Positions 1 through 64,000 of a DNA stretch of 64,000 bases are shown here, in pieces (the stretch's first letter is position 1; each line of letters starts with the position of its first letter). The position numbers and the translations under genes are program-made. Under the pieces are notes generated by a model, which saw nothing but the letters and a program-made list of their open reading frames with translations, was not told the DNA's origin and did not search any database. This DNA is from Candidatus Latescibacterota bacterium (GTDB lineage Bacteria > Latescibacterota > UBA2968 > GCA-2709665): NCBI GenBank assembly GCA_963662665.2, contig CAXXJS010000011.1, forward strand, positions 11,916 through 75,915, read 5' to 3'.

Positions 1-671
1 TCGATGAGGTCCGTATGGTCCAGAGGCTGTTCGATCATCGCCAGGTTGAACCGGTCGAATGCCACAAGCGTATCAAGATCGGCTCTCAAGTCGTAGCCGG
101 AGTTGCAATCCACGTGGACCATGGGATTGGGAAAGGCCGACCTCACCGCCTCCAGCATCCCGATATCCCATCCGTGTTTCACCTTCAGCTTGATCCGCGG
201 AAAACCCGCGTCCACGGCGCCCTGTATCAGCGCGAGAAGCTCGTCGATCGTATCCTGGACCCCGAAGTCGGCGCCGCACCGCACCACCGGCTCGTCCGCA
301 CCCAGCGCGCGCCAGAGCGGGACGCCGTTCAGCTTGCTGTAAAGCGCCCACCACGCCGTTTCCACCGCGGCCCTGGAGAACGGATTCCCTTTGTAGATCG
401 ACAACCGCTCCACCACTTCCCCGGCGGTGTCCAGCGTATGGCCCACAATCCGCGGCAGGAAAAACTCACGTGCGGTCTCGTATACGGACCACGCCGATTC
501 AGGCGAATAGGTGGGGGCGTAAAACGGCGCCGCCTCGCCCCAGGCTTCCTCCCCGCCGCCGCACAGTCTGACCATCACGGAATGTATCGACGCATCCTCG
601 CCGTAAGCGGTCCGCCAGGGCGATATCAGCGGCAGTTCCACGTATCTAATCTCAGCGGAATCGATCTTCAC
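1..671 (-). CDS. menC: o-succinylbenzoate synthase / N-acylamino acid racemase (enolase superfamily); runs off the left edge
   Basis: Not in the ORF track. Manual minus-strand translation from GTG at 671 gives MKIDSAEIRYVELPLISPWRTAYG...WGEAAPFYAPTYSPE...RIKLKVKHGWD...HVDCNSGY...MIEQPL, with the KxK motif and the D/E metal ligands of OSBS/NAAAR. Confidence 0.8.
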   Translation of the reverse strand, partial: MKIDSAEIRYVELPLISPWRTAYGEDASIHSVMVRLCGGGEEAWGEAAPFYAPTYSPESAWSVYETAREFFLPRIVGHTLDTAGEVVERLSIYKGNPFSRAAVETAWWALYSKLNGVPLWRALGADEPVVRCGADFGVQDTIDELLALIQGAVDAGFPRIKLKVKHGWDIGMLEAVRSAFPNPMVHVDCNSGYDLRADLDTLVAFDRFNLAMIEQPLDHTDLI

Positions 672-685
672 ATCAAGGTCCTCTC

Positions 686-1897
686 TCACAGCCAGTGCGC
701 GAAGGGCCAAAGGGTGGCCGACCGGGTAAAGTTCGCGTCCAGCAGTTTTTCGGGCTCTTCAACGGGGTCGTGCCCGTAGCGCCGCACGAATTCCGCTTCG
801 ATTTTCCGCTCGAGTTCCGTCGGTTCGCCCAGGGGAAGGTCGACCCAGGCATTCCCGCGATCCGCGCTCTCCCGCACCGCCAGGCAGATCTCCCAGTCTT
901 TCAACGCGTTTTCATGCCCGTACTGCGGCCGGCCGCCGCCGGTTATCGCATCGTGAAAGCTGACGAGAATGCTCGCCTTGGCCACGTCGTCGGCTGCCCC
1001 GATTCGCCACTTCCGGTAAGGATTCTCCCACACGACTGGCGGTTCCGTATCCACCTGCGCGACGTCGAGAACCGCCTGCCCGTCCACGTCCACGTAACGT
1101 TCCTGTAGCGCGAATGCCTTCGAAGTTTGCTCGCCGTACACCACGAGATGACTCTGGTCCAGGTATCCCCGTGTCCCTTCCACGTGCCACCCTGTGGAGA
1201 AACCCTGTGCCGCGGAAGGAAAAACACGCGGCGGTTTTTCGAACAGACATACAATCCCGCTCTCGAACTCGACCACCGCGTGGTCCCACATCACCGTGGT
1301 CTCCCGCTCCCCGCCGTAGGCCTCGTACGGCAGCGCCGCCACTTCCCCGCAATAGCCCAGCACCCGTTTCGCGTCTTTGCCCAGCAACGAGCGGACTCCG
1401 TTGAACCCGTGATACTGGCCCGTCAGGTACCACAACCTTGAATGGGTCAGTTCGCCCAGCAGGCCGGCCTCGATAATTCTTCTTTTCAAACGCTCCCGGG
1501 GCCATAGCCAAACCTGCTCGGCGACCTCCCAGAGTACGCCGTGTTCGCGGCAGGTTTGCGCGACCGCCCGTGCGTATCTCCTGGTGAGACCCACTGGAAT
1601 TTCGGTGATGACGTGGGCCCCGTGCCGCGCCGCCGTCATCGCGACCACGCCGTGGGAGTCCTTGGGCGTCATGCTCAGGACCACGTCGGGTTTTGCCGAA
1701 GCGAAGAGAGACCGGATATCCCGGAAACCGGCCGTTGAAGCGCCCGTTGACGCATCGGCAAGCGCGCGTGCGTTACGGTCACAGACGGCGACCAGTTCGT
1801 AGTGATCCGTCAATCGAACAATTGTACCGAGATATTGGCGCGCCCGGGAATCCGGATCCAGGCCCACACCGACCATCGCAATCCGAAGCCTTTTCAT
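686..1897 (-). CDS. Gfo/Idh/MocA family oxidoreductase
   Basis: N-terminal Rossmann-like LRIAMVGVG, HVITEIP (EKP-like) motif and typical length. Confidence 0.85.
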   Translation of the reverse strand: MKRLRIAMVGVGLDPDSRARQYLGTIVRLTDHYELVAVCDRNARALADASTGASTAGFRDIRSLFASAKPDVVLSMTPKDSHGVVAMTAARHGAHVITEIPVGLTRRYARAVAQTCREHGVLWEVAEQVWLWPRERLKRRIIEAGLLGELTHSRLWYLTGQYHGFNGVRSLLGKDAKRVLGYCGEVAALPYEAYGGERETTVMWDHAVVEFESGIVCLFEKPPRVFPSAAQGFSTGWHVEGTRGYLDQSHLVVYGEQTSKAFALQERYVDVDGQAVLDVAQVDTEPPVVWENPYRKWRIGAADDVAKASILVSFHDAITGGGRPQYGHENALKDWEICLAVRESADRGNAWVDLPLGEPTELERKIEAEFVRRYGHDPVEEPEKLLDANFTRSATLWPFAHWL

Positions 1898-1938
1898 AAT
1901 ACAGGGATCCTCTCTTGAACCGATGCCGATTTTTTTTT

Positions 1939-1968
1939 AATATACCGCCCGGTTTCCAGGCATGTCAA
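1939..1968 (-). promoter_or_regulatory. sigma70-type promoter of the oxidoreductase-menC operon
   Basis: Minus-strand TTGACA-N18-TATATT about 40 nt upstream of the ATG at 1897. Confidence 0.6.
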
Positions 1969-2098
1969 CCCCTTTGAGTTCCAGAACCAGGCTCTTATCC
2001 CCGCGCCGTGAACCCACCGGATACGGTCCGGTCTCTCATCCGTTCGCCCGATCCCTGTCTGCCGTGTCGTCCGGCCTGCGGCAATTCCCCTTCCGCGG

Positions 2099-2127
2099 TT
2101 GACTTCAATGCCCGAACAGAGTATATT
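2099..2127 (+). promoter_or_regulatory. sigma70-type promoter of the lepA operon
   Basis: TTGACT-N17-TATATT. Confidence 0.55.
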
Positions 2128-2206
2128 CTACCTTCAATTCAGAGCGTGTAGACGGTTGAATTTTTTGAAGTTGCTATTAGATCATCAGCCAAAGAGCGTC
2201 CGGAGG

Positions 2207-4006
2207 ATGAATACCCAAAATATCAGAAACTTCTGCATCATTGCCCACATCGATCACGGGAAATCGACCCTGGCGGACCGTCTCCTGGAAACGACCTCGA
2301 CCCTGACACGAAAAGAGATGGTGGACCAGGTCCTGGACGACATGGACCTGGAACGGGAACGCGGCATCACCATCAAGTCCCACGCCGTCCGGATGGACTA
2401 CCGGTGTCCCAGCGGTCAGACGTACGTGCTCAACCTCATCGACACGCCGGGTCACGTCGACTTCTCATACGAGGTCTCGCGAAGCCTGGCCGCCTGCGAA
2501 GGCTCCCTCCTCCTCGTCGACGCCGCGCAGGGCGTGGAGGCCCAGACGATCAGCAACGTCCTGCTCGCAATGGAACATGACCTCGAGATCATCCCTGTCA
2601 TCAACAAAATCGATCTTCCCAACGTCGACGTGGACCGGGTGGTAATGCAGATCCACGACCTGCTGGGCGTCGAAGAATCGGAAATCCACAAAATCAGCGC
2701 CAAACAGGGCGTTGGCGTGGAAGGCCTTCTCGGGGCGATCATCGAACGGATTCCACCGCCGGAGGGCGATCCCGACGCGGCTCTCCAGGCCCTGATCTTC
2801 GATTCCATCTTCGATCGCTACCGCGGCGCCGTCGCCTCCATCAGGGTCTTCCAGGGCAGCCTTCAGACCGACATGCCCATCCGGTTTCTCTCAACCGGGA
2901 GTCAATTCGAAGCCGAAGAAATCGGCGTCCTCAAGCTGAAGCGCGTCAAGACGCGGGCGCTTTGCGCCGGGGAAGTCGGCTATCTCATCGCGGGCGTTAA
3001 AGACCTGGAAGAGCTGCATATGGGCGACACGGTTACCGGGTGCAACCGGCCCGCCAGACAACCGTTGCCCGGGTACCGGGAAGTCAAACCCATGGTCTTT
3101 TCCGGCGTCTATCCGGTCGACGCGGAAGACTACGCGGACCTTCGAACGGCCCTCGAGAAACTGCGCCTTAACGACGCGTCACTCCGTTTCGAACCGGAAA
3201 CGTCCACGGCCCTGGGGTTCGGCTTCCGCTGCGGCTTCCTGGGCTTGCTTCACATGGAAATCGTACAGGAGCGCCTCGCCCGGGAATTCGACATGGAGAT
3301 TATCACCACCGTACCCAACGTGGAGTATGAAGTCCTGCTCACCAACGGGGACGTCGACGTCGTCCATAACCCCGCCGAGATGCCTCCCGCCGTCCAGATC
3401 GAAGAAATCGCGGAACCCGTTCTCAACGCGCAGATCCTGGTTCCGTCCGAGTACATCGGCGCGGCCATGCAGGTTGCCCAGGACCGGCGGGGAATCTACG
3501 TTACCACCGACTACGTGGACCCCACGCGCGCCCTCCTGCGTTACGAACTACCTCTCTCCGAAATCGTACTCGATTTCTACGACCGGCTGAAATCCGTCAG
3601 CCGGGGGTATGCCTCGTTCGATTACGAATACAAGGAACACCGTTCCGCCGACCTGGTCAAACTCGACCTGCTCATCAATGACGACCCTGTGGACGCCCTT
3701 TCCGCCGTTGTACATCGGGACAAAGCATACGAATGGGGACGGGCGATCTGCTCCAAACTCAAGGAACTCATCCCCCGCCAGATGTTCGAAGTTGTCATCC
3801 AGGCGGCGATCGGAAGGAAAATCGTCTCCAGAACGTCCGTACGTCCTTTCCGGAAAAACGTCACCGCCAAGTGCTACGGCGGAGACGTGACCAGAAAACG
3901 CAAGCTTCTGGAAAGACAGAGGGAAGGGAAACGGCGGATGAAGCAGGTGGGAAACATCGAGATTCCCCAGGAAGCATTCCTCGCCGTCCTGAGTATGGAA
4001 GTTTAA
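2207..4006 (+). CDS. lepA: Elongation factor 4 (LepA)
   Basis: [38 protein letters not shown] and [15 protein letters not shown]. Start moved to the ATG at 2207, which gives 599 aa. Confidence 0.99.
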
Positions 4007-4198
4007 CCTTGATTCGTTATTTTTCCCGGACGTAAAACCGAATATATGCAGGTAGATAAAGGCGATTTAACGGCTGATTACCAGGATACACCAGGTCACC
4101 GGACGTGAACTGAAAAAACGTCCTTCTGGACGACAGTTACGCCCCGCTTCAGGGGATTTCCTCGCGTCGCCGCAGTTGCTGTTTTATTCAAATTGGGA
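4007..4198 (+). mobile_element. MITE family A, copy 1 (192 bp, TTAA target-site duplication)
   Basis: Aligns over its length with 41076-41266 and with 51721-51898 plus 52655-52667. TTAA flanks it at 4003-4006 (overlapping the lepA stop) and 4199-4202. Confidence 0.85.
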
Positions 4199-4250
4199 TT
4201 AAACCCCGGGAATCTGGTGTCCGTCGCCCCTTACCCGTAAGACCAGACAG

Positions 4251-5012
4251 ATGGCAAAATCCGCACGACGCAAGAGGGCCGGCAGGAAGGCCCCGACCCG
4301 TAAAGCCCGGAAGACAGGAACCGGCCGAGGGGAAAAGTCCGTGGCCAGAGAATACCTCGAAGCCATTCTGATGGCCGTTGCCCTGGCGCTTTTTCTGCGG
4401 ACCTTTGTGGTTCAGGCCTTCAGCATTCCATCGGGCTCCATGGAAAACACGCTCCTGGCAGGCGACTTTCTGCTGGCGAACAAATTCACCTACGGCGCAC
4501 GGATTCCATTCACCGACGCGAGGCTCCCCGGTTTCAGAAATCCCGAACCCGGCGACATCGTCATATTCGAGTATCCGATAAATCCGGACCGGGACTTCAT
4601 CAAACGTGTGGTGGCCTGCCCGGGCCAGGAGGTCGAAATTCGCAACAAGATACTCTACGTGGACGGAAAGCGCACCGTGGATCCGCCGCTCTCCAAATAC
4701 ACGGACCCGGTCATCCTGCCCGTTTCGTCACCCGGCGGGGTTCGCGACAACATGCGCCTTGCGAGGGTTCCCGAGGGCCACTATTTCGTCATGGGAGACA
4801 ACCGGGACAACAGCGAGGACAGCCGTTACTGGAGCTTTCTGGATAGAAAGCGTATCCGGGCGCAGGCGAATATCATCTACTGGTCGTGGGCGCCGGACCC
4901 GGAGGCGCCGGCGTTCGAAAGCATCTTTTCCATACCCAAAATGGCCATCTATAACCTGATGAACGGATTCGGGCGCGCACGTTGGAGCCGGATCGGCCGG
5001 ATGGTCAATTGA
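4251..5012 (+). CDS. lepB: Signal peptidase I
   Basis: IPSGSMENTL (catalytic Ser), DFIKRVV (Lys) and MGDNRDNSEDSRYW; lies downstream of lepA. Confidence 0.97.
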   Translation: MAKSARRKRAGRKAPTRKARKTGTGRGEKSVAREYLEAILMAVALALFLRTFVVQAFSIPSGSMENTLLAGDFLLANKFTYGARIPFTDARLPGFRNPEPGDIVIFEYPINPDRDFIKRVVACPGQEVEIRNKILYVDGKRTVDPPLSKYTDPVILPVSSPGGVRDNMRLARVPEGHYFVMGDNRDNSEDSRYWSFLDRKRIRAQANIIYWSWAPDPEAPAFESIFSIPKMAIYNLMNGFGRARWSRIGRMVN

Positions 5013-5046
5013 AGATGGCCCGCTGTACCATTCACCCTTAGCGTTT

Positions 5047-6246
5047 ATGTCCAGCCTCTACGCCCATATTCCGTTCTGTAAATCCAGGTGCCCCTATTGC
5101 GATTTCGCCTTCGACGTGGGCAAGACCCACCTGGCCGAACGGTACACGGGTGCGGTCATCCGGGAGTTTCAGACCCGTCTCCCTAACATCGGCAGCCGCC
5201 AGGTTTTCGATACCGTCTTTTTCGGCGGCGGCACGCCTTCGGAAATTCCACCGCACTGCCTGAATCGGATACTGGACGCCGCCCGGACGCTTTCGCGGAT
5301 CGCCCCGGATGCCGAGATCTCCGCCGAAGCCAACCCGGAAGACCGCTCGCAGTTCGCCGAACTGGCGGCCATGGGCGTCAACCGGCTCAGCCTGGGTATA
5401 CAGGCCCTGGACAATCCCACGCTCCGCGCCCTGGGCAGGCGGCACACTTCCGCCGATGGCGAGGCCGCCTTTTGCGCCGCGCGCCGGGCGGGCTTCGAAA
5501 ACCTCAACGTCGACCTTATCTTTTCTGCGCCGCGGCAGACGAAAACCGCGTGGCGCGGAACCCTGGACCGCGCCGTGAGTCTCCGTCCGGAACACGTCTC
5601 GGTCTACGGGCTGACCGTTGAGCCCGGCACCGCGTTCGACCGAAGGATGAAAGAGAACCGCCTGCCGCTGCCTCCCGAAGATGCCCAGGCCGAAATGTAC
5701 GAGATTGCGCAGGAGAAGCTTTGCGCGGCCGGTTATATCCAGTACGAAGTCTCAAACTTCGCACAACCCGGTTTCGCCTGCCGTCACAATATCTCCTGTT
5801 GGGACCGGCGGCCGTATCTGGGCATCGGCCTTTCGGCCCATTCCTTTTTCACCGACCGCCGTACGTGGAACATCCGCCCCCTCATGGCGTATATAAAAAG
5901 TGTGGAAACCTCAGGCGCCGCCGTTGAAGGGGAAGAGGTAATCTCCTCCCGGGACCGGCACGTGGAACAGGTAATGCTGGGCCTGCGCCGCGCCAACGGC
6001 ATTCCCGAAACGCTGCTGGGCACAATCGGCAGATCAAACACACGCATTCCCGATCACCTTCTCGTTCGTCAAGAGGGGCGAGTCCGCCTCACCGGTCGCG
6101 GCCTCCTGCTGGCGGACCTGGTCAGCGCCGAACTGGTCAGAAGCTGTTTTGAAATTACCGGTGAGTTCACGAGCGCGAGCGAAGAAGTGGCAGTTATGAG
6201 GCGCGAGGGGCGCGCAGCGCCGACGGGAAGGCCCGCACGTATCTGA
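5047..6246 (+). CDS. hemW: Radical SAM heme chaperone HemW (HemN-like); C-terminus replaced by a MITE insertion
   Basis: YAHIPFCKSRCPYCDF (CxxxCxxC), GGGTPS and YEVSNFA. Confidence 0.9.
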   Translation: MSSLYAHIPFCKSRCPYCDFAFDVGKTHLAERYTGAVIREFQTRLPNIGSRQVFDTVFFGGGTPSEIPPHCLNRILDAARTLSRIAPDAEISAEANPEDRSQFAELAAMGVNRLSLGIQALDNPTLRALGRRHTSADGEAAFCAARRAGFENLNVDLIFSAPRQTKTAWRGTLDRAVSLRPEHVSVYGLTVEPGTAFDRRMKENRLPLPPEDAQAEMYEIAQEKLCAAGYIQYEVSNFAQPGFACRHNISCWDRRPYLGIGLSAHSFFTDRRTWNIRPLMAYIKSVETSGAAVEGEEVISSRDRHVEQVMLGLRRANGIPETLLGTIGRSNTRIPDHLLVRQEGRVRLTGRGLLLADLVSAELVRSCFEITGEFTSASEEVAVMRREGRAAPTGRPARI

Positions 6247-6325
6247 AGATACCGGTGGGTTTGACCAACGCCGACCGGCGCTCTTGCAGCCGCGCGAAGA
6301 CCGCTGGGAATTTTTAGACAGCTTC
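6140..6325. mobile_element. MITE family B (186 bp, about 17-bp TIRs, TCA duplication)
   Basis: Ends GAAGCTGTTTTGAAATT and AATTTTTAGACAGCTTC are inverted repeats. TCA lies at 6137-6139 and 6326-6328. Confidence 0.75.
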
Positions 6326-6338
6326 TCAGAGAGATGGA

Positions 6339-7241
6339 ATGGAAATCCGCCTGAGAACGCCCGGCTCCACTTCCAACCTGGGGCCCGGATTCGACGCCCT
6401 GGGACTTGCGCTTACCGTCTACAACCGGATTGTGGTCCGGACGGCGTCCGATCACCGGCGCAGGCGGATGCGCGTCACGGGGGAAGGCGAGGGGATACTT
6501 CCGCAGGACGAAACCAACCTTTTCTTCCGGTCGGCCGATACCGCCGCGAATCGCGCGGGCGTATCCCTGCCGGGGATGGACGTGGAGATGCGCAACGGCA
6601 TTCCGCTGTCCCGGGGACTGGGAAGCAGTTCCACCGCCATCGTAGCCGGCGTCTACGCGGCCAACCTGCTCATGGGCGAACCTTTTTCCGAATCCTCCCT
6701 GCTCGATCTCGCCACCGAACTGGAAGGCCACCCGGACAACGTTGCGCCTTGCCTGCTGGGCGGTCTGGTAATCTGCTCCCGTGAAAGCGGCCGGGTTGAA
6801 TCGATACGGGCGCTGCCGCCGCCGGAACTCCGGGCGGTTGTCGCAGTTCCCCGATTCGAACTCAAAACGGAAGCCGCGCGCGCAGCCCTGCCGGAACAGG
6901 TGCCGCACCGGGACGCGGTGTTCAACGTGGGGCGCGCATGCCTGGTTACGGCAGCGCTGATGAGCGGGGACCTGCACGCTTTGAAATCCGCAATGCGCGA
7001 TCGCCTCCACCAGCCGTACAGGGCTTCGCTCGTTCCGGGAATCGACCACGTGCTGGATGCAGCCGAAAAAGCAGGAGCCCTGGGCGCCTGCCTCAGCGGC
7101 GCCGGCCCCACGTTGCTGGCTTTTGCAACAGACAACGCTGCTGAAATAGCGAACGCCATGGGTAAAGCATGGGCGCAACGGGACATCCAGGCCGAGACCG
7201 CCGTCCTGCGCGTCGATCAAGACGGGGCAACCACCGAATGA
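6339..7241 (+). CDS. thrB: Homoserine kinase
   Basis: PGSTSNLGPGFDALG, PLSRGLGSS, EGHPDNVAP and SGAGPT. Confidence 0.97.
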   Translation: MEIRLRTPGSTSNLGPGFDALGLALTVYNRIVVRTASDHRRRRMRVTGEGEGILPQDETNLFFRSADTAANRAGVSLPGMDVEMRNGIPLSRGLGSSSTAIVAGVYAANLLMGEPFSESSLLDLATELEGHPDNVAPCLLGGLVICSRESGRVESIRALPPPELRAVVAVPRFELKTEAARAALPEQVPHRDAVFNVGRACLVTAALMSGDLHALKSAMRDRLHQPYRASLVPGIDHVLDAAEKAGALGACLSGAGPTLLAFATDNAAEIANAMGKAWAQRDIQAETAVLRVDQDGATTE

Positions 7242-8917
7242 CGGGTCTTTTCTCCTATCGCAAACCAAATCTCGCCTGCCGTATGATCGCGATTGCGCTT
7301 GCCATCGGGCTGATATCGGAACCCGTCATGCTCTTCGCGCAATCCGGACCGGGGCGGGAAGCCGGCCGGCGGAGATCGGACCGCAAGTCCATTGGCGCAA
7401 CGCTGCAGCAGGACGACATGCAGGGTCTGGACGTGAAGTGGATCGGAAAAATCGCCTACGATGCCATCATTCGCTCCGAGCGTTACATCGTCGGACCCGG
7501 CGATACGTTCAGCATCCATATCGAAGCCGGCGAAGAACCCATCACGCATCCGATCCTCGTGGGCGCGGAAGGCATACTGTTGATCCCCTATGTGGGCGCC
7601 ATACAGCTTGCGGGACTCAGCCTCGGAGAGAGCCGGAAGCGGATTCGGGACGCCGTCAGCGACAACCTTCGAAGTCTCGACGTCCAGATCTCTCTCGCCC
7701 GGCTGCGCAGTTTTCCGGTCAACGTCGTCGGACAGGTGGTTCATCCCGGCACCTACATGGTCGAGGGAACCGAGCAGGTTTCCGAACTCATCAGCCAGGC
7801 GGGCGGGTTACTGAAGCCTCCGGACGGCAGGGCTTCCCACCGGAATATTCAGATTCAGCGGCAATCCGAAAGCGGCGCCCCGATGGATGCCGTGCGCGGG
7901 GCGGACCTCGCCCTGTGGCGGCTCTCGGGCGATATCGCCCACAACCCCTTCCTGCTGGACGGAGATCAGATCTTTGTGCCGGCGCTCGTGGACTCGGTTA
8001 GGATTTCGGGCGCGGTCTATAGACCCGGCAGCTACGAATTCATGCCCGGCGATCGCGTTTCCGACCTGATTGCGCTTGCCGGCGGGTTGAACGGCGAGGC
8101 AACCACCGCGAGCGCCGAACTGCTCCGTATCTTTGTCGCGGAAGAACGAGAAGAGCGGCACGCGGTCCGGCTTCCGCTGGCACTGGATGGCGACGCGGAT
8201 GCGGACCTGCCGTTGAGAGCCGGAGATAAGCTGCACGTGGCCGTAAAGGAGCGGCGGGTCACCGTCGAAGGCGAAGTCTACTTCCCGGGCTCCTATTTCA
8301 TCGGCTCGGGGATGACGCTGAAGGAACTGATCCGGAAGGCGGGCGGATTTACGTCCCGGGCCTCTCTCGCCCAATCCATTGTGGTGCGCCGCGTCGAGTT
8401 TCCCACAGGGGTGGCCGGTCCGAAGCAACTGCAGAACGTTGGCCCCATCAGCCTTACCGACGCCCAGCGAACCTACATGGCCATGCAGAAACAGCAGATG
8501 TCGGGACGCCTGCCGGTGGACTTTGTCGCTCTCTTCGAGAAAAAGGACGATTCGCAGAACATCCTGCTCAGAGACGGTGATGTCGTCAGAATACCGAGGA
8601 TCGTCCCCTCGGTTGCGGTCAACGGATACGTCATCACCCCGGGAGCTATTCCCTATGAACCGGATCTCGGCGTTCAGGACTACATCAGCAGGGCCGGCGG
8701 TTTGAACGAACAGGCGGAAAAAGGTGAAATATACCTGATTCAGGGCAACACCGGAAACTGGACAAAAGCTTCCAAAGTTCAGCGCGTCAATCCTGGGGAT
8801 ACTATTTTTGTTATGGGGAAAAAACCCGTGCACGGCTGGCGGCTCTTTCGTGAGACGCTGGTTGTACTTTCACAGGTGGCCGCTCTTGTCATTGCGGTAC
8901 GGAGCATCAGTCGTTAA
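7238..8917 (+). CDS. SLBB-repeat polysaccharide export protein (Wza/KpsD-like)
   Basis: YIVGPGD poly-export motif and repeated VxGxVxxPGxY...LIxxAGG SLBB domains; ATGA overlap with thrB. Confidence 0.85.
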   Translation: MTGLFSYRKPNLACRMIAIALAIGLISEPVMLFAQSGPGREAGRRRSDRKSIGATLQQDDMQGLDVKWIGKIAYDAIIRSERYIVGPGDTFSIHIEAGEEPITHPILVGAEGILLIPYVGAIQLAGLSLGESRKRIRDAVSDNLRSLDVQISLARLRSFPVNVVGQVVHPGTYMVEGTEQVSELISQAGGLLKPPDGRASHRNIQIQRQSESGAPMDAVRGADLALWRLSGDIAHNPFLLDGDQIFVPALVDSVRISGAVYRPGSYEFMPGDRVSDLIALAGGLNGEATTASAELLRIFVAEEREERHAVRLPLALDGDADADLPLRAGDKLHVAVKERRVTVEGEVYFPGSYFIGSGMTLKELIRKAGGFTSRASLAQSIVVRRVEFPTGVAGPKQLQNVGPISLTDAQRTYMAMQKQQMSGRLPVDFVALFEKKDDSQNILLRDGDVVRIPRIVPSVAVNGYVITPGAIPYEPDLGVQDYISRAGGLNEQAEKGEIYLIQGNTGNWTKASKVQRVNPGDTIFVMGKKPVHGWRLFRETLVVLSQVAALVIAVRSISR

Positions 8918-10116
8918 TGGAACCCGAAAAGAACTTCCTGGACCACCTGGCCGTCCTCGCCCGCTGGCGACGAATGATACTTGTCACCTGCTTTACCGTA
9001 TCGGTAGTGACCGCGGGCATCAGTCTGATCATCACCCCGGTCTATCGCGCAAGCGCCGTGTTGTTTCCGCCCAGCGAAAGCCAGGGATCGCTTGGCATCT
9101 CCGCTATACTTGAAAAGCTGCCGGTGGGCATGCTGGGCCTGGGGGAAAGCGGCGTTTCCGCCACCGAATTCGTGCCCATCCTCAAGAGCCAGCGGGTGGC
9201 CGAAGCCATCGTTCGCCGTTTCAATCTCCAGGAGGCATACCAGGCCGAGACTCGCGAGGAACTCCTGCAAATGGTCGACGACCGGCTGGAAGTGGAACTT
9301 TCCCGCGAACAATTCCTGACCGTGTCCTACGAAGCGGAAACCCCGGAAGGCGCCGCCGAAATCGCCAATGCCTTCGTCGAAGAACTCGACCTCGCGCTCA
9401 GGCACCGGCGTGAACAACAGGCGCGCGACCTTCGCAGCTACCTGGAAAAACGCCTCGCGCAGGCCGAGGGGCAAATGATCGAAGCCGAACAGGCCTACAA
9501 TGCGTTCCAGAAGGAACATTCGGCCATCGACGTCGAAAGCCAGACCAAGGCGCAGATCGATGCCTACTCTTCCCTCATCGCCTCAACGCTGGGCGAAATG
9601 AAAATCCGACGGGAAATCGCCGCCCTCCAGATGAATCCGGACAACAGCAGAGTCAGGCAACTCGACGTCGAAATCAAGGGCGCGAAAGAGGCGCTGGACG
9701 ACATCCTCGCAGGATCCGACCCGGACAGCAGCGGCCGCAGAGATCCCAATTTGCCCGGCATCATGCTTCCAATGGACCAGATCCCCGACCTTGGACTTCA
9801 GGCTCTGCGGTTGCTCCGCGACGTGGAAATCCGAAACCTCATCTATCAGTTTGTCCTTCAGGAATACGAAAAAAGCAGCTTCGAAGAAAAAAAGGAAACT
9901 TCCCTGGTCGTGGTTCTGGACCCTGCGGTACCGCCCGACTTCCGAAGCCGCCCCCGGCGCGCCCTGATGGTCGGTACCGCCGCCGGTCTGAGCCTGCTTA
10001 TCAGCATCCTGGTTGCATTCCTCATGGACGCCCTGAAAAGCCCCGACCCAGGCAACCGCAACAGGCTGGACGCGATCCGCCGGGAGTTGAGATCCGGTAA
10101 AACCCTGCGGCAGTGA
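8917..10116 (+). CDS. Wzz/GumC-like chain-length determinant (GNVR domain, no kinase domain)
   Basis: Two TM helices, PVYRASAVL, a coiled coil and VVVLDPAVPPDFRSRPRR. Confidence 0.85.
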   Translation: MEPEKNFLDHLAVLARWRRMILVTCFTVSVVTAGISLIITPVYRASAVLFPPSESQGSLGISAILEKLPVGMLGLGESGVSATEFVPILKSQRVAEAIVRRFNLQEAYQAETREELLQMVDDRLEVELSREQFLTVSYEAETPEGAAEIANAFVEELDLALRHRREQQARDLRSYLEKRLAQAEGQMIEAEQAYNAFQKEHSAIDVESQTKAQIDAYSSLIASTLGEMKIRREIAALQMNPDNSRVRQLDVEIKGAKEALDDILAGSDPDSSGRRDPNLPGIMLPMDQIPDLGLQALRLLRDVEIRNLIYQFVLQEYEKSSFEEKKETSLVVVLDPAVPPDFRSRPRRALMVGTAAGLSLLISILVAFLMDALKSPDPGNRNRLDAIRRELRSGKTLRQ

Positions 10117-10159
10117 ACCCGATCGCAAAGAGCCGGGATTCCCCACGAAGACCTCACCC

Positions 10160-11161
10160 ATGCCCCACCGCATTCTCACCACCGTCGTTGGAAGCTATCC
10201 CGTACCGGACTGGCTGCGAACTTCTCCATCCCGACAGACGTTGATCGATGCCATACGGGTCGTGTTCAAGACCCAGGAGGACGCGGGTATCGACGTCGTC
10301 GCCGACGGCGAACTCTGCCGGTTCGATTACAATCATCCTGAAACCAACGGCATGATCGACTATTTCGCGCGAAGACTGGGCGGTATCACGACCCGATTCG
10401 GGCGTGAGACCCTGAATGCGTTTCGCGCGGATGCCGGCCTTTCCTATCGTGCAGAGCCGGCGGGTATTATCGAACGCGAACTGGACGAAGGCGCGCTCAA
10501 TCTCCCGGCGGACTTCCGTATGGTCCGGCCCCTGACCGGGTCGAAGCTCAAATTCACCCTCACCGGACCGCACATGCTCAGCAAAGTCCTTCTGGATCGC
10601 CACTATGGAGAACCGGAGGCCGTGGCCTTGGCCCTCGGGGAACTCCTCGCCAGGCAGGTTACAGACGTCGGCGCGGACGTGATCCAGATTGACGAAGCCA
10701 ATATCCCGGGCCATCCGGGAGAGGCCGCGTGGGCCGCCCGGGCGGCAAACACCGTACTCGATGCCATTCAGTGCGAAAAGGCCGTGCACGTCTGCTTCGG
10801 GAACTACGGCGGCCAGACCGTTCAACGAGGCACGTGGCAGGACCTGGTCCCGTTTCTCACGGCACTGCGGGCGGACCACCTGGTTCTGGAATTCAAGCGC
10901 TGGGGCATCGAACACGCCGCATGCCTGAAAGATCTGCCCGAATCCGTCCGAATAGGCATCGGCGTAATAGACATCAAAAACAACATCGTGGAGACACCGG
11001 ACGAAATCGCCTCGGACATCGAAAGCGCGGCGCGCCGCCTCGGGGCAGATCGTATCGCCTGCGTCCATCCGGACTGCGGTTTCTGGATGCTCCAGCGAAG
11101 CGTTGCCGACCGCAAGATCGAGGCTCTCGTGAAGGGCCGGGACCTCTTCGAGGGGCGTTGA
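10160..11161 (+). CDS. Short (catalytic-domain-only) cobalamin-independent methionine synthase family protein
   Basis: TTVVGSYP, IQIDEA, HVCFGN and HPDCGF zinc motifs. At 333 aa it lacks the N-terminal MetE barrel. Confidence 0.85.
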   Translation: MPHRILTTVVGSYPVPDWLRTSPSRQTLIDAIRVVFKTQEDAGIDVVADGELCRFDYNHPETNGMIDYFARRLGGITTRFGRETLNAFRADAGLSYRAEPAGIIERELDEGALNLPADFRMVRPLTGSKLKFTLTGPHMLSKVLLDRHYGEPEAVALALGELLARQVTDVGADVIQIDEANIPGHPGEAAWAARAANTVLDAIQCEKAVHVCFGNYGGQTVQRGTWQDLVPFLTALRADHLVLEFKRWGIEHAACLKDLPESVRIGIGVIDIKNNIVETPDEIASDIESAARRLGADRIACVHPDCGFWMLQRSVADRKIEALVKGRDLFEGR

Positions 11162-11212
11162 ACCAGCCGGCTATTGCGCTGAACCCAACACACTGTCGCC
11201 CGAATCCAGTCT

Positions 11213-14200
11213 ATGCGCATCATGCGAAAAAATCGCGGAACGCTGTTCATCCTTGGCGTCTTGCTCGCGCTGACCGGCGCGTCATTCGCCCAGAGTCGTG
11301 GCACGCTGTTCACCATTGCCGGCGGCGGCGACCGGGAAGGCGAGAATATTCCCGCAACCGATCTGGCCCTCAGTATCCCCCTGGGCGCCGCCACCGACGC
11401 CGATGGCCACGTCTACATTGCCGATACCGGCACCCACCGCATCCGCAGGGTGGACGCGGTCACCGGGCAGGTCACGACCATAGCCGGTACCGGCGAAGCC
11501 GGATTTACAGGAGACGGCGGACCCGCCACCGAAGCCCTGCTGGACAGACCCCAGGGCGTTGCGGTAGACCAGGCCGGCAACGTGTACATTGGCGATACGG
11601 GCAACCGGCGCATCCGGCGCATCAACGCCGCTTCGGGAATCATTACCACCGTCACGGGCAACGGCGAGTTCGGTTTCGACGGCGACGGAGGTCCTGCCGC
11701 CTCCGCCGTAGTCGGTGAAGTCGTCGCCCTGGCTATGGGCCCCCGCGGTGGACTCTACATCGCCGACGGGCTGGACGGACAGGCCCGGGGCAACAACCGG
11801 GTACGCAGGATCGACCTCGACGGCGGCGTGATCACGACCCTCGCGGGCGACGGCGATTTCTCATTCGGCGGCGACGACGGCCCGGCAGTTGAAGCAGGAC
11901 TGACGGTAGAAGACGTTGTAGTGGACGCGTCGGGAAACATCTTCATTGCGGACTTCAACAATTATCGCATCAGGCGTATCGACGGAGAGACAGGCATCAT
12001 CAGCACAGTGGCCGGACGCGGTCCCGTTTTCGGAGGTGGCGGCGCATTCTCGGGCGACGGCGGACCCGCCACCGAAGCGGGGCTCGATTTGCCAGGCGGC
12101 GTGGCCGTCGGCTCGGACGGAACCCTTTATATATCGGATACCGGCAACAACCGCGTACGCGCCGTGGACCCCGGCACAGGGAATATCTTCACCCTGGCGG
12201 GCACAGGCAATTTCGGATCCGCCGGTGACGGGGGGCCCGCACCGCTGGCCGAACTCCGCGAGCCCTCTCGCGTGGTCCTGGACCCTGACGGAAATCTGAT
12301 CGTCGTGGATACGGGTAACAGCCGCATCCGCAAACTCCTCGACCCCGCCTTCCAGTCCCCCGTTCTCCTTCTGACCGCCACCCGAGTCGACTTCGGCGCG
12401 GTCGTCGTGGAAGACCAGGAGACGCGCACCCTTGCCATCGGCAACGTGGGGAGGCGCACCCTCACGCTGTCCGGCGCTTCGGCCGACCGGGACGCGTTCG
12501 TCGTGCTGGACGCATTTCCGATCGAAATCGATCCGGCCGGTGAGGCTGAAATCCGCGTACAGTTCAACCCGAGGGACGAAGGCGTCGTGCAGGGAACGCT
12601 AACCATCATTACCGACGATCCATGGCGTCCCGAACTCACTGTCCCGCTCTCGGGAACAGGCGCGGCGCCAGACATCGGTGTCTTCCCGGAAAGCATCGAA
12701 TTCGATCGTACGTTTGTGGGCCGCGAGCAGTCAGTCGTCCTGCGGGTTGCCAACCTGGGCGCAGGCGTACTGACAGTCTTCCGGGCCGAACTGACGGACC
12801 CGGGACAATTCTCCGTCAGCCTGGACGACACCCTGCGCATTCCGTCGAGCCAGAGACAAAGCCTTGACGTCTTATTCCGTCCTGCCAACACAGGGACGCA
12901 GCGGGCGGAACTGACGCTGTTCAGCAACGATCCGAACGAACCGGAGCTGGTTATACCCCTCCGGGGCTTCGGCAGGGAATCCAGGCCGGGCGGTTTCCTG
13001 GACGTCGCGGGCGACCTTGGCATGGCCGATGAGGGCGCCGGTTTCGGCGCCGCCTGGGCGGATTACGACAGCGACGGCGACCCCGACCTCTACGTGGTGC
13101 GCAGCCTGCAGTCCAACCGGCTCTACCGGAACGACGGCGACGGCTTTACGGAGGTGGCCGCCGTGGTCGGCGTGGCGGACGACGGCGACGGCAGCGCGGC
13201 CGCCTGGGCGGACGTCGACGGCGACGGAGACCTGGACCTGTACGTAACGAACTTCGAACAGCCCAACCGGCTCTACCGCAACGACGGCATCCGATTCACG
13301 GAAATCGCCGCACAGGTCGGCGTGGACGACGGCGGAGACGGGTACGGCGCGGCCTGGGCGGACGTGGAAGGAGACGGAGACCCTGATCTTTACGTGGCCA
13401 ACTTCGGTGAAAACCGGTTCTATCGGAATGAAGGGGGCCGCTTTGTCGAAGCCGCCGCGGAGGTCGGTCTGGACGACGACAACAGCAGCCTGCAGCCGGC
13501 GTGGGCGGACTACGACGGCGATGGGGACCCGGACCTCTTTCTCGCAAACAGCGGGCCGAATCGACTCTTCAGGAACGAGGGCGGGAGCTTTACGGATGCA
13601 TCGTCGGACGCGGGTCTGGAGGAACTCGGCCTGGGCGGTCCGAGTTTCGGCGCAGGCTGGGGCGATTTCGATAACGACAGGGACCTGGATCTGTACGTGA
13701 CTTACTTCGGCGAAGGCAACCGCCTCTATGTCAATACCGACGGCCGGTTCCAGGAGTCAAGCAGCAGTTTCAATGTTGCGGGACCGGACACCGTGGACAG
13801 CAGGGGCGCCGTCTGGGGCGATTTCGACAGTGACGGAGATCTGGACCTCTACGTTTCCAATGCCGGCGTGAAAAACAATCTCTACCGAAACGAAGGCGGG
13901 ACATTCACGGACATGGCTGACTCCTTCCGGGTGGCAGGCGGCGCCAACAGCCGTGGCGTGGCCCTGGCGGACTTCAACGGCGACGGCGGACTGGACGTCT
14001 TCGTGGTCGTGCAGGACGGCGCCGACCATCTCTACCGGAACCGGGAATTCAATGGGAACTGGCTCGTCATTCGCCCTCGCGCCACGAGCAGCAGTCCGGA
14101 TGCCATCGGCACACGTTTCGAAATCGCCTTCGATGGCACAGCCGCGACCCGGGAGATTACGGGCGGCGCGTCCTATCTTTCCCAGGACGCCCTGACCGCT

Positions 14201-15937
14201 GTCTTCGGTCTGGGCGACGCCGACCGGGTCGATACCCTGACCGTGCGATGGCCGTCGGGCATCACACAGCGACTCAGGAACATCGCTGCAAACACCGTTA
14301 TTGAAGTCACCGAAACTGCCCCGCCGCCGCCCGAACGCGTCGTGCTGGATGCCATAGCGCCGGCGCTGGCCGCCAACGGCGAGGCGCAGACGAGAATCCG
14401 CGCCCGAATCCTGGATGCCAGGGGCGAAGTCGCGCTCGTCAGCAACCGCCGCCTGATCTTCCAGGTCTCCTCCGGCGATGGCGCTTTCTCAGGTAGCGAT
14501 ACGGCGGTGGTGCGGGACGGACTGGCATCCATTCTCTTCCAGGCGGGTACAACACCGGGCGACGTATCAGCAACCGCCCGGTTTCAGGGACTCCCGTCGG
14601 GACAGATTACGATCAGCCTGCTCCCGCCCATAGGTCCCGATCACGCCGCGGTCAGGACCGTGGCGGGTGTCGGCGGGGTCGAAGGGGATTTCGGCGGTGA
14701 CGGCAGCCCCGCCACCGAAGCGTTCTTGAACGCCCCTAGAGGCGTGGCGGTGGACACTTCGGGTGCATTCTACATTGCCGATTCAGGAAACAACCGGATC
14801 CGGAGAGTGGGTACAGATGGCGCCATCCGCACCATCGCCGGGAATGGAATCGGCTTTTCAACCGGCACAGGAGGTCCGGCTGCTGACGCCAGCCTCGGTG
14901 ATCCCCGGGGCCTTGCGTTGATACCCGGCGGCGATCTCATCATATGCGAACAGAGCGGTCATATCGTTCGCCGGTTCGAACGGTCCACTGGAAACATACT
15001 CGCCTTCGCAGGCAGAGACATTCCCGGATACGGCGGCGACGGGCGGGCGGCGGTGGATGCGAATCTGTCCGGCCCCGCGGGCGTTACGGCGGACCCGATC
15101 GGCAACGTCTGGATTGCGGAACGCTTCAACCACCGGGTACGAAGAGTGGACACCGGTGGCGTTATCGAATCCGTCGCTGGGAGCTTTCTGGAGGGTTTCG
15201 CGGGTGATGGAGGCCGGGCCGAACTGGCCGTACTGAACAGACCCAGGGGAGTATCCGTAGACGCCCTGGGTCGGGTGTACATTGCCGATTCCGGAAACCA
15301 TCGCATCCGAATGGTAGATACCGACGGCACTATTTCTACGGTGGCCGGAACCGGACAGGCCGGCTTCTCACGAGACGGCGGGCCCGCCACGAGAACAATG
15401 CTGAACAGTCCAGAGGACGTCGCGGCGGACGACAATGGCTATCTCTACGTCGCAGACACCGGCAACAATCGGATACGTGTTGTGGACCTGCGCCTGGGCA
15501 TCATACAGACCGTGGCCGGTACCGGATTTCCGGGATTCAACCAGGCCGAAGGGCCCGGTACCGAGACGACGCTGAATTCACCGTCGGGCCTCGCCACCGA
15601 TCCGGATGGCAGGGTCTACATTGCCGACACGAACAACAACAGCATCCTTCAGCTCACCGTAGACTTCCCCCCGGAATACCACCGCGAGCCCCCCCCGGTC
15701 CCGCCACCACCGCCGCCTCCGCCGCCTCCACCTTCGGATGGCGCGGCCGACTTCAACGGCGACGGCGCTGTTGATTTTGCAGACTTCGTCCTCTTCGCAC
15801 GGGCGTACGGTTCCAGCGATATGCGCTTTGACCTGGACGGCAACGGTACGGTCGGATTCGGAGATTTCATCGCCTTCGTCACTGCCTTCGAACAGACTCC
15901 GCCTTCGGCGCGATTCCGGCCGGAAAGCCGTTTCTGA
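11213..15937 (+). CDS. Large secreted multidomain protein: NHL repeats, 2 Ig-like (ASH/choice-of-anchor D), FG-GAP/ASPIC-UnbV (CRTAC1-like), Big_1-like Ig, NHL repeats, polyproline linker, dockerin-like EF-hand pair
   Basis: Signal peptide; many YIADTGNxRIR...GDGGPA repeats; WADYDxDGDxDLYV repeats; VRWPSG; PPPPPPPPPP; ADFNGDGAVDFADF tail. Confidence 0.85.
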   Translation: MRIMRKNRGTLFILGVLLALTGASFAQSRGTLFTIAGGGDREGENIPATDLALSIPLGAATDADGHVYIADTGTHRIRRVDAVTGQVTTIAGTGEAGFTGDGGPATEALLDRPQGVAVDQAGNVYIGDTGNRRIRRINAASGIITTVTGNGEFGFDGDGGPAASAVVGEVVALAMGPRGGLYIADGLDGQARGNNRVRRIDLDGGVITTLAGDGDFSFGGDDGPAVEAGLTVEDVVVDASGNIFIADFNNYRIRRIDGETGIISTVAGRGPVFGGGGAFSGDGGPATEAGLDLPGGVAVGSDGTLYISDTGNNRVRAVDPGTGNIFTLAGTGNFGSAGDGGPAPLAELREPSRVVLDPDGNLIVVDTGNSRIRKLLDPAFQSPVLLLTATRVDFGAVVVEDQETRTLAIGNVGRRTLTLSGASADRDAFVVLDAFPIEIDPAGEAEIRVQFNPRDEGVVQGTLTIITDDPWRPELTVPLSGTGAAPDIGVFPESIEFDRTFVGREQSVVLRVANLGAGVLTVFRAELTDPGQFSVSLDDTLRIPSSQRQSLDVLFRPANTGTQRAELTLFSNDPNEPELVIPLRGFGRESRPGGFLDVAGDLGMADEGAGFGAAWADYDSDGDPDLYVVRSLQSNRLYRNDGDGFTEVAAVVGVADDGDGSAAAWADVDGDGDLDLYVTNFEQPNRLYRNDGIRFTEIAAQVGVDDGGDGYGAAWADVEGDGDPDLYVANFGENRFYRNEGGRFVEAAAEVGLDDDNSSLQPAWADYDGDGDPDLFLANSGPNRLFRNEGGSFTDASSDAGLEELGLGGPSFGAGWGDFDNDRDLDLYVTYFGEGNRLYVNTDGRFQESSSSFNVAGPDTVDSRGAVWGDFDSDGDLDLYVSNAGVKNNLYRNEGGTFTDMADSFRVAGGANSRGVALADFNGDGGLDVFVVVQDGADHLYRNREFNGNWLVIRPRATSSSPDAIGTRFEIAFDGTAATREITGGASYLSQDALTAVFGLGDADRVDTLTVRWPSGITQRLRNIAANTVIEVTETAPPPPERVVLDAIAPALAANGEAQTRIRARILDARGEVALVSNRRLIFQVSSGDGAFSGSDTAVVRDGLASILFQAGTTPGDVSATARFQGLPSGQITISLLPPIGPDHAAVRTVAGVGGVEGDFGGDGSPATEAFLNAPRGVAVDTSGAFYIADSGNNRIRRVGTDGAIRTIAGNGIGFSTGTGGPAADASLGDPRGLALIPGGDLIICEQSGHIVRRFERSTGNILAFAGRDIPGYGGDGRAAVDANLSGPAGVTADPIGNVWIAERFNHRVRRVDTGGVIESVAGSFLEGFAGDGGRAELAVLNRPRGVSVDALGRVYIADSGNHRIRMVDTDGTISTVAGTGQAGFSRDGGPATRTMLNSPEDVAADDNGYLYVADTGNNRIRVVDLRLGIIQTVAGTGFPGFNQAEGPGTETTLNSPSGLATDPDGRVYIADTNNNSILQLTVDFPPEYHREPPPVPPPPPPPPPPPSDGAADFNGDGAVDFADFVLFARAYGSSDMRFDLDGNGTVGFGDFIAFVTAFEQTPPSARFRPESRF

Positions 15938-15939
15938 CG

Positions 15940-16575
15940 ATGCAACGGGCGCCCATCCTGACGGCCGACGGTCCGGGAATTGTCCGGACTGCCGATCGCA
16001 TCCGATCCGGCGGCGTTGTCGTCTATCCCACCGAAACCGTCTACGGCCTGGGCGCGGATCCATTCAACCCAATTGCTTTCGAACGCATATTCAGCCTCAA
16101 GGGCCGGGAAGCGGAAAAGGGCCTGATTCTGCTCATCCGCGGCGGGCAGGACCTGGACGCGCTTGTTGCCGACGTTTCACGGGCCGCTGAAATCCTGATG
16201 GACGCATTCTGGCCCGGACCGCTCACCCTCGTGTTTCCCGCATCGCCCAAACTGCCGAATCACCTGCTCGGGTCCACGTCCACAGTAGCGCTCCGTGTGT
16301 CCGATGCGCCCGTGGCCAGCTCATTGCTGCACCATGTCGGCGGCCCCGTAACCAGCACCAGCGCCAACCTTTCGGGCCAACCCCCCGCCCGAAGCGCACG
16401 GGAGGCTGCCGACGTCCTTGGCGAGCGCCTGGATCTGATCCTGGACGGCGGCACGGCGCGTGATCTGCGTCCCTCCACCCTCGTCGACGTCTCGGGCGGG
16501 AGCCCGAAAATCCTTCGACCCGGCCGAATCCCGGATACGGAAATCGACGGGGTTCTGAATTCGGAGAGAGTCTGA
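15940..16575 (+). CDS. tsaC: L-threonylcarbamoyladenylate synthase (Sua5/YrdC)
   Basis: YPTETVYGLG, KGR, FWPGPLTLV and TSTSANLSG. Confidence 0.95.
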   Translation: MQRAPILTADGPGIVRTADRIRSGGVVVYPTETVYGLGADPFNPIAFERIFSLKGREAEKGLILLIRGGQDLDALVADVSRAAEILMDAFWPGPLTLVFPASPKLPNHLLGSTSTVALRVSDAPVASSLLHHVGGPVTSTSANLSGQPPARSAREAADVLGERLDLILDGGTARDLRPSTLVDVSGGSPKILRPGRIPDTEIDGVLNSERV

Positions 16576-16597
16576 CCCTGAGAAAGCCGGTTTGAGT

Positions 16598-16970
16598 GTG
16601 GGGAGGACATTCCTGTCTGCCCACGTCGATGCCGACGATGGATCCGCGCACAGGTTCGTTTACAAAGACCATATCCGACACGTACAATCCTGAAGACGGG
16701 AGATTCTTCGCTGCGCTCAGAATGACATGTATTGCAATTACCATTGGCGATATGTGGCTGTCAGGCTTCGGCACAAACTGTCATCCTGAGAAAGGCGGTG
16801 TGAAGGTGGGGCGGACATTCCTGTCTGCCCACGTCGCACCGCATATACGGACATGTCGTCGCGGACGGATTTGAAACCCGCCCCTACGGATGGTCTGTCG
16901 AGCCGGTCCCCTGAGCCTGTGGTCCCTGAGCTTGTCGAAGGGCCGGCGACGGCTGATGCGGTGGGGGGAG
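16598..16970 (+). repeat. Cluster of REP-like/composite intergenic repeats
   Basis: GTGGGGCGGACATTCCTGTCTGCC-type motif (x2), GACGGGAGATTCTTCG..CTCAGAATGACA, TGTCATCCTGAG, and CCCTGAGCTTGTCGAAGGGCCGGCGACGGCTGATGCGGTGGGGGGA. These motifs recur at 17554-17885, 51283-51394 and 61981-62026. Confidence 0.8.
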
Positions 16971-17120
16971 TCGTCGTCGCTGTTCGTACCGTCTGCCCTT
17001 GACAGAATGTGCGGGCCGTTACCACGCAGCCTGCTCCGCACTTTTCCGCTTGCCAAAATCATGGTTCAAGGGCATGCTTGTATGGGATAACAATGCTGAT
17101 TGTGGCATGAGAGGAAGAAT

Positions 17121-17321
17121 ATGAAACTAAACGTAGACAAGGAAGCCGACGCCCTGTACCTGCGCCTCGACAATTCTCCCATAGTCGAGTCCGAGGAGGT
17201 TTCCCCGGGAGTTGTGCTCGACTACAACGCGTCCAACGAAGTGGTTGGCATGGAAATGCTCCAACTGTCGAAACGCTCATCCACACTGAATCTCTCTACG
17301 TTGCAGTTCGAGTCGATCTGA
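17121..17321 (+). CDS. DUF2283 domain small protein (putative antitoxin-like)
   Basis: MKLNVDKEADALYLRL...ESEEVSPGVVLDYNASNEVVGMEML matches the DUF2283 pattern; GAGG RBS. Confidence 0.85.
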   Translation: MKLNVDKEADALYLRLDNSPIVESEEVSPGVVLDYNASNEVVGMEMLQLSKRSSTLNLSTLQFESI

Positions 17322-17553
17322 TCGCATCAGCGTGTCACAGGAATTGCTCGGGCGTTTCCCATGCCCTCAACGTCGGTCGAGCGATTTCACGCTTTCGGCC
17401 GTCGGTAAACCCCTGAAAGTTTCCCCCTCCGCAATCCTGCCTCCCTGACGTACCGTTACCGGTCTGGTCGTGTCACGGGGACCCCGACATCCCGTCCTGT
17501 TAGAAGCGTCCCTACTTCTGCGGGACCCGGCAGATCAAGTAGCCGATGTGAAG

Positions 17554-17885
17554 GTGGGGCGGACATTCCTGTCTGCCTGCTTCGATGTCGACGATGTCTC
17601 CGCGCAGATGCGTCTACTGCGCGCTCTTGTCGGGGACACTGGAGAAGACGGGAGATTCTTCGACTCCGCTCAGAATGACATGCTTTACGGTAACTGTCAT
17701 CGACATGCATCCTTCACAACTTCGCTTTGGCTGTCATCCTGAGAAGGCCGCCAGGCCGACGAAGGATCTACTGCGGCATAGGATCATCCCAGCGCGATCT
17801 GCACGTGGCTACACCTGAGAGGCGGCACGTTTGCATCCTGCACTGAACGGAAGCGACGGGAGATTCTTCGCATGGCTCAGAATAG
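17554..17885 (+). repeat. Second copy of the composite REP-like repeat
   Basis: Same motif order as 16598-16795, plus an extra GACGGGAGATTCTTCG...CTCAGAAT at about 17855. Confidence 0.75.
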
Positions 17886-17960
17886 CCCGCCGGCAGATCA
17901 ATTCATACCGAATGGCATATTTCAATCAGGGGACTTCCAATGGGATTTTCACCGCGAAAA

Positions 17961-19688
17961 ATGGTACAACGCCCCCGCCGCGAGAGCAGGGGCAACAGAG
18001 CCCTGCTGGTACTGGTGGACAGCAGGGGCAGCTATACGGATACCAGCATCGTGGAACAGACCGTGCTGGTGGCGTTACAGCACTTCGGGTTTCCATTCAG
18101 GATTCACGATCTGGCTGCCGGGTCCGTGACTGCCGAACTGCTTGACGGCTGCGCCGCGGTGGTGATCGCGCAGGCGCGCCTTGGCGATGTCCTCTCGCTT
18201 GAGGAGACCGAGCTGCTCGCCTCGGGGGTGGAGGAGGCCGGGATGGGCCTGGTCAATTTCGACGGTGAACTGCGGCTGTACAAACCGCCGCTGCTTCGGC
18301 TCTTCGGACTTGAGGTGGACCGGATTCCGATGGCGTCGGACCTGCTGCGCATCGGGGACAACGACCACTTCATCAACTGGACGCAGCAGAGCGGCAGTAT
18401 GGTCCGGCTGAAGCGACCCGTGACCATTTCGCAAATCAAGCGCGTGGGGCGGCACGTTGTGGAACTGGCGCAGGCTGCGATGGGCAAGGACCAGCTCATT
18501 TTTTCCCGCCATAACGTCCCGGGCACGGCCTACGAGCCGGACCAGTTTCCGGTCGCGCTGGCAGGCGTCTGCGGCAGCGGCCGTGCGGTGCAGTTTGCGT
18601 GTTCGCCCCGCATCTGGCACCAGGAATTCCTGGGCCACGCGATGGGGCTGGACGCCCTATTCTGGCGTGCAATCGTCTGGGCGGCGCGCAAGCCGTTCGT
18701 CGCGCAGATGATGCCGCCCTACGTGACCATCCGGGTGGACGACGGGAGGGGGCGCCACGATTTCCGCTATACGGAGGTGATGAACCGGTACGGGTACCGT
18801 CCGATGATCTCCTGTTTCCTGGACCTCGTCCCGGATGAAGTCGTGCCGTTTATGCGCGCGCTATACAGCGCCGGACAGGTGGACTGGGACGCGCATGCCT
18901 TCGACTATTACAAGCTGATTCCGTTCGATTTCGGCATTGGCGAGTACAGCGACACACAGTTGAAGGAAATCTTCGAGCGGGTGGACCATTGGTACGACCA
19001 GCGGGGCCTGAAGCCACCGCGCCGGGCCGCATTTCACTGGGGCGAGGTGGGGGTGCGCGTCCTGCCATACCTGAAGGCACGGGGGCGGACGTTCGTCTAT
19101 TCGACCTACCACCTGGGGCAGGTCAAGTGGGAGCGGCTGTTCCCCAACTGGTGGCCCTACGGCCTCAACAGCCTGTTCTACGACTATATCCCCGAAGACC
19201 CGGAGATGTACAATATCGGCGCCATGCTGCCCCGCCACCTGGTGGAGCCCGACGTCCTCACGGGTTGTACGACCTGGGCCGGGGACAACCCGACCAATGA
19301 CATGGACAAGGCCGCGGAACGGGCGGCCGGCTCGGTCCGCCTGGCGCTGGACAGCGGGTTCTTCTCTGAGATCACAACCCACGAGCAGAAGTTTGGCGTG
19401 CTGAAGCTCGAGGAGATCGACCGGTGGTTGTCGCTGGTGTCACAGCGCACGGACCGTTTCGATATCAGGGGGGTGGGCCACGACGAGGCCGCGGAGTATA
19501 CCCGCTCCCGGGACGAGTCGTGGATTGCGGCCGCGTCAACGCCCGACGGCAAGTCGGCATGCCTCAGCCTGGATGGCAAGGCGAGCGTGGACCTGGAACT
19601 GGCCGTGTTCGAAAACGACGGTGAAGGCGTGGTGCAGCGATGGGAATCGGTCCCGGCGTTCGAGGCCGGGGTCAAGGTCGATCTCTGA
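17961..19688 (+). CDS. Hypothetical protein: GATase-like N-domain plus polysaccharide-deacetylase-like barrel
   Basis: Long ORF with strong GC3 bias. TIRVDD and DAHAFD resemble NodB/CE4 metal motifs. Start is uncertain. Confidence 0.6.
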   Translation: MVQRPRRESRGNRALLVLVDSRGSYTDTSIVEQTVLVALQHFGFPFRIHDLAAGSVTAELLDGCAAVVIAQARLGDVLSLEETELLASGVEEAGMGLVNFDGELRLYKPPLLRLFGLEVDRIPMASDLLRIGDNDHFINWTQQSGSMVRLKRPVTISQIKRVGRHVVELAQAAMGKDQLIFSRHNVPGTAYEPDQFPVALAGVCGSGRAVQFACSPRIWHQEFLGHAMGLDALFWRAIVWAARKPFVAQMMPPYVTIRVDDGRGRHDFRYTEVMNRYGYRPMISCFLDLVPDEVVPFMRALYSAGQVDWDAHAFDYYKLIPFDFGIGEYSDTQLKEIFERVDHWYDQRGLKPPRRAAFHWGEVGVRVLPYLKARGRTFVYSTYHLGQVKWERLFPNWWPYGLNSLFYDYIPEDPEMYNIGAMLPRHLVEPDVLTGCTTWAGDNPTNDMDKAAERAAGSVRLALDSGFFSEITTHEQKFGVLKLEEIDRWLSLVSQRTDRFDIRGVGHDEAAEYTRSRDESWIAAASTPDGKSACLSLDGKASVDLELAVFENDGEGVVQRWESVPAFEAGVKVDL

Positions 19689-20169
19689 CCGGTGGCGTCG
19701 GATGCAGCGACGTGGAATTGCTCAGGTACCATGAAGCTGGGGGCTGCTTCGACTATTTGCGGTCACACGTCGGACATGGATGCGGGCCCGTGACTGATGC
19801 GCTCGAGTCACTGGCGTCTTACTACAGCGTCCGAGTCTGGGAGTCCCCGTGCGGGTACATAGACCGATTCGTCCGCGAACGAGGACTGATGGAAGCCGCA
19901 ACAGGGCACCCGCGCATAAGGAAAAGGGAGCGAATCGGAGAGTCCCGAGCCGTGGCGGCGGAGTCGCGGGGGTCGATCCAATGCGTGCGCTGGCCGGTTT
20001 ATCAGATCGCCTTTACGATGGGAATTGTCCGGTTTCCTGTCTTGGGGATCCGCAAATCGCAGACCGACCCTGCGGCGACGGCAGGTCTCCCGAATCGCCG
20101 GCTGGGGGTTTTTGCCTCTTCATTCGTGTTTATCGGTAGTTGCATTTGCCTTGCCCCCCAGCCCCCGGT

Positions 20170-22707
20170 TCAAGATGACTGGGTTTTGCCGAAAGCATTG
20201 ACAAATATCAGAAAATCGCCAAACCCAATCTCGCCATTGCGATCCAGATCATACCTCGCGTCATACCCTGCATCGTCCCGACTCAATCCGAAATGATTCA
20301 CAAATGCCAAAAAGTCGCCAAAGTCGACAGTGCCACTGCCGTTAAAGTCTGCGGGAAGAGCAGGTCTGTCAAACAGGACTTCTACACCTCTTTTTTCCAG
20401 GTCTGGAATATATGTGTTGATGGCTGCTGAACTCAGCGGGTTGTCCTCGAGATTCAATGTGGTCAGGTTGGTTGCAAATTCAAGCCCGATCAAATCGCGG
20501 ATCTCCCGGTTCCTCAGGTCAAGTGTGGTCAAACGTTCCACATCAGCCCTGGTCAGAGGTCCGTAGCCGGATTTGCCCAAAGTTTCCCGAACGGCCGCTT
20601 TGAGATTGAAGTCGGCCACATGTACCACGGGGGTGACGTAAGGAGACAAGTCCCACAAGACGATCGTGTAATCCCCCTCTCTTTCATAACCGCCGCCTAA
20701 TGACGTGGCGAAAGTTGTGCCATCAGGGGAAAATGCTGTACAAGCACCAAGCAGTCGAGCGTTAGTGTTGCCCTGAAATCTCACGATTTTTTCGTATGTA
20801 TTTGCATCCCGAAGATCAATATCCCCACCCTGTGACGCGGTTATAATTTTCCTGCCATCAAGGGTAAATGACGCATAACGGAGAATATCATTCACCCTTA
20901 CATAAAACTGATCCTTAAAGACTCTTTTTTCCATGTCCCAAAAAGCGACTTTGTTATTGAAAGCAGTTGAAACGAGTGTTTTCCCATCCGGTGAGAATGC
21001 CACAGACGTGACCGTGTCCTCATAGGGAAGGGGGGCGCCAATCTGCCTTTGTGTCGCCACGTCCCATAGCCTGATCGTGCTATCAAAAGCACCTGAAGCC
21101 AGGATCTTTCCGTCCGGTGAAAATGCCGCACTCTGGACACCTTGTGTATGGCCTACAAGAGGGGAGAGTTGGGTTCTAGTCTCCATGTCCCATAACCTAA
21201 TAATGTCTGGGCCGCTCCCTTCAGTATCCGTTATTCCAGCGGCGAGGATTTTTCCATCGGGCGAAAAGGTCAGGGACATGATCCGACTATGATAAGCAGT
21301 AAGCGTGAAGGTGGTTATCTCGGTCCTCGTTGCCACTTCCCACAGCTTGATGCTGCCATGCCATGTTCCCGTGGCGAGGGTTTCTCCATCGGGCGAAAAG
21401 GCCAAAGAAAAAACCTGCTTGATATTCCCCCGATTCGGGTCATATCCCTCGAGGGTTGCCATGTGTGCGCCGGTCTCTGCGTTCCACAGTTCAACAGTCA
21501 GGTTCTCTGTCCCTGCGGCGAGGATCTTTCCATCGGGCGAAAAAGCCACCCCATTGGCTCCATGCCCCCAGGGCTCTTGCTGCCTGTCCAGGGGAATGAC
21601 GAGTTTGTGGGTGGAATCATGCAGAAGCGAAAGACCTATCTTGCGGATATTACCGCGCGTATCCACGGTCTCGAACGTCATCTTGTGTACAAGAGGATTG
21701 GAGAGATTCGTATTACCGGGATCCGATGGAATAATGCCGTCATACTGGAGATCAATAGTCGCATTCGTCGCGCCGTCTAATAGACGACCTGTCTTCAATT
21801 CTGGAGCGCCTGCGGAAAAGTGGGTTTCTGGCGTCGTGACAAATAGAGATACCTGTTGAAGACCGTCAGGGTCGCTGAGTTCCAGTTGGATAGGAACCCT
21901 TGTTGCTCCGGTCTGATATGAACGTGACGAAAGGATATCACACGTTGGCAAATCCGTAACAAACTCCTGAGACATTGAACTATTGGGATTAAAATGGGGG
22001 TGTACGGCCAAATGCCCGGCGCTGAACTCGGATAACCTGATTCGGCTTTGACCCCCGTAAGACATGATGTAGGCATCATTGTTGAAATTGTGCCACAATC
22101 CGAAAGCATGTCCCAGTTCATGGGCCGCCCTGACGACGAAATTCGGGTCGATATATTGCCTCAATATCGCCCATCCACCATTTCTCGATATCTGGAGACC
22201 AAGCCCTAATACATTTCGAGATTGAATGTCTTCTTCGTTGCCGAGAACGATAAAGTAAATATTAGAATCGAGATCGTATCCATATTCCCATTCAATTCTA
22301 TCAAGCGCACGCCAGTGGTCGTAATTACCTCCACTACCATAAACGACATGAACCAGGGGTTCACCCTGTGCATCCTTTTCATAAGTGAAAGTTCTTTCTC
22401 CGAAACCATGCGCCCTTATCTGATCGGTATAAATGCGCTGTACTTCTCGAATGGTTGTTTTCATCTTATTGACCACTTCTTGCCTGAACCTTTGCGGGTC
22501 GGATACGAAGTAGATCATTCGCACCGTGCGCGGCTCTCCGGCATCCAGTGCCCGTTTGCTCGCAACGGGTTGAGTTTGGCGATATTGCTCGAGTTTCTCC
22601 AGATCGACTGGGACGCAAAAATGACTGCCATTTTCCGACGGAGAGGCAGCATCGCCTATTGGAGAGCGCAACAGGCATAGGAACAGGGTAAATGTAAATT
22701 TTCTCAT
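20170..22707 (-). CDS. Secreted zincin metallopeptidase-like / WD40-repeat / LRR protein with C-terminal dockerin-like EF-hand pair
   Basis: Signal peptide; AHELGHAFGLWH plus YIMSY Met-turn; AFSPDGK WD40 repeats; LTTLDLRNREIRDLIGLE LRR; ADFNGSGTVDFGDF tail; visibly lower GC. Confidence 0.85.
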   Translation of the reverse strand: MRKFTFTLFLCLLRSPIGDAASPSENGSHFCVPVDLEKLEQYRQTQPVASKRALDAGEPRTVRMIYFVSDPQRFRQEVVNKMKTTIREVQRIYTDQIRAHGFGERTFTYEKDAQGEPLVHVVYGSGGNYDHWRALDRIEWEYGYDLDSNIYFIVLGNEEDIQSRNVLGLGLQISRNGGWAILRQYIDPNFVVRAAHELGHAFGLWHNFNNDAYIMSYGGQSRIRLSEFSAGHLAVHPHFNPNSSMSQEFVTDLPTCDILSSRSYQTGATRVPIQLELSDPDGLQQVSLFVTTPETHFSAGAPELKTGRLLDGATNATIDLQYDGIIPSDPGNTNLSNPLVHKMTFETVDTRGNIRKIGLSLLHDSTHKLVIPLDRQQEPWGHGANGVAFSPDGKILAAGTENLTVELWNAETGAHMATLEGYDPNRGNIKQVFSLAFSPDGETLATGTWHGSIKLWEVATRTEITTFTLTAYHSRIMSLTFSPDGKILAAGITDTEGSGPDIIRLWDMETRTQLSPLVGHTQGVQSAAFSPDGKILASGAFDSTIRLWDVATQRQIGAPLPYEDTVTSVAFSPDGKTLVSTAFNNKVAFWDMEKRVFKDQFYVRVNDILRYASFTLDGRKIITASQGGDIDLRDANTYEKIVRFQGNTNARLLGACTAFSPDGTTFATSLGGGYEREGDYTIVLWDLSPYVTPVVHVADFNLKAAVRETLGKSGYGPLTRADVERLTTLDLRNREIRDLIGLEFATNLTTLNLEDNPLSSAAINTYIPDLEKRGVEVLFDRPALPADFNGSGTVDFGDFLAFVNHFGLSRDDAGYDARYDLDRNGEIGFGDFLIFVNAFGKTQSS

Positions 22708-23446
22708 GAATTGACCTCTTGAAGTTGAATTTAGCTTCTTTATTCCAACATGATCGAAATATTACATTACACAATAAAAAAATCAAATCAGATTTATCTT
22801 CGGCGCATCGCCCGCGGAAGACTAACGCCTGCTCGATCAGACCAATTATCGAAAATCCGTTCGAACTGTAAGGTCGATTTTGTGTAGAAGCCGATGTAAC
22901 GCAGTAAACGACGTCTTCTTGAACCATTCTTGACCCTCTTTGTCACGTTTACGGCGATGGTCTGACTGCCTTTTTTGGGGCACCTTGCCTTTAGGCAAAA
23001 CAGTTGGGACTCTACGCGGCTGGTTTCTGAGTGTTGCCCATTCTTTGCGCAGGTCTTTTAGCTGGACGTTGTCATACGATAGAAGGATAAATTAGCACTA
23101 TTAACACCGCTTTAGAGGGATATTCACGAGCTGTGAATGGGTATAGGAGTTGCGGTAATGCCGAAAATCTCCAACAAAGAGAAGTGGCGTGAATAATCTT
23201 CTTGAGGTCCTTGTAAGGGCGTGCGCCCAAGCGTGGACGAAAAGGAGCGATGCCATAGATCGAATTTAGCACGAAGTGATCGGCAATGCACGGAATTAGG
23301 GCCGCTCATCGACGATTTCGAAGAATTGGCGAGATGGGTGCACAAATCCACTTCGTTGATCTGTGAGGAAGGGTTTGAAGCCCGCCAGTACAACCACCTC
23401 AGTGTGAATCTGCTTGCGCAGGCCGACGGGTCGCGGAGTAACACAA

Positions 23447-25609
23447 TCACGAAGGCGCCGATTGCGATTCGCCCGCCCCTGCCCGGATTCGCTGCGGCAG
23501 AGAGGTGTGCCGGTCGGCCACCTGGTTGTTTTTGATGGCGATCGCGAGAGCTTTCCTCGTGCCAACGATGACGACCAGGTCCCGCGCCCTCGTGACGGCG
23601 GTATACAGCAGGTTTCGCTGTAACATCATATAGTGCTGGGTGGTCAGCGGAAGTACAACGACGGGATACTCCGACCCCTGGCTCTTGTGCACGCTTGTGG
23701 CGTAGGCCGGCACAATCTCGTCCAGTTCCGTGAAGTCGTAACCCACGGTCCGTTCCGGGTACCTTACGGCGAGGGCCTGGTTCGTTGAGTCGATCCCCGC
23801 CACCCGCCCCATATCCCCGTTGAACACGTCCCTGTCGTAGTTGTTCCGGACCTGCATCACCTTGTCTCCCACCCGGAAGCGAACGCCGCCACGCTGCAGT
23901 TCCTGCCCGTTGGGATTGAGCCGCTCCTGGAGCACCCGGTTCAGGTTCGTTGCGCCGGTCTCGCCTCGATACATCGGCGCCATCACCTGGATATCGTCAA
24001 TCGCGTTCACCCCGTAGGCACGCGGCAGCCTGTCCCGGCAGAGCCCGCAGACCGTCTCCACCACCTCCTCCGGGTCGTCCACCTCGGAAAAAAAGAAATC
24101 CGAACTCCGGCTGTTGTCCACCTCCGGTATTTCACCGGCCAGAATGCGATGCGCGTTGATAACAATCCGGCTCTCACGCGCCTGCCGGAAAATCTCGTTC
24201 AGCGACACGACAGCCGACTCTCCCGAGCCGATGATATCCTTCAAGACATTCCCCGGCCCCACCGAAGGCAGTTGGTCCACGTCCCCCACCAGGACCACCG
24301 TGGCGCTGACCGGCACCGCCTGCAGCAGACTGTTCATCAATGCCACGTCCACCATCGAGACTTCGTCCACGATGATCGCGTCACACGTCAGAGGGTTCTC
24401 GAAGTTCATGTCGAATTTCCACTCGCCCGGGCTGAACTTGAGCAGCCTGTGTATGGTCCTGGCGTCCCGCCCGGTGGCTTCCGACATCCGTTTTGCCGCC
24501 CGTCCGGTAGGCGCGGCCAGCAATACGTCCTTGTCTCTCGCCTCGAAGAGGGCGATCAGGCCCCTGATGGTCGTGGTTTTGCCGGTCCCGGGACCGCCGG
24601 TTAGCACGAGCAGGCTGTGGGAAAGAGCCTTTTCCAGCGCAACCTTCTGCAGAGAGGCGAACCGGATCCCGTCGCGTTGCTCGATCGCCGCGATTTCCGC
24701 CACGATGTCGCGGGTTTCAACCCGCCGGATGCTTGAGAACTGATGTACCCGCGTTGCCACGCCTTTTTCGGCAAAGAAGAGCGAAGGAATGTAGATCCGG
24801 TCCTCCTCGACGACCACCTCTTCCGCTTCGCGAAGCAAGTCGATACACGGCGCGATCAGTTTGTGCGACACTTCCAGCGTCTCCGCGCAACGGTCCATCA
24901 ACTCCGCCACGGGCACATAGACGTGCCCGTCGGACTGCGCCGCGGTGTCCAGCACGTAACGGATACCCGCGAGGACCCGCTGCTCCGATTGGGGTTCCAC
25001 GCCCAGTTTCTGCGCGATCCGGTCGGCGGAGGCGAAACCGATACCCCAGACGTCGCGAGACAACCGGTACGGATTCTCCTGAATCAGTGAGACCGCATCC
25101 TGCCCGTACTGCTTCCAGATCTTCACCGCGTGCCCCGTACCCACGTCGTGCGACTGCAGAAACAGCATCACGTTGTGGATCTCGCGCTGCTCCTTCCACG
25201 CTTCCTCGATCATCGTCGCACGCTTCCGCCCCAACCCCTCCACCTCCACGAGCCGTTTCGAAGCCTTCTCGATCACTTCCAGCGTCTTTTTTCCGAAATG
25301 GTCCACGATTCGTCCGGCCATCACCGGTCCGATCCCCTTGATCAGCCCCGAACCCAGGTATTTTTGCATTCCATGTACGGTAGACGGATATACCTTTTCA
25401 TAGGATTCGATCTTGAACTGCCGGCCGTACCGGGCGTGGTCCGTCCATTCCCCTTTCAGGGCCACGCACTCCCCCGCAACCAGCGAAAGTGTCGTACCCA
25501 CAACGGTGACCGTATCCCGGGCGCCTTCCGGCTGGAACCTGGCAACCGTGTAGCCGCTTTCTTCGCTCTGAAACGTGATCCGGTCCACAATGCCCTGGAG
25601 TCGCTCCAT
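23447..25609 (-). CDS. recD2: ATP-dependent RecD2-like DNA helicase
   Basis: GIGF..ADRIA, TGGPGTGKTT, APTGRAAKR, VGDVDQLPSVGPG, HKSQGSEY and RNLLYTAVTRA. Confidence 0.95.
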   Translation of the reverse strand: MERLQGIVDRITFQSEESGYTVARFQPEGARDTVTVVGTTLSLVAGECVALKGEWTDHARYGRQFKIESYEKVYPSTVHGMQKYLGSGLIKGIGPVMAGRIVDHFGKKTLEVIEKASKRLVEVEGLGRKRATMIEEAWKEQREIHNVMLFLQSHDVGTGHAVKIWKQYGQDAVSLIQENPYRLSRDVWGIGFASADRIAQKLGVEPQSEQRVLAGIRYVLDTAAQSDGHVYVPVAELMDRCAETLEVSHKLIAPCIDLLREAEEVVVEEDRIYIPSLFFAEKGVATRVHQFSSIRRVETRDIVAEIAAIEQRDGIRFASLQKVALEKALSHSLLVLTGGPGTGKTTTIRGLIALFEARDKDVLLAAPTGRAAKRMSEATGRDARTIHRLLKFSPGEWKFDMNFENPLTCDAIIVDEVSMVDVALMNSLLQAVPVSATVVLVGDVDQLPSVGPGNVLKDIIGSGESAVVSLNEIFRQARESRIVINAHRILAGEIPEVDNSRSSDFFFSEVDDPEEVVETVCGLCRDRLPRAYGVNAIDDIQVMAPMYRGETGATNLNRVLQERLNPNGQELQRGGVRFRVGDKVMQVRNNYDRDVFNGDMGRVAGIDSTNQALAVRYPERTVGYDFTELDEIVPAYATSVHKSQGSEYPVVVLPLTTQHYMMLQRNLLYTAVTRARDLVVIVGTRKALAIAIKNNQVADRHTSLPQRIRAGAGESQSAPS

Positions 25610-25655
25610 AGTACGGACCCCTTTATCTGCGTCTGGATTGCACGGCGCCGGAAGA

Positions 25656-26819
25656 CTACGCTTTGTAGGCGATTTCGCCCCGGACAATCGTCGCCACGAC
25701 CGATAGCGCCTCCTGCCCCTCCGCCCAGCGGAACAGCGTCAGGCTCGCGTCCATCCCGGGCGACACGCGTCCCAGCCGGTCGTCCACGCCCAGCAGCCTC
25801 GCAGGGTTGTTGGACGCCATTTCCACCGCATCGGCCAGCGTGGCATCCGTATATGCCACCGTATTCGGAATCCCGTGATCCAGAAACAGGGACGCCCCGG
25901 CCAGATACGGCGTACCTGCCAGGGAGATCTTCCCGTTCCCGTGAATCTCCACCTCGTCGGTCCCGTAGCTCCGGCCGTAGACACCGGGTGGCAGCCCGGC
26001 AATGGACGACACGTCGCTCACAAGGCAGACCCGCTCTTTCTGCTTGGACCTGCAGAAGCTCTTCAACACGGGCGGCGGCAGATGGTGACCGTCCGGGATG
26101 ATCCCCGCCCAGAGTTCGTCGGCGGCAAGCTGCTCCCAGATATAGTTATCGTGGCGGGGAATCTCCGCGTGCGCCCCGTTGCCCAGGTGGGTGGACATCC
26201 GCGCCCCGGCCGTCACAGCCTCCCGGATCCGGGCCCGGCTGGCCCCGGTATGTCCCAACGCGACGATGATGCCCGCATCCGAGGCCTTCTCGATAAAGGC
26301 CAGCGATCCCTCCCGTTCGGGCGCCAGGGTCAGAATCCGGATGCGGCCCTCCGCCGCCTCCTGGTAGCGGCAGAACTCGTCCCAGTCCGGGTCTCGCGTA
26401 TGTTCCAGGGGATGCGCCCCCCTCGGGCCGTCCTCGGATGCGATATACGGCCCCTCCACGTGGAACCCGACAAACGACGCATCCGCTGCCTTCGACTGCT
26501 CGCACGCCCCGACCAGCGCCCTTAAACCCGAAATCGCCTGCTCAGCGGGCGAGGTCGTTACCGTGGGACAGAACAGTGCCGTCCCCGCCCGGTACGGCCA
26601 TTCACACGCCTGAAGCACGCGCTCCACCGTCAGGTCCCCGGAGCTGTAGTTGATCCCGCCCGCCCCATTGACCTGCACGTCGAAAATGCCCGGCGAAATC
26701 CACACGTCGGCGCCGCCCAACGAGGCTTCGCCGTCTTCGCCAACATTTGAGATTCGGCCATCATCAATCGTTACCGACACGGGTGTTTCCGTGCCCACAA
26801 TCTTCCCGCGAAGAACCAT
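25656..26819 (-). CDS. nagA: N-acetylglucosamine-6-phosphate deacetylase
   Basis: PGIFDVQVNG, HVEGPYI..RGAH, TLAPE, THLGNG and PDGHH. Confidence 0.9.
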   Translation of the reverse strand: MVLRGKIVGTETPVSVTIDDGRISNVGEDGEASLGGADVWISPGIFDVQVNGAGGINYSSGDLTVERVLQACEWPYRAGTALFCPTVTTSPAEQAISGLRALVGACEQSKAADASFVGFHVEGPYIASEDGPRGAHPLEHTRDPDWDEFCRYQEAAEGRIRILTLAPEREGSLAFIEKASDAGIIVALGHTGASRARIREAVTAGARMSTHLGNGAHAEIPRHDNYIWEQLAADELWAGIIPDGHHLPPPVLKSFCRSKQKERVCLVSDVSSIAGLPPGVYGRSYGTDEVEIHGNGKISLAGTPYLAGASLFLDHGIPNTVAYTDATLADAVEMASNNPARLLGVDDRLGRVSPGMDASLTLFRWAEGQEALSVVATIVRGEIAYKA

Positions 26820-26936
26820 TCTTTCTCCTTTGCTTGTACTGTCTCGATCGAGAATTCTTCAGCGGCCGTTTCAACCTGGGCCACTGCGTTGCATACAATG
26901 AATCTCCCTACCCCACAAACGTCCCCTATTCCCTTG

Positions 26937-27128
26937 CCCTTTTTCTTGCTTCGCCCAAGAAAAAGGGCGAAAAAGAAGGGCGCCGCTCGGCGCGGGGCCG
27001 GTTTTTCCGTGAACTACCTCAGCGGCGTAAAAGGGAGTCGGCTGCCCTGTTACCTGAATCGCCCGACCGAGCTATGTTGCTGGACGGATTTGCACGGAAA
27101 AACCCCCAACCACACCACCGAGCGGGCG
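26937..27128. repeat. Structured intergenic inverted-repeat element
   Basis: Hairpin CCCTTTTTCTTG/CAAGAAAAAGGG, then nested arms CCGCTCGG/CCGAGCGG, GGTTTTTCCGTG/CACGGAAAAACC and GTCGG/CCGAC. Confidence 0.6.
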
Positions 27129-27328
27129 AAACGTCTTCACACAGGGAGGCCAACCTCACGGCTTCCCTGTAGTCCCGCCGTTTGCCTCTCGCTGTATGTC
27201 TTTGCTTCAAGCTGACCGCTTATGGCTGAAAGCTTATAGCTGATTGTCCTCTCACGTCGTCCCGCTTTTAAGGCTTTGCTTTCGATTAACGATAACATCC
27301 CGGCACCCGTTCCGCAATATGTTTTGGC

Positions 27329-27357
27329 TTGACATCACCGGGGGAATATGGTATACT
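27329..27357 (+). promoter_or_regulatory. Near-consensus sigma70 promoter with extended -10
   Basis: TTGACA-N17-TATACT, with TG one base before the -10. Confidence 0.75.
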
Positions 27358-27444
27358 CATTGACTGTTTGATCCAGCCTCGATAGCAGTCATATTAGTCC
27401 CGTAAAAACATAAATTTAACCACTTTATGCTGAAGGGGTCACGA

Positions 27445-28383
27445 ATGGGTGACGATCAGATTTTCGAAAATAGAATCAACAACTTCAGTAGAACCGATAA
27501 TGTAGACGACTTCACGGCGCTCGGACTGGCGATCGTTGCGGAAACCCTGGATATCCTGCACGATCTGCAGGGCAAGGCCAGCGGCGCCATGGTCATCCGG
27601 ACGCGGGAGGGCGACTACAAGAACTGGGACGCCGAGATCTTCGGCGTGGACGAAGCCGCGGAAGGGGCCTACATCGGGAGGCTGAAAGAGAGTACGCATC
27701 CCGTCGTCCTGCTTTCCGAGGAAGCCGGTATGGTGGATCTCACGGGCGGCAAGGAAGGCGAAAAGATCTATGGCGTCTCCGATCCGTTCGACGGCAGCTG
27801 GCTGTACAAACGCGGGCTGCCGTTCATGCAATACAGTTCCCTTGCGCTCTTCAATGCCAACTTCGATCACCTTGTTTCCGTCACAGGCGACGTTTTCAAC
27901 AGAGATTTGGCGTTCGCCAACGGAAACGGCGCCTTTATGGCCAGGCTGGACGGAAACGCGCTGACCGGCGTGGAGCGGCTGAACGAAAGCTATCGTAAGG
28001 AACGGCACGGAGAACCCGCCTCCGACGTGGGCGACGCGTGTGTGGAATCATACCTCCTTAAACCTGCCAAATTCCTCATGCCGCTCATCGATGAATACAG
28101 GCCGGTCATCGATGCCTTCAAAATGCTCCACCCCAACGGCGGCCCGTACGCTTTTGCAGAGGCCGCGGCCGGGCAGATCGACGTCTATTTTGCCAGGCAG
28201 CAGCCCTACGTGGACGTCTTCTCCGGGATCGCTATCGCTGAACAGGCCGGCCTGATCGTCTCCGATTTCGACGGAAACGAAGTGGCGAAGCCCACGGAGG
28301 ATTACGAGACCGTCTTCGACGTTCTGGTGAGCCGGACGCAGGCCCTGCACAATCAAACCCTCGAGAAAATTACGGAATGCTGA
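27445..28383 (+). CDS. Inositol monophosphatase/FBPase (FIG) superfamily phosphatase
   Basis: LSEEAG, SDPFDGS and AAGQIDVY...YVDVFSGIAIAEQAG. Confidence 0.8.
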   Translation: MGDDQIFENRINNFSRTDNVDDFTALGLAIVAETLDILHDLQGKASGAMVIRTREGDYKNWDAEIFGVDEAAEGAYIGRLKESTHPVVLLSEEAGMVDLTGGKEGEKIYGVSDPFDGSWLYKRGLPFMQYSSLALFNANFDHLVSVTGDVFNRDLAFANGNGAFMARLDGNALTGVERLNESYRKERHGEPASDVGDACVESYLLKPAKFLMPLIDEYRPVIDAFKMLHPNGGPYAFAEAAAGQIDVYFARQQPYVDVFSGIAIAEQAGLIVSDFDGNEVAKPTEDYETVFDVLVSRTQALHNQTLEKITEC

Positions 28384-28395
28384 AAGGAATAGGCA

Positions 28396-29367
28396 ATGGC
28401 CATTAACGGAACCGGCACGAAGGACAGTCCGGTCATCGTTACCGAACTGGCGGCCGGCGAGGTACCGGCTGAGTTGAGACCTTCCAACTTTTTCGACCTC
28501 GATAAATACCCGTTCGAACACCGCGCGCTGGTCGACGGCGCCAGGTCGGTCGTGGATCTCATCGGCAAAGACGGGATCGAGAAATACGCCAGGGAATGGC
28601 TGGCGGACAAGATCGGTTCGGCGGAAGGCGTGGAAGAACGCACCGGTCTGCCGGGCGTCGGGAACTACACGGTGCTGGTGGAGCCCGGCGCCGTTTGCGA
28701 ACCGCTCTTCGTACACGGTGCGCTCGATGGCGAGGGCCATACGCTCTACGTCGCGAACGACGCAAAGGTGGTCGGAGCCGTGATCTACCTGGACGGAGGG
28801 GACGTCTACGTCGGTTCCGGCGCCGTCATAGAGCCGACGGCCGGCGTCAAGGGTCCCACAATTATCGGCCCGAATAACGATATACGGCAAGGCGCCTATC
28901 TTCGGGGCAACATTGTTCTGGGCGGCCACAAGAAACACGGTGACAACGCCATCCGGGGTGAAATCAAGAACGTCCTCATGCTGGACGAAGCCAACTTCCC
29001 CCATCCCTCGTATCTCGGCGACAGCCTCTGCGGTTACGCCACCCACTTCGGCAACCAGGCCACGGCCGCGAACCTGGGCATTATCCAGGGGGTTCGAGAT
29101 CGCGACAAGCGTGTCAACCTGAAGGTCGAAATCAACGATAATTGGTACGACCTGGGCGGCGCCAAAATGGGCGTCGTGCTGGGCGACAGGACGCAACTGG
29201 CCTGCGATTCCCTCACGGACCCCGGCACATTGCTGGGGCCGATGTGCATCTCCTACGGCCTCGCCTACGTCAAGGCCGGCTACTATCCGGCCGGCACGAT
29301 GTTCAAGACCAGGTCCGAGCGGGTCGTGGACACGCAGAAAGGCATCTTCGATCCGGACAAGCTGTAA
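28396..29367 (+). CDS. Left-handed beta-helix acyltransferase (GlmU C-terminal-like, no nucleotidyltransferase domain)
   Basis: Hexapeptide repeats, GAYLRGN, EIKN..HPSYLGDSLCG..FG...AN and KMGVVLGD. Confidence 0.75.
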   Translation: MAINGTGTKDSPVIVTELAAGEVPAELRPSNFFDLDKYPFEHRALVDGARSVVDLIGKDGIEKYAREWLADKIGSAEGVEERTGLPGVGNYTVLVEPGAVCEPLFVHGALDGEGHTLYVANDAKVVGAVIYLDGGDVYVGSGAVIEPTAGVKGPTIIGPNNDIRQGAYLRGNIVLGGHKKHGDNAIRGEIKNVLMLDEANFPHPSYLGDSLCGYATHFGNQATAANLGIIQGVRDRDKRVNLKVEINDNWYDLGGAKMGVVLGDRTQLACDSLTDPGTLLGPMCISYGLAYVKAGYYPAGTMFKTRSERVVDTQKGIFDPDKL

Positions 29368-29549
29368 TTCGCCTTCCAGCCGAGGTGCGGCGGCATCTTC
29401 GCAGAACAGAACGACAACGCCTCTCGAATCCATCAGAAGCGTTGTCGTTTTCTCTTTTCACCCCTTCAGTCCATGGCGCGTCGAAAGGCGTCCCCCACAC
29501 CGGCTGGAACAAACCGGTTGCAGGCGCCGGATTCCGGAAGGACAAATGG

Positions 29550-31133
29550 ATGATTGGACAGAAGACCACGCATGAATGGATCCCTGCGATTCGAGGCCGG
29601 AACGACGATCTGATCTCCCGCCTTCGGTCCATCTACGGCAATAGCGAGGAACTTGTCGAAGAACGTCTCGGCGCCCTCCTGGAAACCGCGGTGCGATTCA
29701 GGGAGGCCTACGGCGACAGGGACGTCAGTTTCGTCAGGGCGCCGGGCCGGTTGAACACGGTCGGGATGCACGCCGACCACCGGGGCGCCTTCATCAACCC
29801 TATCTCCCTGGACAAAGAGATTCTCATCTGTTTTTCCCGGAGAGACGACGGCCGGGTGGAAGTCCGGAATCTAAATTCGGCCTATGGAACCCGACGTTTC
29901 CATTTGTCCGATACGTATCCGAACGTACCGATCCGTTCGGATGCCGAGTGGCTGGATTGGACGCAGGAAAAAACCGACGAACGCAAGGCTGCCGGCGTGA
30001 ACGAAGACTGGGTGACCAAACTTCAAGCGCCGCCGGCCTTCCTGCACACTCGCTATCCCGGGAAGCAACTGCGCGGCTTCGACGGGGTCATGGGCAGCAG
30101 CCTACCCGACATGGGCGGCCTGAGCTCTTCGTCCGCGGTTGTCGTCGCGACGACGGAGATCATGACGCACGTCAACGATATCGATCTGGACGACGGGCAG
30201 TTCGTGAGGTACGCGGGTACCGCGGAATGGTACGTGGGGACCCGCGGCGGTTTCGGCGACCACGCCGCGATCAAGTGCGGACGTCTGGGTAAAATCACGC
30301 ATATGAAGACCCTTCCGGAATTGATGATCGACGCGTACCTGCCGTTCCCCAACGGCTATCAGATCATCATCTTCGACTCTGGTATCCAGGCCAACAAAAC
30401 CGGTGGGGCCGGCCAGAAATTCAACGAAAAGACGGCAACCTACGAGATCGGCGAGATCTATCTCAGAAACTACCTGGAAACCCGCCATCCGGAAGCCATC
30501 CGGGGGGTTGTGGAGGCCAGGAGGGATCTGGATATTGAGAAGAAGTTCCATCTCGGCGACGTCGTGGAATGCCTGGAACAGCCCGAAATCTACCTGTTGA
30601 TACAATCCCTGCCGGAACGGATCGACCGGCGCGGGCTGCTGAGCCAGCTTCCGGAGGAGGAACGCTTACTGCAACAGCAGTTCGCCACCCACGACGAACC
30701 GGCGGACGGTTACCGGATTCGCCTGGTCATCGCATACGGCATCTCCGAATCGGCCCGCAGCATGAAGCTGAAGGACGTTCTGAACCGGAACCGCGTGGAC
30801 CTCTACGGCGAATTGATGAACGTCTCCCATGACGGCGACCGCATCGACCTGAACGCGCCTCGATTCGACCCGAAAAAAGACCTCCAACTCCAGCCGGGCG
30901 ACTACAATTGCAGCATCCCCGAAATCGATGAGATGGTCGATATCGCACTGGACGCGGGCGCTGAAGGCGCACAGATTTCCGGCGCCGGACTGGGTGGCAG
31001 CATGATGGTCCTGGTATCGACAGAAGGCGTGCAGAGTATCATCGAGGCCATGCGAAACAGGTACTACGAGCCACAGGGGATCGAGGAACGACTGACCGTT
31101 GCGTCTCCCGTTCAGGGGGCAGGGGTGTTGTAG
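29550..31133 (+). CDS. Galactokinase-like GHMP sugar kinase
   Basis: RAPGRLNTVGMHADH, GGLSSSSAVVVA, GTRGGFGDH and GAQISGAGLGG. Confidence 0.85.
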   Translation: MIGQKTTHEWIPAIRGRNDDLISRLRSIYGNSEELVEERLGALLETAVRFREAYGDRDVSFVRAPGRLNTVGMHADHRGAFINPISLDKEILICFSRRDDGRVEVRNLNSAYGTRRFHLSDTYPNVPIRSDAEWLDWTQEKTDERKAAGVNEDWVTKLQAPPAFLHTRYPGKQLRGFDGVMGSSLPDMGGLSSSSAVVVATTEIMTHVNDIDLDDGQFVRYAGTAEWYVGTRGGFGDHAAIKCGRLGKITHMKTLPELMIDAYLPFPNGYQIIIFDSGIQANKTGGAGQKFNEKTATYEIGEIYLRNYLETRHPEAIRGVVEARRDLDIEKKFHLGDVVECLEQPEIYLLIQSLPERIDRRGLLSQLPEEERLLQQQFATHDEPADGYRIRLVIAYGISESARSMKLKDVLNRNRVDLYGELMNVSHDGDRIDLNAPRFDPKKDLQLQPGDYNCSIPEIDEMVDIALDAGAEGAQISGAGLGGSMMVLVSTEGVQSIIEAMRNRYYEPQGIEERLTVASPVQGAGVL

Positions 31134-31161
31134 GGTGGCATGTCCCACTTGCGACAGAATC

Positions 31162-31198
31162 AAAAAAGAGGAGCCGGAAAATCCGGCTCCTCTTTTTT
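31162..31198. terminator. Bidirectional intrinsic terminator
   Basis: AAAAAAGAGGAGCCGGA-AAA-TCCGGCTCCTCTTTTTT between convergent genes. Confidence 0.9.
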
Positions 31199-31228
31199 AT
31201 TGTGCAACAGCCCGGTAAACCTTCTATT

Positions 31229-31495
31229 TTATGCGACCCGTTCGTCGAAAGCCCGTTCAAGCTCCTTTGCCACCGCCAGCAGAACCGCCTGCGGGTCGCC
31301 CGGACGCTCCTGCCGTTCGCTCCATTGCCAGTGCGCCAGGTACGCGTCCGTTCCGGCCAGACCCTCCTTCATCGCACGCCGGTCTATCGCCTCCTGGTAT
31401 TTCGACGGCATCTGCCGCGAAACCCGCCGCTTCCCGTGGAACACCCGCACCTGGGCGGGGATGTCTTTCCAGTAGAGTACCTGGTATTCGGCCAT
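31229..31495 (-). CDS. 'Virulence factor' domain small protein (commonly found in corrinoid methyltransferase clusters)
   Basis: YQVLYWKDIPAQV...YQEAIDRRAM..GL.GTDAYLAHW. Confidence 0.85.
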   Translation of the reverse strand: MAEYQVLYWKDIPAQVRVFHGKRRVSRQMPSKYQEAIDRRAMKEGLAGTDAYLAHWQWSERQERPGDPQAVLLAVAKELERAFDERVA

Positions 31496-31498
31496 CGG

Positions 31499-32578
31499 TC
31501 ACCCATTCTCCCTACGTCCGTTCCCTTCGTCTTGCCGGCTGTCGACGCCGGAAAAATCGCCGCCGCTCCCGTTCTTCCCTTGCTCCCCGTTCACCATCCG
31601 CCGGAAAGCCCGGATATGCGACGGCCCCGTCCCGCAACAACCGCCAACAATGTAGGCGCCCGCGACGATCAGATCGGGGACAGCCAACGCCATGTCCTCC
31701 GCGGTCTGGGTATACGTGGTCCGACCGGTCTTTCGTTCCAGTTGCGGGAGTCCCGCGTTCGGATAGGCCATCAACCGGATCCCGTTGATGCCCCTCGCCT
31801 CGAACGCCTCCCGGAACTGCCGGATCCCATTGATTGCGTAAGACATCCCCGTGTGTTCCACGCGCCGCGTCTCGGCGCCGCAGTTCATTCCGATGACATG
31901 CACGTGATCCAGCAGATTGTCCCCACCCGAAAATTCTCCGGAACCCAGAAAATCCACGAGATTCTCCGCAGAATGCCCCCAGTCCGTCCGATAGATCACC
32001 TCGCCGGTCTTACGGTCCTTTGTATACTTACACGTCAGATTTACGGCAATGGGCAAGCCGGTCTTCCTGGCCACGTCCGCCGCAATGGCGGCCTCCTTCG
32101 CGGAAAACATGGTCTCGATACAGATCAGGTCCACCCCGGCCGCCGCCAGCGCGTGGATCACCTGCTCGTGCGCGGCCCTCACTTTCACGTCCGCGATTCC
32201 GAAGTCCGTATCCCCCGCGTCCGACTCGATAGCCCCCGGGGACGGGCCGATAGAGCCCGCAATATAGACGTCCTTACCGCTTTTTTCAGCCGCCGTTCTC
32301 GCGTGTTCCATGGCCAGCCGGGCGATCGCCCCGGCCTCGGCCCCCGTTTTGCCCGCCATTTCCAGGTGAAGCGGCGAAGCGACAAAGGTATTGGTACCTA
32401 TAACGTCGGTTCCCATTTCAATATAGGCTGAATGGATATCCACCACCGCGGCCGGATGCAGTTCATTCGCCAGCGCGCTGTTCGTCAATTCGATACGCCC
32501 CTTGAACAGCTCCGAGCCGAAACCCCCGTCGTAAACCATTGGCCTGGAATCTTCCAGGCGTTCGAGAAATGTCTTCAT
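31499..32578 (-). CDS. Homocysteine S-methyltransferase (stand-alone MetH Hcy-binding module)
   Basis: DGGFGSEL, TNTF, IETM, GMNC, YPNAGLP and VGGCCGTGPSHI. Confidence 0.9.
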   Translation of the reverse strand: MKTFLERLEDSRPMVYDGGFGSELFKGRIELTNSALANELHPAAVVDIHSAYIEMGTDVIGTNTFVASPLHLEMAGKTGAEAGAIARLAMEHARTAAEKSGKDVYIAGSIGPSPGAIESDAGDTDFGIADVKVRAAHEQVIHALAAAGVDLICIETMFSAKEAAIAADVARKTGLPIAVNLTCKYTKDRKTGEVIYRTDWGHSAENLVDFLGSGEFSGGDNLLDHVHVIGMNCGAETRRVEHTGMSYAINGIRQFREAFEARGINGIRLMAYPNAGLPQLERKTGRTTYTQTAEDMALAVPDLIVAGAYIVGGCCGTGPSHIRAFRRMVNGEQGKNGSGGDFSGVDSRQDEGNGRRENG

Positions 32579-32605
32579 TTCCTCCCTGTTTCCTCCTGTG
32601 GTGGT

Positions 32606-33652
32606 TTAACGATACACGTCCAGCGCGCCTTTGCGGTAGGCACGCAGAAAACTCTTGCACATCCGGTCTCTTCCGAGGAGCATATCTTCCGCGAGCCGGT
32701 AGGGTTCCGTCTCCCGGTCCATGGAAAAAACACTCTGCGGGCTGCTGGTTACCGGATCGATAATCCCGCTGTCCGCACCCGCCTCGACGGCCAGAATCGT
32801 AAACACGTCGTTGATGAGACGCCGGCACGGCAGCCCGAAAGACACGTTGCTGAACCCTCCCGTGACGTGAATCCCGGGTCCGAAATCCGCGCGGAGCCGT
32901 CGAATGGCCTCGAAGCAGTGGTTGCCGAAACCGCCGTCCACGGAAATGGGAAAGACCAGGGCATCCACGAAGATATCCTCAATCGCGATCCCCCTGGACA
33001 GCGCCGCGTCCACCATACGGGACGCATTGGCGACGCGCTCCGCGGCGTCCTGTGGCATCCCGCTCTCGCCCGCGGCGGTCACGACAACCCGCGCGTGGTA
33101 CCGCCTCGCAAGATCCAGCGCCTCGAGACGTTCCAGCGAGGCCGAATTCAGCAGCGGCCGCCCGGCCCCGCCGTCGCAGGCCTCGAGCCCCACCTGAATC
33201 GTCTCCACGTTGGAGGAGTCCACGGACAGCGGCACCGGGCTGACTTCCTGCACGGCGTCCACCAGCCACCGCATGGCCTTCTTCTGCTCGTCGAGGCGCA
33301 ATGAGATTTCATCCACGTTCAGATCCAGGTAATCCGCCCCCGCGTCCACCTGGCGCTGAACCAGCCGGTGCAGGTAGGCCAGGCCGTCATCCGCCTGTGG
33401 CGCCTCGCCGGACATCGCCGCCTGCAGAGCAATCTTGACTTGTTTAACGCGGCCTTCCTCGTAATCCTGCGTCTTCTTGACATCCTCGGGAATCACCAGG
33501 AAGCGCCGTTTCTTCCGGGTGTCATAATAGCGGACGGCTTCCACCCCCTCGCGGTTCTCCACGACGAGCCGTCCCTTTCTGAGCACAACCCGGGTGGTAT
33601 GGATGTTTTCGCCGACAACGACAAATTCGCCGTCCCGGCCGTCCAGTTTCAT
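32606..33652 (-). CDS. Methyltetrahydrofolate:corrinoid methyltransferase (pterin-binding, AcsE-like)
   Basis: VVGENI, QVDAGADYLDLNV, PLSVDSSN and GGFSNVSFGLP. Confidence 0.88.
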   Translation of the reverse strand: MKLDGRDGEFVVVGENIHTTRVVLRKGRLVVENREGVEAVRYYDTRKKRRFLVIPEDVKKTQDYEEGRVKQVKIALQAAMSGEAPQADDGLAYLHRLVQRQVDAGADYLDLNVDEISLRLDEQKKAMRWLVDAVQEVSPVPLSVDSSNVETIQVGLEACDGGAGRPLLNSASLERLEALDLARRYHARVVVTAAGESGMPQDAAERVANASRMVDAALSRGIAIEDIFVDALVFPISVDGGFGNHCFEAIRRLRADFGPGIHVTGGFSNVSFGLPCRRLINDVFTILAVEAGADSGIIDPVTSSPQSVFSMDRETEPYRLAEDMLLGRDRMCKSFLRAYRKGALDVYR

Positions 33653-33662
33653 CGTGTCCGCC

Positions 33663-35264
33663 TCATTTCACGCGGGCGTGGTGGTCCCGCTCCAGAAACG
33701 CGTTTGCCCAGGCGCTGGTGCCTTTAAGGGCGCCGTCCCTGAAGACCACGGGCCCGTCCAGCATCTTCTCTTCCTCTCCGTATGCCTTCAGCCGTTCGTA
33801 GGCCAGCGACCAGATGCATTCCTTCTCCCCCACTTCGCACTGACCCCCACGGGTCCCGCCGCAGGGACCGTTTCGCTGGTTCTTAACGCACTGCGACTCC
33901 GGACAGAGGAACGCGATATCCGGCAACGAACAATCGCCGCAGTCCCGGCAGTCGAAGCCCGGTATCTTCACCGCCTGTTCGGCGCCATGCACCGCCCTGC
34001 GGATCCCGCTTCCGGCGCGGTCGACAGCCTCGAAAATCTTTCTGCCGATGCGAAAGGCCGGGCGATCCTTCTCGAAGACCTGTTCGTGCACGAAACGGTT
34101 CATCTTGTAGCCCGCGGAAACGCGACCCCTGCAGGCCCTCAACACGTCTGGTTGTTTTGAATGGCGATACCGGAGGCTGACCTCGTCCGAACTCAGACCC
34201 GTGTCCCTGTCGGGCTCAAAGAAGAAGAACTCTTCCGGCTGGTGGAAGCAAATTTCGGAAACGAAGTCTTTCCAGTCCGCGTTTCCGAAGCCGCCCGAGA
34301 TCTCGAGGATCCGCGCAAAGTCCTCGAACTTCAGGTGCCCGCCAAGGTACACGCCGCGATACCCCAGTCCCCTGGCGATCGCGCACTGCTTCGCGGCAAA
34401 CTCCAGGAAGAAGGCCTTGCCCTTATCGCGGGAGCGGGCGTGTTTCCGCGTGAGTTCCAACAATTCGTCGGTTACGATCACGCCGGGGATATTTCCCGCA
34501 TGGAAAAATCCGGCCAAGGCGGGGCTCAGCACGTACACGTTTGCAATCGCCGGCGTGCGGAGGCCGTTACGGGCCATGTACTTCAACAGTTCGTCCTGCT
34601 TGCGGGCGTCGTACCCGATCTGGCTGATGATGAATCCTGCGCCGTTCCTGATCTTTTTCGCAAGTTTGAAATATTGCGGCATCACCTCGCGTTCATGTCG
34701 CTTGTGGTTGTTTACCACGGCGCCAGGGAAGAATCGGGTGGGCTTGAGGACCTGATCGCCTCTGGCGCCTTCGAAGCGCATCCCGGAGTTCATGTCCGAA
34801 AACATCTTCAACAGGCCCACGGAATCCGTATCGAAAACGCCGCCTGCCTGTCCCCGATATCCACCCGCGGGATAGTCGCCCGACAGCGCCAGCACGTTTT
34901 CGAATCCTTCGCTCGCGAGTTCCCAGCCCCTGCTCAACAGCGCGTTCCGGTTCCAGTCCTTGCACGAAATGTGAATGATCACCTCTTGTCCTCTGCCCAA
35001 CAGGTCAATACCCATCGTATCCGGGCTGTTCGTTGCGTTTCCGCCCGGATTGTCGGTGATGCTCAGCGCGTGCACGCCCGGATGGTCGGAAAGCGCACGT
35101 GCGAGGTCCAGAACGTGGCGTCCGCGGCGCTCGGTGATCACGCCCCGGGAATTGACCAGTTCCACGCAGACCACGAACTCGTCGGTTTCCTCGAGCAGAT
35201 GGCGCAGGGAGTGCTTCTTCCCGTCACCGCGCGCCGGATTGGATTTTTTGGAAACTATCGCCAT
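33663..35264 (-). CDS. metF: Methylenetetrahydrofolate reductase with fused C-terminal MetV-like Cys-rich domain
   Basis: ITDNPGG, HISCKDWNR, LALSGD and KKIRNGAGFIISQ; C-terminal CRDCGDC...CPESQCVKNQRNGPCGG...CEV...CIW. Confidence 0.85.
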   Translation of the reverse strand: MAIVSKKSNPARGDGKKHSLRHLLEETDEFVVCVELVNSRGVITERRGRHVLDLARALSDHPGVHALSITDNPGGNATNSPDTMGIDLLGRGQEVIIHISCKDWNRNALLSRGWELASEGFENVLALSGDYPAGGYRGQAGGVFDTDSVGLLKMFSDMNSGMRFEGARGDQVLKPTRFFPGAVVNNHKRHEREVMPQYFKLAKKIRNGAGFIISQIGYDARKQDELLKYMARNGLRTPAIANVYVLSPALAGFFHAGNIPGVIVTDELLELTRKHARSRDKGKAFFLEFAAKQCAIARGLGYRGVYLGGHLKFEDFARILEISGGFGNADWKDFVSEICFHQPEEFFFFEPDRDTGLSSDEVSLRYRHSKQPDVLRACRGRVSAGYKMNRFVHEQVFEKDRPAFRIGRKIFEAVDRAGSGIRRAVHGAEQAVKIPGFDCRDCGDCSLPDIAFLCPESQCVKNQRNGPCGGTRGGQCEVGEKECIWSLAYERLKAYGEEEKMLDGPVVFRDGALKGTSAWANAFLERDHHARVK

Positions 35265-35456
35265 GCGAATATGCTCGTGTTGTTACGCGGCACTCGTGTC
35301 CGGTCCGGAGGCCCCTCCCCCGGCCCCTCGAAGGCGGGGAGAGGGCAGACGGAAGAGGGTAGAGATTACCTGCCTTGTGAGGTTTCCTTTCGTGCCGGAG
35401 GCAAGAAGGAATAACATGCAGGGCGAAGATTTCCTCTACCGGCTTCCCTCTTACTT

Positions 35457-37089
35457 CTACCCGATTCTTCCGCTTCTCGAAACAGGCATGGGCTTGAACT
35501 GGCAGCCTTCCACGAACACCTCGAAGAAATCCGGTGTCGTCTCGAGCTCGACGTGTTCGATCTCTTTCACCAGCGCCTCCACGTGCGCCCGTTTTTTCCC
35601 GCGAGAGCAACACCTCACGCGCTCCCTGCACCGCCGCGTTCCCGATCTTCACCACGCGGTCTTCGTCGACCGGCGCCAGGAACCCGATCTCGATCGCATT
35701 CCGGACGTCCACGTAATTCGCGAATCCTCCCGCCAGGTAGAGCGTGTCGATATCTTCCGGACCGACCCCGAGGTGTCGCATCAGGATGAACTGCCCGCAG
35801 AAATTCGCAGCCTTGGCCTGGGCCAGATTGCTGGCGTCTTCGCGCGACAGCGTGATCCCGTAATCCGAAACAACCGGTATCTCAAAGGACCGGTCCGCGA
35901 ACATCCCCTTCGGCGCCATGAGATCGTGCCGCCGGAGTTCCGCGAGCAGATCGATCAACCCGGACCCGCATATTCCCTCCGGATCGACGTTTCCGATGGT
36001 CTGGAACTGGAACAAGCCGTCCTCCAGGCGGATCGACTCGATGGCGCCTTCATGGCCGGGCATCCCGAACCGGACCAGCCCGCCCTCGAACGCGGGCCCG
36101 GCCGGACAGGAGGCGGTGAGAAGCCGGCCGTTACATGCGACCACCACCTCGGTATTGGTCCCTACGTCCACCAGCATCACCACGCCATCCTGTGACGTCA
36201 GGTCCGTCGCCACGAGGTCCGCCGCGGTATCCGCCCCAACGTGGCTGGCGATCAGGGGCAACCCGTAGACCCTCGCCTTCGGATTGGCGCGAAGACCCAG
36301 GCGCCGGGAACCCTCAAACAGCGACGTCGTCTCCCGTTCGCCCAGCAGACAGGCATGCTCCACGCCTGACTTGTACGGTCTCTGGCCGATGCTCTGCACG
36401 TCCAGCTTGAAAAAGATGTCCCGCATCGTGGAGTTCGCCGCGACAACCACCTCGTAAATTTCCTGGCGCGCAAACCCGAAGCGTTTTCCCAGTTCGAGGA
36501 TTTCGTGGTTGATCGCGCTGACAACGGCCTTCTGCAGTTCGCCCTGAAACTCCCCGTCGTATGAGATGCGGTGCATTACATCGCTGCCGCCGAAACGCTG
36601 CGGATTCTCGAACGAACTCACGTGGATGCTTTTTCCGGTGGCCAGGTCCACAAGATCCATCACCACCGTTGTCGTGCCCAGGTCGATCGCGATGCCGAAC
36701 ACGTGGCCACGATACCTGTCAACGGCCGCGCCGTCATAATAAACAACGTCCCCCCGGCGCGTGACCAGGGGGTCCGGATCGATTGGTCTTTCCAGGGTAC
36801 TGGATAGAATCTTGGGCTTGCGTCTCAGCGGCGAGAACTCGATGTCGGCCCCGGCGTCTTCAATCACCGCCTGGCAGGCGAGGCGGTAGTTCTCCCGCAG
36901 GAACGACTCCACGTCGTTCCTGGGCCCCAGCGCGTCCATGCCGCGCCTGATTTCAACCACGCACTCGTGGCAGTGCCCCATACGCCCGCAAGACGTGGGC
37001 ACCTGCACCGCCAGTTCATCCGCATAGTCGAAAACCGTCTTCCCGGCAGCCAGCGTCTTCCTGTTCCCCTCGTGAGTTATGGTACCCAT
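35457..37089 (-). CDS. ASKHA-fold reductive activator of corrinoid proteins (RACo/RamA-like, 2Fe-2S); apparent 1-nt frameshift near the 3' end
   Basis: SCGRMGHCHEC...RLACQ, IDLGTTT, DVGTNTE, AGPAFEG, GICGSG and AGGFAN. The native-looking C-terminus continues in another frame after the A6 tract at 35592-35597. Confidence 0.85.
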
Positions 37090-37094
37090 GCGTT

Positions 37095-37382
37095 CTATTC
37101 GCCGCCTCCGACGAACGCGCCGTGTTTCGCCTCCGTTTCCCACGCGCCGCGATAGTCCAGCTTGTCGTCTCCGCCGCACATCAGCAGCGTTCCGCCCGGA
37201 CGGGGTTTTCGCTGATTTCTGCAGCCGAATCTGGCCGTACACTCGTCGAAACGGTTCTTGTACGGGCAGCGCACGGTGGAGAGTTCATCGGCATGGGCAA
37301 TCATGCCCGCGAAGAGTTCCGTGATCCTGTCAAGTCGCTTCTGATATTCCTCTTTGTCGATTTTCCGCACGGTTTGGCTCAC
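37095..37382 (-). CDS. Small Cys-rich hypothetical protein (95 aa)
   Basis: GTG start overlaps the TGA of the upstream gene (GTGA). Sequence includes RCPYKNRFDECTARFGCRNQ...LMCGGDDKLDY. Confidence 0.7.
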   Translation of the reverse strand: MSQTVRKIDKEEYQKRLDRITELFAGMIAHADELSTVRCPYKNRFDECTARFGCRNQRKPRPGGTLLMCGGDDKLDYRGAWETEAKHGAFVGGGE

Positions 37383-38149
37383 GCGTTCAGGTTGGTCTCT
37401 TCCTTCATCTCGTCCAGCAGACGTTTGGCCAGGTCCACGCACGCCATCGCATCCTTGCCGTACCCGTCGGCGCCCATATCGTCGGCGAATTCCTGGGTGA
37501 CGGGTGCGCCCCCCACCATAATTTTCACGTCTTCCCGCAAGTCGGCATCGATGAATGCCTCGATTGTTTTGCCCATGTTGGGCATGGTTGTCGTCAGCAG
37601 CGCCGACATCCCCAAAAGCGGCGCGCCGTGTTCCTCCACGGCATCCATAAATTCGTCTTCCGACGTGTCCACTCCCAGATCGTGGACGACAAAACCGGAG
37701 CCGCGAAGCATCATAATGCAGAGATTCTTTCCAATGTCGTGCAGGTCGCCCTTCACCGTGCCCATAATGACCGTCCCGATCGGCTCGATGCCCGACGCGG
37801 AGAGAATGGGTTCGATATAGGCCATGCCGGCTTTCATCGCCCGGGCGCAAGCCAGCACTTCCGGAACGAAGATGAAGTTCTCCCGAAACTTGATGCCCAC
37901 AATTCCCATTCCGGCGATCAGCCCGTCGTCCATGACCTCCAGCGCTTCGGTGCCGGCATCCAGGGCGCCTTTGGTCAGCGCGTCGACCTCATGATGGTCT
38001 CCGTCGATCAGTGCCGCGGCAATCGCCTGCATTTCGGGACTCACCCGGGCAAACGTGTCGATTGCCCGTTCCCGTTCGTCTTTCCGTTCAAGAAACTCTT
38101 CGATCTCATCACGGATGAATTCGTTTACGATATCAGAGATATCCGCCAT
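37379..38149 (-). CDS. Corrinoid (B12)-binding protein
   Basis: Cap domain GLIAGMGIVG...FVPEVL and GTVKGDLHDIGKNL (DxHxxG), plus SALLTTT and MVGGAPVT. Confidence 0.95.
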   Translation of the reverse strand: MADISDIVNEFIRDEIEEFLERKDERERAIDTFARVSPEMQAIAAALIDGDHHEVDALTKGALDAGTEALEVMDDGLIAGMGIVGIKFRENFIFVPEVLACARAMKAGMAYIEPILSASGIEPIGTVIMGTVKGDLHDIGKNLCIMMLRGSGFVVHDLGVDTSEDEFMDAVEEHGAPLLGMSALLTTTMPNMGKTIEAFIDADLREDVKIMVGGAPVTQEFADDMGADGYGKDAMACVDLAKRLLDEMKEETNLNA

Positions 38150-38164
38150 TACGTTCTCGCCCCT

Positions 38165-39217
38165 TTATCCTGCCGGCATCGCCCGCTCCCGGTGCCAGTC
38201 CCGCACAGCCCCGGGAATTTCCTTCAGGTTTTCGATGGACGTCTGCAACGGTATCGCGCACTCGGGACCAACGAGATGCACACCCGCGTCCAGATTCCTG
38301 ATGACCTCCTGGCGGACCGCTTCAGGCCCTTTTGAAAACAGCGTTTCAGGATTGTTGATGTTGCCCACCAGCGAGATCCGCTCCGCGACCGCTTCCATGG
38401 ATTCTCCGGGCTCGTTCTTCGAGTCGTAATGGAACGCGGACATCCCCGTCTGCGCGATATATTCCATCCGATCCACCGTCCGCCCGCAGATGTGCAGAAT
38501 CAGCGGAATCGGAATTCGCTCCACGAACTCGATGTGCAGATCGCGCAGATACCGCTTGTAATACTCCCCGCTCACCAGGTCCCCGGTTGCGTGATCCGGC
38601 AGCGTGAGTGCATCCGCACCCGCTTCGATCTGCGCCACACCGAAGTCCACCGTTACTTCCTTCATCCTGTCCAGGCATGCCTTCGTTTTGTCCGGGTCGT
38701 CCAGCGACATCAACAGAAAGGGTTCCACTCCGAAGCAGTGATATCCCAGCGACCACGGGCCCATTGTTTTCCCGATGACGGCCACCTCATCCCCGAATTC
38801 CTTTTTCAGAATCCGGATCGCATCCAACACGCACTTCGTATCCTGGTGCGTGAGAAGGCCGGGGGGAACCTGAATGTCGTCCACGTCTTCCCAGATGGGC
38901 TCGCGCATCTTCACGGTGGGCCAGTTGTCTTTCTGCTCCCATTGAATCCTGCAACCCAGCGCCGACGACTCCTGGATAATCGTGAATACGGGCATGATCG
39001 AGTCGAACCCCAACTCCGTATGTCCGGTGGCGGCCAGCCGCGCCATCAATTCCGGGTTCCGGTTCGCATCCGGGAAAGGCGCGTCCACGAGATCCATCAA
39101 TTCCACAGTTGCCACCGACGTTGGATTGCACACGGGCGTCCGGTCTACCGGCTCTCTGTTCAGCGCCGCCAGAACGCGCTCGCGGCAGGTCATTGGACCC
39201 ACTGTTTGAGTCCCCAT
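38165..39217 (-). CDS. MtaA/CmuA-family (UroD fold) corrinoid methyltransferase
   Basis: ERVLAALNREPVDRTPV, ILHICG (HxC), VGNINNP and GPECAIP. Confidence 0.9.
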   Translation of the reverse strand: MGTQTVGPMTCRERVLAALNREPVDRTPVCNPTSVATVELMDLVDAPFPDANRNPELMARLAATGHTELGFDSIMPVFTIIQESSALGCRIQWEQKDNWPTVKMREPIWEDVDDIQVPPGLLTHQDTKCVLDAIRILKKEFGDEVAVIGKTMGPWSLGYHCFGVEPFLLMSLDDPDKTKACLDRMKEVTVDFGVAQIEAGADALTLPDHATGDLVSGEYYKRYLRDLHIEFVERIPIPLILHICGRTVDRMEYIAQTGMSAFHYDSKNEPGESMEAVAERISLVGNINNPETLFSKGPEAVRQEVIRNLDAGVHLVGPECAIPLQTSIENLKEIPGAVRDWHRERAMPAG

Positions 39218-39252
39218 ATCCGATTCTCCTGTGCAAAACCCTGTTTGTGTTG

Positions 39253-39882
39253 CTATCGCTGCTCGCTGGGCGCGGCCAGTACGCCGCGGGACCCCGTCAT
39301 TTCCTGCTCGCGGACCGCCGCCCGCACGTTGGGGGCGCGAACCAGGAGCAGTCCCACCGCCGCGTCGTGGGCGTATCCGCACGAAAACGCGACTGTATCC
39401 GGGCTTCGGGATTGCATTTCTCCAAGTTTGACCAGCCCGCCCGCAATTGCAGGGATCCTCCGCGCGCCGTCTTTCCCCTCCCCTTCCGCACCCACGCGGT
39501 ACGTGCCGTCACCAAGGCCGGAGACGGTTATATTCAATCCTGATTTCCTGTCCTGGATCGTCAGCGGGCGAGCCTTGAGCTCGTTGCCGGATGCCAGCTT
39601 GCATGCCTCCAGAAAGACCCGCCGGCACGCCAGTTCGTGTACCTCTCCGCAGGGAAACCGCAGCAGCCCGTCTGGTGTCTGCCCCATTCCGCCCAGCGCC
39701 ACCATTGCGTTGGAGACAAATGCGATCCGCTGGTCGGCCCCCGCTCTTCCGCTGTACGTGTGTACGCGGTACTCGGGATCCCCATCACGCTCCAGCCGGT
39801 AAAGCCCGATTGTGATTTCATGAAAGTGCAGATCCATCGGCACCAGTTCGATGCGCGTTCCGATATCGAGTGTTCGGCCCAT
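39253..39882 (-). CDS. Hypothetical protein, first gene of the methyl-transfer operon
   Basis: Open frame with an internal duplication (FPCGEVHE vs FSCGYAHD) and typical codon use. Confidence 0.7.
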   Translation of the reverse strand: MGRTLDIGTRIELVPMDLHFHEITIGLYRLERDGDPEYRVHTYSGRAGADQRIAFVSNAMVALGGMGQTPDGLLRFPCGEVHELACRRVFLEACKLASGNELKARPLTIQDRKSGLNITVSGLGDGTYRVGAEGEGKDGARRIPAIAGGLVKLGEMQSRSPDTVAFSCGYAHDAAVGLLLVRAPNVRAAVREQEMTGSRGVLAAPSEQR

Positions 39883-39948
39883 CGCGCCATCCTCCGGCAA
39901 GTTTTCTCTTGACAGCAGGTAACCCGGTCTGTTCCTTTATTGATATGA

Positions 39949-39965
39949 TGATGGTCAGACCAATT
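39949..39965. promoter_or_regulatory. FadR-subfamily GntR operator
   Basis: Palindrome TGGTCAGACCA (39952-39962) matches the FadR-type TxGTxxxACxA consensus; it lies between the operon and the divergent FadR gene. Confidence 0.7.
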
Positions 39966-40299
39966 GCAAATATAAGGTTAACCCAATTGGGGACCTTTGT
40001 AAAGCGAAAACTTTCGGCCGTGACGAGCGGGCGGTTCGCGAACCGCCCCTACGATTACCTGACGTCCTTGAAATCGATATCGCCGTCCCACGTGCCAACC
40101 TTGTATTTCCAGGGTCAACCCCTGTGGTTGCCCGCCGTTTTGGGATTTCTGCCCTCTCCCGGCTCACGTCTTCCCGCCTCTTGCCTTTCCCTTCGTGTCT
40201 CCGTGTGAGGCCGGTTTTCGTGGTTTTTCCGGTCTTGGGTTTTTATCCTGTCGATCCCGTCCATCCATGTAAGTCACTGATTCATATAGGAAAGATCGC

Positions 40300-41067
40300 G
40301 TGAACCTGAAACGCCCTACCCCGGCACTCGAACAGATGACACCCGTCAGGCGCACGTCGCTGAGCGATGAAATCGTCGGCCAGATCATCGATCTGATTTC
40401 CCGGGACGTGCTGAAACCCGGCGATCGGCTGCCGCCGGAACGAAGCCTTTGCAAACAGTTCGGGGTCGGCCGGACCTCCCTCAGGGAAGCCCTCCGCACG
40501 CTCTCAGTAATGGGTATCCTGGAACCCCGGATCGGCGAGGGTACGTTCGTGTGCGACAACAGCGGCCGATACCTGGAAAAATCCCTGAGTTGGGGCCTGC
40601 TGCTGGACCCGAAGGAAATCACCGACCTCGTGGAGACCCGGCTCATGCTGGAATCCCGAAATGCATTCCTGGCCGCGGGGCGCGCCACGGAAGCCGACCT
40701 TCGGGAACTCGACCGGACAATCGGCGGAATCGAAGCATCGCTGGACCAGCCCGGCGAGTTTCTGGAATTCGACGTTCGGTTCCATCTGGCCGTTGCCCGG
40801 GCGACCCAGAATTCGATTCTCCGCAACCTCCTTGTGATGATACGCAACTACCTTCAGGAGTGGATAAGGGCCAGCCTGGAGGAACCCGCAACCCATACGG
40901 TGGAGGTGCGGGCCCGGATGTCGGTGGACGAGCATGGAAGAATCCTGCGCGCCATCCGGAAACGCGATGCAGAAGCCGCGCAGCGGGCCATGGAGGAGCA
41001 CATTCTGTCCAGCAGCGTGGACCTTCGGGCGCGCCTCGAAGAAGATTCCGAGACCCGATCGGAATGA
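40300..41067 (+). CDS. GntR/FadR family transcriptional regulator
   Basis: LKPGDRLPPERSL...GVGRTSLREAL HTH and FCD domain DVRFHLAVARATQN. Confidence 0.95.
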   Translation: MNLKRPTPALEQMTPVRRTSLSDEIVGQIIDLISRDVLKPGDRLPPERSLCKQFGVGRTSLREALRTLSVMGILEPRIGEGTFVCDNSGRYLEKSLSWGLLLDPKEITDLVETRLMLESRNAFLAAGRATEADLRELDRTIGGIEASLDQPGEFLEFDVRFHLAVARATQNSILRNLLVMIRNYLQEWIRASLEEPATHTVEVRARMSVDEHGRILRAIRKRDAEAAQRAMEEHILSSSVDLRARLEEDSETRSE

Positions 41068-41075
41068 AACGCTAA

Positions 41076-41266
41076 CCTTGATTCGCAATTCTTCGGGGAA
41101 GTAAAACCGAATATGTGCAAGTAGATAAAGGCGATTTAACTTCTGATTACCAGGATACACCAGGTCACTGGACGTGAACTGAAAAAACGTCCTTTTGGAC
41201 GACCGTTACGCCCCGGTTCAGGGGTTTTCGTCGCGTCGCATAGTTGCAGTTTTATTCGGTTTGCGG
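41076..41266 (+). mobile_element. MITE family A, copy 2 (191 bp, CTAA duplication); intact empty intron target
   Basis: CTAA at 41072-41075 and 41267-41270. Contains TTCGCAA|TTCTTCGGGG, the exact junction the intron occupies in copy 3. Confidence 0.88.
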
Positions 41267-42124
41267 CTAATCGCCCGGTACGTACCGCGCCAACGTCTTC
41301 GAGAATCCCTCGTCTTCCAGCGATTCGGCCATGCGTACGCCTGCCGCGGAGGCTGAATCCCTGGTCAGACTGTCCGCGTTTCCCATCAGCACGCCGACTC
41401 CCGCCGCCCTCAGCATCGGAAGATCGTTGTCCCCGTCTCCAATCGCAAGCGACTGAGAAAGCGAGACGCCGCACGCATCGCAGATCTCGCGCAACGCCAC
41501 CGCCTTGTTCACCTCCGGATGCATGATTTCTATCCGGTCGTCTCCCGTGCGCGCCAGGTAGAACCGTTGTCCGAACGCGGAACCCATCTCCTCGAACACC
41601 TCTTCCCGTCGTTGCGGGCCCGGCAACACGATCATTTTGGGGGGCGGAACGAACGCCCGCGCCCTGGCCAACAGGTCCGCGTCGAGTACGATATTCACAC
41701 CGGTCATTTGTACCAGATTCCCAATCCACTCCGTCTTCTCGTCGGTCAGATAAGCCTCGTTGAGTCCGCGTCCAACGGCCTCGCACCTGCAGTAGATGAA
41801 ATTCAACCGCCAATCGCCAATAAAATCCAACAGGGCAGATAGTCCATCCCCCGGCAATCGCCGCTCGTGCAACAACGGCCGCTCGTTATCCGCCCCATTT
41901 CCCAGCACGATGGCCCCATTGTAGCTCCCCACGTGCAGCGGCGGTCTCAGATCGGGCAAAAACGGCGCCAGGCTCTTCCCCACGTTTCGGCCGCTGATCG
42001 ACGCCATCGCGATGCCGGCTCGTGCCAGCCGCCGTAGCGCCTCGACAGACTCGCTTGACATCCGGCCCCGATCGTCGAGCAGCGTGCCATCCAGATCAAA
42101 CGCCACGAGCCGCACGTCACCCAT
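41267..42124 (-). CDS. Cof-type HAD-IIB hydrolase
   Basis: AFDLDGTLL, SGR, VNKA and AIGDGDNDLPML...MGNA. Confidence 0.92.
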   Translation of the reverse strand: MGDVRLVAFDLDGTLLDDRGRMSSESVEALRRLARAGIAMASISGRNVGKSLAPFLPDLRPPLHVGSYNGAIVLGNGADNERPLLHERRLPGDGLSALLDFIGDWRLNFIYCRCEAVGRGLNEAYLTDEKTEWIGNLVQMTGVNIVLDADLLARARAFVPPPKMIVLPGPQRREEVFEEMGSAFGQRFYLARTGDDRIEIMHPEVNKAVALREICDACGVSLSQSLAIGDGDNDLPMLRAAGVGVLMGNADSLTRDSASAAGVRMAESLEDEGFSKTLARYVPGD

Positions 42125-42159
42125 ATTCCAAACCTCTCCTCGACACGCCGCAACCCCCG

Positions 42160-43176
42160 TCAAAACTCCGTGACCACCTTCGCGGGCTTTCCGGTTTCGA
42201 TCGATTCCGCCACCGCGAAACACGCCGCCATTGTCCGTGCCCCGTCCTTGACGTCAATCATCGGGGTCTCGCCCGTGTCAAGGCAGTGCAGGAAATGCGC
42301 CAGTTCCTCGGCGCACGCGTGAACCTCGCCCAATACCGGAAACGGAATGTCCGCAAATGCCTCAATTTCTCCGAACTCCTTCAGATAAAGCCGGTTCTCC
42401 TCCACCGTACCCTCGGTTCCATACAGATTGAACGTCATCGAATACGGCCGGGGCGCACCCACGGATACCAGGCACTTCCCAATCGCACCGTTCCTGAACT
42501 TTAACGACGCGATCACCGTATCGTGCCAGTCCACGTGGTGCAGAACCTTCGTGACGCCGTAGGCCGACACTTCCTCCAATTCCCCCACGATCCAGCGCAT
42601 CAGGTCCAGCGGGTGACACGCCCCGCCGATCACCGCGAATTGTCCCTCACCCGGGTGCCGCCACCACTGGTGGCCCGGACCCCGAAGGAACGGTTCCAGC
42701 GAATGGACGTAGTCCGACTCGCAGAAACAGGCTTCGCCGAGTTTGCCCGAATCGAACAGGTCCTTGACGGCCCGGTGCAGTTGCCTGAAACGCGCGCCGT
42801 GGCCCACCATCAACTGCCGGCCCGAACCTTCTACCGCGGCAACCATGCGGCGGCAATCCTTCAACGTGGTCGCCATCGGCTTTTCGCAGAGCACGTGCTT
42901 ACCGGCCTCCAGCGCGGCAACGGCCTCGTCGGCGTGCAGCCGGTTGGGCGTACACAGATAGATCACGTCGACCGCTTCATCGGAGACAATCTCCGCGTAA
43001 TCCGTCGTCACCCTTTCGGCCCCGAATTCCGCCTTCATCTCCCGCAATCGACCCGCGCTGCGCTCCGATCCGCAGATCGCATGCAACTTTGTATGCGGGT
43101 TCGCTGCTATCGCCTTGATATGTTCCAGGCCGATGTATCCTGTACCAACGACTGCGATTCCATATTCCGCTGCCAC
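42160..43176 (-). CDS. Gfo/Idh/MocA family oxidoreductase
   Basis: VVGTGYIG, TPNRLH, GKHVLCEKPM and HPLDL. Confidence 0.92.
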   Translation of the reverse strand: MAAEYGIAVVGTGYIGLEHIKAIAANPHTKLHAICGSERSAGRLREMKAEFGAERVTTDYAEIVSDEAVDVIYLCTPNRLHADEAVAALEAGKHVLCEKPMATTLKDCRRMVAAVEGSGRQLMVGHGARFRQLHRAVKDLFDSGKLGEACFCESDYVHSLEPFLRGPGHQWWRHPGEGQFAVIGGACHPLDLMRWIVGELEEVSAYGVTKVLHHVDWHDTVIASLKFRNGAIGKCLVSVGAPRPYSMTFNLYGTEGTVEENRLYLKEFGEIEAFADIPFPVLGEVHACAEELAHFLHCLDTGETPMIDVKDGARTMAACFAVAESIETGKPAKVVTEF

Positions 43177-43202
43177 GACAACGGTCCTTTCGGATAGTGC
43201 GT

Positions 43203-44246
43203 TCAGTCCGCCAGGGGCAGATGCACCACGCCGCCCCGTTCCACGGATCGGAAAACCGCCTCGGTAAACGCCATGTACTTCAGGCCGGCTTCAAAGGTGG
43301 TATCTCCGTGAGGCCCGCCCCGGATCGCGCTCACGAAATCCTGCTCCACGGTCCACTCTCGTGCCTCGGCGTCCGGTATCGGAATCTCGGACAGCCCGCT
43401 GTCTCCGGCCCTCCCGCCCAGAATGGTATCGCTGTCCAGCTTGTAGATCAGGGTCCCCTCGCTGCCGTAGAGCTCCACCTGAGGATCCACGCCAAACCGC
43501 GCCACCGAGGAAAACAGAAACGCGGCCTGCGCGCCGTTTTCCATCTGTCCCATAATATGCACCGAGTCGGGGCGCTCAACCGGCCCCGTGCCCTGGCCGC
43601 CGGCAAGCGGCCGGGCCCTGATAAACGTCTCCGCTTCCGCCGATACGGACTTCATCTGGCCGGCCCAGCGTTGCACGATTTCCACCAGGATGCCCATATT
43701 CAGCGCGTTCAAACCGGAATACCGGTCAATCTGCCGCCAGTGCAGCGGCTGGTCCGGATCGCAATTGTCGCCGCTGAACGACCGTGTGTACACGTGGTAG
43801 ATATCGCCCAGGTATCCCTCCCTGATCAGCCGGCGGATGAACCAGTCGCCCTTCATCGCCATCGGCGACGGGCAAATCTGCGTGACCAGGCCCGTCTCCC
43901 GCGCCCTGGCGTACATGGCCTTCGCTTCGCGCAGGTTCATCGCCATCCGCGCCTGCACGAAGACGTGCTTTCCCGCGTCCAGAGAGGCCAGCACGTATTC
44001 GCAGTGCCGGTACGGCCACGTGCCAATCATCACGGCGTCCACGTCCTCACTGGAGATCAACGCGGTCGGATCCGTCATCAGTCTCGGAGACAGGCCGAAT
44101 TCGCGCGCGATCGCGCCCGCGCTTGCCTCGCTCCGGTTGCAGATGGCAACTACCTCGGCGTTCCCGACCTTCGCCAACCCCGGAAAATGTCGGCTGCGAA
44201 AAATGCCGCCCGCGCCAATGACTCCGATACGTACCTTTTCGGACAT
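43203..44246 (-). CDS. Gfo/Idh/MocA family oxidoreductase
   Basis: IGVIGAGG, TWPYRH and GKHVFVQARM. Confidence 0.88.
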   Translation of the reverse strand: MSEKVRIGVIGAGGIFRSRHFPGLAKVGNAEVVAICNRSEASAGAIAREFGLSPRLMTDPTALISSEDVDAVMIGTWPYRHCEYVLASLDAGKHVFVQARMAMNLREAKAMYARARETGLVTQICPSPMAMKGDWFIRRLIREGYLGDIYHVYTRSFSGDNCDPDQPLHWRQIDRYSGLNALNMGILVEIVQRWAGQMKSVSAEAETFIRARPLAGGQGTGPVERPDSVHIMGQMENGAQAAFLFSSVARFGVDPQVELYGSEGTLIYKLDSDTILGGRAGDSGLSEIPIPDAEAREWTVEQDFVSAIRGGPHGDTTFEAGLKYMAFTEAVFRSVERGGVVHLPLAD

Positions 44247-44312
44247 ATTTCCTCCTTTCGTGTTCGGTCACAAAATACGTCACTATTCGGCCGGCGGCGG
44301 AGCCGTTTCCCG

Positions 44313-45602
44313 TCAAGGCACCGATGACCGCTCCCGATGCAACCGGTTCAGCAGCTCGACGGCCGCATCCGCGATCCGCTCGCCTGAACCCGGCGCATAG
44401 AGGGCGGCCTCGGGTTCGTAGCCGCCTTCCTTATAGGCCTGCTCATCGGGCAGATATCCAACGCTGTCGTTGGCCAGTTCAAGCACCATCGTCTGCCCGA
44501 ACGGAGACCGTTTCTTGATATCCAGCCCAAGTCTTACCAGCAGTTCTCCCGGCACGCCCACCAACGCCAGGTCTCCGATCCGTAGCGCCTGAACCCAGGT
44601 CCGCGCCTCCTCCGGTACTTCCGCCATACGGCGCAGAATCCGCCGGGCGAATGCCCGCTCCGCCATGGTTCCCCGTCCCTTTTCGTCGATATCACGGGCC
44701 CGTGCGATGTCCGCCCGCGAGGGGCGGGCTTTCCGTTGCAGCGCCACTTCTTCCAATGCGGCGCCAAGAGCCTGGTCATCGGCGAACGCCATCCCGTTCC
44801 ATGCCCAGAGGGCATGCGCCGCCACCAGCGCGGCGACCCGCTCGGTGTGCTGAAACCGGTCGTTGGCGCTACGGCTTCCGCCAATGACGTCGTGATTGTT
44901 GATGTCGCCGGAGGCGCCGTTGGAAAGCGCTGCCGTAAACCGTTTGCCGCGCATCCGCTGGATGAGCCGCGAAAAGTACCCGAAATAGTCCGCCGAGACC
45001 TCCCGCTCGTGGTCTCCCCCGCCCACGTAGTGCAACGTGTAGTTGCACAACAGTCCCGCGGGCGTGCCGTCCGGTTTCTGAAGGCAGAGTACGCCCACCT
45101 CCGGGTCCACGGGGCCCGCGGCCTCCATTACGTCCGGATTGCGGAGACCGGGGTTGGTCCGCACCGTGCCATCGGCCATGTGAAAACGCCGGTTGAATAC
45201 CGGCCGTTCCTCTTCCGCGCGCCCCCACCCCGCCACCACGGGTTCGCGCCCGCGCCAGGCCAGGCGCACGGAATCCGCAATCCGTTTCACGAGGAACTCC
45301 GTGTATGGGTCATTTCCCGTCTGGGCGCCCGAATGTGTATGCGTGCAGCAGATCAGCACCCGGTCGGGCGTCAGTCCGGTGGCGTCGGCGATGCGCGCCT
45401 TCGCCGCGTCCAGGTATGTCCGCGCCACACCGATCAGATCGCATACGACTATTGCGATTCCATCCCCGCCGCGCTCCAGCACGAGACTTCGCACATTCAG
45501 CGGATCGTGGATCGCCTCAGCCCGGCGCTCGTGAAAAAGCCCCGGGATTAACGTCCCCAGTGGCGGCGTGATGTCCAGCGTGGTTGCGCCTCCGTTCAAC
45601 AT
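44313..45602 (-). CDS. Neutral/alkaline ceramidase-like metallohydrolase
   Basis: DITPP, HDPL, THTHSG, FNRR, VDPEV, NYTLH, SADYFG, GASGDIN and PGE. Confidence 0.8.
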   Translation of the reverse strand: MLNGGATTLDITPPLGTLIPGLFHERRAEAIHDPLNVRSLVLERGGDGIAIVVCDLIGVARTYLDAAKARIADATGLTPDRVLICCTHTHSGAQTGNDPYTEFLVKRIADSVRLAWRGREPVVAGWGRAEEERPVFNRRFHMADGTVRTNPGLRNPDVMEAAGPVDPEVGVLCLQKPDGTPAGLLCNYTLHYVGGGDHEREVSADYFGYFSRLIQRMRGKRFTAALSNGASGDINNHDVIGGSRSANDRFQHTERVAALVAAHALWAWNGMAFADDQALGAALEEVALQRKARPSRADIARARDIDEKGRGTMAERAFARRILRRMAEVPEEARTWVQALRIGDLALVGVPGELLVRLGLDIKKRSPFGQTMVLELANDSVGYLPDEQAYKEGGYEPEAALYAPGSGERIADAAVELLNRLHRERSSVP

Positions 45603-45613
45603 GGCATCTCCTC

Positions 45614-47899
45614 TCAGCTCATCAATCGCCGCAGCCACGCCTTACCGCGTCCTTCGCGTTTTCTAACCAGCATCACCGAAGTCTTGGCGAAGCGACCCAC
45701 CCGGTCCGGCACCTCGCCGAACAGTAGTTGCTGGAACAGGCCCGTATTGGCCGAGCCCATTACAACCAGATCGAAATCCGCTCCCGCCCTGACAATGCCC
45801 GCCGGAACGGAACGGGAACGGATCGCGCGGCACGCCACCTCGCCCAGATTCGCGTTGCGCAACGTGTGCTGCATCCACCCCATGGCCTCCTGTTCCCGCT
45901 CCGCGTCCGCATCCTCGGGTATTACGTAACATGCCGTTACACGTGAGCCGTATGCCGCAACAATAGGCTCCAGCAATTCAACGGCGAACCGCGTATGGGG
46001 TCCGCCGGCCGTGGGCAGCAGTATTCGATCGAACCTGGCCTGTTCCTGTAACTTCACAACCGCCACGTCTGCGGTGGCGCGGTTCACTACCCTGTCGAGG
46101 ACCTCGCCGAAAATCCGTTCCCGGGTGGTGGTAAAACCCTTCCATCCGATCACCATCAGGTCCGCGTGCTCGTCCGACACCGCCGATAGAATGCCCTCGT
46201 CCACGCGGTGCGCCACCCGGACGTCCGACACCACGCGCAGGTCCTGCTTCTGTGCGTGGGTCTGCGCGGTTCGCAACAACGGCATCCGGTGGTGGATGTA
46301 TTTCATTCCTTCCTGGATGGGCAACTGAATCGGCACCTCCACCGTGGTACTCACGATCAGGTCGCCATCCTTCGCCTTCACGATAGGCATGGAAATATCC
46401 AGCAGCGACGAAATGGTATCCGGATTGGCCACGGGCACCAGAACCCGGTAAGGCCCACGGGCGGTCTCCAGAGGCAGCGCATCCAGAACGTGTGGCTCGG
46501 CCTCTCCCGACTCCTTTTGGAAATAGACGGTGTACGCGAAAAACCCCAACGCGATCCATCCCAGCGCGACGTACCACGCCATCGGATCGAACCGGAACTG
46601 ATAAACCGCGAGGAGCATATTCGAACACGCGCCAAGCAGAGGCAGCCACGGAAACAGGGGTATTCTGTACCTGCGTTGCAGTTCCGGCGCCCGCCGTCGA
46701 AGGACAAGCAGCGACAGGTTCACCAGCGTGAACGTAAGCAGAAACATCAGGCTCGCCGCGGATCCGACAACGTGAATGGGTAGAAGCAGCGCGATGCACG
46801 TCAGAATCGCACCCGTGACCATAATCGCGATATGCGGGGTCCTCCGTTGGGCATGTATCCGTGCCATGCCCAACGGAAGCCACCGGTCCCTGCCCATGGA
46901 GAATGCCACGCGGCTGGAAGCCAGCACGGTCGCGTTCAATGCGGACATGGTGGAAAGCAACCCGCCGACGACGATGGTGGCCACGCCAAACGCAGGCATG
47001 AAACTGTCTGCCGCCTTCACGATCGCCGTTTCCTGGTACCTGCCCAGAAACTCCCACGACGTGGTGGATTCCGGCTGAACCGCGCCCAGAGAGACGAAGA
47101 CGATCAGCAGATAGACAACCACGGTCACGCCCAGGGAAATGAACGTGGCTTTCGGAATATTCGTCTCGGGCTGTTTGATTTCTTCGGCAACGGTCGCGAT
47201 AAGATCGTACCCTTCAAACGCGATGAACGTCAGCCCCATGGCCACCAGCACTCCGCCCAACCCCTTCGGGAAAAAGGGCGAGAAACTCTTCGCCGCCTCG
47301 TGGGGGGCCGCGTAGATGTGCACGAGCCCGTACCAGACGAAAACGAGAAGCACCAGAATCTTGGAGATGGTGATCACGTTCTCCGCCTTGCCCGTCACCT
47401 CCGTGCCACGTACGTTCAACCAGACAAAGACGCCGCTAACGATCACCGTTATCAGCGCAACCGACGGCTGGACCCCTGCCGTTGCCTGAATCGTATGGCT
47501 GACTTCCGGCAGGTACTTGTGGAAAAACTCCCAGAAGTACCCCGCGAACCCCAATGCATAGAGACTGCACGCCACCGTGTACGCGAACCAGAGCATCCAC
47601 CCGGACAGAAACCCCACGGGGCCGGGAAACGCCTTTTTGACGAACGAATAGCCCCCGCCGGCCTCAGGAATTGCCGATGCGAGTTCGGCGTAGCAGAACG
47701 CCGTCATCAAGGTCACCAGGCCGTTGAGCGCGAACGCGAGAATCGACGCCGGGCCCGCCTCCCCCGCCGCGATGCCCGTCAGCACGAAGATCCCCGCGCC
47801 GATCATCGCTCCGATGCCGATCATCGATGCGTCGAAACAGCCCAGGCTCCGGGCGAAGGTAACCCTGTTGGACTCCGACGGGTGGGGAGAAGCAACCAC
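45614..47899 (-). CDS. APC-family amino acid permease fused to universal stress protein domains
   Basis: GAMIGAGIF, AFEGY and AEEIK, about 12 TM helices; C-terminal VLVPVANP and ILLPTAGGPH USP domains. Confidence 0.92.
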   Translation of the reverse strand: MVASPHPSESNRVTFARSLGCFDASMIGIGAMIGAGIFVLTGIAAGEAGPASILAFALNGLVTLMTAFCYAELASAIPEAGGGYSFVKKAFPGPVGFLSGWMLWFAYTVACSLYALGFAGYFWEFFHKYLPEVSHTIQATAGVQPSVALITVIVSGVFVWLNVRGTEVTGKAENVITISKILVLLVFVWYGLVHIYAAPHEAAKSFSPFFPKGLGGVLVAMGLTFIAFEGYDLIATVAEEIKQPETNIPKATFISLGVTVVVYLLIVFVSLGAVQPESTTSWEFLGRYQETAIVKAADSFMPAFGVATIVVGGLLSTMSALNATVLASSRVAFSMGRDRWLPLGMARIHAQRRTPHIAIMVTGAILTCIALLLPIHVVGSAASLMFLLTFTLVNLSLLVLRRRAPELQRRYRIPLFPWLPLLGACSNMLLAVYQFRFDPMAWYVALGWIALGFFAYTVYFQKESGEAEPHVLDALPLETARGPYRVLVPVANPDTISSLLDISMPIVKAKDGDLIVSTTVEVPIQLPIQEGMKYIHHRMPLLRTAQTHAQKQDLRVVSDVRVAHRVDEGILSAVSDEHADLMVIGWKGFTTTRERIFGEVLDRVVNRATADVAVVKLQEQARFDRILLPTAGGPHTRFAVELLEPIVAAYGSRVTACYVIPEDADAEREQEAMGWMQHTLRNANLGEVACRAIRSRSVPAGIVRAGADFDLVVMGSANTGLFQQLLFGEVPDRVGRFAKTSVMLVRKREGRGKAWLRRLMS

Positions 47900-47974
47900 T
47901 GAGACCTCGGACAGGACAGTAAAAAGGCCAGGGACGCGAAAACCGCACCCCTGGCGTTGTAAGCCCGCGAAGGT

Positions 47975-48982
47975 TTACGACGCGGGATTGGAGATATCTT
48001 CGTACCCGGTCAGATGATAGTCATACTCCAGATAATCCAGAAGGCGGCAGAGGCTGCGAAAGGCCACGCCGAACCCGTCCACCCCGCTGGCGCCGCCGAA
48101 CTGGCCGCCCCCCTTAACGTGCGGCTCCAGGTCCACGAATACGCCGGGCACACCCAGTGGAGAGAGGCGCCCCCGGACTTCCGGTACGAGGTCCCGGAAG
48201 TCGCGCAACATCTGCTCGTGCCCCGAATCGCCCCGGTCCACGGGGATGAACCGGGTCAGCCCCCGCTCCTCCGCGGCAGTCAGCATGGCCTGGTTCGACG
48301 GGTTGTTGAACCCCTTGATATGTATCCAGCCCACGCCGGGCTTCATTTTGACATAGTGCTTGTATGCGCTGTCCGGGCTGTGACCCTTTGACTCCATGTT
48401 CCCCACGTCGGGAATAATGCAGACGTATGGACTATTGACTTTCTCGAAAAGTGCGATCAGCGTGTCCCCGTCACCGCCAATCAGATCCGCCTCCACCTCC
48501 ATACCGTAGACCACGCCCGCCGACGCACATCTCTCAACGATCTGCCCCAGTTGGTCAGCCGCCTGATCCAGGTACGCCCACGCGTCCTCCCCGTGCGGAT
48601 GGTAATAGCTGAATCCTCTGAGCAGCTTGGTGTCGAATGCGTGTGCGAGATCGATCGCCCGCTGCACGTCGTTCTTCAGATAGGACTCAAATGGAACGTA
48701 CCGGTTCTGCGTGCCGTCTTCCCCGTCTACGAGCTTGACCTTGCCCAGTGGAGAGCCTACGCTGGAGACGTTGACGTCAAACGCCTTGTGGAGATCCTGG
48801 AGCCGTTGTACTTCCTCGTCCGACAGCTCCATGACGTTTTTAACGCCATTGCCGAGATCGATAAACCGGATGGTGTAATACGACAGCCCGAGGGCCGACA
48901 TCATCGTCAGCTGTTCTTCGGCCCTTTTGCTTTCCGGACCCTCATCCGCAAAACCGGATAGAATGACTTCGGATCTGGCCAT
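47975..48982 (-). CDS. Sugar phosphate isomerase/epimerase (xylose-isomerase-like TIM barrel)
   Basis: LSGFADE, GSPLGK, DVGN, IHIK and DLEPH. Confidence 0.8.
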   Translation of the reverse strand: MARSEVILSGFADEGPESKRAEEQLTMMSALGLSYYTIRFIDLGNGVKNVMELSDEEVQRLQDLHKAFDVNVSSVGSPLGKVKLVDGEDGTQNRYVPFESYLKNDVQRAIDLAHAFDTKLLRGFSYYHPHGEDAWAYLDQAADQLGQIVERCASAGVVYGMEVEADLIGGDGDTLIALFEKVNSPYVCIIPDVGNMESKGHSPDSAYKHYVKMKPGVGWIHIKGFNNPSNQAMLTAAEERGLTRFIPVDRGDSGHEQMLRDFRDLVPEVRGRLSPLGVPGVFVDLEPHVKGGGQFGGASGVDGFGVAFRSLCRLLDYLEYDYHLTGYEDISNPAS

Positions 48983-49137
48983 AACAGGACACCTCTAATA
49001 ATGGAAATGGATCAGACGACCTCTCTCCTGGAAAACGAGCCGGTTGCCGTGCCGTCCGGTGGCTCAGCGGGCGAATCCGACGTAAGCCCTCCGAATCTCA
49101 TTTTCAATTTCTACGTCTCACGTCCCTGGACGTTACG

Positions 49138-49869
49138 CTACACGGACAACTCCGGTGTGATCAGGTCCGGCGGGAGATGCGCCACACGACTCAGATAGCG
49201 AACCTGCACCCATCCCTTGCCATTGAAGTCCAGGCGGCTCATGGCCGTATTGGGATTCTCGAAATAAATGCTGTCCGGCATTCCGGCGAACACGGCATGG
49301 AGCAGATCGTTGGCGAATCCGCCGTGGCACACCATGCCGATCCGCTCCCCTGTGCCCGCGAATCGTTCGTGCAGTACCGATGCTACCCTTCTCGCCCGCG
49401 CGCGCCACTCCGATTTGACTTCAGGAGGCCGGTTCCACCAGCCCGCCTCCGTGATCGTCTCGGGTATAGCAAATTCCGGGAACAGCGCCTCGATCTCGCT
49501 CCGGGTGAGCCCCGGATACACCACCTCTCCCCGATCGTCCCCTTCATCCAGCCAGATTCCGCCCTCTTCGTGAATGTCGATCCAGATTTCGGGCCGGATC
49601 CCCAGCGCCTTTCCTACGGGCGCCGCGGTCTGGATTGCACGCAACATCGGACTGGAAAATATCCGGTCAAATTCAAACCCTGCGCAGTTCTGCTGCATTC
49701 CCGCGGGGTGGATCCCCTCTACGCCATCTCCGGCTTCGGCCAGGTAGCTGGCCAGCCGGTGGGCCTGGGCCTCGCCGATATCGGTCAGCGGTGGATCGCA
49801 CACCCGCTGACCCCCTTCTTCCAGTGCGTTGTTCGCCGACTGCCCGTGCCGGATAATATAAAGTTCCAT
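49138..49869 (-). CDS. Histidine phosphatase family protein
   Basis: IRHGQSANN, SSPMLRAIQTA and VCHGG. Confidence 0.9.
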   Translation of the reverse strand: MELYIIRHGQSANNALEEGGQRVCDPPLTDIGEAQAHRLASYLAEAGDGVEGIHPAGMQQNCAGFEFDRIFSSPMLRAIQTAAPVGKALGIRPEIWIDIHEEGGIWLDEGDDRGEVVYPGLTRSEIEALFPEFAIPETITEAGWWNRPPEVKSEWRARARRVASVLHERFAGTGERIGMVCHGGFANDLLHAVFAGMPDSIYFENPNTAMSRLDFNGKGWVQVRYLSRVAHLPPDLITPELSV

Positions 49870-49984
49870 CCATTCCTTTCCGGACGAAAAAAAGCCCGGC
49901 AGCGATGCCGGAGTTGGCGTACATAAACAGAAGAACGGATCGGAAAATACCACATTTTCCAAACCCGATCAAGCCATTTCTCGG

Positions 49985-50380
49985 TTACGGGGAAACCGGA
50001 TCGAAGGTCGCCACGTTTCGCAGACCTGCGACGCTTTCCCGTGCTTCGAATTCCACCGTCAATGTCACGCGTCTTACCGCGCCGGGATCCATATTCCCGT
50101 CCAGTTGCTTCGACGCCTGCCCTACCGTGGCATTCTGGTCGTCAACCAGCCGCCAGGTCAGAATAAAGGACACGTCGATCGGCACTTCGCCCACGTGGAC
50201 CACGTCCGCCTCAATGCGCACCCCGACAATCCGGGGCGGGTTGTCCTGATTCAGCACCGGCTGCGCCGAGAGATTCGTTATGGACAGCATATTCGACAGG
50301 TCTTCCGCGTCGAGAACGTCCAGTTTTCCGCTGCAGCCCGACACGGCAATCAGAACAGCCCAAACCATCTTTATCCGCAT
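49985..50380 (-). CDS. Putative lipoprotein (Ig-like)
   Basis: MRIKMVWAVLIAVSGC lipobox followed by a beta-rich body. Confidence 0.6.
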   Translation of the reverse strand: MRIKMVWAVLIAVSGCSGKLDVLDAEDLSNMLSITNLSAQPVLNQDNPPRIVGVRIEADVVHVGEVPIDVSFILTWRLVDDQNATVGQASKQLDGNMDPGAVRRVTLTVEFEARESVAGLRNVATFDPVSP

Positions 50381-50391
50381 CACAGCCCCTT

Positions 50392-51186
50392 TCAGGTACG
50401 CAGCCAGAGCAATGTCAACGCCAACAACGCCACAGCCCAGCAGTAATAGGAAAAGCGATCCAGCCGTCCGCCCCGCAGCAGGGCGAACAACCACCGGATC
50501 GCCACAACACCGGAAACGAAAGCCGCAGACAGACCGACAACCAGGGGTCCAACCACGTCCCAGGTCGGCGGATGGGCGATCAGTGCGCCCGCCTTCAATG
50601 CGGTTGCGCCAAGGATCACGGGTATCGACAACAGAAACGAGAAAGACGCCGCCTCCCTGCCCTCAACCCCCCGCCACAGCCCCACGCTGATGGTCAGACC
50701 GGAGCGGGATATCCCGGGCAGTATCGCCAGCGCCTGCGCCAGCCCGATCAACAAGGCATCGGCGACCCCGATTTCCTCCCGTCTGCCCGAGACAAACCGG
50801 GTGCTCCACAGCACGGTTCCCGTAGCCACGAGATAACCTGCCGCCGCAACGGGGCTGCTGAACGCCAATGTCAGAAAATCCTCGAAAAGAAGACCGACCA
50901 CGCCGGCCGGTACCGTGCCGACCAGCAACAGCAGCGCCATTCTCAAGGACGCACCCTCCCGGCGGATACAGCCGGCGGCCAGTCCCCGGATCCGGCCTCC
51001 CAGCACCGTGAGCACGGCCAGCAATGTGCCGAAGTGGACGACAACCTCGAACACCAGGTCGCCCGGCGGCACGCCCAGCAACGCCTGGCCCAGTACAAGA
51101 TGCCCCGAACTGCTCACCGGCAGAAACTCGGACAATCCCTGCACCAGTCCGAGAAGGACTGCCTCATGGACCGTCACTTCGATCAC
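50392..51186 (-). CDS. uppP: Undecaprenyl-diphosphate phosphatase
   Basis: QGLSEFLPVSSSGH, HFGTLLAV and PGISRSGLT. Confidence 0.96.
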   Translation of the reverse strand: MIEVTVHEAVLLGLVQGLSEFLPVSSSGHLVLGQALLGVPPGDLVFEVVVHFGTLLAVLTVLGGRIRGLAAGCIRREGASLRMALLLLVGTVPAGVVGLLFEDFLTLAFSSPVAAAGYLVATGTVLWSTRFVSGRREEIGVADALLIGLAQALAILPGISRSGLTISVGLWRGVEGREAASFSFLLSIPVILGATALKAGALIAHPPTWDVVGPLVVGLSAAFVSGVVAIRWLFALLRGGRLDRFSYYCWAVALLALTLLWLRT

Positions 51187-51282
51187 TCTCCGATCACGAC
51201 GATGGACGGGGATGCGCTGATTAAGTCATAATAAAATTAACACTTAATCTCTCTTCCTCCAAATGAAAACACCCCGCTTCGG

Positions 51283-51394
51283 GGACGGGAAATCCTTTGT
51301 CAGCCCGACGGCTTCCTCAGGATGACAGTTTTCGCCAATGGTTACTATAAAGCGGGTCATTCTGAGCGGAGCGAAGAATCTCCCGTCTTCTCGG
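51283..51394 (-). repeat. Inverted copy of the composite REP-like repeat seen at 16.6 and 17.6 kb
   Basis: Reverse complement reads GAAGACGGGAGATTCTTCGCTCCGCTCAGAATGAC...ACCATTGGCGA..CTGTCATCCTGAG. Confidence 0.75.
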
Positions 51395-51469
51395 CTTGAG
51401 GAAGCCTTCACCAACCCATATGCGCGGACGCCTGGTTTCCCTGGCGGCTTCCACAGGATGACGGGTTTA

Positions 51470-51652
51470 TCACACGTGGGCAGGCAGGCGAACCATGGAG
51501 GCGATAATGCGTGCGCTGGCCACGGTAAAGAGCAGCCCCTGATCCAACATGGCATTGAGGGTATCCTTGCTATACTGCGACAGCGACGTATCGTTGCCCA
51601 GCAGCGTGCCGTCCAGATCGGAGACGTAGAGGGTGGATTCGTCGGGCTTCAA
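51470..51652 (-). pseudogene. Truncated Cof-type HAD hydrolase (N-terminal ~50 aa only)
   Basis: LYVSDLDGTLLGNDTSLSQYS...GLLFTVASAR, then loss of similarity and a stop. Confidence 0.75.
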
Positions 51653-51720
51653 GAGTATTTCCGAAACAAAGAAGCCGAGGCTGTTTCTGCCCCGGCCGAC
51701 AAGTTCTGCATAGGGTTTAA

Positions 51721-52667
51721 CCCCAATACGAAGAAAACAGCAACTCGGCGACGCGACGAAAACCCCTGAAACGGGGCGTAACGGTCGTCAAAAAGGACGT
51801 TTTTTCAGTTCACGTCCAGTGACCTGGTGTATCCTGGTAATCCGAAGTCAAATCGCCTTTATCTAATTGCACATATTCGGTTTTACTTCCCCGAAGAAGT
51901 AGAGTCGAGATGTGGCGCGGTGGTTTAGGAGTGGCCTGTCTGTTCCCGCCCCTTTCGTCTGGCGGTGCCTCAATAGCCCCTCCCTGCTCCGTTTCCACAT
52001 CCCGCTCGTCGAACCGGACGTGCGGAGTTACCGCATCCGGCTCTCCGACGGACATCGCCTTCAGGTACACACTGCCCGATCTGCCCGGACAGCTTCACCT
52101 GAAACCTTAGCTTGATCTGGAGTCGCCTCGTCTTATTCTGGAGGAGGTTATAGGCTTGCGCCACTCTCCCGACAGTTGTCCCCTTCACAAGCACATCCGA
52201 AGTCAGGCCCCTTTCCTCCGCCGGCGTTACCCGGCATCACAGGTACTACGAGCCTGTCCGCCACCCCATACGGCCCGGCCTGGCCCTCACGGGCTTCCGG
52301 TTGGTGGCTCTCCACCACCGCTGGGGCTTCCCGTGTTGCGTCGGATCTCCTTGTATGCGTGCCTCCGCCATTACCCCGGCGGGACCGTTGGGTGCTCTCG
52401 TTGCCTGCTTCCCCAACGACGGCGGCCTTCCCCGTTCGCAAGCCGGGTCGGCTCCCGCATTACCCTTTTCGAGGCCTGCTCAGCGTTTACTCACGTTTCA
52501 GCCCACATACTCGCCGAGTCGCCTGGCGACCCTCTACACCGGAGGCTTCGGAGATGTCGTTACCTACGTCTCCGCTCCGATTGCTTCCGACTGTGGCAAC
52601 ATCTGTCGGGTGGGACTCTCACCCACTGAAGTTCCGCGCCTTTTCACGGCGCACTTGCGAATCAAGG
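51721..52667 (-). mobile_element. MITE family A, copy 3 (191 bp in two pieces: 52655-52667 and 51721-51898), TTAA duplication, interrupted by a group II intron
   Basis: TTAA at 51717-51720 and 52668-52671. Removing 51899-52654 restores a colinear 191-bp copy. Confidence 0.88.
51899..52654 (-). ncRNA. ORF-less group II intron (756 nt)
   Basis: 5' GTGCG; domain V GAGCCGGATGCGGTAACTCCGCACGTCCGGTTC (52011-52043); domain VI ending CTCGACTCTAC; EBS1 TTGCGAA (52435-52441) in a hairpin loop; only a short RT-like remnant in domain IV. Confidence 0.93.
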
Positions 52668-52672
52668 TTAAT

Positions 52673-52843
52673 TCAGTTCTCATATCCATTCTTGAGAAAA
52701 GGCGGATCTTCCTTGAATCCCTGCTCTCCCTTCTTCCTCTCTTCCGCGATCCAGGCGGCATATTTCTCGTCCTGCTCCTTTATCCCTTTCTTTCGTCCCT
52801 TCTCAGACCTGCGCCTGGCAAATGCCTCATACGCAGATCCCAT
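52673..52843 (-). CDS. Small hypothetical protein (56 aa), possibly the remnant of a longer membrane-anchored ORF
   Basis: GGAGG RBS then MGSAYEAFARRRSEKGRKKG...WIAEE...FKEDPPFLKNGYEN*; hydrophobic in-frame sequence upstream. Confidence 0.45.
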   Translation of the reverse strand: MGSAYEAFARRRSEKGRKKGIKEQDEKYAAWIAEERKKGEQGFKEDPPFLKNGYEN

Positions 52844-52952
52844 TACGAGGACACCTCCTTCCAGAAAGAAAAAAGCCGCAGTAATTGCGAATGCGATGAC
52901 AGATGTAAAATCTCCGACAAGAGCGAAGGACCACGACCATACCGGGTTTCAC

Positions 52953-53513
52953 TCAAGACGACCTCCCAAGCTTCGGCATCCGGCCTATAACGTACTGTTT
53001 TACTTTCTCATACACGTGTTCCACATCTCCGCTGGCATCGACGTAGCGTACCTCCGGACGACTGAGGTCTTGAAGGTATTCCCAGATTTCGCGGACCTTC
53101 TGCTCATCCCTGAAGTATGCCGGAGGGGCGTACATACCGGGCATTGCCCTGTGCCGCGCCTCGAGCCGCTCCATACACTTTGCATGGGAACAACGGAGAA
53201 TGACGGGCAGGAACAAAGTCTGCGGATGCCGTTTCAGAATTGCGTCCAATTGCCGCCAATGGAATTCCCATCCCAGTGACATATCCAGCACAACCGAAGC
53301 CCCGGACTCAACGAACTCCTCGCAAAGGCGGAAGAGTACGTCGTAGGCTATCCGGTACGTGTCAACCTCGCTGTCCTTGATTCCCCGCGAGGGATCGATC
53401 GTACGACCGATGGTATCCGAACTCAGGCAGGGGAGATTGAACTCTCTGGAAAGTCTCCTGCATATTGTCGTCTTCCCGGCGCCAGGGAATCCGCCTATTG
53501 TAATCAGTGCCAT
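52953..53513 (-). CDS. AAA_33-like P-loop kinase
   Basis: GFPGAGKTT Walker A, SSDTI and CMERLEAR lid. Confidence 0.85.
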   Translation of the reverse strand: MALITIGGFPGAGKTTICRRLSREFNLPCLSSDTIGRTIDPSRGIKDSEVDTYRIAYDVLFRLCEEFVESGASVVLDMSLGWEFHWRQLDAILKRHPQTLFLPVILRCSHAKCMERLEARHRAMPGMYAPPAYFRDEQKVREIWEYLQDLSRPEVRYVDASGDVEHVYEKVKQYVIGRMPKLGRSS

Positions 53514-53588
53514 CCGATGCTCTCAGACCGGGAGGTGAGGCGCTGAATTCGATTCAGGAACCGTGTGGTGCGGCAGTTTATTCTGAGT

Positions 53589-54719
53589 CTAATCCAGCTC
53601 CACCTTGAACAGGAAACTCGCGCGAGAGTGGTTGTCCGATTCAGCCACGATGAAAGTCTTCGCATCCACCATGCACATATGGTGCGCCAGCCAGCAACGC
53701 GTCCCGTCCCGCGTATCCTGAATGGGACCCAGGTTTTTGAACAGCCCCGTCTCGCGGTCGTACGTGAAGAAATGCGTATCGTAGTCTCCCCCGCTGACCC
53801 CGTAGATCAGCCCGTCCGGCCCCTCGATCAACCCCTTCATGCGCGGCGCGACAAAGGGTTTTCCCAGATATGTCGCCGTAACCTCCGGACCCCGGTGATC
53901 CACCCGCACCAGAGCCCCCGCGGCAGTACCGACGTACAGCGTCCCGTCGGCCGTCAACAGCGCCGTGTCCATCTGATTCGACCCTTTATTTCCCGGCGAT
54001 ACGTCCGGCAGGTCCACGTTCGTAAAATCGATCTCATCCCGGTCAGGATCGTATCGCAACAGTGGATAGCGTCCCGCCCACTGCATGAGTTCGTACGTGT
54101 GCCAGGCGCCTCCGTCCGCGTCCAGCGCAAGATGCTCGGTGGACACGTCGCCCAGCATGGTCAGTACACGCGCGCTGTCGCTTCCGATATCGTATCGAAA
54201 CATCTTTCTCCCGGGAAACGTATCCCCGTAGATGATGCCCCGCCGGCGGTCCATTACGAACCCCTGAACGTAGTCGTGCTCGATCGGGATGCACAGGAAC
54301 TCGTACTCTCCGGTCCGGGGGTCATATCGGAAGATCGGACCGCCCGTGGCTTTCGGCCAGATATCCGCGTCTCCCAACGTGGCTACGCCGGCGTACACGC
54401 GCCCCTGGTCGTCCACCTCCAGCCCCTGGTGGATCTTGCTGCCGTACCGGTCCCGTTCACCGGGATAATTCAATGACGTCCATAAATCCGTCGCGGGGTC
54501 GAACGTGTAGAAGATATCCCTGTCCAGCGCGGTCAGACCCACGTAGACGAGACCGTCGGTCGGGTTGTAGCAGATGCACGTCGGGGAAATCCACTTCTTA
54601 CCGAAGTCTTCGTCCTCAATCCAGTCCTCGCTCGCCTTCCACTTCGTAAAGTGGGTCCACTTTTCCATGCTGATTTCGCATTCCCGAAGCCGATGGGCGG
54701 TGATTCTTTCAATCTTCAT
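53589..54719 (-). CDS. Beta-propeller hypothetical protein
   Basis: Repeated IFRYDPRTG/MFRYD/LLRYDPD blades and DGLIYG. Confidence 0.7.
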   Translation of the reverse strand: MKIERITAHRLRECEISMEKWTHFTKWKASEDWIEDEDFGKKWISPTCICYNPTDGLVYVGLTALDRDIFYTFDPATDLWTSLNYPGERDRYGSKIHQGLEVDDQGRVYAGVATLGDADIWPKATGGPIFRYDPRTGEYEFLCIPIEHDYVQGFVMDRRRGIIYGDTFPGRKMFRYDIGSDSARVLTMLGDVSTEHLALDADGGAWHTYELMQWAGRYPLLRYDPDRDEIDFTNVDLPDVSPGNKGSNQMDTALLTADGTLYVGTAAGALVRVDHRGPEVTATYLGKPFVAPRMKGLIEGPDGLIYGVSGGDYDTHFFTYDRETGLFKNLGPIQDTRDGTRCWLAHHMCMVDAKTFIVAESDNHSRASFLFKVELD

Positions 54720-54780
54720 GGCATTCCCCTCGAGTGTCGACCTTTGTTCGCATGTACGCGCCTTCCCGATTTCCGGAAAA

Positions 54781-55551
54781 TCAGTCGGTTTCTGTCCTGT
54801 GCGAAGGAAGGACGGCGATCAGCCGGCAGGGCGCCGCGCACGCGCCTCTGATTTTCATCGGCATGGCGATCATTTGGATACGGGGAGCGGTTATCTCCGC
54901 CACGTTCAGCAGTGAACCGATCACCAGAATGCCGGACCTCATCAGCATGGGCCAGAAACTCGGTTCTTCCTCTCCGTCGTGCCAACTCGCCATGTCCGAC
55001 GCGAGGATTGAAGGTCCTCGACGCACCGCCCAGTCAATGGCGTCGTAGCTGAAGTGCGGCGTGAGGTCGCAGCGAACGTCATTGCTCTCAAACCGGCTGT
55101 AACCGGTTGCCACCAGGATTGCGTCTCCGGGATGGATGGTCTCGCCAAGACCCGCAAGTGCGCCATCCAGATCGGCGGCGGTCACCTTCTCATCCTTCCC
55201 TCTGGGAATGTGCAGCACCACCGCGGATACGAACAGCCGTTCCAGGCCGACGTCGGCAATTGACTCCATCTCGGGGTACAGATGCGCTCCCGTTTCCAGA
55301 TAGTTGCCGGCTTGCACGCACATCCGGACCTCCTGCGTGTAGCTGCGGTACTCGCGACCCCGGCACAGGGCCTCCATTTCTTCGTCCAGCTCCCGCATCT
55401 GAAACGACGGAAGCGTTCCCGTCATATCCACAGGCATCCCGTTGTAATAATCGCAGGTCAGGTCGACCAGACGGCCCATATCCCAGGTCTGATTCAACTC
55501 AACAGCGGGGGTTCCGCCGCCACCCGGTTCCGTGTTTCTTTCCGCGTTCAT
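54781..55551 (-). CDS. Cyclase-family (kynurenine formamidase-like) protein with degenerate metal motif
   Basis: LVDLT, QAGNYLETGAH (vs HxGTHxDxPxH), GDAILVATG and PMKIRGACAAPCRLIA. Confidence 0.75.
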   Translation of the reverse strand: MNAERNTEPGGGGTPAVELNQTWDMGRLVDLTCDYYNGMPVDMTGTLPSFQMRELDEEMEALCRGREYRSYTQEVRMCVQAGNYLETGAHLYPEMESIADVGLERLFVSAVVLHIPRGKDEKVTAADLDGALAGLGETIHPGDAILVATGYSRFESNDVRCDLTPHFSYDAIDWAVRRGPSILASDMASWHDGEEEPSFWPMLMRSGILVIGSLLNVAEITAPRIQMIAMPMKIRGACAAPCRLIAVLPSHRTETD

Positions 55552-55584
55552 TTTAATCCTCCGTTTTTTAGCCCGGTCGCTGCC

Positions 55585-57549
55585 CTACGCGTAGGGAAAG
55601 AACATGTTCGAGACCGTTCCGGTGAAGTAATCGACAGCGATCCAGACGCCAGTACAGACGGCCTCCCCCAGAATAATCCCCATGAAAAAAGGCCGGGTCG
55701 ACCGGTAGAGCCTGGCGCCCCCGAATCTCAACACCAGGCTTTTGACGCCCCACGCCAGAAAGACATTGATAAAAAAGTAATCCGTATAGGCAATCGTGCT
55801 CACGGGAAGCGCGACCGGATGTAGCGGCCACCACACGAACCGGGCCCGCATCGCCGCGAGAACGGCCGCAATGGCACCTCCCATACCCAGATAAAGAAAC
55901 CCTCTGGTGAAAACAGGACTGGGTTCCAGCAAGCGGCGGCCCACAAAAGCATCGAACGGAAGGCGTGCGTAGTCCAGAAAATGCCGGTCCAGGTTGAGCC
56001 CGCCGTGGCCGTAGCCGAGCTTGAGCGTCATCGTGCTGGCGGTAACCAGTCCAACGGCCAGGGCCAGACCCATTGCCCAGACCAGGCCCCGTTTGCGCGG
56101 AATCCGGCGCGCAAGCCAAAGCGCACCCGCCGCGCGGGGCATCAGCGTGCTAGTGCGCGTCATCGTCCACGCGTATCCGAACCCCAGCGTCACCAGGCCT
56201 GACGGGCTGAAAGCCGAGGATCCCACCATACACACGGCGAATTCGGCAGGATTGATGGGCGAGTAGGCCGTAACGAATCCGGTCTCGCTTACAATCCGCG
56301 CCATCACCAGGAACACGATGAAACAGGAGGCGAACAACACCAGGATCACCGGTGGAGACATGCCGGCCTGGTACAGCCAGCACCCAAGGTAGAGCGTTCC
56401 CCCTCCAATTCCAATAACGGCGGTCCTGTAGGGCATCACCTCGTGCGTATCGTCCGCGACCGACGGCCTGCCGAGTACTTTCGCAGCGACCTGCCGCAGG
56501 TGTTCACGCCCCACCCACAGGCTGTACGCGGCCAGGATTGCCATGTATCCCATGCCCATCAGGGCCAGGGACGCGTGTCCCTGGGAACTGAACCGCCCAA
56601 CCACGCCCGATACATTGTAGCGTTCCGCCCCCAGGACTGCCAATACACCGCGGACGACCTTGGAAATGACGTTGAAAACCCATATGCTGAGGCTCACGTC
56701 CGTATTTACGAAATAGGAGTACCCGAGAATAGCGAAGTGGAGCCTGAGACGCAAAGGGGTCGTATCGTTGAAGATCCAGATATCGTGGACCAGACCGATC
56801 CGGGGGACCGTATGAAAGTAGTGGTGCAGCGCGTTGATCGACCCGATCGCGAACGGAATTGCGAACCCCGCCCACATCAGACGGCTCCTGAATAGCCGCC
56901 CCAACCTCCCGTTTCCGGTTTCGCTCATTTCGAGGGGAACCTGCATGATCGGAAACGCGAACCGTTCGTGGTCCTCCCATTGTTTCCGCAAAATTACGGC
57001 CAGGCAGATCAGCACCCCCAGGAGTACCAGCACGAACGCGCCCCAGCTGACGAGAGGGACGAGCCACGCCTCCCAGGGCGGCGAAGCCCCGTTGGGCAAC
57101 CCCTCGTAGAGACCCCTGACGACCTCGGCGTCCCTCGGGGCCGTCCAGGAGACGATATTGGGCAACACGGCTTCCAGGTCGCGGCGTTCGGGAGTTGCGT
57201 AATAGGTAACGCCGGTCAGGTACGATATCAGGTGTTTGACCATTTGCGAGACGGGCAACAGGAACAGGAACATCACGTAAATGGCCAGCAGTTCGCCCCG
57301 TTTCAGGGCGAATCGTCTCCTCAGTGCGGCAAGTAGCGGATTGGCGAACAGGACAAGAAGAAAAAGGAGAACCAGCGCGCCGCGGTCAATGAAATAGGCG
57401 TTCAGCCACCGGCCCTGGATCACCATGCGGTTGTAGGGCAATACCAGTCCCAGAAACCCGCAAAGGGCAAGGCCGATCAGGAAGGCCCGGGGGGTCAGGC
57501 CATCATGTTCGCCCTCATTCAACGCGCGGAGACTGCGTTCGCGGTTCAT
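55585..57549 (-). CDS. Multi-pass membrane protein (DUF6785/DUF6784-like, putative peptide transporter)
   Basis: TPRAFLIG, ELLAIY, LRKQWEDHERFAFP, WWPLHPV and RPFFMGIILGE; many TM helices. Confidence 0.8.
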   Translation of the reverse strand: MNRERSLRALNEGEHDGLTPRAFLIGLALCGFLGLVLPYNRMVIQGRWLNAYFIDRGALVLLFLLVLFANPLLAALRRRFALKRGELLAIYVMFLFLLPVSQMVKHLISYLTGVTYYATPERRDLEAVLPNIVSWTAPRDAEVVRGLYEGLPNGASPPWEAWLVPLVSWGAFVLVLLGVLICLAVILRKQWEDHERFAFPIMQVPLEMSETGNGRLGRLFRSRLMWAGFAIPFAIGSINALHHYFHTVPRIGLVHDIWIFNDTTPLRLRLHFAILGYSYFVNTDVSLSIWVFNVISKVVRGVLAVLGAERYNVSGVVGRFSSQGHASLALMGMGYMAILAAYSLWVGREHLRQVAAKVLGRPSVADDTHEVMPYRTAVIGIGGGTLYLGCWLYQAGMSPPVILVLFASCFIVFLVMARIVSETGFVTAYSPINPAEFAVCMVGSSAFSPSGLVTLGFGYAWTMTRTSTLMPRAAGALWLARRIPRKRGLVWAMGLALAVGLVTASTMTLKLGYGHGGLNLDRHFLDYARLPFDAFVGRRLLEPSPVFTRGFLYLGMGGAIAAVLAAMRARFVWWPLHPVALPVSTIAYTDYFFINVFLAWGVKSLVLRFGGARLYRSTRPFFMGIILGEAVCTGVWIAVDYFTGTVSNMFFPYA

Positions 57550-57581
57550 CCCTGACTCAGTCCCTTCTCTTGTTCGACGCG

Positions 57582-59675
57582 TCACTCCCACGCCACCACA
57601 ACCGGGACGACACCGTCGGCGTGGGTGATCCGGAGTCGATACCGGAGGAACTCCGAATCAACAGTGGCGTCTTCCATACAGGATTCCTCCGTGAGGCCGT
57701 TGAACATCCGGGAAGGACGCTTTCCCCGCGGAATCCGGAAACGGAGGGACACGTCTGCCTCCGCTCCGAGATAGGAAGCAACGATGGCGATGGCGTATCG
57801 CGGCCCCACCTGGGGGAGGAACTGAAACGTATTGATCCCCCGCCGGTCCCAATGCCGAAGGCGCTGATACGCCGTGACCGGCGGAAAATCCTCCACCTCG
57901 ATCCACGCCGGTTGGCTTGCAAGGGACTTAATCACGTTCCGAATAAGGCGGCCCGTATGGTTCGGAAGCTTCGCCAGAGGTTCATAACCCGGCTCACGGT
58001 GATGGAACACCGGGTCTCCCGCCAGATAGACGAACCTTCCTTTTCCCACACTGCTTGATACCATGCCCGGCGCTCCCGTGTCGCGCCCTTCGGCATCCAC
58101 GAGCGTCGCCCAGACCTCCCCTTCCACGTGCCCGACCTCGTACGGATTCTCCAACACCACCGGAGCCGTGACGTTCTGCCGCACCGGGCAGGCGTCCGTG
58201 AAGGAAAGGCGGTACTGTCCCGTCAGCCTGTCGCCGTTACCTGCCACCCCCCAACGCGACGGCAAGCCCTCGTGTACGGCCCTGCCCTCGTCGTCGCACC
58301 GGCCCAGGTCCGCGAACGCCAGAATCCCCCCACCGTCCTCCAGATGGGACGTGAGCAGGTTTCCCTGCCGTTCCGACAGACAGCAGACGTGGGGCATTAC
58401 CAGCGGCCCGTTCCGACTGAGGTCGGTCTCATCCAGGCGGCTGTCCCACACGAACGCATAGGGCAGCCCCTCGTCCCGCAACGTCCGGGCGAACGGATGG
58501 ATCGCCAGGGCGTCGTAGTCCACGTCGTGATACCGCCACACTTCGCTCTGGATGGAATGGAACAGGCTGCATGCAATTTCGGGTTCCGTTTCCTTGAGAT
58601 AACGGTCCAGGCGGAGCGTCTCCATATACCCCTCGTACTGGGCGGGAGACGTCCTCAACGTCTCATAACACCACGGACTCACGTACTCCGCGCCCACCGC
58701 ATACGGCAGGATACCGATCCACTGCCCGTCCTTGCGCGTCATCTCCAGGGACGTGCCGGGACAGAATGCCTGTACGGCAAGGCGCAACGGCTTACCCTGA
58801 AGTGCGCCGACGAAGATCGAGGCCATGTCCAGGACAATGGTAAAACGAGGCGCGAACTCATGGGTTCCGCGGGAGACGCCATGGTAGATCCCCGTGTTCA
58901 TCGAATCCAGCACGCGGCTCATCGCTCCCACGTCCACTGCGGAAGCCCACGGCCGGATCCCCATCAATTCAGTACACGCAGTTGCCATTCCCACCCCCAG
59001 TTCCGGGCGAACTGCCCGCACCGCGTCGCGGAACTCGGCGTGCACCGCCGTCCACTGTTCAAACCGCCATCTGATCCAATCCCGCCACAGCGGGTCCGTC
59101 CAATCGATCCTCGTCGGCGGTTCCTCGCCAACGTGTTCTGCAAAGCGCCCGCGGCAGGCGTCGCAGTAACAGGCCATCTCGCCGTACGCGCCCAGGAAAC
59201 CCTCGTCGTTCAGATAGACGAACCGGAGCGCGGGAATTTCGGCCAACGCGCACAGCTCCTCCTTATACTGACGCTTATTGGCCTCATTGAAGGGACAGAG
59301 CCAGTTCACGTTCCTGATGCGTCCTTCCACCGAGGCCAACGGCGCGGGGGCCTGAGGTGATGCGGTCTCCCCGCTTCTGTCGCCGGATCCGTCGTCCCGA
59401 AGGACCATCCGCCGCTCCGGATGGGCCAGCACAACCTGCTCGTGATATTTCATATACCCGGTGTTCACGAGCACGCCCATCCCCTCTTTTTCGGCAAGCC
59501 TCCCCACTTCCATCGCCGTGGCGAGACGAAGTCCCCCGATATCCAGCCCGGATTCCACCTTGTTCACGAAAAAGTAAAGGTCTGTGAAGCCCAATTTGCT
59601 GACTTCGGGAACGATCTCAGCAGGTTCCCAATCTCCCGGGATGTGAAGATGGGCGAGACGTCGGATTTCACGCAT
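57582..59675 (-). CDS. Glycoside-hydrolase-like protein (TIM barrel plus GH42-type trimerisation/GATase-like domain)
   Basis: LCPFN, LNDEG, CYCDAC..RF, WRDWIRWR and LVMPHVCCLS...GGG; AGGAG RBS before the ATG at 59675. Confidence 0.7.
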   Translation of the reverse strand: MREIRRLAHLHIPGDWEPAEIVPEVSKLGFTDLYFFVNKVESGLDIGGLRLATAMEVGRLAEKEGMGVLVNTGYMKYHEQVVLAHPERRMVLRDDGSGDRSGETASPQAPAPLASVEGRIRNVNWLCPFNEANKRQYKEELCALAEIPALRFVYLNDEGFLGAYGEMACYCDACRGRFAEHVGEEPPTRIDWTDPLWRDWIRWRFEQWTAVHAEFRDAVRAVRPELGVGMATACTELMGIRPWASAVDVGAMSRVLDSMNTGIYHGVSRGTHEFAPRFTIVLDMASIFVGALQGKPLRLAVQAFCPGTSLEMTRKDGQWIGILPYAVGAEYVSPWCYETLRTSPAQYEGYMETLRLDRYLKETEPEIACSLFHSIQSEVWRYHDVDYDALAIHPFARTLRDEGLPYAFVWDSRLDETDLSRNGPLVMPHVCCLSERQGNLLTSHLEDGGGILAFADLGRCDDEGRAVHEGLPSRWGVAGNGDRLTGQYRLSFTDACPVRQNVTAPVVLENPYEVGHVEGEVWATLVDAEGRDTGAPGMVSSSVGKGRFVYLAGDPVFHHREPGYEPLAKLPNHTGRLIRNVIKSLASQPAWIEVEDFPPVTAYQRLRHWDRRGINTFQFLPQVGPRYAIAIVASYLGAEADVSLRFRIPRGKRPSRMFNGLTEESCMEDATVDSEFLRYRLRITHADGVVPVVVAWE

Positions 59676-59764
59676 CCTGAATTCTCCTATCCGGGACTTC
59701 CCCACGTCGAAATGTCGGCCCGGGGACGAATTTTCGAACGCCGACCAGGGAAACAGGTTACGAT

Positions 59765-60868
59765 TCAACCGGCGTACGCGACCTCGGTGTAGCTGTCTTT
59801 GTCCAGCGGAAACGGATGCACGCGCATCCTGCGGTCCCTGGAAGTCAGGAAGATCGCGTGCGAGGTCATCCAGTTCGCAATGTTGGCGCCCGGCATCTGA
59901 AGGATGCGGCCGGGAGCGTGCAGGTCGAACGAGAAGTCGATCAGGTCGTCCAACGTGCGCATCTGCGCGAACGTCTCCCGGTGGTATTCCAGGTAATGTA
60001 CGCGATTCTGCGAGTTGTAATAATATGGGCTCGTCCAGAACTTCGGTAGTCTGTCCCGGGCCGGATTCTGCAGGTCCGGATGCTGCCAGTGGTTCACCTC
60101 CAGCACCATACCGTCACGCGGTTCCCGAAAGGCGATGTTTTCCGATTCGAGTTCGAAACCCAGGATATTGCCCCGGGCGTCCACGGCCGTTCCGGTAAGC
60201 CCTTTCAGGCCTGAAATCCGGTACTCCGTAAGAAAACGCCTGACGTCATCGCAGTCCTTGCAATGCTGAGGCACAAGCCCCGTGATCTGAAAGAGGCTGA
60301 CGTGTTCCGGATTGTCGGGCCAGTGGAACTTAGGCGCCCCGGACGCCCAGCCCGTCAGCAGGCCGGCATCGTTGACCGACGTGTGGACCACACAGAAGTG
60401 ATGTCCGCCCTGGCCGACGTACCCGTGCGGCCTGCAATCCGGAAAAGCGGCCACGAAGCGATCCTTGAGGAAATAGGCCGTCCCGGCGGCATCGGAAGGA
60501 TCATACGTCCTCAACAGGGTCGGTCCGTCTTCCCGAAGCAGGATTCCGAACGCGGAACACGATTCTTCCTCCCGACCTGTGTTGACGATGTGCAGATAGT
60601 AGGTTTGGTCGAAATTCTCGATTCCCGCCGCCGCGCCGTATGCCTCCATCCGTTCCATGAAATCCGGAAACTCACGCCGCATGAACGCCATGTTCTTCCG
60701 AAAGTAAGGATGATCGAAATCGTGAGGCCACGTCAACCACTCATCAAGCCGCGTACGCACAAAATCCGGGTCGAGCGAACCGTGCGCCCTGCCCATCTCG
60801 GCGGGGCTTCCCCGGAACACGTGGAATTTCACCGCACCTTCGCGTAGCAATACCACGGGTTCACCCAT
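59765..60868 (-). CDS. C45 family Ntn-hydrolase (acyltransferase/peptidase)
   Basis: GSPAEMGRAHG, SCSAFG autocleavage Cys, LRTYD, VNDAGL and VNH. Confidence 0.75.
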   Translation of the reverse strand: MGEPVVLLREGAVKFHVFRGSPAEMGRAHGSLDPDFVRTRLDEWLTWPHDFDHPYFRKNMAFMRREFPDFMERMEAYGAAAGIENFDQTYYLHIVNTGREEESCSAFGILLREDGPTLLRTYDPSDAAGTAYFLKDRFVAAFPDCRPHGYVGQGGHHFCVVHTSVNDAGLLTGWASGAPKFHWPDNPEHVSLFQITGLVPQHCKDCDDVRRFLTEYRISGLKGLTGTAVDARGNILGFELESENIAFREPRDGMVLEVNHWQHPDLQNPARDRLPKFWTSPYYYNSQNRVHYLEYHRETFAQMRTLDDLIDFSFDLHAPGRILQMPGANIANWMTSHAIFLTSRDRRMRVHPFPLDKDSYTEVAYAG

Positions 60869-61203
60869 TGGAATCTCCTCATACACCGCCGTTTCTCACA
60901 AAAAACAGACACTCCGGAATGGGAAGAGCCACAAGACAGAAACGGCAGCCCCCTGGGCTGCCGTCCCTACGGCGTGAATCCTGAAAAAGTCGCTGAAAAC
61001 CAAAAATAGGCATCCAAAGGTATTGGCAGGTCGCGGTACCCCCGCGAAAAGGTGTACGAACAGTTCTTTTCAACCGGTCGCAAAGACACATCGCCTGGGA
61101 GCGAATCCGTCCTTGGGGCCCATCGTGAGATGTCTTGTCCTGCGGACCCGATTCGCGCCGGCTGCCGCCGTATCATCAATTGAAGACTTGTGTCGTGGAT
61201 GTG

Positions 61204-61527
61204 TCAGGTTGCCTCGAAGTGAATTACCTGACCGCGTTTCAAATTCGGCAAGGCTTCCAGGATGCGGGGAATCAGGGGCTCGAGGTGATCTCTCCGACTC
61301 CTTTTTGCGTTGAGCACGATAATTGGAATGTCATGATCGGCTATGTTCTGCTGATGTTCCAGATTCTGGTCGAGCGTAATGAACGCGTCGAATTCGTGTC
61401 GGGCCAATTCAAGGAGTTCACCATTGCTCTTGCCGCTCCATCCCCTGCGCCTGACTGTCGAAACGTCGTACCCGATTAACTCCCCCCGTAGTTGCGTTGG
61501 CACTGACTCATCGAGCAGCAGTTTCAT
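61204..61527 (-). CDS. DUF5615 PIN-like toxin
   Basis: MKLLLDESVP...GWSGKSNGELL...FITLDQNLEHQQN. Confidence 0.9.
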   Translation of the reverse strand: MKLLLDESVPTQLRGELIGYDVSTVRRRGWSGKSNGELLELARHEFDAFITLDQNLEHQQNIADHDIPIIVLNAKRSRRDHLEPLIPRILEALPNLKRGQVIHFEAT

Positions 61528-61768
61528 AAGCAATACTCTCCAGGACTTCCCTCGCCATATCGATCGTCTTGATTGCCTGTTCGCGGCTTACACCCGGAAA
61601 ATCATCCAGAAATTCGTCCAGATTGTATCCACCCGCCAGGTAATCAAACAGGTTCTTCAGTGGCACTCGTGTTCCGACAAAAATTGGAGTACCACTGACA
61701 AAGCCCTCCTGGCTGTGAAATACGCCTCGATCGATCGTGAGAATCAGTTCTTCGGTTGTTTGTGGCAT
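61508..61768 (-). CDS. DUF433 antitoxin
   Basis: SGTPIFVGTRVPLKNLFDYLAGGYNLDEFLDDFPGVSREQA. Confidence 0.92.
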   Translation of the reverse strand: MPQTTEELILTIDRGVFHSQEGFVSGTPIFVGTRVPLKNLFDYLAGGYNLDEFLDDFPGVSREQAIKTIDMAREVLESIAYETAAR

Positions 61769-61945
61769 GTTATTCCTCCACTGGACTGTCTCAGAATAGT
61801 GCCGTGACTCGCCGCGCTCTTCCGCTTCTCTTTCCCGGCAGATATCGACGATTTTCCGATATACCCTAACGCGGCTTCGCTATGCTCAGCCGCAACCAAA
61901 TAGGTGGCAATGATCGGGCGAGCCCGTTTGAAGGTTCAATCACTC

Positions 61946-62026
61946 CCCCCTTGAGGGGGAGTCGCAGAAGCCGAGCCGATCCCTGAGCTTGTCGAAGGGC
62001 CGGCGACGGCTGATGCGGTGGGGGGA
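61946..62026 (+). repeat. REP-like repeat
   Basis: CTCCCCCCTTGAGGGGGAG hairpin, plus a ~45-bp stretch shared with about 16924-16968. Confidence 0.7.
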
Positions 62027-62400
62027 TTTCAACGCCTTACCGTATGCAAGCAGCATGATCAAACATCTACGCATCTTGCGTTGAAGGCTTACTGTAAGAC
62101 CCTAGCCGAGTGCGTTAGCATTCAGTTCGATCAGGTTCCGGGAGGTTCCGACGAAACGATGCCCGCAATAATCTTCAGTCAATCCAGAGCGGCATGCCGA
62201 ATGGACCTCCGCAGATTCCGGTATTGAATTTCCGCACCACTGCTCAAATATGTGCCATTTCCGAGTATAGCTCAAGCGGTTTTTGAAAACCGTTACGTTC
62301 ATTCCCGATCGGAAACTCCCAATAGGATCGTTATGCCAGACGTACAGAAGCATCGGATCGTGATATTACGCCAGATGGAACTGCTCTCAGTTCTCGAAAA

Positions 62401-62466
62401 AGAACCCGTCTGAAAACCCCGCAAGCCTCGTGATAGAGGCTTATCAGGTGTTTCCAGACGGGTTCT
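62401..62466. repeat. Short inverted-repeat element (mini-MITE or terminator)
   Basis: AGAACCCGTCTGAAAAC...GTTTCCAGACGGGTTCT with inner AAGCCTC/GAGGCTT arms. Confidence 0.55.
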
Positions 62467-62497
62467 CGGACGATCGACCTCTACCCGACCGTTCGGG

Positions 62498-64000
62498 CTA
62501 CTTGAGGTAGAGCAGTCGCTGCGTCTGCACACCGCCAGGATAGCTCAGGCTTGCGATATAGACGCCCGTGGACAGCAAGGCGCCCACTTCGTCGCGCGCA
62601 TCCCATTTGACCTGGTAGCTTCCCGCGGCCCGGGACTCGTCCACCAGCGTCCGTACGGGCTGGCCCAGCACGTTGTAGATTACAAGCTTCACGGGACCAG
62701 GGCTGGCCAGGTGGTAGGTGATCAGCGTGGCGCTGTTGAACGGGTTGGGCGAATTGGGCGCCAGACCGCTGGCTTCCGGCACGGCCTCCGCTCCAAACGC
62801 AGGTTTGGCAGCAACGACCGGCTCCGCCGCAGCCAGCGATATGACCTTTACGACCCTCGCGCCGCCGCCCAGCGTCAGTTCCAGGGCCTGGCGGCGCCCT
62901 TCGTTCAAAGGTATGCTGCTCCACCGGCCCACGACCTCGCCGTCGGCGTTGGTGGCGCGGGCACGATAGTAACCACTCGTCCCATCCGCGCTGGAGATGG
63001 TCAGCGACACAAGGCCGGCAGCATCGGTGACAGCGCTCCACGCGTAGTCGGACCCACGCCCGGCGATGGCGCGGGAAAATTCGACGTCCAACCCCTCGAC
63101 GGCGTCACCCAGCACCGTGACATCCACGACCGTGCGGGGACCCGTCGCGACAACGTCGGGTGCGCGTCCATAGAATCCCGAACCGACGATGAAGTCAGCC
63201 GAGACTGTGCTTCCGTCTGCCCTCTGGAGTTCTGCGGCGAATTCGCGGGCGTAGCCCACCTTGGGGATATCTGCGCGGTCGGTGTCGTCAGTGGGGTCGT
63301 CGAAGTAATACTGCACGAAGCCGCCTTCCGGGCTACCCTTCGCCGCCTCGATCACCTGCGGCAGAATGAACTCCCCTGTCACGGCGTCGGTGACGGTGGG
63401 TATCAGAGGTCGATATTCGTATCTGTCCGGGAAGGCTGCATGAAACGTGATGACGTTGCTGACAATATCCAGGATGTAAAGGTAAACTGATCCGTGCCTC
63501 CAGGGCCCGTCCGGGTCCCGCAAGGCGATCCTGAATTTCGAGCCGGCGGCTGCATCGCCGGAGTTCAGGATTTCAAGCACGTACTCTCCCGCTTGCGTAA
63601 CGAAGGCCTTCAAACTTTCCCGGTCCACCACCTCCTCGGCGGTGACGGCAGGGTCGCCGTAATCGATGTCTTCCTCAACCACGTGAGATTCATTGAGATC
63701 GAATCCGACCAGCAGCAAAACCGGACCCCCCAGGTTAGACGACACATAGACTGCGGCGTGGCCCGAAGCGCCGGGAATACCTGGCGACAGACCCGGGATT
63801 GGGCCGGTCGCGTCGAATGCGCCGTCCGGTTCCTGCGACAATGTGCCCATGAGTGAGCCGAACGCCTGCGCGGCAACGGCAGGATCGGGAGATGCCAGAT
63901 TGGTCAGATCGGTTAAGGGTACTCCCAGCGCGGAAAGGATCGATCCATAAATTACCGGATTGAGCAGCCTGCCCGACAGCGCCATGTCCTTCGCGTGAAT
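62498..64000 (-). CDS. Secreted protein with Cache domain and C-terminal FlgD-Ig-like sorting domain; runs off the right edge
   Basis: WRHGSVYLYI...FHAAFP...GGFVQYYFDDP...KVGYA...VGSGFY (Cache); NSPNPFNSATLITY...IYNVLGQPVRTLV...WDARD...GVY tail. The frame stays open to the window end. Confidence 0.8.
   Translation of the reverse strand: MHAKDMALSGRLLNPVIYGSILSALGVPLTDLTNLASPDPAVAAQAFGSLMGTLSQEPDGAFDATGPIPGLSPGIPGASGHAAVYVSSNLGGPVLLLVGFDLNESHVVEEDIDYGDPAVTAEEVVDRESLKAFVTQAGEYVLEILNSGDAAAGSKFRIALRDPDGPWRHGSVYLYILDIVSNVITFHAAFPDRYEYRPLIPTVTDAVTGEFILPQVIEAAKGSPEGGFVQYYFDDPTDDTDRADIPKVGYAREFAAELQRADGSTVSADFIVGSGFYGRAPDVVATGPRTVVDVTVLGDAVEGLDVEFSRAIAGRGSDYAWSAVTDAAGLVSLTISSADGTSGYYRARATNADGEVVGRWSSIPLNEGRRQALELTLGGGARVVKVISLAAAEPVVAAKPAFGAEAVPEASGLAPNSPNPFNSATLITYHLASPGPVKLVIYNVLGQPVRTLVDESRAAGSYQVKWDARDEVGALLSTGVYIASLSYPGGVQTQRLLYLK

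What the first reader, a model, noticed from the sequence alone, without database searches (positions are those of the whole stretch)
51717..52671. ORF-less group II intron inserted in a multicopy MITE, with EBS1 matched to the MITE and an empty site still available
Seen: a 756-nt group II ribozyme (GTGCG...domain V...ACTCTAC, minus strand) sits between nt 13 and 14 of a 191-bp repeat, and excising it restores the repeat exactly. A domain I hairpin (CCCG-GC-TTGCGAA-CGGG, 52431-52447) carries an EBS1 perfectly complementary to the 5' exon end TTCGCAA. Copy 2 keeps the identical unoccupied junction (41088/41089), while copy 1 has a diverged IBS1 (TTCGTTA). Known: group II introns can home into IS elements (RmInt1 in ISRm2011-2), and ORF-less introns borrow maturases in trans. 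Inference: this intron targets a non-autonomous, intergenic, multicopy 'safe haven'. Both MITE ends and the TTAA duplication remain, so the 947-bp composite might also be moved by the MITE's transposase. That would give an RT-less ribozyme DNA-based mobility, analogous to an IStron but built from two non-autonomous parts.
Basis: partly seen in the sequence, partly recalled or inferred. Interest (0 to 1): 0.9.

Follow-up and report, generated by a model that had tools for sequence, protein, structure and literature searches.

The report
ORF-less group II intron homing into a MITE
A small self-splicing intron that has lost its own reverse transcriptase has copied itself into eight copies of a miniature transposon in this sponge-associated bacterium, almost certainly by borrowing the enzyme of three full-length relatives rather than by riding on the transposon.

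Summary
Window 51899-52654 (minus strand) is a 756-nt group II ribozyme without an ORF. It lies 13 nt inside a 191-bp MITE that is flanked by a TTAA duplication.

- **Copies.** The genome holds 8 such introns, differing at 0-2 of 756 nt. All sit at the same MITE position at 8 different loci. It also holds 3 full-length 1975-nt relatives with intact RT/maturase genes and 62 empty MITE copies.
- **Targeting.** Occupancy follows base pairing with EBS1. Six of 17 MITEs with the perfect IBS1 (TTCGCAA) are occupied, 2 of 3 with TTCGCTA, and 0 of 50 with other variants.
- **Against a composite.** The MITE halves beside the introns differ at 6-22 of 175 positions. For most, the closest relative is an empty MITE. 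The copies therefore arose by separate retrohoming into old MITEs, not by DNA transposition of an intron-MITE unit.
- **Relatives.** Same-genus Latescibacterota genomes carry the same ORF-less lineage in multiple identical copies, with changed EBS1 loops that match other targets. In one species the target is the same MITE family.

This closely parallels the Thermosynechococcus ORF-less introns. The new aspects are the host phylum and the target inside a MITE terminal repeat. No splicing or mobility was observed directly.

The parts
51899..52654 (-). ORF-less group II intron, 756 nt (5' GTGCG ... CTAC 3')
   Evidence: Rfam D1D4-4 89.7 bits; Intron_gpII 35.7 bits; 8 copies at 99.87-100% identity in the genome; fold z -3.8
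52435..52441 (-). EBS1 (TTGCGAA), in the loop of the hairpin at 52431-52447
   Evidence: Exact complement of the last 7 nt of the 5' exon. It is the most variable loop in the 18-sequence family alignment. It co-varies with the exon across relatives.
52462..52466 (-). Candidate EBS2 (AGGGT), pairing with ACCTT at -14 to -10 of the 5' exon
   Evidence: Inferred by eye from the variable block at columns 295-300 of A1 and the exons. Co-variation is only partial, so this is tentative.
52491..52628 (-). 5' part of domain I matched by Rfam group-II-D1D4-4
52050..52200 (-). Domain IV remnant with no ORF. The first part still aligns to the start of the RT gene of the full-length intron.
   Evidence: Alignment to the full-length copy. 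The region is conserved in all 18 ORF-less relatives.
52011..52043 (-). Domain V (GAGCCGGATGCGGTAACTCCGCACGTCCGGTTC)
   Evidence: The stem pairs are kept in 17-18 of 18 relatives.
51899..52007 (-). Long domain VI; unpaired A at 51905, 7 nt from the 3' splice site
   Evidence: Consensus fold; coordinates checked
52655..52667 (-). MITE 5' end (13 nt: CCTTGATTCGCAA). This is the terminal inverted repeat and also the IBS1 and most of the candidate IBS2, whose 5' A is the last base of the flanking TTAA (52668).
51721..51898 (-). MITE 3' part (178 nt), ending in the inverted repeat CGTATTGGGG
52668..52671 (.). Target-site duplication TTAA (upstream copy)
   Evidence: a single site in relatives and in run X6
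51717..51720 (.). Target-site duplication TTAA (downstream copy)
41076..41266 (+). Empty MITE copy 2 with the perfect target CCTTGATTCGCAA|TTCTTCGG, flanked by CTAA/CTAA
4007..4198 (+). Empty MITE copy 1 with the non-matching IBS1 TTCGTTA, flanked by TTAA/TTAA
52673..52843 (-). Small conserved ORF (56 aa) directly upstream, on the same strand as the intron
   Evidence: Translation; 82-89% nucleotide identity in 6 same-genus genomes
51663..51697 (-). Terminator-like hairpin of the small ORF. The MITE plus intron sits between the stop codon and this hairpin.
   Evidence: conserved next to the stop codon in relatives that lack the MITE

Best explanation
**What it is.** This is a non-autonomous, ORF-less group II intron. 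Its home site lies 13 nt inside the terminal inverted repeat of a 191-bp MITE.

**Proposed mechanism (inferred)**
1. The intron RNA is transcribed. At this locus that would be read-through from the small upstream ORF on the same strand.
2. It is bound and spliced by the RT/maturase made by one of the 3 full-length sister introns in the genome.
3. The resulting ribonucleoprotein reverse-splices into any MITE copy whose end reads ACCTT-GA-TTCGCAA|T. Recognition is by EBS1 (7 bp) and probably EBS2 pairing.
4. The borrowed RT then copies the intron into DNA. The protein has no endonuclease domain, so priming would have to come from a nascent DNA strand, as in RmInt1.

**Shown here**
- The ribozyme anatomy.
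- 8 near-identical copies at one MITE position.
- EBS1/IBS1 complementarity, and the link between occupancy and IBS1.
- Intact RT genes in sister introns.
- MITE halves that are much older than the introns.
- The same lineage with re-matched EBS1 loops in other species.

**Inferred, not shown**
- Transcription, splicing, action of the protein in trans, and the priming route.

**The MITE itself.** It is a DNA transposon relic with a 4-bp YTAA duplication. It arrived at this locus before the intron.
For: **Ribozyme**
- Rfam D1D4-4 at 89.7 bits.
- Domains V/VI at 35.7 bits.
- The consensus fold shows domain V and a bulged A in domain VI.
- Fold z-score -3.8.

**Copies**
- 8 copies of 756 nt differ at 0-2 positions.
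- All follow CCTTGATTCGC[A/T]A and precede TT[C/T]TTC of a MITE, at 8 loci with different flanks.

**Targeting.** 71 MITE copies had a scorable 5' end.

| IBS1 | Occupied by the ORF-less intron |
|---|---|
| TTCGCAA | 6 of 17 |
| TTCGCTA | 2 of 3 |
| all other variants | 0 of 50 |

- Fisher p = 0.0019 for perfect IBS1 against the rest.

**Order of events**
- MITE 3' halves of occupied copies differ at 6-22 of 175 columns, median 13.5 over 28 pairs.
- The nearest relative of an occupied MITE is an empty one in 5 of 8 cases. Differences are 0 for the C40 copy and 3 for C23 and C37. Two cases are tied and one has an occupied nearest relative.

**Helper protein**
- 3 full-length introns of 1975 nt are 95-96% identical to intron nt 1-450 and 606-756.
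- Each has an open 463-codon frame.
- The protein has RVT_1 plus GIIM, scores 354 bits on TIGR04416 against a cut-off of 300, and carries a YADD motif.
- No other group II RT matched in the genome: 3 matches among 9 candidates.

**Comparative evidence**
- Of 25 ORF-less relatives with a readable loop in 8 other genomes, 18 pair with their own exon at 7 of 7 positions (G-U allowed), 3 at 6, and 4 at 5 or fewer. With this genome's TTGCGAA there are 9 different EBS1 words.
- Two copies in G009 sit at the same position of the same MITE family (variant TTCGTCA), with EBS1 TGACGAT.
- Identical multi-copy sets occur in G001: 5, 3 and 3 copies.

**Precedent**
- ORF-less T. elongatus introns are mobilised in trans and have diverged into EBS families (PMC2882425; passages read).
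Against: **No direct evidence of activity**
- No splicing, lariat or mobility was seen.
- The two RNA libraries laid (X19, X20) held only intron pieces 90-95% alike. They held no ligated-exon joint and almost nothing of the unique flanks.

**No intermediate allele**
- No allele with the MITE but without the intron was found at this locus.
- The only alternative allele seen lacks both elements (X6 contig).
- The order 'MITE first' therefore rests on sequence divergence alone.

**Helper introns do not match their own exons**
- The 3 full-length helper introns pair with their own exons at only 5 of 7 EBS1 positions as assembled.

**Alternative for the near-identity**
- Gene conversion could in principle explain why the introns are so alike.

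**Weak structural support and assembly limits**
- Few compensatory changes were found: 8 of 201 predicted pairs.
- The genome is a 66-contig metagenome bin with 5.4% contamination. Which 5' flank belongs to which 3' flank depends on the assembler.
Confidence: 0.85

Rival explanations
1. Composite DNA mobility. The 947-bp MITE-plus-intron unit is cut and pasted, or copied, by the MITE's transposase. That would be how occupied MITEs came to lie at several loci.
For: - Both MITE ends and the TTAA duplication are intact around the composite.
- The 13 nt left outside the intron include the whole recognisable 10-bp inverted repeat.
- The genome holds many DDE transposases. Among them is a group of 16 near-identically scoring matches of an IS1380-family element, which also makes 4-bp NTAA duplications in the two copies checked.
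- At this locus the only other allele seen lacks the MITE and the intron together: a skip of 951 nt with 4 shared letters.
Against: - No two occupied MITEs share their MITE half. There are 6-22 differences in 175 nt, against 0-2 in 756 nt of intron.
- The nearest relatives of occupied copies are mostly empty copies.
- Occupancy tracks the IBS1 variant, as RNA-guided insertion predicts.
- The MITE shows no similarity to the IS1380-type element beyond a loosely similar end. No parent transposon was identified.
Confidence: 0.04
2. Immobile relic. The introns entered the MITE family long ago, or entered one MITE that then spread. They are now splicing-only or dead, and gene conversion keeps them alike.
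For: - No activity was observed.
- The review literature states that ORF-less bacterial introns are rare and mostly non-mobile derivatives (PMC4424553; passages read).
- The tree of the 5' ribozyme part mixes ORF-less and full-length copies of the same genome, so sequence exchange between copies does occur.
Against: - Conversion tracts would have to stop exactly at the intron ends in 8 loci while the adjoining MITE sequence stayed 3-13% diverged.
- The catalytic parts are intact and conserved, and variation is concentrated in the EBS loops.
- The same pattern of identical multi-copy sets with matching EBS1 recurs in other species with other targets.
- Relatives lack the MITE at this locus, and a roughly 98% identical strain lacks both elements here. 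The insertions at this locus are therefore recent.
Confidence: 0.08
3. Assembly artefact. A repeated intron sequence was threaded by the assembler into MITE copies where it does not belong.
For: - The genome is a short-contig metagenome bin.
- The EBS1 loops of the three full-length copies look swapped between contigs. This suggests that repeats were mis-threaded at least there.
Against: - Eight different 5' flanks and eight different MITE 3' halves abut the intron ends directly. Such junctions lie within read length.
- A contig of an independent run (X5, record 20) crosses the intron/MITE 3' junction with 1 other letter in 476.
- Closed genomes of relatives show the same kind of insertions, including in the same MITE family.
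Confidence: 0.02

Closest known systems
ORF-less TeI3 introns of Thermosynechococcus elongatus, mobilised in trans by TeI4 RTs (Mohr, Ghanem and Lambowitz 2010, PMC2882425; passages read)
   Same: - ORF-less derivatives share one domain IV deletion.
- They coexist with closely related RT-encoding introns.
- They outnumber those introns (8 against 3 here).
- Most sit in non-coding sites with good EBS/IBS pairing.
- They have diverged into families with different EBS sequences.
   Different: - Here the host is an uncultured, sponge-associated Latescibacterota.
- The protein lacks an endonuclease domain.
- The whole ORF-less set of this genome is aimed at a single site inside a MITE's terminal repeat.
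- The ORF-less lineage is shared by many species of a genus, not only within one genome.
- Nothing has been tested experimentally.
RmInt1 of Sinorhizobium meliloti homing into ISRm2011-2 (recalled; related papers seen only in the search listing: PMC5894124, PMC4615759)
   Same: - The RT/maturase has no endonuclease domain.
- The home site lies inside a multi-copy transposable element, so the element acts as a harmless landing pad.
   Different: - RmInt1 carries its own ORF and targets an autonomous IS (recalled: within its transposase gene).
- Here the invader is ORF-less, and the target is the 13-nt terminal repeat of a non-coding MITE.
- Membership of RmInt1's class D was not tested.
IStrons (group I intron fused to IS200/605 parts; recalled, and one passage in PMC4853749)
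   Same: A self-splicing ribozyme is physically combined with transposon ends.
   Different: - IStrons move as one unit by DNA transposition and are group I.
- Here the two parts have separate histories, and the ribozyme is group II and moves through RNA.
Group II introns next to REP elements in Pseudomonas putida KT2440 (Tobes and Pareja 2006, PMC1525189; one table row read)
   Same: A group II intron is associated with short dispersed intergenic repeats.
   Different: - There, only 2 of 9 intron copies are at REPs, and the intron encodes its protein.
- Here, 8 of 8 copies sit at one nucleotide position of a MITE.

Membership tests
Group II intron ribozyme | Conserved 5' end GUGYG and 3' end AY | tested here: met
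   GTGCG ... CTAC; invariant in 18 relatives
Group II intron ribozyme | Domain I sequence and structure profile | tested here: met
   Rfam group-II-D1D4-4 at 89.7 bits, cut-off 49
Group II intron ribozyme | Domain V hairpin with AGC triad and 2-nt bulge, followed by domain VI with a bulged A | tested here: met
   - Intron_gpII scores 35.7 bits, E 4.6e-5. This is below the cut-off of 40 because of a long insertion in domain VI.
- Domain V is folded and conserved, and an unpaired A lies 7 nt from the 3' end.
Group II intron ribozyme | EBS1-IBS1 pairing with the 5' exon | tested here: met
   7 of 7 Watson-Crick pairs; co-varies in relatives
Group II intron ribozyme | Self-splicing or protein-assisted splicing with lariat formation | not testable with these tools
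   RNA contigs gave no ligated-exon joint. Contigs cannot show absence.
ORF-less group II intron mobilised in trans (T. elongatus TeI3 type) | No ORF in domain IV, with remnants of the ORF ends | tested here: met
   The 756-nt intron aligns to the full-length copy up to the first codons of the RT gene and again from just after its end.
ORF-less group II intron mobilised in trans (T. elongatus TeI3 type) | Closely related intron with an intact RT/maturase in the same genome | tested here: met
   3 copies, 95-96% identical ribozyme parts, open frames without stops; TIGR04416 at 354 bits
ORF-less group II intron mobilised in trans (T. elongatus TeI3 type) | Several near-identical copies at sites that pair with the EBS | tested here: met
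   8 copies; 6 with a perfect IBS1 and 2 with one mismatch
ORF-less group II intron mobilised in trans (T. elongatus TeI3 type) | Demonstrated mobility when the protein is supplied in trans | not testable with these tools
   Needs a plasmid retrohoming assay
MITE (non-autonomous DNA transposon) | Short, non-coding, many dispersed copies | tested here: met
   191 bp; 77 BLAST rows, 71 copies with a 5' end
MITE (non-autonomous DNA transposon) | Terminal inverted repeats | tested here: met
   CCTTGATTCG against CGAATTGGGG: 7 of 10 complementary, and 10 of 10 if G-T is allowed. This is short and imperfect.
MITE (non-autonomous DNA transposon) | Target-site duplication and empty orthologous sites | tested here: met
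   - The 4 flanking bases are identical on both sides in 27 of 52 copies.
- Among the 23 copies with TAA on both sides, the fourth base agrees in 22.
- The site is empty in 6 of 6 relatives examined and in a run X6 contig.
MITE (non-autonomous DNA transposon) | A parent transposon with the same ends that supplies the transposase | tested here: inconclusive
   - No longer element with these ends was found (a noisy scan).
- An IS1380-family element gives the same kind of 4-bp NTAA duplication in the two copies checked. Its ends are only loosely similar, and it shares no internal similarity with the MITE.
IStron-like composite (ribozyme and transposon ends moving as one DNA unit) | Copies at different loci share both the ribozyme and the transposon parts as one unit | tested here: not met
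   Introns differ at 0-2 of 756 nt, while adjoining MITE halves differ at 6-22 of 175. Nearest relatives are mostly empty MITEs.
Class C (IIC) group II introns | Insertion just after a terminator or attC stem-loop, with a short (3-4 nt) IBS1 and no EBS2 | tested here: not met
   - The 7-nt EBS1/IBS1 pairing co-varies.
- The site lies 13 nt inside the MITE with no hairpin upstream.
- The closest solved RTs are nevertheless IIC RTs (6ar1, E 1.2e-53).
- The class-C features listed are recalled.
Endonuclease-less RT lineages (such as class D, RmInt1) | Protein with RT and maturase domains but no DNA-binding/HNH endonuclease domain | tested here: met
   Pfam finds only RVT_1 (residues 111-332) and GIIM (355-422) in 456 aa. 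The class itself (D, E, F or other) was not determined.

The most novel reading that the evidence does not exclude
**Long-lived dependent lineage**
- In this Latescibacterota genus a non-autonomous ORF-less group II intron lineage has persisted through speciation as a dependent of RT-encoding introns, much as SINEs depend on LINEs.
- It keeps one ancestral domain IV remnant.
- It exchanges its 5' ribozyme part with the local full-length introns.
- It repeatedly re-aims its EBS loops at short dispersed repeats.

**Possible specialisation on transposon ends**
- Part of the lineage may be specialised on nucleotide 13 of IS1380-type terminal repeats. Examples are the MITE in this genome and in G009, and what looks like the end of an IS1380-type element in another species (judged by eye against this genome's copy).
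- If so, the intron would split the transposase's recognition end. It could then act as a brake on the MITE or IS, making it a parasite that disarms another parasite.
Probability: 0.3. Interest if true: 0.7.

Novelty: new member of a known kind. Interest (0 to 1): 0.45.

Why it matters
[quoted passage not shown] The one well-studied proliferating case is in a single cyanobacterium.
- **A second natural system.** Here the non-autonomous form outnumbers its helpers, in an uncultured phylum. It is shared by many species, which gives about nine natural EBS1/target pairs for studying how group II introns are retargeted.
- **Nesting of non-autonomous elements.** A MITE's terminal repeat is the landing pad. 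This shows how one non-autonomous element can use another as a harmless, self-multiplying home.
- **A testable question.** Does an insertion 13 nt from the end disable the MITE's transposition?
- **For annotation.** RT-based intron finders miss these elements. The domain V/VI Rfam model also scores them below its cut-off.

Tried and rejected
**Rfam at a loose threshold.** A TPP riboswitch match (19.9 bits, cut-off 54.3) and plastid domain V models lie inside the intron. I rejected them as chance matches or sub-matches.

**Parent transposon of the MITE**
- A pattern scan for a parent with the MITE's ends gave 337 end-like sites and no convincing pair. It was too noisy to use.
- BLAST of the MITE against the IS1380-type element found only chance words.

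**Orientation relative to neighbouring genes.** I tried this for all 9 occupied loci by raw ORFs. High G+C gives ORFs on both strands, so no conclusion was drawn. Only the window locus is described.

**EBS3 or delta pairing with the first 3' exon base.** Checked by eye only. The result was inconsistent and is not claimed.

**RNA evidence**
- Runs X19 and X20 hold 6-7% of the sampled words. Their contigs are 90-95% alike, cover the intron almost exclusively (X20 also leaves trace depth on the downstream flank) and show no ligated-exon joint.
- Contigs cannot show absence, so this says nothing about splicing.
- No allele with the MITE but without the intron was seen at this locus.

**Intron class (D, E, F and so on).** Not assigned, because no labelled reference set was available.

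**Structure prediction, protein homology searches and complex prediction.** Not used, because the protein's family was clear from profile searches.

**Literature**
- Three full-text searches found no paper describing a group II intron inside a MITE.
- The two best candidates (PMC4853749, PMC6053426) were read at the matching passages. They mention both elements separately.
- The library lacks most subscription journals, so this is not proof that no such report exists.
The supplementary figures of PMC2882425 (family alignments and trees) and the additional files of PMC1525189 (which REP sites hold the intron) could bear on the comparison and were not seen.
Full report
**1. What is in the window.** Read on the minus strand, 51899-52654 is a 756-nt sequence beginning GTGCG and ending CTAC.
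- Rfam's group-II-D1D4-4 model matches 52491-52628 at 89.7 bits (cut-off 49, E 2e-18).
- The domain V/VI model Intron_gpII matches 51899-52045 at 35.7 bits. This is below its cut-off of 40, E 4.6e-5 for the 1.2-kb stretch. The alignment shows a normal domain V and a domain VI lengthened by a large insertion.
- Domain V is at 52011-52043. An unpaired A lies 7 nt from the 3' end, at 51905.
- The RNA folds better than all 20 shuffles, z = -3.8.
- There is no ORF. Domain IV is a stub of about 150 nt.

**2. The repeat around it.**
- The 13 nt upstream (CCTTGATTCGCAA) and the 178 nt downstream join to give a 191-bp element flanked by TTAA on both sides.
- Two intact copies lie in the window.
  - Copy 2 (41076-41266, flanks CTAA/CTAA) has the identical unoccupied junction.
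  - Copy 1 (4007-4198, flanks TTAA/TTAA) has TTCGTTA there.

**3. The repeat is a MITE.**
- BLAST of copy 2 against the whole genome (4.86 Mb, 66 contigs) gave 77 rows.
- The consensus of 54 full empty copies keeps high conservation exactly between the flanking TAA motifs. It ends in CCTTGATTCG ... CGAATTGGGG.
- In 52 copies with both ends found, the four flanking bases are identical on the two sides in 27. Among the 23 copies with TAA on both sides, the fourth base agrees in 22: C/C 12, T/T 9, G/G 1. About half would agree if the two sides were independent (my estimate). This is a 4-bp target duplication, mostly YTAA.
- At the orthologous place, 6 of 6 same-genus genomes examined (G003, G005, G007, G008, G009, G010) have the stop codon of a small conserved ORF followed directly by its terminator hairpin. 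They have no MITE.
- A 3768-nt contig of run X6, about 98% identical in the flanks, joins 51716 to 52668. It skips 951 nt, with 4 letters shared by both sides.
- The MITE, now with the intron in it, therefore sits between the stop codon (52673-52675) and the terminator-like hairpin (51673-51697) of a 56-codon ORF on the same strand. This gives a plausible source of transcription.

**4. Copies of the intron.**
- The genome holds 8 copies of the 756-nt intron. Five are identical, two share one change, and one has another change. Pairwise differences are 0-2.
- It also holds 3 copies of a 1975-nt full-length relative. That relative is 95-96% identical to intron nt 1-450 and 606-756.
- Two distant partial hits are also present.
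- All 8 short copies lie after CCTTGATTCGC[A/T]A and before the rest of a MITE, at 8 loci with unrelated outer flanks.
- One full-length copy (contig C61) is at the same MITE position. One (C24) is in an inverted MITE variant whose end forms a perfect hairpin. One (C16) is at a unique site that resembles a MITE end.

**5. The helper.**
- Each full-length copy has an open frame of 463 codons without stops.
- The 456-aa product has RVT_1 and GIIM domains, and nothing after residue 422 that could be an endonuclease.
- It scores 354 bits on TIGR04416, group II intron RT/maturase, cut-off 300. It carries YADD.
- Its closest solved relatives are group II RTs (6ar1, E 1.2e-53).
- No other relative of this protein was found in the genome: 3 matches among 9 candidates.
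- The short intron still aligns to the region around the RT start codon. In other group II introns this region is the protein's main binding site (recalled). Action in trans is inferred, not shown.

**6. RNA-guided targeting.** EBS1 (TTGCGAA, 52435-52441) is the exact complement of the last 7 exon bases.
- Of the 77 BLAST rows, 71 MITE copies have a scorable 5' end. The 6 dropped rows lack that end or stop before position 100.

| IBS1 | Copies | Occupied by the short intron |
|---|---|---|
| TTCGCAA | 17 | 6 |
| TTCGCTA | 3 | 2 |
| other variants | 50 | 0 |

- The one remaining copy, TTCGATT, holds the full-length intron.
- Fisher's test for perfect IBS1 against the rest (6/11 against 2/51) gives p = 0.0019.
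- Eleven perfect sites remain empty.
- A candidate EBS2 (AGGGT, 52462-52466) can pair with ACCTT at -14 to -10. The corresponding block varies among relatives and partly follows their exons. I judged this by eye and regard it as tentative.

**7. Retrohoming or composite transposition.** If the intron-MITE unit had moved as DNA, occupied copies would share their MITE halves.
- They do not. Over 175 aligned columns the 28 pairs differ at 6-22 positions, median 13.5. The introns differ at 0-2 of 756.
- The nearest relative of an occupied MITE is an empty MITE for 5 of 8. Differences are 0 for C40, 3 for C23 and C37, 9 for C8 and 14 for C10.
- For 2 of 8 (C50, C28) the nearest is a tie between an empty and an occupied copy.
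- For 1 of 8 it is another occupied copy: the window copy has 6 differences from C37 and 7 from an empty copy.
- The C23 copy shares its rare TTCGCTA variant and subfamily with an empty copy. It is at least 17 differences from every other occupied copy.
- The simplest reading is eight separate, recent insertions into old, already diverged MITEs.
- Composite movement is not mechanistically excluded, because the outer 13 nt contain the whole recognisable inverted repeat. Nothing in this genome requires it.

**8. The lineage in other genomes.**
- The closest records for the protein are Candidatus Latescibacterota MAGs (91% and 86% identity).
- The runs holding the locus are largely coded. Those labelled in clear are sponge metagenomes.
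- The short intron, including its domain IV stub, matches in 13 of 14 other genomes of the genus and in 3 of 7 genomes of other genera of the family. It matches in 0 of 19 genomes of the neighbouring family.
- Whole-length ORF-less homologues were fetched from 8 other genomes as 28 loci. Many are identical within a genome; G001 has sets of 5, 3 and 3.
- In 25 loci with a readable EBS1 loop, the loop pairs with its own 5' exon at 7 of 7 positions (G-U allowed) in 18, at 6 in 3, and at 5 or fewer in 4. One of the last group is a boundary problem next to another intron end.
- With this genome's TTGCGAA there are 9 different EBS1 words.
- Two G009 copies sit at the same position of the same MITE family (TTAACCTTGATTCGTCA|TTATTC), with EBS1 TGACGAT.
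- Others sit in another short repeat (G001 B) or after ATCCATG.
- In the 18-sequence alignment, domain V and most of the core are invariant. The EBS1 and candidate EBS2 loops are the most variable blocks.
- The consensus fold has 201 pairs, 8 with compensatory changes. The family is too close-knit for a strong co-variation test.
- Ten full-length relatives from two named Latescibacterota records pair with their exons at 7 of 7 positions in 9 cases and at 6 in 1.

**9. Comparison with what is known.**
- The pattern is that of the Thermosynechococcus elongatus introns. There, one early ORF deletion was followed by parallel proliferation of ORF-less and ORF-containing forms. Families arose with different EBS sequences, and mobilisation by a relative's protein in trans was shown in E. 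coli (PMC2882425; passages read).
- The review by Zimmerly and Semper says ORF-less introns are rare in bacteria and nearly always accompanied by related protein-coding introns. It says derivatives seem not to persist long (PMC4424553; passages read).
- Homing into an insertion sequence is known for RmInt1 (recalled).
- Association with REP repeats is listed for 2 of 9 P. putida introns (PMC1525189; one table row read).
- My three searches found no report of a group II intron inside a MITE (passages of two candidates read).
- I file this as a new member of a known kind. Three aspects appear new to me: the phylum, a target inside a MITE's terminal repeat, and persistence of one ORF-less lineage across a genus.

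**10. Limits.**
- No splicing or mobility was observed. The RNA libraries gave only pieces of related introns.
- The genome is a metagenome bin.
- The intron class was not determined.

Noticed in passing
L001 (G000:C61), L002 (G000:C24), L003 (G000:C16); intron nt 212-219: The EBS1 loops of the three full-length introns look swapped. C61 and C24 carry TTTTGGA but follow TTCGATT. C16 carries AATCGAA but follows TTCGGAA. Each pairs at 5 of 7 positions as assembled and at 7 of 7 if exchanged (three of those pairs are G-U in one case). Five of the 19 differences between the copies lie in this loop. Full-length relatives from two other Latescibacterota assemblies pair normally (9 of 10 at 7 of 7). 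Assembly mis-threading, 212 nt from the junction, is the likeliest cause.
   Followed up: partly
L022 (record OZ250150.1), compared with G000:C10:121083-122783 (L144): A full-length relative sits in CCTGAATAATTCA|TGAATTGTCACGGATTGCAG. By eye, these exons closely match one end of this genome's IS1380-family element (CCTGACCTATTCA|TGAATCGTCAGGGATTGCAG), which would put the intron 13 nt inside that element's end. That element is 1701 bp and gave 16 near-identically scoring DDE matches. Its transposase scores 387 bits on NF033539. In the two copies checked it makes 4-bp duplications (TTAA, ATAA). Position 13 of such terminal repeats may be the ancestral home of the lineage.
   Followed up: partly
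Alignment A1, columns 65-142, 373-399, 417-443, 493-525, 565-591 (copies from G009, G011, G016): Small palindromic insertions of about 25-80 nt, built on GCCTGCCTG...CAGGCAGG, have entered several peripheral loops of the ORF-less introns in some species. This looks like a tiny repeat family nested inside the intron.
   Followed up: no
Tree of intron nt 1-200 plus 226-440, 24 sequences: ORF-less and full-length introns are interleaved. Starred branches force at least 3 changes of the label, and the full-length copies of this genome group with its ORF-less copy and that of G006 (support 100/99). Yet all ORF-less copies share one domain IV stub. This suggests exchange of 5' ribozyme parts between the two forms within genomes.
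   Followed up: partly
G000:C24:8105-10290 (L002): A full-length intron lies in a MITE that is inverted relative to the intron. The MITE's end reads as a perfect hairpin, CCTTGATTCG...CGAATCAAGG. The target word is therefore present on the opposite strand of this variant.
   Followed up: no
MITE consensus; for example window 41076-41266: All three mismatches between the two 10-nt terminal repeats are G-T compatible on the strand that is sense for the intron. The ends could therefore pair fully as RNA. The MITE also carries two internal hairpins followed by T runs. Whether the MITE is transcribed or structured as RNA was not examined.
   Followed up: no
G000:C9:10029-10323; C30:42476-42723; C36:43131-43446; C61:175179-175358: MITE copies lie head to tail or inserted into one another, sharing the TAA at the joint.
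   Followed up: no
G000:C4:30674-31150 and 8 similar places: A second multi-copy IS is present. In one compared pair the shared stretch is 1641 bp, with ends CCTAGGAGTCTGCGCCGCAGGA. It carries a DDE_Tnp_1 transposase, and nine places gave near-identical matches of 71-72 bits. Its ends are unrelated to those of the MITE.
   Followed up: no
window 51716/52668, run X6: A roughly 98% identical strain in another study's run lacks both the MITE and the intron at this locus. Contigs of that run also show empty MITE copies of the CGTAA type elsewhere.
   Followed up: partly
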